Assembly: GCA_013416795.1 (NCBI GenBank)
Contig: RQSC01000196.1
Location: 9,973-38,666 of the forward strand
Reading direction: 5' to 3'
Source: Prasinococcaceae sp. CCMP 1430
Lineage: Eukaryota; Plantae; Prasinodermophyta
Length of the DNA stretch: 28,694 bases
Of the stretch, positions 1 through 28,694 are shown piece by piece. The notes under the pieces were generated by a model. That model saw only the letters and a list, made by a program, of their open reading frames with translations, was not told where the DNA came from and searched no databases. Position numbers and translations under genes: made by a program. The stretch's first letter is position 1, and every line of letters begins with the position of its first letter.

Positions 1-154
1 GGCGCCCCACGTGTCGGCGCTCGCGTCGGCGAGGCGCGGGCGCGCAATACAGCGCGTTGCCGGGCGTGCGCGCGCATGCGCGCACCGGCACGCACGCGCT
101 GACACAGACGCGCGCGCGCACACGCGCGCAACAAAACACGAATTCCAGGCGACG

Positions 155-805
155 ATGCGCCGCGCGCTCGAGGCGGGCATGTCGCGCGAGGACGTGGAGC
201 GCCTCTTGTTCTTCGAGGAGGCGCGCGAGAAGGCGGAGGACGAGTGGACCAAGGACCCCACGGACGCGCACGCGCTCACGCGGTGGGGCGGCTCGCTGCT
301 GGAGCTCGCGCACTTCCGTCAGGGCGCCGAGGCCGTCGAGATGATCGAGGAGGCGGTGAAGAAGTTCGAGGCGGCGCTGGCCATCAACCCGCGCAAGCAC
401 GACGCGCTGTGGTGCCTCGGCAACGCCCTCACCTCGCAGGGATTCCTCTTCCCCGCCGTGGAAAAGGCGCAGGAATTTTTCGACAAGGCCGCCGACTGCT
501 TCAAGAAGGCGCTCGCCGAGGAGCCCGAGAACGAGGTCTACCAGAAGGCGCTGCAGATGACCGACCGCGCGCCGGGGCTCCACGCCGAGCTGCAGAGGCA
601 GCTCGCGCAGCAGCAGCAGGCGCAGCCGGCGGGCGCCGCAGGCGGCGGTGGCGCCGCCGGCGGTGGCGGTGCGCGCGACGGCGAGGCCGCGGCAGCGGCG
701 GCTGCCGAGCGTGCCTTCTACGACTGGGTGGGCTGGGGCGTGCTGCTGGCGGGCGCCGCCGCGTACGCGCTCGCCGTCAACACGCTGCCGCCCCCGCGCA
801 TGTGA
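155..805 (+). CDS. TOM20: Plant-type mitochondrial import receptor TOM20 (TPR domain plus C-terminal tail anchor)
   Basis: ATG at 155 to TGA at 803-805. Contains ERLLFFEEAR..DAHALTRWGGSLLELAHF..ALAINPRKHDALWCLGNALTSQGFLFP, typical of plant/green-algal TOM20, and a C-terminal TM anchor YDWVGWGVLLAGAAAY. Bases 1-148 resemble an intron end (GCTGAC 98-103, ttccAG at 148). Confidence 0.9.
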   Translation: MRRALEAGMSREDVERLLFFEEAREKAEDEWTKDPTDAHALTRWGGSLLELAHFRQGAEAVEMIEEAVKKFEAALAINPRKHDALWCLGNALTSQGFLFPAVEKAQEFFDKAADCFKKALAEEPENEVYQKALQMTDRAPGLHAELQRQLAQQQQAQPAGAAGGGGAAGGGGARDGEAAAAAAAERAFYDWVGWGVLLAGAAAYALAVNTLPPPRM

Positions 806-1060
806 GCTGCACCTGAGGCGCTTGCCCCCACCGCCCCTACCACCAAGTAACGACGACCGGTGCGGGTAGCCCCGTGGCGTGAGGATGGCGTGAGTGCGCG
901 CCGCGTGTTTGCGCGTTCGTCTATGCGTCTGTGTGCGCGCGCGCATTTTTTGCGAGGCCCCGGAGTTGCGCTTAGAATGACACAACGCGCCACAGGCGTG
1001 GCCGCCCCGTCCGGGCTATTTTACATCGAGCTCCGCGCGTGAGTGAGTCCGGCAGCCACT

Positions 1061-4000
1061 TCAGGCGCGCCTCGGAGCGGTGCCCCTCGCGGCGCCCGCG
1101 GCGGCGCCCGCCGCCGCGGCGCCCATCTGCGCTGCGACCCGCTGCTGCTCCTTCTTGCGCTGCGTGCTGCGGTACCAGTACCACGCGCCCACCGCGGGCA
1201 GCCCCATGCCCGAGCCCATGATGACGATGCCGCCGACGCCGTACACGAGCGCCTTGATCAGGAACCTCGACCCCTGTTGGAACGTGGGCAACGCCATGTA
1301 GGCGTCTCGGTATCCCGCCCAGAGGAGGCGCGGCGCGAACAGCGCCATGCAGAGCCTGTCCCACAGCAAAGAGCCGCCAATGGACAGCACGATCATGCCG
1401 ATGATCTTCTGCTTGAAGAGCAGATCGGGCATGGGGTACAGGTCGAGCTTGGTGTTGATCCAAGGCACGACCTCGAACGCGCACAGCAGCGTGCCCGCCG
1501 CGCACGCGGCAAGCGAGTACATCATGGGCCAGTTCTCGGTGGACGCCGCCATGAAGGGCCGCCCCTTGTAATTCACGGCCATGACCGCGACCTGCTGCGC
1601 CGTCTCGATGAGGAAGACCACCGTGCTCAGGAGGGTGGGTGTGAAGGGCGTCAGGATCGGGATCTCCCCGCCGTTCTCGGCGGCGGCGAGCTCCTTGAGC
1701 CGTTCCGCCTCCCGCTCCTCGCGCTTGAGCTCGGCGGCGGTCATGATCTTCACGTCGGCCATGCTGGCAACCTCGTCGGGCACGTAGTCCTTGGCGAGCT
1801 GGATGGCCCACACCATGCACGCAAGGTGGATGAGGAGCTGGCCGATCACCGAGACGAAGTTGGCGGGGTGGAACACGGACTGCAGCGGCTTGACCGGCGA
1901 GAGCTTCTCCACCGGCCGCGCGTAGCTGAACGCGATGGACGCAACCATCAGAAGGATGCCGCTACCGATCATCTGCGCCTCCGAGGAGCGCACGCCGTCG
2001 AGGTAGAGCGCGGAAAGCGAATACGCGGTGATGAGGCTTCCAGAGCGCACGCGTGCGCACACGTGCGCGCAGCGCGCGCGGGCACACTCGTGTCAGCGCG
2101 CGCGCGCGGGGGCACGCGGCGGTCGCCCCAGGCGCGTCCACACACGTCATCGCGCGCGCGCGCGCATGCACGCACCAGTTGAGGAACAGGACCTGCTGCA
2201 TCTGCACCGTCGACACGAGCGTGCAGCGCCCCTGCCTGATGATGTCCACCGTCGACGTGATGCTCGGCAGTTTCGAGGTGAAAGGGGCCGCCACGCTCGC
2301 ATCGCCGAGCTTCACCATGGGCACCTCGCCCTCGGCATCCTCCGAGAGCATGGCGGCCTGCGAGGCGAGGCCGCCGGCGCCGCCGCCACCGTACTTCGCG
2401 CGGCGCGCAGCAACGCGGCGCTTCTGCTCTGTCTGCAGCCTCGCCAGAGATGACTTCATAGCGGTCCAGGCCGCCCACTGGTTTCCCTTGGCCTCCTCCT
2501 TCTGCAGCTCCTCGGCGTACCACGTCTTCTGCAGCTCCGCCAGGTCCTTCTTGTCCTTGTCCGACTCGATGCGCATCTTGATCGCACGATCCCTTGCCTT
2601 CGCCTGCAATTCCATCGCCCGCGCCTTGCGTTCCTCGGGGGTCATCTGCTCCGGTGGCTTTTCACCAGCCTTCAGTGTGTTCACCCCCGCGAAGCCCGAG
2701 AGCAGCGCCACGCCCACATGCGCCTGCTTGAGCGCGCCGACGTCGTTCGCACCGTCGCCGCACATGAGCGTGTGAAGCCCGCGCTCCTTCATTGCGCGCA
2801 GAACGGCTTCCTTGTCCTCGGGCGCCATGCGGGCATACACGCGCACGTGCTGCACGGCGGCCAGCGTCCTCTCGTCGTGCGCCACCGCCGCGCGAAACGA
2901 CTCGCCCGTCATACACAGATCGTAGCCATCGGCGGCGAGGCGCGCCATCGCAGTGGCGTCGTACGTGATGGGCACGATGTTGGAGGAGCCACTGCTGCTC
3001 GCAGCGCCCTCACCGTCCTCGTGCGACGCCACAGTCGATGCGGCGGACACCCACTCGAGCTTGTCCTCGCCGCGAGTGGCGAGGATGAGCGCCTTCGACG
3101 CGTCCGTGCCAGTGATGGAGGTCGCGCGCGCGACGTGCAGGCCGGTGAGGGCGTTGTCACCGGTCGCCATGATGACCGAGTGCGCGCCGTTCCGCAGGTT
3201 CCCGATGACGGCGTTGCTGTCGCGGCGCACGGGGCACTCGAACGCGACGAGGCCGGCGCACGACAGGTCCGTCTCGACGTCCTCGCGCGCGAGCGCCGGC
3301 CCCTTCCCAGCGGCGGCGGCCGCCGCGCTCGCCGCGCTCGCATCGTCGAGCACGCGGTACGCGAGGCCCAGCACGCGCATGCCCTCGATGGCCAGGTTCC
3401 CGTACGCACCCACGTAGCCCTGCGGCACCGAGCCGGCCGCGAGGAGTTTCTGCACCGCCTCGGGACTGCCCTTGGTGAGGACCCACGTTTGCTCTGCGCC
3501 GCCAGACTTCTTGACCTTTGCAACCACGCTCATGCGCTGCAGCTTGGAGCTGAAGGGATAGCGGTGCAGAATGGTCACGCGCGCGCCCTTGGTGGCGACG
3601 GGCGTGAGACTGGACTCCGCCCTGGGCGAGGCGACGCTGGCGGAGGCATCAAAGCGCCAGCCGATACCCTTGAGCGCTGACGTCTCAATAGGATCGCCAA
3701 CGGTCTTTCCCGCGACCTCGGCGAGCGCATGGCAGCCACCGAGCACCACCCCCGCCTCCAGCGAGCACGAGGCGGCCACGTCCTTCTCGAGCACGCCCAC
3801 CTTGCCACCCTTGACCGGCGAGACGCCCGCGAGCACGAGGTGGTCGGTGGTGATGGTGCCAGTCTTGTCGAAGAGGCACGCGTCGACGCGGCCGCCGTAC
3901 GGGATGCGAAAAGGCTCCGTGCAGAAGATCTGCGCCTTCATCAGCGTCATGAGCGCCGTGTTGACCGCCATGGCCGTCTGGAGCGGCAGCTCGGGTGGCA

Positions 4001-5821
4001 CCACGCGCGTGACAATCAGCACGCAACGCAGCACGAGCTCGTACTGCGAGCGCTTTCCGGCCTTGAGGCCCTCGCGCATGACGTTGGCGGCCGCGACGAG
4101 CGCGAAGAGAAGCAGCAGCGCGAGCAGCGCGAGTGTTTCCTTGGTGTCGCTCTGCACCTTCTCCGAGCTGTACTCGATCATGCGGATGAGGCGACCCTGG
4201 CTCGACAGGAAGCCCGTGCGAAGCGCGACGCAGAGGCAGCCGCCATTCGGGGCGCGGACGCCGCCTCGCGAGGCTGCACCGCTCGTGGCGCGCGCCTGCA
4301 TGAGCGTGGTGCCGCTGAAGAGCACGTGCGCCTTGTGCGCGCCGTCGACCGAGAGCGCCTCCTTGGCCGCGGCGCCCTCGGATGGCGCCGCGTCCTTCAC
4401 CAGCGGGGTCGACTCGCCCGTCAGCGACGCTTCGTTGACGACCGCCGAGCCGCTGATGATGAGGGCGTCGCACGGGATCGTGGGTTCCGCGGCGGGCTTC
4501 TTGGCGCCCGTGCCGTCGGCGGCGCTCCCTCCCGCGGGGTCCCCGCCCCCGCAGCTCAATTCGAAGACATCCCCGGGGAGCAGCGCATCGGTGCTGAGCT
4601 CGACCCAACTGCCCTCGCGGTACACCCTGACGGTGTCGCTCTTGTTGCTCATGCCGCGGAGCGTGCTCAGATTCTTCTGCCTCCCGAAGACAGTGCTCGC
4701 CTCGAAGCTGAGGATGGAGAACATGTTGAAGAGCGCGTACTTGGGATACTCGTCCAGCAGCCACAGGCTCGCGCAAAAGATCTGGAAGACGGGCACCGGC
4801 CCCATGATCTGCTCCTTGTACAGCTCGACGAAGGAAGGGGTAGGAATGTTGAGGCTATTGTCGCCATAGCGCTCGAGGGCGACCTCGGCCTGGCGCGCAG
4901 TGCTGAGCCCCTTGCTGGCATGGTACTCCTCGAGGCGCCCGTCGGTGGGGCAGACCACCTCGGTCACCACGGTGCCACCCTCCACGACCAGGAACTTCTG
5001 CCGGTGGAAGACAAAGAAGAGCGTCTCCTCGCCGTCAACCAGGGCGCGCTGCAGCGGGACGAGCTCGGGCTTGCCCTGGTGAAGGTGCGGCTCCACGTGC
5101 GCGTGGCAGCCCGCCTCGAGCGCGCGAACCTCCGAGAATTGGACGAGCGCGCGGAAGCGCACGCTCCAGCGCTGCGCGAAGAAGAGCAGCGCATGCGCGA
5201 TGGCCACCACCATCGCGAAGAGCACCGACCAGAACGAGGGCATGAGCGGATTGGGGAGCGGCACCTCGGAGGCACGCATGAGTGTCTCGAGGTCGTACTC
5301 GCCTTCCTCGCCTTCGGCGAGCTCGCCCTCGGCGACGAGCGCGACATCCTCGAGGCCGTCGTCGTCGTCGTCGTCGCCGCCGGCCACACCGAACGCGGGG
5401 CCGTCGTACTCGGGCATGTTCCACTCGTCCATCGTGTCGGTCTCGGCCGCGTGCCTGGCTGCGGCTGCGGCGATGCGCGAGCGCTCCGGCACCGCATCGC
5501 GCGCGAGCTCGTGGTGGCGCAGCGCGGCGCGGTAGGGGTCGCCCGAGGTGGAGAGCGCCCAGCGCAGGGCGTACGCGTAGAGCAACACGAATGGCGCGTG
5601 CTCCAAGCGCAGCGAGCGACGCTTGTGCGCCGTCACGCGCTGCGCGTGAGCGATCCGGCGTGGTTGAACGGGGTGTGGGGTGTGGACGTGTGGCAGGCCG
5701 GTCAGCGCGTTGGCACGAGGGCCGCAGCCGCGGCGACGCGCACGCAAAGACGCCTGCAGCAGGGAGCACGCCGGGCGGAGCAGGATGCGCGCTCGCGCAG
5801 CCTACGCATGCAACTGCCCAT
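1061..5821 (-). CDS. P5A-type ATPase (Spf1/ATP13A1/PDR2 family, ER transmembrane-helix dislocase); 3 exons: 5821-5744, 5639-2176, 2036-1061
   Basis: Motifs LTGES, PPELP (P5A signature), CLFDKTGT, TKGSPE, TGDN, MCGDGANDVGALKQAHVG, LGDASVAAPFTSK and RQGRCTLV. Removing intron 2175-2037 (GTGCGT..GCTGAC..GAAG) restores the conserved LNCLITAYSLSALYLDG. The first exon and intron 5743-5640 are less certain. Confidence 0.93.
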
Positions 5822-5974
5822 AGAAGGCTGCCAGAGCCGTCGCGTCGGCGCAGGCGCGCGGCGCGGGGGTTTGGGCGGCGGCTCCCGGGCGCCCCGCCCG
5901 CCCACCCCCCGCGAACGCGCCCACCCCGCCGCCCGCGCGCCGTGTGGGCCGCCGCCGGCAGCGCCCGCGCCCTG

Positions 5975-6320
5975 CCCTAAAATCACCAACCCTAAATGTT
6001 AAAACCTCAAACAAATGTTCTCAAACCTAAACCTCAGGGCGTGCCCGTCCGCCGCCATTCGAAGGCTCTGGAAGCTGGCGTCGGTGCCGCGCGCTCCGCG
6101 GGGCTTTCTTCGTATATTACCTTTCTGTTCATCACCACGCGTTTCAAAACCGCCTATGTCAGAATGCCTGAAAGAGTCGGGTTCTGAAATAGTACCGCGT
6201 AAAGTATCCTCAGTTGGTCATGCAATGAGCGTAAAACACGGCAATGCGAGGATTGGAGAGGGTACGATGTGATATGAGGTATGTCATATTGGTGGGAGTG
6301 AAGTCGAGGTGTGTTTTGAT
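5975..6320. promoter_or_regulatory. AT-richer island between divergent P5A ATPase and HOP genes; probable bidirectional promoter with CCCTAAA (telo-box-like) motifs
   Basis: Sharp drop in GC content. CCCTAAA at 5975-5981 and AACCCTAAA at 5988-5996, with degenerate AAACCTCAAA and AAACCTAAACC copies up to ~6035. Confidence 0.5.
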
Positions 6321-6369
6321 GGCGGCGGGTCGCCACAGCGCGCGTGAGGGGCGTCTCGCCCTCCTCGCC

Positions 6370-6370
<1 letters not shown>

Positions 6371-6420
<50 letters not shown>
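6371..6420. repeat. Poly-C homopolymer (50 nt)
   Basis: Seen directly in the sequence. Confidence 0.95.
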
Positions 6421-6746
6421 ACCTGCCCTCCCACGCACAGACGCGCACACTGTGCGCACTCGCGCGCGCTCGCCCTCGCGGGTGCGACCCAGCGCACACC
6501 TGAAGCCGCGTGCCTTTTGCGCGCCGCCCGGGGCGAGCGCGGTGGCGATCGGGGCGCTGCGGGCGATCGAAGCGTCACGCGCACCGGCTCGCGCTCGGGG
6601 GTCGTCGTGGCAATCGTTGCTCACACCGATGCGCCCTCCGACACCCCTCTCGCCTCGCGCGTGCGCGTGCGTGCCGCCCTGCGCGGCCGCTCTCGCTTGC
6701 GGTCCCCCTCCTCCCTCTCTCGCGCGCGACTGCGCGCGCGCCGCAG

Positions 6747-8420
6747 GCGATCGCCCTGGACGGGTCGAATCACGTCTTCTACAGCAACCGCTCCGCGTGC
6801 TACGCCTCGCTGGGCAAGTTCGAGGAGGCGCTCGAGGACGGCCAGAGCTGCGTCAACATCAAGCCCGACTGGGCCAAGGGCTACGCGCGCAAGGGCGCCG
6901 CGCTGCACGGCCTGAAGCGCTACAACGATGCGCTTGCGGCGTACGAGGCGGGCCTCGCCATCGACGCCGACAGCGCCATGCTCAAGAGCGGCCTGGAGGA
7001 GGTCAAGCGCGCCAAGGAAGGGCCCTCGTTCGGCGGTGGCGCGGGCGGCCTGGGCGGGCTCTTCTCCTCGCCCGACATCTGGGGCAAACTGGCGACGAAC
7101 CCGCAGACGCGCGACCTCCTGCAGCAGCCTGACTTCGTTGCCAAGCTCCAGGCCATCCAGCAGAACCCAGCGGCCGCGGAGCAGCATCTCAACGACCCGC
7201 GCATCATGCAGGCGCTGGGCGTGGCCATGGGGGCCAACGTCATGAGCGGCGACCAGTTTCGCGACTCGATGGGCTCCGATCCAGAGGCCGCGGCCGCCGC
7301 GGAGGCGAAGCGCAAGGAAGAGGCCGAGAAGCGCAAGGAGGCGGAGGAGCAGGCCTCCAAGCGGAAAGCGGAGGAGGAGGCCGCCGCCGCGGAGGCCGCG
7401 CTGAGTCCCGACCAGAAGGCCAAACGCGCGCGCGCCGAGGAGGCGGAGGCAATCAAGGCGGAGGGCAACGCGCTCTACAAGTCGAAGCAGTTCGATGAGG
7501 CGCTCGAGAAGTACGCCAAGGCGTACGAGACGGACAATGAGAACATCACGTACCTCAACAACACGGCCGCAGTGTACTACGAGATGGGCAACTTCGAAAA
7601 GTGCCGCGAGACGTGCGACGCTGCCGTGGAGCGCGGTCGCGAGCTTCGCGCTGACTACAAACTGGTCGCAAAGGCGTTCGCGCGCAAGGGCAACGCGTTC
7701 AAGGCCGAGAACAAGCTCGAGGATGCGGTCGAGTGCTACCAGAAGTCGCTTACCGAGCACCGCACCGCGGACACGCTCAAGCGGCTCAACGACACCGAGA
7801 AGGCGATCAAGACGCGCGACGAGACCGCCTACCTGGACGACGACAAGGCGGAGGAGGCGCGCCAGCTTGGCAACGACGCCTTCAAGCGCCAGGACTATCC
7901 CGAGGCCGTCAAGCACTACACGGAGTCGATCAAGCGCAACCCGAAAGACCACCGCGTGTACTCGAACCGCGCGGCGTCGTACACCAAGCTCACCGCGCTC
8001 ACCGAGGCCCTCAAGGATGCGGAGAAGTGCATTGAGCTCGATCCCACTTTCGCCAAGGGCTACACGCGGAAGGCAACCGTCCAGTTCTTCATGAAGGAGT
8101 ACTCGAAGGCCATGGCGACGTATGAGGCGCTGCTCAAGGTGGACCCGCAGAACGCCGAGGCGCAGGACGGCCTCCGCCGCTGCGTGGACGCCATCAACCG
8201 CGGTAACCGTGGCGAGATGTCCGAGGCCGAGATGAAGGAGCGCCAAGAGAAGGCCATGGCTGACCCCGAGATCCAGGGCATATTGCAGGACCCCATCATG
8301 CGCCAGGTGCTCAACGACTTCCAGACGAACCCGAAGGCGGCGGCCGAGCACCAGCGCAACCCGGGCGTCATGGCCAAGATCCAGAAGCTCGTCGCCGCGG
8401 GCATCGTGCAGATGCGGTAG
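6747..8420 (+). CDS. STI1: Hsp70-Hsp90 organizing protein HOP/STI1 (TPR1-DP1-TPR2A-TPR2B-DP2); main exon only, first exon not found
   Basis: After acceptor ccgcAG (6746) the exon reads AIALDGSNHVFYSNRSACY..KPDWAKGYARKG, DP1 (HLNDPRIMQAL), KAEGNALYK, YQKSLTEHRT, YSNRAASYTKL and DP2 (DPEIQGILQDPIMRQVL..KLVAAGIV). TAG at 8418-8420. Confidence 0.95.
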   Translation, partial: AIALDGSNHVFYSNRSACYASLGKFEEALEDGQSCVNIKPDWAKGYARKGAALHGLKRYNDALAAYEAGLAIDADSAMLKSGLEEVKRAKEGPSFGGGAGGLGGLFSSPDIWGKLATNPQTRDLLQQPDFVAKLQAIQQNPAAAEQHLNDPRIMQALGVAMGANVMSGDQFRDSMGSDPEAAAAAEAKRKEEAEKRKEAEEQASKRKAEEEAAAAEAALSPDQKAKRARAEEAEAIKAEGNALYKSKQFDEALEKYAKAYETDNENITYLNNTAAVYYEMGNFEKCRETCDAAVERGRELRADYKLVAKAFARKGNAFKAENKLEDAVECYQKSLTEHRTADTLKRLNDTEKAIKTRDETAYLDDDKAEEARQLGNDAFKRQDYPEAVKHYTESIKRNPKDHRVYSNRAASYTKLTALTEALKDAEKCIELDPTFAKGYTRKATVQFFMKEYSKAMATYEALLKVDPQNAEAQDGLRRCVDAINRGNRGEMSEAEMKERQEKAMADPEIQGILQDPIMRQVLNDFQTNPKAAAEHQRNPGVMAKIQKLVAAGIVQMR

Positions 8421-8588
8421 CTCCCGAGCGAGGGGGTGCGGCGGCGGCAGCGGCAACAGGCTCGGTAATATGTATGGTTATGCGCGTGGGCGCGGCGAGG
8501 CACAACGCCGCGGCAAGCATCGGAGAGCGCGGCGATCGATTCACATCGGCCTACCGCTATATGGCCCGGTCGCATCAGCACAGCGCGC

Positions 8589-10543
8589 TCATTTCTCGAC
8601 GTCCCTGCCCACGGCGTCGCCACGCCGCACCCGTTGCTGCATCAGCGCTTGCACGGCTGGGGGAAAGTGGTCCGGCACCATCGAGTTGTCCACGACCAGG
8701 TGGTCCACACCAATCTCGCCGGAGTGGTGGAACATCTCGCCAAAGTCGAGGTACCTTGAAACGCGCGGTCCCATCGATGTTGAGGCCGCACGCGCGCGCG
8801 CGCGCGCGTTCGGAGCGTCAGCGCGGCCTCAGGCCGAGGGCGTTGGCGCGTTGAGGCGCAAGACAGCAGGGGCGCGCGCACGCACCACTTGACCTCAAAG
8901 GCGTTCCCCGAGGGATCCGTCAGGAACTGGGACAAACAGCTGTCGGGGTCGGAGGGAAAGAGCATGTTGTGTGGATCGATGTGATTGAACGGAGGCGCTC
9001 GGCCCGTCCGTGCCAAACACCAGAGATCCTCGACCGGTAGGCCGTGCTGAGCCATCGCCGTGTCCACACGGCTCCGGATGAGGTCGAAATTGATGAACGA
9101 CGTGTTCGGGCCAAAGTGCGGCATCGGCACCACCCCTTTGTTCGCCCCCATGTCGTGCGCCGAGTCGGTGGCCTTGTTTTCTCGCAAGGCCGGCGGCACA
9201 TACGTTCTGTTCGACCGCATACAGAGGAAGTGGCCGCACCATTCGCACTGAAGCCGGCTCGCGCCGTCCACTGCATCCTCGGAGAGCAGCTTCGCGCCCA
9301 GAGTATCGGTGTAGAAGTGCTTCGTGACGCGCAGCTGGTCCTTCTCAAGCTCGCGGGTCATAGCGGTCGTGATGGGCCGCCTGATTGAACGCGTGTCCTC
9401 TGCCAAGCTCGGTGACTGCCGGAACTCGAAACAAAACACAAATGGCACTGCTGGGTGTCTAGCCGTGTATTCGTCCCCGACGAGCGGCGAGACGAAGAGA
9501 ATCAGCGGCCAGCCATCGGGATCGCGGAAGCAGACGGCGCGGTCCGCCACGCCGCCGCCAAGCGCACCAGCGGCGCCCTTGACGTCCATCCACCGGAGCC
9601 CGGGTGACTTGGCGGCTGCGCGCTCCATCTGCTTGGCAAAGAAGGTGGGCTCGAGCACCACTCCGAAGCACGGGTACGGTATTTCGTCCAGTGAGATGGT
9701 GCCCGCCGCGCGCGGCAGCGCCCCTGCCAGTGCGCGCTCGGCCCCATCGGCGGGCGGTGTCAGCTCAGGCGGGCAGCGCTTCTTGTCAGCCCACGGCCCA
9801 TGGCCCGCCCTCCCGATCGGGGTATCCTCCTTGTGAAAGACGATGAACGAAGCGAAGGCGCCGTAGCTCGCCCACGCGGAGCCGTATGTGTCCTCCTCTT
9901 CCCCCGCGTGTGCCCGGTCCACGGTCTTGTAGAGGGGCCATCCCAAGACGCCGTTGTAAAAGGCAACGTTGGCCGGAATGTCGGCCGTCTCCAGGGCGAG
10001 GTGGCACGTCGCGAACCCGAGCTCGTTTTGCACGCACCCGTTGCTGCTCATGTACCTCCTCAGGAGAGCCTGCCGCCGCGGCCCCGCGTGAATTTGGTCC
10101 GGATTCATGCCCAGCGTCTTGCTGAACATGTTGAAGGCCTCGTCGCGGGTGAGCGAGGCCTCGTCGGCATCGACGTTGAAGGCCTCCACCAGCTGTTTGG
10201 CCTCCTCGAGGTCCGGGTCCAGTCCCACCTTCGCCATTGAGGCGTGCAATTCCTCGGCCGTTATTTTGCCGTCCCGATCTCGATCAATGAGCTGAAACAG
10301 CTCGTCCAACTGGCCCTGGTTGGTCTTCATCTCCCAGTCGATCACGACTCCCCCGCCGTCGCGGACCTCGCCATGCGACGTGGCCGCGAGCAGGCGAGCG
10401 ACGGAGGTCGACCAGAGCCGCCCGTCGCGGGTGACGGACGTGGCCGAACAGAGTACCACGCCTTGCTCATCGTCGTCGGCCGCTGCCGGATTGAAGCTGG
10501 CGATGGCGGCCCATGTCTTGACGCCGTGGCTCATCTTGGCCGC
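8589..10543 (-). CDS. In-frame continuation: rest of the degenerate PCS-like repeat, EF-hand pair and two tandem VOC/glyoxalase domains (COG3565-like); exons 10543-8886 and 8754-8589
   Basis: Canonical EF loop DRDRDGKITAEE. VOC1 has CHLALETADIPANVAFYNGVLG..PYPCFGVVL..FRDPDG; VOC2 has HFYTDTLG..GH..VPMPHFG..FLTDPSGNAFEVK. Removing intron 8885-8755 (GTGCGT..GCTGAC..TCAAG) gives DPSGNAFEVKWYLDFGEMF. TGA at 8589-8591. Confidence 0.8.
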
Positions 10544-11956
10544 CTACGTGTTCCCCAGCACGACGTGAGCGCCGCCGCGGGCCACGTTCGTGTCGAAGGG
10601 AAGGATGAGCACAGTGGTTCCCAGGTCCACGCGCGCCGCGGTCAGCGCCTCGCGGAAGCTGGCCACCGTCGTTCCAAAGCGGACGTGCCGCACCGCGAGC
10701 GCCTGCTTTGAGTTGACCATGTCGCGACTGGAGGCGAGCAGTGCGGCGGCGTGCGCCACGCTCTCCGACGTGCGAAACGTCCTGAGGTGGTCCACGTGCG
10801 ACTGTCGCGACTGCCGCATGCAGATCTCCAGGTCGATGCCGTTGATCCATCTCTGCACGACGTTGATCGCCAGCGAGAGCGCACACATGCCGCCCATGTT
10901 TGTGGTGCCGATGTGCGAGTCCCACTCGGGCGGGATGAAGCGACGCAGCATGAAGGCGGGGTGCCCGCCGGGAACGCTGCCGGCCCAGCTCACGCAGGTC
11001 GTGCCGACCGCGGCACGTCCCTTCCTCATGACGGCCTGGAGGCCGAGAGAGCGCTCCCTTTGCAATTGCGCGCGCTCCGAGGTCGCAGTGAAGCGAAGCA
11101 TCCCGCGCGAGCGGCCGCAGGAGTCGCGGTCGGCCATCGCGGCGTACATCTGCTCGATGGGGCATGACCAGAAGGCGCCGTACTTCAGCGGGTGCACGTC
11201 GGCCATCATGAGGTCGAGGGCGCCGCCTTCCGGGCCGCTGCACCGCTCCACGAGCTCGCCGATCGCCTTGAAGCTCGCGTCGAGGCCGAGGTCGACCATC
11301 GCGGCGTGGAGCTCGCGCTGCGCCCTCGTGCTGGCGGGGACCGCGCCCATCAGCAGGCTGAAGTGCCCGCCGCCACCCGTCGGCCAGCCGTGCGCCATCC
11401 CCGAGTGGAAGTTGAGCGCGAGCACGTCGTTCGCGCCGGCCGCAGCGGCGGCGATGCAAGCGGTGCGGAAGCCGGCAAGCGTATTGCCTGATAGCTCGTC
11501 GAAGTGGTAGCACTCGACGCTCACTGGCAGGCTGGCCCGTTCGACGTATCGCAGCGCCAGCTCGTGCGTCTCGGCCAACGTCATGCCGTCCCCGACCGCA
11601 GACTCGATGGGCACCTTCACCAGCGTGATCACGTCGTCCACGGAGGTCGGATGGCCCATCAGCGTCAGCGCGTGGGCGACGGCGGTGGTTTGGCACATGT
11701 TGAGCTCCTGCTGCACCTCGCTGGCGGCCTCGAGCTCGACGAAGCGCAGCGCCTCCTTGACGCCCGCGAACGACCGCTGCGCGGCGTCCGGGCCGCCCGC
11801 GCGCGCGTTGTGCGCGGCGAGCGCGGCTTCGACGCAGCTCTCGGCCTGCTCGCGGGTGTGCTGCTCAGACGGCACGCCCTGGCGCCCGCCGCTGCCCGCC
11901 TTGGCCGTCCGCCCGGCGGGGGGCGCCGGCGCCACCTGCGAGACTCCACATCCCAT
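10544..11956 (-). CDS. Phytochelatin-synthase-like (papain-fold) protein with N-terminal MGCxxS acylation motif; N-terminal part of the fused locus, ending at an in-frame TAG
   Basis: QQELNMC (Q82/C88), GMTLAE, FR, LNF, GGGHFS (H198), MMADVHPLKYGAFW (D253) and SRGML parallel the PCS motifs QxxxxxC, GHFSP, LDVARFKYPPHW and RG. A second degenerate repeat starts at about residue 340. Confidence 0.8.
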   Translation of the reverse strand: MGCGVSQVAPAPPAGRTAKAGSGGRQGVPSEQHTREQAESCVEAALAAHNARAGGPDAAQRSFAGVKEALRFVELEAASEVQQELNMCQTTAVAHALTLMGHPTSVDDVITLVKVPIESAVGDGMTLAETHELALRYVERASLPVSVECYHFDELSGNTLAGFRTACIAAAAAGANDVLALNFHSGMAHGWPTGGGGHFSLLMGAVPASTRAQRELHAAMVDLGLDASFKAIGELVERCSGPEGGALDLMMADVHPLKYGAFWSCPIEQMYAAMADRDSCGRSRGMLRFTATSERAQLQRERSLGLQAVMRKGRAAVGTTCVSWAGSVPGGHPAFMLRRFIPPEWDSHIGTTNMGGMCALSLAINVVQRWINGIDLEICMRQSRQSHVDHLRTFRTSESVAHAAALLASSRDMVNSKQALAVRHVRFGTTVASFREALTAARVDLGTTVLILPFDTNVARGGAHVVLGNT

Positions 11957-12289
11957 CGCGAGGCCGGATGCGGGCGGTCTCGATCAGCTCTCCGCGCGCG
12001 TGTGCGCGCGCGTGTGTGCGTGTATGTACGCGCGTGCGTGCAGGCGTGCTTGACAATCTCGCCCGATGGCGGCCCTGGCAGCGAGCGAGTCCGCGTCAGC
12101 GGAGGGCGCCGAGCACGACGGATCGCGGCCTCTGCACCCTGCAGCACGGGCAGTCGCACGCGCGGCGCACGGCCGCTCCGAAGGCGGCCGCGGGCCTGCT
12201 CCGGGCGCTGTGGCGCCGCCAACCGCTCTCTCTCTCTCACTCTCTGGCGCGAGCGTGCGTTCGCGCTCGCCCGCACCCCGCGCGCACGG

Positions 12290-12450
12290 ACGCACACGCA
12301 CGCACACGCACGCACGCACGCGCGGTGCGCACGCACGCACGCACGCACACGCACGCACGCACGCGCGGTGCGCACGCACGCACGCACGCACACGCACGCA
12401 CGCACGCGCGGTGCGCACGCACGCACGCACGCACACGCACGCACGCACAC
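12290..12450. repeat. 43-bp tandem minisatellite (~3.5 copies) built from ACGC units, probably in a 5' UTR intron or upstream region of the PCS-like gene
   Basis: Marker CGCGGTGCGC recurs at 12321, 12364 and 12407 (period 43). Confidence 0.85.
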
Positions 12451-12753
12451 GGCGCGCGCCACCGCCCCTGCGCGGCGGCGGCTGCGGCGCCGTCGACGGC
12501 GCCATCACGGCGCCATCGGTCCCGACCATCGTCGCGAACCCTCCCCACCGCGGCCTACCCAAATAGCCCAAAAAAGTCCCCCAAGTCCCAATTTTTCCAA
12601 TTGGAAATGGCGACAACCCAAAGCGCGCGCTCGGGGAACCGCCCAGTTCGGCAGTTGCTAGTTTCTCCCAACGGTCTCTCAACAGATTTTACATACAACA
12701 TCTAATTTTACATCATCTTTACCCACGGCTGACCTCTACACAACCACCGGCAT

Positions 12754-12754
12754 G

Positions 12755-12825
<71 letters not shown>
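12754..12825. repeat. (GCAG)18 microsatellite
   Basis: Seen directly in the sequence. Confidence 0.95.
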
Positions 12826-12826
<1 letters not shown>

Positions 12827-13002
12827 CGCTCGTGGGATGAGAGGGGGGATTTACATGGGAAACACATTGGCCTCGTCGGCCCGAGGGGGGCGTACAGGAG
12901 GTGGAGGTGCTCGTCGCCCGGCAGGCACGCCGCTGGCGACGCGCACCGCGCGCCGCCCGCCCTCGGAGGCGCACCGGCGGGCGCGCGCAGAGATCGGCAG
13001 AG

Positions 13003-16000
13003 CTAGGAGAGCGCGACGCTCTGCGAGACGTGGATGCTGCTGATCTCGCTCCAGCGGCTCACGTACGAGTCCTCGGCGCGTCCGCCGCCCTCGGCGCCGC
13101 GCTCGCGGCGGCGTTGACGGCCGCGGTCCTCCGACGGCGCAGTCTCCAGCCAGCTGCTCGGGTCGGCCGCCGCCGTCGCGCGCACGCTGTCGAGAAGCTC
13201 CTTGCAGGGGGTCAGGCCCGCCCCGGAGCCCGAGCGCCGCGCGTGTGATGGCGGCCGGCGCGAGCCCGCGGCGCTCGCGCGGTGCGATTGGCCCTTGACA
13301 GGGCTGAGGATGCCTGCCTTGCGCCCGCTGCCGCCGACGTCGCGCCGCCCGCGGCCCGTGGGCTGCTGCGACGACGCGCGGTGGTGCGCGGACGCGGAGC
13401 CGCCCGCGCCGCCGCCGACGACTCTCGCGAGCACCCGGCGCAGCTCCCTGGCCGCCGACGGCTCGCGGCCGTCCTCCGGGCGCATCTCGTCGCCGAGCGC
13501 GCGGCTCAGCGTGCCGCGAAAGTAGGCTGTGAGCGCCTCCAGAAGGGCGGTGGCGGCCTGCGGCGAGGCGTCCCCCTTGCGACGCCTGTCAGGGTGGCCG
13601 TACGCAACGCCCGCATCGGCGCCGCGCGTGGGGCCGAGCCCGCCGTTGTACAGCGCTGCGCGGAGCGTCTGCGCGGACCGCGCCCACACGCCGCGGCACA
13701 CCTCCTTGAACACGCGCGGCGCGAGCGCGCCTGCGAGCGGGCCCACGGCGTCGTCGAGGTCTGCGGGCAGCCCAGGCGACGTGCCCGTACCCGCATTGCC
13801 CCTGCAGAGCGCAGCGTACATCTCGGGCGCCTCGGCGAGCACGGCGGACACGTCCGCCAGCGACGCGGCCATGGCCACGCCGCCACCGCCAAGGGCGGCG
13901 CGCGCAACCTCGTCCTCGAGCTCGGTCACCGCCGCGGCGTACAGGCCCTCGAGCGTGAGCGCCGATGCGCGCAGCTGCGCGCTGGCGGCCGCAGCTGCGG
14001 CCTTCGCGCGCGCGCCACATTCCTCCGTCGGTGCGCCCTCCGCGAGCTCGCGCAACGCGGCATGCACGGAGCGGCGCGCGGCATCGAGCATGTGCTTGAG
14101 CGTGTTGAGGTACGCAGCACGCGCGGGGGTCACCAGGCGGAAGCGGTCGCGCACGAGCGCGTGCTCGGCAGAGCGCGCGCCACCGCGCGGCGAGCCGGGC
14201 GAGTCGGCCAATGGCTCGCCGCCCAGGCAGGCCGTGAGGCGTCCGCACGCGCGGGCAACCTTCTCAAGGCTCTTGCGCATCGACTCGGCGGCGGAGAGCG
14301 ATGCCTCGGCCTCTCTGACCTGAGCCCACCACTCAACCAGCGTCTCGAGCGCAGCCGCGTCGATGTCGGCGGCCGCCTTCCCAAGCGCGGGAAACACCTC
14401 GTCGGGCCACGTGGCTGCCAGTGGGGCAAGCGGTGCCACACTGTCGACGAGGCCGTGGTACGCGTCGGCCACGAAGCTCAGGCAGCCGCTGCCTCTGGCG
14501 CCGCTCGTCAGCGCGTAGGTCGCGCCGTTCGCCAGCGGCGCGCCGCGGCGTGCGGGCGGCGGCGGCGGCACCGACGCCATCCTCACGAAGCGCTGAGCCA
14601 GCCCGGTGACCCACTGCTGCACCGCCTCGCCGTAGGCATCCATGCCATCCAGCACGACATGGGGCAGTCCCCAGCTCGAAAGCGCGATGCGGCACTCGCG
14701 CAGCGCAACGGCAGCGCGCACCGACGCCGCGATGGCCTCGGGCGAGACAGTTGTACAGGCGGCGGCCTCCGCCGCCGCGCGCGCGGCAATGCACAGCCTC
14801 CGCCCGAGGACCGCCGCGGCAATGACCGCGAAGCTCGGCGCGTCCTCGACCGGAACGTCGTTCCAAGAGCGAACGATGCGCTCCACTGCGAGATCGTTCC
14901 GCACCTCTTCTGCAACGGCGCCTGCGAGCAGCGCCAGACGCTCTGCGGTGACTGCTGTCGGGTCAGGGCGCGCGCGCTCCGCCTCGATGCAAGCGTCAGA
15001 CCGCGGCGATTCGTCGTCACTCGACGCGCCCGAGCTGCTCGAGTCCCCCGGTCCTTCGGCGTGGTCTGTGCCAGCAGCCAACTTCAGCCCAGAGCGGCAC
15101 GTTCTCGTGCATGCACCCTGCTGTGTGGCAGCGGCGGCCCTCACGCTCATCTCGCGCCACAGCGACTCAGCGCCCTTTCGCAGGCTTGCGTCCGACTCGG
15201 TCAAAACGCCGAGCATGTTGCGCAGGCGAAGCGCCGCGTGCAGGGAGCGCAGGGAGCTGCTTTCGCGCCGACCGAGCGTGCGGTACTCGGCCAGCGCGCG
15301 ATCGCAGAGCGCGACAGCTCTCTCCGAGGCCTCCGCGAGCAGCACGCGCTCCCGGCGCGCGAGTGCGTCCGTGGAGACCGATGCCGACGCGACTCGGGTG
15401 GGTTCGCCGAGTAATTCTTCGAGGAGCGCCATGCATTCGGCAGAGCAACTTGCAAAGCCGTGGAGGCAATGCAGCGCGTAGCGGATCGCCTGGTAGTGCC
15501 TGCTTACGCCAAAGCGCAGGGCAACCGAGTCCAGCAGCCACTGCCACTCGCTCGCACAGCGAAGATGGCGCGGGCCCACCAGCGACGTGTGCAGCGCGGC
15601 ACACACGAGCGCATCGTACGTCTCGTGTGCCGATACGGGCGCGAAGGGGACAGCCACAGCCCCCCTCGCCACTGCCGAGGTGGTGTCGAGCGTACCCTGC
15701 GCTAGGACGTGCTCATCCACATCGACTGGGCCATGGGCTTCCTCGCCGGCGACGCCGCTGTGCGCGTAGCTTTCCGCTTCCACCACGCGCAGGAGAAGCG
15801 CAGCCTCGCCGGCGAACTCGCCCTCGCAGTCCCCTTCAACTCGCGTGAAGCGAAGGGTGTGCACCGCCCCGTCGTGGCTCTCCCGGGGGCGCCGATCTCG
15901 GACCGGCAGGCACCGCATGGAAACGAGGTCGGGGCGGTCATCGGCACCGCAGACCTCGTCGTCTTCGTCGGACTCGGTGGCAAGCGGGACGCTCTCGGGT

Positions 16001-17823
16001 GCGTCGCGCCCAGCGGCGGCCAGCGCCGCGCGCAGAGCGGGCCAGGGCACCGCTGCCGAGAAGCACGCGCCGCCTGCACGCACCCAGACCGTGAGCCCCG
16101 CACCGCGAGGCTGCTCGCCATACGAGGGCAACGCGTCCGTCGCGCGTGGCTCCCGGCCTTCTGCAGCATCGTCGCTGCCAGGCGCCTCGAAAGGCACGAG
16201 GTAGCGCGACGCGGCGTCACCGAGGTCGAGCGCGCATTTGACGGGCTCGCGCCTCCGCATTGGTGCCGAGGCCCTCACCGCGTCGTCCCCCTCGCCGAGC
16301 GACACGCTCACACTCGCACCCTTGCGAAAGAGAAGCGCGCGCGATCGGTGCCGCGAGACGGCGCCCTTCAGATCGGCCACCGTGAGGAGGAGCTCGCGCG
16401 GGGGCTGCGACTGTGGTTCGGCCTCGGGCTCGTCTTCCCCGTCGTCGTCCTCGGTCTCAGTGCAGGACTCCTCCGCAAACATGCCGGCGTTGCCGTCCGC
16501 ATCGAGCAAGGGCCCGTCCAGCGCGAGTGCGCATCGCAGAGCCGCACCGTCGTCGTCGACGAAGACGAGGGCGTGCCGCGCCCCCGGCTCGTGCGGCTCG
16601 GTGCGCAGCGCCGTGTGCACCGCCGCGCGGGTGGCCGCGTCGGCGGCCGCGAGGCGATGCGCCAGAGGCACGTGGCGCGGGGCTTCGGGGAGGTATGCCT
16701 CGCGCTTTCTCTCACCGACGGAGTACGACTGCCTCCCCGTCGCGCCGGGGCGAGGAGGCGCCGCGGCGTCGGACTCACTGGGGCTGTCGAATACGGGGGC
16801 GCGCATCGTCTTGCCGACGCTCTGCAGCACGTGGAGGGCCACGCGCTGGTAGGGCGTTGTCGCATTGGCGGGCGTGACCGGCAGCCGCAGCTCCGCGCCC
16901 AAGGGCAGGTGCTCCGGCAACGCCGACCGCGCCTGGGGCTTCTCCGCGCGCGCGCCACGCGCCCGGCTGCGGGAGCCAGCCCGCGCGCTGCCACCTGCAT
17001 GGCCGGCGTCCTCATCGTCGCTCGGTCCAACGCGCTCATGTTCGACGCGCGCCTCCTCTTGATGCTCCGGCGTGTGCTCGAGGCGGACGTCGTCAGCGTC
17101 GACCGCCTCGCGCTCGGCCTGAAGCGCCGGCGCCATGGTCGGCGTTGCAGCGTCGGCGCTGTAGCGCCTCTGCGAGGGAGCCTGCGCGTGCTCACTGCCG
17201 CCCAACAAGCTCGCGAGCCCGCCGCCAAGCGAGGCGATCGAATTGGCCAGGTAGCCCCCAGGGCCACGGCGTCGAGAGCCCTGCGGCGTCGCGTGCGACG
17301 GAGAGGCCGCGCCGCGCTTCTCGAAGCTGCCGCGAGTCGACGCGCGCCGCGCCCCGCCGTTGGCATTCTCGGCGCTCGGCGCGTGCATGTCGTTCTCATC
17401 GCGCGCCGACTCGCGCCTTCGCGCATCGGCGACCGCCGGCGAGTATCCACCGAATCCGGTGCCGAAGCTCGGCTCGCGCGGCGCGACGCCCGCGCTGGAC
17501 GCCGGCGAGGCGGCCTCGGGCGCGTCGGCCATCGGCGGGGTCACCTCGCAGCCAACCGGCGCGTCCTCGTCGCCGACGGACGCGCGCCAGCTCGCGCCGT
17601 GCGAGGCGTTGTCTGGCGCATGCGCGTCGGCGTGCAGTGCGCCCAGAGCCCCGTCCCCCTCGGCGTCGCCATCGATCCCCGCCGCCGGCGTCACCGGCGG
17701 CGCGTGCGCGCCCTCCTCGAAGGGCGACCGAATGCCGTCGGAGAACACGCCCGACGAGCGCACGGACGCGGCCGACGGCGTGCCGCCGCCGCCGCCGAGC
17801 GACGCGGAGGCGCGCGCGGACGC
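13003..17823 (-). CDS. Large uncharacterized protein of the At4g24610/At5g48310 plant family (helical, Munc13/PATROL-like by inference) with a long disordered N-terminus; start uncertain
   Basis: Uninterrupted frame of ~1600 codons. PVSAHETYDALV..WQWLLDSVALRFGVSRHYQAIRY..ECMALLEELL..AEYRTL and RVFKEVCRGVW..LGDEMRPEDGREP..ELRRVL resemble the conserved blocks of this family as I recall them. A possible acceptor (ccgcAG) lies at 17824; the first in-frame ATG is at 17532. Confidence 0.7.
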   Translation of the reverse strand, partial: ASARASASLGGGGGTPSAASVRSSGVFSDGIRSPFEEGAHAPPVTPAAGIDGDAEGDGALGALHADAHAPDNASHGASWRASVGDEDAPVGCEVTPPMADAPEAASPASSAGVAPREPSFGTGFGGYSPAVADARRRESARDENDMHAPSAENANGGARRASTRGSFEKRGAASPSHATPQGSRRRGPGGYLANSIASLGGGLASLLGGSEHAQAPSQRRYSADAATPTMAPALQAEREAVDADDVRLEHTPEHQEEARVEHERVGPSDDEDAGHAGGSARAGSRSRARGARAEKPQARSALPEHLPLGAELRLPVTPANATTPYQRVALHVLQSVGKTMRAPVFDSPSESDAAAPPRPGATGRQSYSVGERKREAYLPEAPRHVPLAHRLAAADAATRAAVHTALRTEPHEPGARHALVFVDDDGAALRCALALDGPLLDADGNAGMFAEESCTETEDDDGEDEPEAEPQSQPPRELLLTVADLKGAVSRHRSRALLFRKGASVSVSLGEGDDAVRASAPMRRREPVKCALDLGDAASRYLVPFEAPGSDDAAEGREPRATDALPSYGEQPRGAGLTVWVRAGGACFSAAVPWPALRAALAAAGRDAPESVPLATESDEDDEVCGADDRPDLVSMRCLPVRDRRPRESHDGAVHTLRFTRVEGDCEGEFAGEAALLLRVVEAESYAHSGVAGEEAHGPVDVDEHVLAQGTLDTTSAVARGAVAVPFAPVSAHETYDALVCAALHTSLVGPRHLRCASEWQWLLDSVALRFGVSRHYQAIRYALHCLHGFASCSAECMALLEELLGEPTRVASASVSTDALARRERVLLAEASERAVALCDRALAEYRTLGRRESSSLRSLHAALRLRNMLGVLTESDASLRKGAESLWREMSVRAAAATQQGACTRTCRSGLKLAAGTDHAEGPGDSSSSGASSDDESPRSDACIEAERARPDPTAVTAERLALLAGAVAEEVRNDLAVERIVRSWNDVPVEDAPSFAVIAAAVLGRRLCIAARAAAEAAACTTVSPEAIAASVRAAVALRECRIALSSWGLPHVVLDGMDAYGEAVQQWVTGLAQRFVRMASVPPPPPARRGAPLANGATYALTSGARGSGCLSFVADAYHGLVDSVAPLAPLAATWPDEVFPALGKAAADIDAAALETLVEWWAQVREAEASLSAAESMRKSLEKVARACGRLTACLGGEPLADSPGSPRGGARSAEHALVRDRFRLVTPARAAYLNTLKHMLDAARRSVHAALRELAEGAPTEECGARAKAAAAAASAQLRASALTLEGLYAAAVTELEDEVARAALGGGGVAMAASLADVSAVLAEAPEMYAALCRGNAGTGTSPGLPADLDDAVGPLAGALAPRVFKEVCRGVWARSAQTLRAALYNGGLGPTRGADAGVAYGHPDRRRKGDASPQAATALLEALTAYFRGTLSRALGDEMRPEDGREPSAARELRRVLARVVGGGAGGSASAHHRASSQQPTGRGRRDVGGSGRKAGILSPVKGQSHRASAAGSRRPPSHARRSGSGAGLTPCKELLDSVRATAAADPSSWLETAPSEDRGRQRRRERGAEGGGRAEDSYVSRWSEISSIHVSQSVALS

Positions 17824-17914
17824 CTGCGGCGGAGCAGGCGGCGAAACCCACCCCGGGTGTAGCCCGCCAGACTTCGGGGTGTCGCCCGCGCATGGTTTGA
17901 GTTTTTGTGCAAAC

Positions 17915-18241
17915 CCGGGTGTACGCGCTCCGAACCCCGGTGTAGCCCGCGAGACCTCGGCGGGGTCGCCACCGCGCGGGTTGAGGTTTCGTGCTCTGTT
18001 GACCGGCGCGGGCGCCGTTATTTCGGGTAGGGTCTGTCGTAGCTCATTTGGTAATGACGCGCGTACATACCCTGTTGTGGTGCGTACATCTGGGTTATGA
18101 TTTCGTACCACACCGGGTGTACGCGCTCCGAACCCCGGTGTAGCCCGCGAGACCTCGGCGGGGTCGCCACCCCGCGGGTTGAGGTTTCGTGCTCTGTTGA
18201 CCGGCGCGGGCGCCCTTATTTCGGGTAGGGTCTGTCGCAGC
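17915..18241. repeat. 129-bp direct repeat, 2 copies (17915-18043 and 18113-18241), 198-bp period, 3 mismatches
   Basis: Direct alignment of the two copies. Confidence 0.92.
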
Positions 18242-18628
18242 CGTTGGCTGCCGGGGCGCGCCGATCGGCCGCCGGCCACACAAAGAGCGCGAAAAGCGCA
18301 GCGCGGGCGGAAAGTGGCAACTTACGGGGTCTGAAATTGTAAATCTCCGCATTTTTAATGTATTTAATTACATTTGCGTATCATCAGAAGCGAGGGTGTG
18401 ACAAATTACCCGTAATTTTGTGTGAGACTGTGTGTCGTGTGTGTGTTGTGTGTGTGACACTGTGCGTGTGACACTGTGTGTGCGTGTGTGTGTGTGTGTG
18501 TCACACCCGTGCACACACACACACGTGCCGTCCGCCATGCCGGAGGACGCCAAGGAGGAGGCCTCGCCCGCCGCGCCCGCCGCGCCCGCGCCGTTCACCT
18601 TCGGCGCGGGCGCGGCCGGCGGCGGCCG

Positions 18629-18967
18629 ATGCCGCCGCCGCGCAGCGCGCTCGTGGAGTGCCCGTGCTGCGGGCGGGCGGTGCCCGAGCCGTCGCTCAAC
18701 ATGCACCTCGACACCGACTGTAAGGGCGGCGCGCAGGAGCCGACGCAGCAGCGGCCGCAGCAGCACACGCAGCAAAACACGCAGCTGCCGCCGCCGAAGC
18801 AGCAGCAGCAGCAGCAGCAGCAGCCCCAACGAGTCGAGCCCTCCCCCGCCGCGCCGCTGGCGCCGGTCTTCCTCAAGCCGGCGGGGCGCGTCGCTCTCGT
18901 GCGCCATGGCCGACAGCGCTTCTACGGCGCGCCGCCGGCGATGCGAGAGGACGGTGCGTGAAACGCG

Positions 18968-19010
<43 letters not shown>

Positions 19011-19821
19011 GGACGAACGCCCTCCACCCCTCCTTCCAACCTCCTCTTCCCTTTCCCCTCGCTCGTCGCGGAGCTCCCGCCTCTGACGCTCCGAGCGCGG
19101 CTTGCGGACCCGCGCGTGCGCGGGGCGGAACAGGCACCTTGCCACCCGAGGCCTTCGACCCGCCCTTGACCGCCGAGGGGCACGCGCAGGCGCAGGCGGC
19201 GCGCGCCGCGCTGTGCAGCGAGGGCTTTCACGAGCCTACCACGGTGATCGTGTCGCCGCTCACGCGCGCCATACAGACGGCGCTCGGCTGCTTCGGCGAG
19301 GCCTTCGCCGCCCAGGGCGGTCTGACGGTTTGCCCGACGCACAGCGAGCACGTCTTTGGCGCGGGGGACGTGGGCACGCCCGCGAGCGAGCTCGTCAGAC
19401 GATACGAGGCGCTGCCAGGCCTGCGGGACTCGCTGAGGGCGGAGCTTGCGGAGGTGAGGGAGCGCGCGCGCGAGCGCGCCCGCCCGCACGCGCGAGGGCC
19501 ACGTCCTGTTCTGACTCAGGCCTCGAACCGCGCGCGCGCGCACGCGTGCGCGCTCCGCTCCTCTCGCCCTCGCCGCGCGCCGCGCGCGTGCAGCGCTGGT
19601 GGTTCGAGCCAGCGCACAACTGCCGCCAGCTCGCCCGCGTCGGGCGCCGCGAGAGCAACAGGTCGCTACGCGGCCGCGTGGGCGAGTTCCGCCGTCTGCT
19701 CGCGCGGCGCGTCGCTGCGGGCGAAAGGGTCGTGGTGGTGGGTCATTCGACCTTCTTCATGGAGCTCACTGGCACGAGCACGCGGATGGCGCACGGCGGC
19801 GTGCACGTCATGCGCGTCTGA
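18629..19821 (+). CDS. UBZ4 (Rad18-like) zinc finger plus histidine phosphatase (phosphoglycerate-mutase-like) protein; exons 18629-18953, 19134-19453, 19594-19821
   Basis: VECPCCGRAV...LNMHLDTDC, a poly-Q linker, then LVRHG, DPPLTAEGHAQA, VSPLTRAIQTA and VVVVGHS. Both introns have GT donors, CTGAC branch points and cAG acceptors, and the exon phases join correctly. Confidence 0.8.
18968..19008. repeat. Poly-C homopolymer (41 nt) within an intron
   Basis: Seen directly in the sequence. Confidence 0.95.
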
Positions 19822-19998
19822 GCCGGTGCGCGCATCGCGCTGCCACTGTATGTACACTTGTTGTAAATGCCAATACCGGGGACGCGAGCGTGCGCGCGCC
19901 AAGCGCGGAGGCAGCTGGAGGGTGCGCGCGCGCGGCGGTGCGATCCGAGGTGCGTAGCGTTACGTGCGCGCGCGCGCGCGCGCCGTCGGCGTCGCAGG

Positions 19999-22219
19999 CT
20001 AGAAGAGCCCTCGGACCTTCTGTTGGTCGAACTCGTGCTGCATGAGCATGCGGTCGAGGTCCGACATCTCCCCGCCGCCGAAGCCCCTTGCACCCGCGGA
20101 GCTCTTGTATGGCGGGCCCCGCGAATGCGCGTGGAGCGAGGCGGCGTGCGTGCGGGCGGGCGCGCCATGCGCGGTGGAGCGAGCCTCGCGCGCGTGCATC
20201 TGTCTCGCGTTGGGCACCAGGCTGGCGAGCGCAGGTGAGGGCGCACGCCGGACCTCCGGCTTGGGCACCTGCGTCTTGGCGTACTCCATGGCCTTCTCGC
20301 GCGCGGTGGGGATGCGCTTGCGCTCGGCCTTCGCAACGGCGGTCTTTGCGCCCGGCGCAGGCCTCCCGCGGGAGATGGCCTGCTGCGCCTTGGCAGCGAG
20401 CTCGCGCTGATTCTGCTCGCGCACGCGCTGCGCGTAGTCTTTCACCTTGGAGCGCGTGGCGCGGGCCTCCACCTGGCAGGGCGCGCGGGCGCGAGCGAGC
20501 TCTGTCAGCACGCTCCGCACGTGGCGCGCGGCCGCGAGCACGAACGCGCGCGCGCCGCCGCCGCTTTGGCCATACCTTGTCCTCGGTATCCAGATCAGGG
20601 CCCAGCCTCCCCACCTCCCAGTAGCCATCGCGCCCCTCGCCCAACGTGGCCGCCATGCGCTCAGGCATGGCGTCGTAGTCCGCCTGCGTGTAGGGAACGA
20701 AGTCTGCGCCGCGCAGGTGGCCCGGCACACCCGATGCGCACTGCGGCGCCACGCCTACGGTCAGGGGAGCGGCGGCCATCGACGCGGCCCGCCCACCGCC
20801 GCCCTTTGCCCTCGCGGCGCGGCTGCTGTATCCAGTGCCGCGCCCGTTCAACGATGCTCGCGAGTTTTCCCGCGATGCCGACTTGGAGCTCGCCTTGGAG
20901 GACCATGTCATCGCCCGCCTGCCCGCGTCCGCGCCAGCGGGCATCATCGCCGCGCGCATCGCCGACTCGGGCGAGCTTCCTCGGGAGTATTCGTCCGAGT
21001 CGGGCTCGGGAAGCGCGTGTGCATACGCGCACTCAATCGCGCTGGCCTCCCGCACGCCTGCGTGCGCGTGCGCTCGTGTGTGCGCGCGAGCGTCGCCGAA
21101 GAACGGCTCCTCCTCCATTCGCGTGGTCACGCTCTGCACGGCCTGCGCCGTCTGCGCGTGCTGCACGTACTGCGCGCCGCCGCCGACGCTCCCGCCCCCA
21201 AACACAAAGGCAGCGGAGGGGTTCGCGGCGACGCGCACCACCTCGCCGCCGACGTCGGCGCCCGGACCCTCTGTGGTGGTCACAACGGGCGGCGGAACGA
21301 ACGCGTGGGCGTGCGGCTGCGCGCGCGCTTGCGCCGCGTACCCTCCGCCTGCTCCGACCCCGCCCGAGGCAGTCCTGCGCGACTCCGAAGCGCGGCGCGT
21401 CGTCTGCCCTCGCGCGGGCGCAGGCTCGGCTTTGCGCGCGACGGCTCTGCGCGGGGTATTGTACTGGTCGTTGTAGGGCTGCAGCGCGCCGGGATATGGG
21501 AGTGACCTGCGCGCGCTCGCCTGGTATTGTCGCTGCTGCTGCTGCTCGTGCGCGTGCCCGCTCATGGGCGCGCCGCCAAAGTCCACGCCCCCGCCCCCGC
21601 CGTCGTCTTCACCTGCGATCAAGTCCGCGACGAAGCGGCCGTTCTTTGCGAGCACGACGCCATCGCCCGCGTCCCGAGCCCGGAGCTCGTGCGCGTTGGA
21701 GTGCGGGGGCGGCGCCCTCCTGCCGTAGCCCGCGGCCTGTGGGGCGCGCCCCCGCGGCGGCGTGCGCGCGCGCTCGCGGAAGTGTTCGGCTGGCGGCGCG
21801 AGGCTGGCTGGCACCTCCGGGCCGGACGCGTGGTAGTCGCGCACGGCGCTGTCGGCGGCGGCGTAGCCCTCGGCGGTCGCGAGCGCGGCGTGCAGGCGGT
21901 TGACTATCGCCGCGGCCGCGTCGTCCGTCTTGGCGGCCACCACCGCCTCGACCTCCCTCTTGGACAGCGCCACGCCCGTCTTCTTGAACACCTTCGCCAG
22001 CATGCCCCACTGCGTGCTCTTGCGCTCGGCGCTCGTCACCGACGAGTACGAGTGCAGCGAGACCTCGCCGGGGAAGTAGCGGCTGAGGATCTCGGCGCAC
22101 AGCAGGCCCGACGAGAAGTCGCGGCGGAGCGAGCGCACGGGCGCGCTCAGGTCGAGGCCCAGCAGCCACTTCAGCTGCTGCCGGCCGAGCGGCGGCGGCG
22201 CGCGCGCCGACGCGGGCAT
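19999..22219 (-). CDS. SPATA4/SPEF1-type CH-domain protein with a C-terminal JHY-like domain (cilium/flagellum-associated); exons 22219-20576 and 20472-19999
   Basis: N-terminal LKWLLGLDLS..RRDFSSGLLCAEILSRYFP..LHSY..W is a SPATA4-like CH domain. C-terminal FVPYT..YWEVGRLGPDL..KVKDYAQRVREQN..TAREKAMEYAK..PKP..H is JHY-like. Intron 20575-20473 (GTATGG..GCTGAC..CAG) keeps the frame. Confidence 0.75.
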
Positions 22220-22315
22220 CGCGACTCGCCCCCTTCCCACCCCCCCAGCCACGCGCGGGGCCCGCGCGCATGTGTACCTATTACGCGATGGCGCCATCGC
22301 CGAGGATGCCGGCGC

Positions 22316-23227
22316 GGTGTGGCCTCCGGGTGCTGCGTGGGCCTCGTCGCGTCGCTGTACGGCCGCGGGGCCGCGCGGGCCTTCGTGCTGGCGCAGCGCT
22401 GGCTGGCGGTGTACGGCGCGGGCTTCGTGCTGCCGTGGATGGGCGTGTGGGCCTTCCTCGAGTGCCCGGGGCACGGCCTGGGCTTCTTCGGCGACGAGAT
22501 CGGGCACATCATACCCGTGTCGTGCATCGGCCTCGGCGCGGTGGTCTCTCTGCTCTTCACGGGCGTGGGGCACTCGCACGCGCAGCGCGTCGCGCTGCAG
22601 CGCGTGGAGGGGCGGCTGACCTTCGTGCTGGGGGCGATCTTCCTCGCGGAGCACACCGCCGGCCAGAAGGGCGGCGTGTTCTACCCCCTGCTGTTCGGCC
22701 ACACCTCCCCCGACTGGATGAAGAACCAGCAGCACACCTTCGACGGCCTGGCGTGGCTGGCGTGCGGCGCGCTGGCGCTGGTGTGCGCGGCCAAAAACAT
22801 CGCGACGGGCCTCCACTTCCTGGTGCCCGCGCTGCTCAACGTGCACATGATGTTCTCGCACCCGCAGCACTGCGCGCACGAGAGCTGGGGGCACTGGCTC
22901 CACGCGCTCGCGCTCGCCGTCGGCGCGCTCTTCCGCGCGTGCAACCGCCCCGCCGAGTGGACGTACTTCGCGCTGCTGTCGGCGATGCTCTTCGTGGGCG
23001 CCTCGCCGTGCGCGGTGGAGTGGTGGGCGGCCAACGTCACCGTGGTGGCGCAGGGGCTCCTCCTGGCCGCCGTGAGCGCGCTGCTGTGGTCCTTCCACGT
23101 GTGGCTGTGGGTGCCGCCCGCGCAGAGCCCCCCCGAGCTGCCGGCGAGGGGCAACCCCAAGGCGGGCTACAAGGTGAACGGCGAGGTGTACGAGCTCGTC
23201 GGCGAGGACGACGGCGACGCGGTGTGA
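22316..23227 (+). CDS. His-rich multi-pass membrane protein, Ytp1/TMEM45-like; 5' end unclear or truncated (first in-frame ATG at 22439)
   Basis: About 8 hydrophobic segments with EIGH, NQQHT and MFSHPQH..GHWLH..GALFR, resembling the Ytp1 C-terminal domain. Strong GC3 codon bias. TGA at 23225-23227. Confidence 0.55.
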   Translation, partial: GVASGCCVGLVASLYGRGAARAFVLAQRWLAVYGAGFVLPWMGVWAFLECPGHGLGFFGDEIGHIIPVSCIGLGAVVSLLFTGVGHSHAQRVALQRVEGRLTFVLGAIFLAEHTAGQKGGVFYPLLFGHTSPDWMKNQQHTFDGLAWLACGALALVCAAKNIATGLHFLVPALLNVHMMFSHPQHCAHESWGHWLHALALAVGALFRACNRPAEWTYFALLSAMLFVGASPCAVEWWAANVTVVAQGLLLAAVSALLWSFHVWLWVPPAQSPPELPARGNPKAGYKVNGEVYELVGEDDGDAV

Positions 23228-23472
23228 GTGAGGGGTGCAGCGGCCTCCGCGAAGTAATGTGTTCGAAGTACTTTGAAGCACGTGATAAAAGCGAGGAGCT
23301 GGCAGTCGCGCGCCGCGCGCGCAAAGACACGCGCGCGCGCGCATACGCGCGAAGACACGCGCGCGCGCACACGCACACGCGCGCGTGCTCGCGCACACGC
23401 ACAGGCGACGGATGCTCGATGACGTCAAAAGAATCTGCTTAGGCGCATCGGGGCAACGCGCACGCTTCGGGG

Positions 23473-23474
<2 letters not shown>

Positions 23475-23562
<88 letters not shown>

Positions 23563-23605
23563 NNNNNNNNNNNNNNNNNNNNNNNNNNNNNNNNNNNNNN
23601 NNNNN

Positions 23606-23694
<89 letters not shown>
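23475..23694. repeat. (TG)n microsatellite flanking a 43-N scaffold gap (23563-23605)
   Basis: Seen directly in the sequence. Confidence 0.97.
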
Positions 23695-23695
<1 letters not shown>

Positions 23696-23871
23696 CCGCA
23701 GGTGCGTGCACGTGTGCGTGTGTGCGTGCGTGCGTGTGTGTGCGCCTCCGGCCGCTCACTCCGCCTCGTAGCAGAACCACGGCCAGTTCGCGGCCCCGAC
23801 CCCCTCCGGCGGCGCCCCCCCGCGCAGCAGCGCCGCCAGCGCGATCGCCCCCAAGAAGATCCTTCTGGCGC

Positions 23872-24223
23872 TCAGGGCACCAGCACCGTGTCGACCGCCT
23901 GCGGCAGCGTCTCGGGATAGTCGAGATTGTAGTGCAGCCCGCGGCTCTCCTTGCGGTGGAGCGCCGAGCGGACGATCAGGTCGGCGCTTTCCAGCAGGTT
24001 GCGCAGCTCGATCAGGTCGGGCGTCACCCGGAAATGGCCGTAATAGTCCGCCACTTCCTCGCGCAGCATCTTGATCCGGTGCGCCGCGCGCTCGAGCCGC
24101 TTGGTGGTGCGCACGATGCCGACATAGTTCCACATGAAGCGCCGGATCTCGGTCCAGTTCTGCTTGATCACCACTTCCTCATCGGAATCGGTGACCCGGC
24201 TCTCGTCCCAGGGCCGGATCGCG
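23872..24223 (-). CDS. nadB: C-terminal fragment of a bacterial L-aspartate oxidase (alphaproteobacterial-like)
   Basis: [71 protein letters not shown] is the proteobacterial NadB C-terminal domain. The FAD-binding domain is absent. Confidence 0.9.
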
Positions 24224-25635
24224 ACGGCGCCCGCGGACGCCTCCGCGGCGCCCGCGGGCGCCTCCGCTGACTCGGCGGCGTCGGCGCCCCCCTCCGCGCC
24301 GGCGCGGCTCCTCTCCGCCATGGCGCGCAGCTCGTCGAAGGCGGCGTCGGCGTCGCGCTTCCACGGGTTGAGCTGCGCGTGCGCCTCGCGCAGCGCGCCG
24401 CGCAGCTCCTCGGGCAGCCCGTCGATGCCCTTGCCGAGGTCCTTGAGGTCCGCGCCCTGCCGGCGGAGGTCCTCCAGGTCGGCGCCCAGATCGGACTCGA
24501 GCTCGCCCTCCATGTAGCGCACCGAGCGCAGCACGTTCAGGTCCGCCTCGCCCCTGGGCCGGAGCACCTCGAAGCGCACCGTCACCATGTGCGCCACCAC
24601 CGCATCGTCGGCGTCCTCGCCCGCGGCCTTCCCTCCTTTGGCCCCGGCGAGGGGCGCCTCCCCCTCCTCCCCCTCGACGGGCGCGTACCCGGGGGGGAAG
24701 AACCTCTCCGCGTCCTCCGCGCGCACGAGCAGGTAGCCGCTGCGCTCCACGGCGGCGTCCGCCACCTCCGCCTCGCCGCCCACCGCGCCCGCGCGCAGCG
24801 CGAAGAGCTCCTCCAGGGGCACCGACGAGGACGTGCCCGGAGGCGCGCCGCCCGCGCCGGCGCTCGGAGCCGCCGCGCCTGCGCGCGCGCGTGTGCGTGT
24901 GTGTGTTTGTGTGTGTGTTAGTGTGTGTGTGTGCGTGTGTGTGTGTGCGTGTGTGTGCGTGTGTGTATGTGACACGTGTGTGTGTGTGTGTGTGTGTATG
25001 TAACACGTGTGTGTGTGTGTGTGTGCGTGTGTGTGCGTGTGTGTGTGTGTGTGAGCACGCGTTTCGGTAAGACATCGCATACGTGCGAGGGCGCACACAC
25101 CTGCATGGGTGCGTACGCGCGCGTGCGCGCTCGTACCTTCCTCGCCCGCGCGCCCCTTGAACTCCTCCCTGGCGGCCTCGGCGCTCCTCGCGGTGCCCGC
25201 GAGGCGCTTCAGCAGGTCCGGCGAGAGCACGTGCGCCAGCGACGGCACGTCGCCCGCCACGAAGCGCGAGCGCACCACCTCGTGCGCGGCGACCGCGCCC
25301 GCCGCAAAGGCCGACTCGTCGAAGCGCACGTCCATCAGCCTGCGGTGTGTGCGCGTGTGTGGTTGTGTGTGTGTGTGTGTGCGCGCGCGCGCGTGTGTGT
25401 GTGTGTGCGTGTGTGGTTGTGTGCGTGTGTGTGTGCGCGTGTGTGTGTAAGCACGCGTTTGGGTATGGCCGTACGCCTGCATGTGTGCGCGCACGCACCT
25501 GTCGCGCAGCACGCTGAAGGCCGCGCGCGTCGACGAGAGCAGCCACTCGACCTCGCCGGCGGCGCTGCGCGGCGGCGCGCGCAGGCGGCGCGCCGGCGCG
25601 CANGCCGGCGGCGCGCGCTTGCACTGCGCGCCCAC
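24224..25635 (-). CDS. Tim44-like domain protein, partial; introns 25498-25340 and 25136-24879
   Basis: The spliced product contains [41 protein letters not shown] and a later VTVRF, the Tim44-like pattern. Both introns are GT-AG and CA-repeat filled. Neither its own start nor its own stop is evident. Confidence 0.55.
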
Positions 25636-25639
25636 CTAC

Positions 25640-26690
25640 GGCGCCGCGGCCGCTCTCCGATGCCAGCTTGCGCAGCTCCTTGGTGAGCACCACGTCCGAT
25701 GTGCACCACACCAGATCGCCGGGACTCACTCTCGAGCCATCCACTGCACCGCGTCCGAATTCGAGCGTGACCTGCTTTCCCTCCTTGCCCTGCTCGTACA
25801 CCCCGTACAGCGCGCCGCCCTCCTCATCGGCGGTGGCCGCCTGCCCGCCCGCCGCGATGACCACCCCGTCGCCCGCGCGCGGCACACGCGCGCCCTCGGC
25901 GACGCGCACGTCCAGCCGTACACTCGCGCCCTTTGAGACACGCGCGACCGTGCCAACGAGGGAGCCTCTGTGCCTCGGCGCGACCCCTCGCACCAGGCGC
26001 TGATGCTTGCTGCCCTCGAGGAAGCCCGGCGTGAGGCCGCGGTGCTCCGCATCCTGGCCGCGGGCGAAGGTCTGCTCAAGCGCGCGCCAGCGCTCGCGCG
26101 GCAGCGGCGCGCGCGCTGCCAGCAGCGTGTCGAAGCCCGCAACAGCCGAGGCAGTGAGCTCGCCCGAACGCAGCTGGACGCTGGCGGTGTGCCCTGCCGC
26201 CGGCCGCGAGTCCTCGGGCGCCTCGACGGCGCCGCTGCGCACCAGCTCCTCCCAGGCGCTGTCGACGGCCTCCCTGTAGGTCCTGGTCGTGAGGGCGACG
26301 TACTCCGGGCCTTTGAGCCTGCCCTCGATCTTCAGACACGTGACGCCAGCGGCAATGAGAGCCGGCACGTGCTCGGCGCCCGCTAGGTCCTGCGGCGAGA
26401 GCAGGTACGAGCGGTCGGCCGACATGTCCAGCTGGCCGTCGACGACCAGGCCGTACGGCAGTCGGCACGCCTGCGCGCACTGTCCCCTGTTGGCGCTCCT
26501 CCCGCCCCATGCCTCGCTGCTGAAGCACTGGCCCGAGTAGCTCACGCAGAGCGCGCCGTGCACGAACGCTTCCACCTCTGCGCCGGTGCCTGCGGCGGTG
26601 CGCGCGATTTCCTCCACGGAGAGCTCTCGCCCGACCACGACGCGGTGGCAGCCGAGCGCCTCGGCGAAGCGCGCGCCCGCGTCGCTCGCG
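25640..26690 (-). CDS. Peptidase U32 family protein (RlhA/YdcP-like Fe-S RNA hydroxylation protein); internal fragment truncated at both ends
   Basis: RVVVGRELS, EAFVHGALCVSYSGQCFSSEAWGGRSANRGQCAQACRLPY, YLLSPQDL and LKIEGRLKGPEYV are hallmark U32 motifs. The N-terminal ELLAPAG..HASTQ region is absent. Confidence 0.88.
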
Positions 26691-27758
26691 ACGCGCGCGC
26701 TGGGGCTCGACTTCGACACCCCGTTCGTGCTCGCCGCGGGCTTCGACAAGGACGCCGAGGCCGCCGCGGCGCTCCTCGGGATGGGCTTCGCGGGCGTCGA
26801 GGTGGGGTCGGTGACGCCGCTGCCGCAGCCGGGCAACCCGCGGCCGCGCGTCTTCCGCATCCCCGAGCTGGGCGCCGTCATCAACTCGTACGGCTTCAAC
26901 TCCAAGGGCCTCGCGGCGGCCGCCGACAACCTGGCGCGCGTCGAGGAGGGCCGCGCGGCGAACGCGGGCGCGCCCGGCGGCTCGCGCGGCGTGCTGGGCG
27001 TCAACCTGGGCAAGAACAAGGCGACGCCCGAGGAGGCCGCCGCGGACGACTACGCGCGCGGCGTGCGGGAGATCGGCGGCACCGCGGACTACCTGGTGGT
27101 GAACGTCAGCTCGCCCAACACGCCCGGGCTGCGCAACCTGCAGGGGCGCAAGGCGATGGAGGCGCTCGTGAGGAAGGTGCAGGCGGAGCGCGACGCCCTG
27201 CCCGGGAGGCGCAGGCCGCTGCTCGTCAAGGTGGCGCCCGACCTCGACGAGGCGGGGCTCGCCGACGTGGCCGCCGTCGCGCTGTCGACTGGCCTCGACG
27301 GCCTGGTGGTGAGCAACACCACCATCGCGAGGCCCGACGCGGTGCGCGCCGCGCGCTGCGGCGACAGGCCCGGCGGCCTCAGCGGCGCGCCGCTCTTCGA
27401 GCGCTCCACCGCCGCGCTCGCGGCGCTCTACAGGCTGACGGAGGGCAAGGTGACGCTCGTGGGCTGCGGCGGCGTCGACTCGGGCGCGGCGGCGTACGCC
27501 AAGGTGCGCGCGGGCGCCTCGCTGGTGCAGCTCTACACCGCGCTGGTCTTCGAGGGCGCGCCGCTGCTGCCGCGCATCAAGCGCGAGCTCGCCGAGCTGC
27601 TCGAGAGGGACGGATTCGGCAGCGTGGCCGAGGCCGTCGGCGCCGACCACCCGCCCGAGCTCAGGGAGGCCGCGCGCCGCGCCGCGGACGCCAAGGCCGG
27701 GGCGGACGCCACGAAGGCCGGCGGCGGCGGGCGCTGGTGGAGGCTCTGGCGCAAGTGA
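26676..27758 (+). CDS. DHODH: Class 2 (quinone) dihydroorotate dehydrogenase, N-terminus missing
   Basis: LAAGFDKDAE, EVGSVTPLPQPGNPRPRVFR, INSYGFNSKG, GVNLGKNK, VNVSSPNTPGLRNLQ, VKVAPDL, SNTT, GGLSG and GASLVQLYTAL. TGA at 27756-27758. No ATG or N-terminal quinone-binding helices upstream. Confidence 0.95.
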   Translation, partial: PASLATRALGLDFDTPFVLAAGFDKDAEAAAALLGMGFAGVEVGSVTPLPQPGNPRPRVFRIPELGAVINSYGFNSKGLAAAADNLARVEEGRAANAGAPGGSRGVLGVNLGKNKATPEEAAADDYARGVREIGGTADYLVVNVSSPNTPGLRNLQGRKAMEALVRKVQAERDALPGRRRPLLVKVAPDLDEAGLADVAAVALSTGLDGLVVSNTTIARPDAVRAARCGDRPGGLSGAPLFERSTAALAALYRLTEGKVTLVGCGGVDSGAAAYAKVRAGASLVQLYTALVFEGAPLLPRIKRELAELLERDGFGSVAEAVGADHPPELREAARRAADAKAGADATKAGGGGRWWRLWRK

Positions 27759-28182
27759 GGGGCGAGGGCTTGCGCGTCCCGCGCGCTCGTGCGCCTCGTC
27801 GTCGGGGCGCGGCACCGCGCGCATGAAAATTCAAGTTCGTATTGCGCTGTCAATGCCATGCGATGCGCGATCGCCGTGCGAGCCCTGCTCGAGCGCCTGT
27901 CTGAGGCGTACTCGAACAGGATGATCGGACGATACTCCATGGTGCTCTGTCACGTCCGCGCGGGCTGAGGCTGTGTGGGGAGGGATGTGCACCATGAACG
28001 ACGCGTCGTGCTCCTACGGTCTTACTGTACGGTTATAGTACGCAGGAGTGGAAGCACGCCCAGTATGCACGCGTGCCTTTGCGCACGAACAGCCACGATG
28101 AATCCGATGACCGACATCTACTAATGCAGTGCGAGCTCGCGTCCACGAGTCAGCTCGCCTGCCTTCCTGCTGTCGCCCTTGG

Positions 28183-28586
28183 CTAAGGGCGGGCAAATGA
28201 GGATTCGGCGATGTCGGGGAAGATTCCTGGCGGGTAGCGCAACACCGGCGCGAAGGTCGCATAGTCCGCCCAGTACGTGGCGGCGACCCGTGACATGAGG
28301 TCCAGGTCTCCTTCGTACGCCTCCCTCATGCGCTCGTGCGCGGACGTTTCGTGCGCTGCGTCCGCGCGCGCGACCCCGGGCTGCATGAAGCTCTCGTTGC
28401 CCGCCCGCCCCCAGCCGTCTGCTCCGTACCGCTCCCACACGTCGGGTCCGAGCGATTTGAGGAGTGCTTTTATGCCCTCGTGGCCGTCGGCGAGGTTGAT
28501 GACACGGTCGTACAGGCCAGCAGTCTTGGGCAAAGCGGCGAGAGTGCTCTGCGGGCGCCAGTGCGGGTCTGTCCATCGCTTGCTCA
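28183..28586 (-). CDS. Last exon of a Sulfotransfer_2-family (carbohydrate sulfotransferase-like) protein; the gene continues beyond the window
   Basis: DPHWRPQ..YDRV..HETSA..MREAY..V...YWADYATF..Y matches the C-terminal pattern of the family. Acceptor gcAG at 28587 with branch point GCTGAC at ~28624-28629. Confidence 0.72.
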
Positions 28587-28694
28587 CTGCGTGTGCGACG
28601 CCCGTGCCAGTCGGTAGCAGTGCGTCAGCTGTGAGGTCGTCGCGCGCGCGCGGCGGCGCCCACGAGCGGGGGGTGGGGGGTGGGGTGGGGTGGG

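What the first reader, a model, noticed from the sequence alone, without database searches (positions are those of the whole stretch)
8589..11956. Acylated phytochelatin-synthase-like / pseudo-PCS / EF-hand / tandem glyoxalase (VOC) fusion: candidate Ca2+-responsive thiol-chemistry system
Seen: a single frame of ~1078 codons after removing one intron and reading through one TAG. It runs MGCGVS, PCS-like domain with Q82/C88/H198/D253, second PCS-like repeat, canonical EF loop, then two VOC domains. Established: PCS enzymes are papain-fold transpeptidases acting on glutathione; eukaryotic PCS normally carry a Cys-rich C-terminal domain instead; several VOC enzymes (glyoxalase I, FosA) also use glutathione; MGCxxS directs myristoylation/palmitoylation. 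Inference: a membrane-tethered, calcium-regulated two-step enzyme for glutathione or conjugate processing, or for making an unknown metabolite. I know of no described protein with this architecture.
Basis: partly seen in the sequence, partly recalled or inferred. Interest (0 to 1): 0.88.

Follow-up and report, generated by a model that had tools for sequence, protein, structure and literature searches.

The report
Phytochelatin-synthase-like enzyme fused to metalloenzyme pair
A marine green alga and a few rare bacteria share an undescribed ~1,000-residue enzyme that joins a probable glutathione-trimming domain to a metal-dependent domain pair; the copy in this sequenced strain is broken by a stop mutation that wild populations lack.

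Summary
The architecture is real; the read-through is not. The minus-strand gene (11956-8589, one 131-nt intron) encodes MGCGVS, a papain-fold PCS-like domain (Q82/C88/H198/D253; Z 20.5 to Nostoc NsPCS), a catalytically dead repeat, an EF-hand pair and two VOC domains. The TAG (codon 471) is in contigs of two DNA runs, but 12 of 12 wild alleles (96-98% identical) have Glu there and a Tara contig reads GAG: a strain-specific nonsense allele in Prasinoderma coloniale. The same fusion is one open frame in a second alga and in about 25 proteins from bacterial contigs and MAGs (6 GTDB genomes), without conserved neighbours. It is not a canonical phytochelatin synthase: the acceptor-site Arg (AtPCS1 R152) is Ser. 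The VOC pair keeps one composite His/His/His/Glu site. Elsewhere the same PCS-like module is fused to gamma-glutamylcyclotransferase plus a cysteine-decarboxylase flavoprotein, in three domain orders, which points to gamma-Glu-Cys chemistry. Best model: glutathione or its conjugate loses Gly, coupled to one metal-dependent step; the product is unknown. Ca2+ control and acylation are plausible algal refinements, untested. No paper describing it was found. The scan index covers this genome only; it held one note on the same TAG.

The parts
11939..11956 (-). Start codon and MGCGVS, a predicted N-myristoylation/S-palmitoylation motif; eukaryotic copies only
   Evidence: same in wild allele L009; MGCGAS in the second alga after removing a 148-nt intron; absent from the bacterial fusions
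11087..11734 (-). PCS-like repeat 1 (about residues 75-290), papain fold, Q82/C88/H198/D253; a lineage-specific insert of about 30 residues lies between H198 and D253
   Evidence: Z 20.5, rmsd 2.4, 183 aligned to NsPCS 2btw; conservation
10334..10924 (-). Pseudo-PCS repeat 2 (about residues 345-541): papain fold, catalytic Cys position is G355, His and Asp lost; conserved E-A-x-x-L/M-S-H-G loop
10544..10546 (-). Premature TAG at codon 471 (GAG, Glu, in the wild allele L009): strain-specific nonsense allele
10127..10309 (-). EF-hand pair (about residues 550-610): first loop D558-E569 canonical, second loop non-canonical
9488..10015 (-). VOC domain 1 (about residues 648-823): H652 and H708 invariant; its own C-terminal ligand positions are C763 and P817 (dead half-site)
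8886..9454 (-). VOC domain 2 (about residues 835-1024): H947 invariant, E1021 near-invariant; first-strand His lost; closest solved single domain 3rri
8755..8885 (-). 131-nt GT..AG intron (donor GTGCGT, internal GCTGAC); 129 nt in wild allele L009; absent in the second alga
   Evidence: not crossed by any RNA contig
8589..8754 (-). Exon 2: end of VOC2 and a conserved C-terminal extension, TGA stop
   Evidence: 50-79% identical in bacterial and algal relatives, 100% in wild alleles

Best explanation
SHOWN: the locus is a nonsense allele (Glu471 to TAG) of a conserved gene whose intact product is PCS-like domain + dead PCS repeat + EF-hand pair + VOC-VOC. The intact gene occurs in wild Prasinoderma populations, a second alga and scattered bacteria (confidence about 0.9). 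In this strain the stop cuts repeat 2 before its last core strands and removes EF and VOC, so the allele is probably null. INFERRED (about 0.5): the intact enzyme works on gamma-glutamyl-cysteinyl peptides. C88 attacks the Cys-Gly bond of glutathione or a glutathione S-conjugate, releases Gly and forms a gamma-Glu-Cys acyl-enzyme, which is hydrolysed or passed to a non-glutathione acceptor, because the Arg that builds the phytochelatin acceptor site is Ser. The dead repeat stands in for the second subunit of the NsPCS homodimer as a scaffold or binding module. The two VOC domains fold as one pseudo-dimer with a single metal site (H652, H708, H947, E1021) that does one further step on the same thiol compound. 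I favour a step after deglycination (tailoring of gamma-Glu-Cys, possibly Fe/O2-dependent), by analogy with the sister fusions, where the partner enzymes act on gamma-Glu-Cys. WEAKER (about 0.3): Ca2+ at EF1 tunes the coupling and acylation anchors the algal form.
For: Allele: GAG in L009 vs TAG in the window at 98.2% DNA identity; Glu in 12/12 wild alleles and in 54/58 family members; TAG absent from about 2,200 codons of four neighbouring genes that hold 177 Glu codons, except as the Hop terminator. Fusion: P0026, P0028, P0169-P0193; every intact locus that reaches far enough upstream has PCS1, PCS2 and both VOC in one frame. Fold: pTM 0.91 model, NsPCS far ahead of other papain folds; Q 52/54, C 50/54, H 57/58, D 54/58, K 52/58, Y 57/58 conserved, acceptor Arg 0/58 among the listed states (Ser 41, Thr 8, Val 6). 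NsPCS itself is mainly a deglycinase and a dimer, and R152A leaves 0.02% PC synthesis (PMC3855540). The same module is fused to GGACT + HFCD flavoprotein + ankyrin in P0047, P0049, P0062 and P0075 in three domain orders; HFCD enzymes need a C-terminal Cys, which deglycination creates (own knowledge). VOC pair: best matches are single-chain pseudo-dimers, PcpA Z 16.1, maize glyoxalase I Z 15.9, GLOD4 Z 15.7; PcpA ligands His11/His227/Glu276 (PMC3204407) lie in the same order along the chain as H652/H947/E1021.
Against: No assay, no substrate, no conserved gene neighbourhood. Identity to NsPCS is only about 20%, and papain folds also serve as amide-forming enzymes unrelated to glutathione (AziU2/U3, CtaG, CcbD). 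The GGCT/HFCD fusions sit in a different branch of the family from the VOC fusions. The order of the two steps is by analogy only. No RNA of this strain could be laid, so low-level read-through is not formally excluded.
Confidence: 0.5

Rival explanations
1. Conjugate-then-trim detoxification: the VOC site first adds glutathione to an electrophile (FosA-like) or isomerises a hemithioacetal (glyoxalase-I-like), then the PCS-like domain removes Gly. It shares the deglycination step with the best explanation and differs in order and purpose.
For: Glyoxalase I, GLOD4 and FosA are among the fold matches; weak FosA HMM hits far below cut-off; PCS enzymes process GS-conjugates (PMC11314372).
Against: Glyoxalase I needs two Glu bases (own knowledge); here one is His (H708). 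The FosA scores are 15-17 bits against cut-offs of 275-310. The gene is rare and often lost, unlike housekeeping detoxification genes.
Confidence: 0.2
2. Not glutathione at all: a two-enzyme natural-product or catabolic module in which the papain fold is an acyltransferase or amidase for another substrate and the VOC pair is a PcpA-like ring-cleaving dioxygenase.
For: Top VOC match is PcpA; JGI labels members 'extradiol dioxygenase family protein'; papain-fold amide-forming enzymes appear in the fold lists.
Against: NsPCS stands well above all other papain folds (Z 20.5 vs 14.8 or less); GMTL, DVxxxKY and D-S-x-x-R-x-R-G motifs are shared with NsPCS; sister fusions carry GGCT; no biosynthetic cluster nearby.
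Confidence: 0.17
3. A true, metal- or Ca2+-regulated phytochelatin synthase in which the dead repeat and EF-hand replace the Cys-rich regulatory tail.
For: Complete Q/C/H/D set plus K258/Y259, equal to AtPCS1 K185/Y186.
Against: AtPCS1 R152 and Y55 equivalents are Ser and Cys/Met across the family; R152 substitutions abolish synthesis (PMC3855540). Score below the Pfam cut-off for the window copy.
Confidence: 0.08
4. The TAG is functional in this strain: programmed read-through, recoding, or stop-restart at M474 giving two proteins.
For: An in-frame ATG lies three codons after the stop, and the genome annotation starts a 603-residue model there. Only 12 private amino-acid changes and no frameshift.
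Against: All wild alleles have Glu; the stop cuts inside a folded domain; the context is TAG-G, not a known leaky one (own knowledge); M474 is the family's L/M motif position, not an added start; TAG is a normal terminator here. Broken copies also occur in bacteria (L002, L003, L020).
Confidence: 0.05

Closest known systems
NsPCS / Alr0975 (Nostoc PCS-like deglycinase; PF05023; PDB 2btw, 2bu3)
   Same: Papain fold (Z 20.5, rmsd 2.4), Gln oxyanion hole, Cys-His-Asp triad, GMTL and DVxxxKY motifs.
   Different: About 20% identity; R173 replaced by Ser; covalent dead repeat; fused EF and VOC domains.
Eukaryotic phytochelatin synthases (AtPCS1)
   Same: Catalytic residues, K185 and Y186 equivalents.
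   Different: No Cys-rich C-terminal domain, no R152, no Y55; a tandem pseudo-domain instead. The 2024 algal PCS survey (PMC11314372) has no occurrence of EF-hand, glyoxalase, tandem or Prasinoderma.
Single-chain VOC pseudo-dimers: PcpA/LinE hydroquinone dioxygenases, maize glyoxalase I, GLOD4
   Same: Four beta-alpha-beta-beta-beta modules in one chain, site shared between first and last module (Z 15-16).
   Different: 11-17% identity; putative His/His/His/Glu ligand set; long inserts; fused behind a PCS-like module.
3rri-type small VOC proteins (COG3565, 'predicted extradiol dioxygenase'; family name from memory)
   Same: Best single-domain fold match of VOC2 (Z 9.0, 22% identity); PHFG and DPSGNxxExK motifs.
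   Different: Those are about 135-residue homodimers of unknown function; no sequence-level hit was obtained.
PCS-like + HFCD flavoprotein + ankyrin + GGCT fusions (P0047, P0049 Biecheleria cincta, P0062, P0075; found here, no paper found)
   Same: Same active-plus-dead PCS-like module.
   Different: Partner enzymes are a cysteine-decarboxylase flavoprotein and a gamma-glutamylcyclotransferase, not VOC; separate branch.

Membership tests
PCS superfamily (PF05023, papain fold) | Papain/PCS fold | tested here: met
   (model of the 76%-identical algal orthologue P0172)
PCS superfamily (PF05023, papain fold) | Gln oxyanion hole + Cys-His-Asp triad | tested here: met
   Q82/C88/H198/D253
PCS superfamily (PF05023, papain fold) | Pfam gathering score 24.9 | tested here: inconclusive
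   window piece 23.3 bits; intact relatives 27-41 bits
Canonical phytochelatin synthase (EC 2.3.2.15) | Acceptor-site Arg152 (with Lys185, Tyr55) | tested here: not met
   Ser185 at R152, Met87 at Y55; Lys kept
Canonical phytochelatin synthase (EC 2.3.2.15) | Cys-rich C-terminal domain (eukaryotic type) | tested here: not met
   replaced by a second papain-fold repeat
Canonical phytochelatin synthase (EC 2.3.2.15) | Makes (gamma-Glu-Cys)n-Gly from glutathione | not testable with these tools
   needs an assay
VOC superfamily | Paired beta-alpha-beta-beta-beta modules | tested here: met
VOC superfamily | Conserved metal ligands at the canonical strand positions | tested here: met
   H652, H708, H947 invariant and E1021 near-invariant in 28 sequences; geometry not measured
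Glyoxalase I | Two Glu ligands acting as catalytic bases | tested here: not met
   His708 at the first Glu position, inferred from motif position; criterion from own knowledge
FosA glutathione transferases | NCBIfam FosA cut-off | tested here: not met
   15-17 bits vs 275-310
PcpA/LinE hydroquinone dioxygenases | His/His/Glu Fe(II) site across first and last module | tested here: inconclusive
   order of ligands fits, identity 13%, second-shell residues not checked
EF-hand Ca2+ sensors | Canonical 12-residue loop | tested here: met
   EF1 in both algae and in P0191-P0193; EF2 non-canonical in the algae; both degenerate in the largest bacterial clade
Programmed stop read-through / recoding | Stop conserved across alleles or species, or TAG recoded genome-wide | tested here: not met

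The most novel reading that the evidence does not exclude
The active-plus-dead PCS-like clade is the entry enzyme of an unrecognised family of glutathione-derived biosynthetic assembly lines. It exposes the C-terminal Cys of gamma-Glu-Cys, which is then tailored either by a 3-His-1-Glu VOC oxygenase (this fusion) or by an oxidative Cys decarboxylase plus gamma-glutamylcyclotransferase (sister fusions), giving an unknown low-molecular-weight thiol or sulfur metabolite in bacteria and algae, under Ca2+ or cyclic-nucleotide control.
Probability: 0.27. Interest if true: 0.78.

Novelty: new variant of a known kind. Interest (0 to 1): 0.57.

Why it matters
What PCS-like enzymes do besides binding heavy metals is an open question (PMC11314372). 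Here is a clade that lacks the phytochelatin acceptor site, carries its own dead partner domain, and is repeatedly fused to other thiol or gamma-glutamyl enzymes. The fusions name testable partner reactions and may also give a first function to a class of uncharacterised VOC domains. The wild-versus-culture alleles give a natural knockout in Prasinoderma, and they show that the reference annotation (a 603-residue half gene) misrepresents the wild gene.

Tried and rejected
Sequencing error or misassembly: rejected, two contigs span the locus without a difference. TAG recoded as Glu: rejected. An intron removing the TAG: rejected, relatives are collinear through the site with one residue at that place. 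A DNA-pattern scan of JGI metagenomes around the TAG found nothing; the wild alleles came from protein searches. A single-sequence scan of GTDB found nothing; the alignment scan found 6 genomes. Gene neighbourhoods are not conserved. HHalign did not link VOC1 to VOC2 (prob 0.6%, shallow profiles); both rest on Pfam and the fold model. PDB and plasmid sequence searches for VOC2 gave nothing significant. Paper searches for the architecture, for the GGCT/flavoprotein fusions and for COG3565 gave no description; the library lacks most subscription journals, and the NsPCS structure paper could not be opened. Contig L001 (P0024) looks chimeric and was not used for context. Direction of gene transfer was not decided: the trees are unrooted and quick. 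As the operators asked, the spliced or read-through protein was never joined for a search or fold; pieces were searched apart, and intact natural relatives (P0172, P0026) served as proxies.
Full report
OBSERVATION. On the minus strand a frame opens at 11956 with MGCGVS, meets one TAG at 10546-10544 (codon 471), continues open to a GT donor at 8885, resumes after an AG at 8755 and ends at TGA 8591-8589: 1078 codons counting the TAG. Searched piece by piece, the part before the stop hits Phytochelatin (E 4e-5) and the part after hits EF-hand (2e-7) and Glyoxalase (9e-8). One contig in each of two public runs covers the locus with no substitution or gap, so neither the TAG nor the join is an assembly error; those runs may be the source of this DNA. 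A seawater metatranscriptome holds 96-99% identical fragments, none over the TAG or across the intron, so transcription and splicing are not shown by reads. The spliced or read-through protein was not joined for any search; intact natural relatives were used instead.

ORGANISM AND THE STOP. The post-stop part is 100% identical to EukProt Prasinoderma coloniale PRCOL_00006827-RA, a 603-residue model that starts at M474. A Tara Oceans contig (L009) is 98.2% identical over 3,984 nt and reads GAG where the window reads TAG. All 12 wild alleles that cover the site have Glu, and Glu stands there in 54 of 58 aligned family members. TAG is not recoded: four neighbouring genes hold 177 Glu codons and one TAG, the Hop terminator. 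The window allele has 12 other private residues and no frameshift, and differs from wild alleles at 13-22 positions (39 for the most distant) against 5-30 among the wild ones, so the loss looks recent, perhaps in culture (inference). The stop removes the last core strands of repeat 2, so the allele is probably null. Deleted or truncated copies also occur in bacterial contigs (L002, L003, L020): the gene is dispensable and often lost.

THE FAMILY. The full order PCS-like, pseudo-PCS, EF, VOC, VOC is one open frame in about 27 proteins of 925-1146 residues. Two clusters are algal: the wild Prasinoderma alleles and a second alga, 71-79% identical, which has MGCGAS joined by a 148-nt intron and lacks the 3' intron. 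The rest come from bacterial contigs and MAGs: Alcaligenaceae, Kofleriaceae, Alphaproteobacteria, Xanthomonadales, other Gammaproteobacteria, Rhodobiaceae. Only 6 of 185,579 GTDB genomes matched, and two of these are 99.9% identical proteins under different taxa, so one is probably misbinned. Neighbours are not conserved. In trees of both halves the algal pair joins one bacterial clade (P0026, P0169-P0171) with SH-aLRT 100, apart from the other bacterial clades. That fits transfer of the whole fusion between bacteria and this algal lineage; the direction is not shown. The PCS-like + pseudo-PCS module also exists alone as a 450-570-residue protein, for example in the red alga Pyropia yezoensis.

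PCS MODULE. The model of the second alga's module is confident (pLDDT 89.5, pTM 0.91). Repeat 1 matches NsPCS at Z 20.5, rmsd 2.4 over 183 residues; repeat 2 matches other papain folds at Z 12-15, and the repeats are homologous (99.4%). Repeat 1 keeps Q, C, H, D and the Lys and Tyr after the Asp; repeat 2 has Gly or Glu for the Cys, and in the algal copies neither His nor Asp. The Arg that shapes the acceptor site (NsPCS R173, AtPCS1 R152) is Ser, Thr or Val in 55 of 58 members, and Y55 is Cys or Met; AtPCS1 R152A keeps 0.02% activity, and NsPCS is a dimeric enzyme that mainly removes Gly from glutathione (PMC3855540). So it probably works like NsPCS in the first half-reaction but is not a canonical phytochelatin synthase. 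Independent support for gamma-Glu-Cys substrates: four other proteins fuse the module to a gamma-glutamylcyclotransferase, an HFCD flavoprotein and ankyrins, in three domain orders. Their flavoprotein keeps the catalytic His motif but has Asn or Ser where phosphopantothenoylcysteine decarboxylase has its reducing Cys, as in EpiD-type oxidative decarboxylases (motifs; comparison from own knowledge).

VOC PAIR. The model (pLDDT 75, pTM 0.82) matches single-chain pseudo-dimers: PcpA Z 16.1, maize glyoxalase I 15.9, 1zsw 15.8, GLOD4 15.7, and for VOC2 alone 3rri (Foldseek). Across 28 sequences H652 and H708 (first module) and H947 (last module) are invariant and E1021 nearly so, while the complementary positions are C763, P817 and a non-His first strand of VOC2. 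This reads as one live His/His/His/Glu site and one dead site. PcpA uses His11, His227 and Glu276 in the same order (PMC3204407). Glyoxalase I chemistry needs two Glu (own knowledge), and FosA profiles score far below cut-off. The geometry was not measured.

EF-HAND AND ACYLATION. EF1 is canonical in both algae and in one bacterial clade, partial in the sister clade and degenerate in the largest clade. The MGC motif is limited to eukaryotic copies. Both are optional, not defining.

MECHANISM. Shown: fold, catalytic residues, dead repeat, fusion, allele status. Inferred: Gly removal from glutathione or a conjugate through a C88 acyl-enzyme, coupled to one metal-dependent step on the same thiol compound, most likely afterwards (0.5). 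Rivals: conjugate-then-trim detoxification (0.2), a non-glutathione module (0.17), true phytochelatin synthase (0.08), functional stop (0.05).

NOVELTY. No paper in the library describes the architecture, and the 2024 survey of algal PCS does not mention it; coverage of subscription journals is incomplete. All domains belong to known superfamilies; the clade, the pseudo-dimer and its recurring fusions appear undescribed. Verdict: new variant of a known kind, interest 0.57. The read-through aspect is ordinary (nonsense allele); the family-level lead is the value.

Noticed in passing
P0047, P0049 (Biecheleria cincta), P0062 (L016:771-4397), P0075: The same PCS-like module fused to HFCD flavoprotein + ankyrin + gamma-glutamylcyclotransferase in three domain orders; the flavoprotein lacks the reducing Cys. 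P0044 has a weak cNMP-binding hit in front of the module. A candidate glutathione-derived pathway that deserves its own study.
   Followed up: partly
P0068, P0078, P0082 and about 20 similar hits: Proteins of 900-1,400 residues with 3-6 separate PCS-like stretches and no other Pfam domain in those scanned: a multi-repeat subfamily.
   Followed up: no
window 23875-24170 (minus strand): A fragment matching the fumarate reductase/L-aspartate oxidase C-terminus (E 1.5e-17), bacterial NadB-like by eye, sits in frame at the end of an unrelated algal ORF beside a GT repeat and an N gap: probably an assembly chimera.
   Followed up: partly
window 8888-8885: Two GT donors 3 nt apart; the EukProt model uses the upstream one and loses a Trp/Phe that all relatives keep.
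   Followed up: yes
window 8418-8591: The gene ends 170 nt from the convergent Hop/Sti1 gene. Other neighbours: TOM20, P5A-ATPase, dihydroorotate dehydrogenase, and a 1758-residue ORF (13003-18279) with no Pfam hit.
   Followed up: no
L002:962-2997, L003:400-1275, L020:4526-6146: Bacterial copies with internal deletions, frameshifts or truncation after repeat 1; the gene decays repeatedly.
   Followed up: partly
L001:1-5781: Contig looks chimeric: bacterial genes, then the fusion gene cut short, then AT-rich unrelated DNA.
   Followed up: partly
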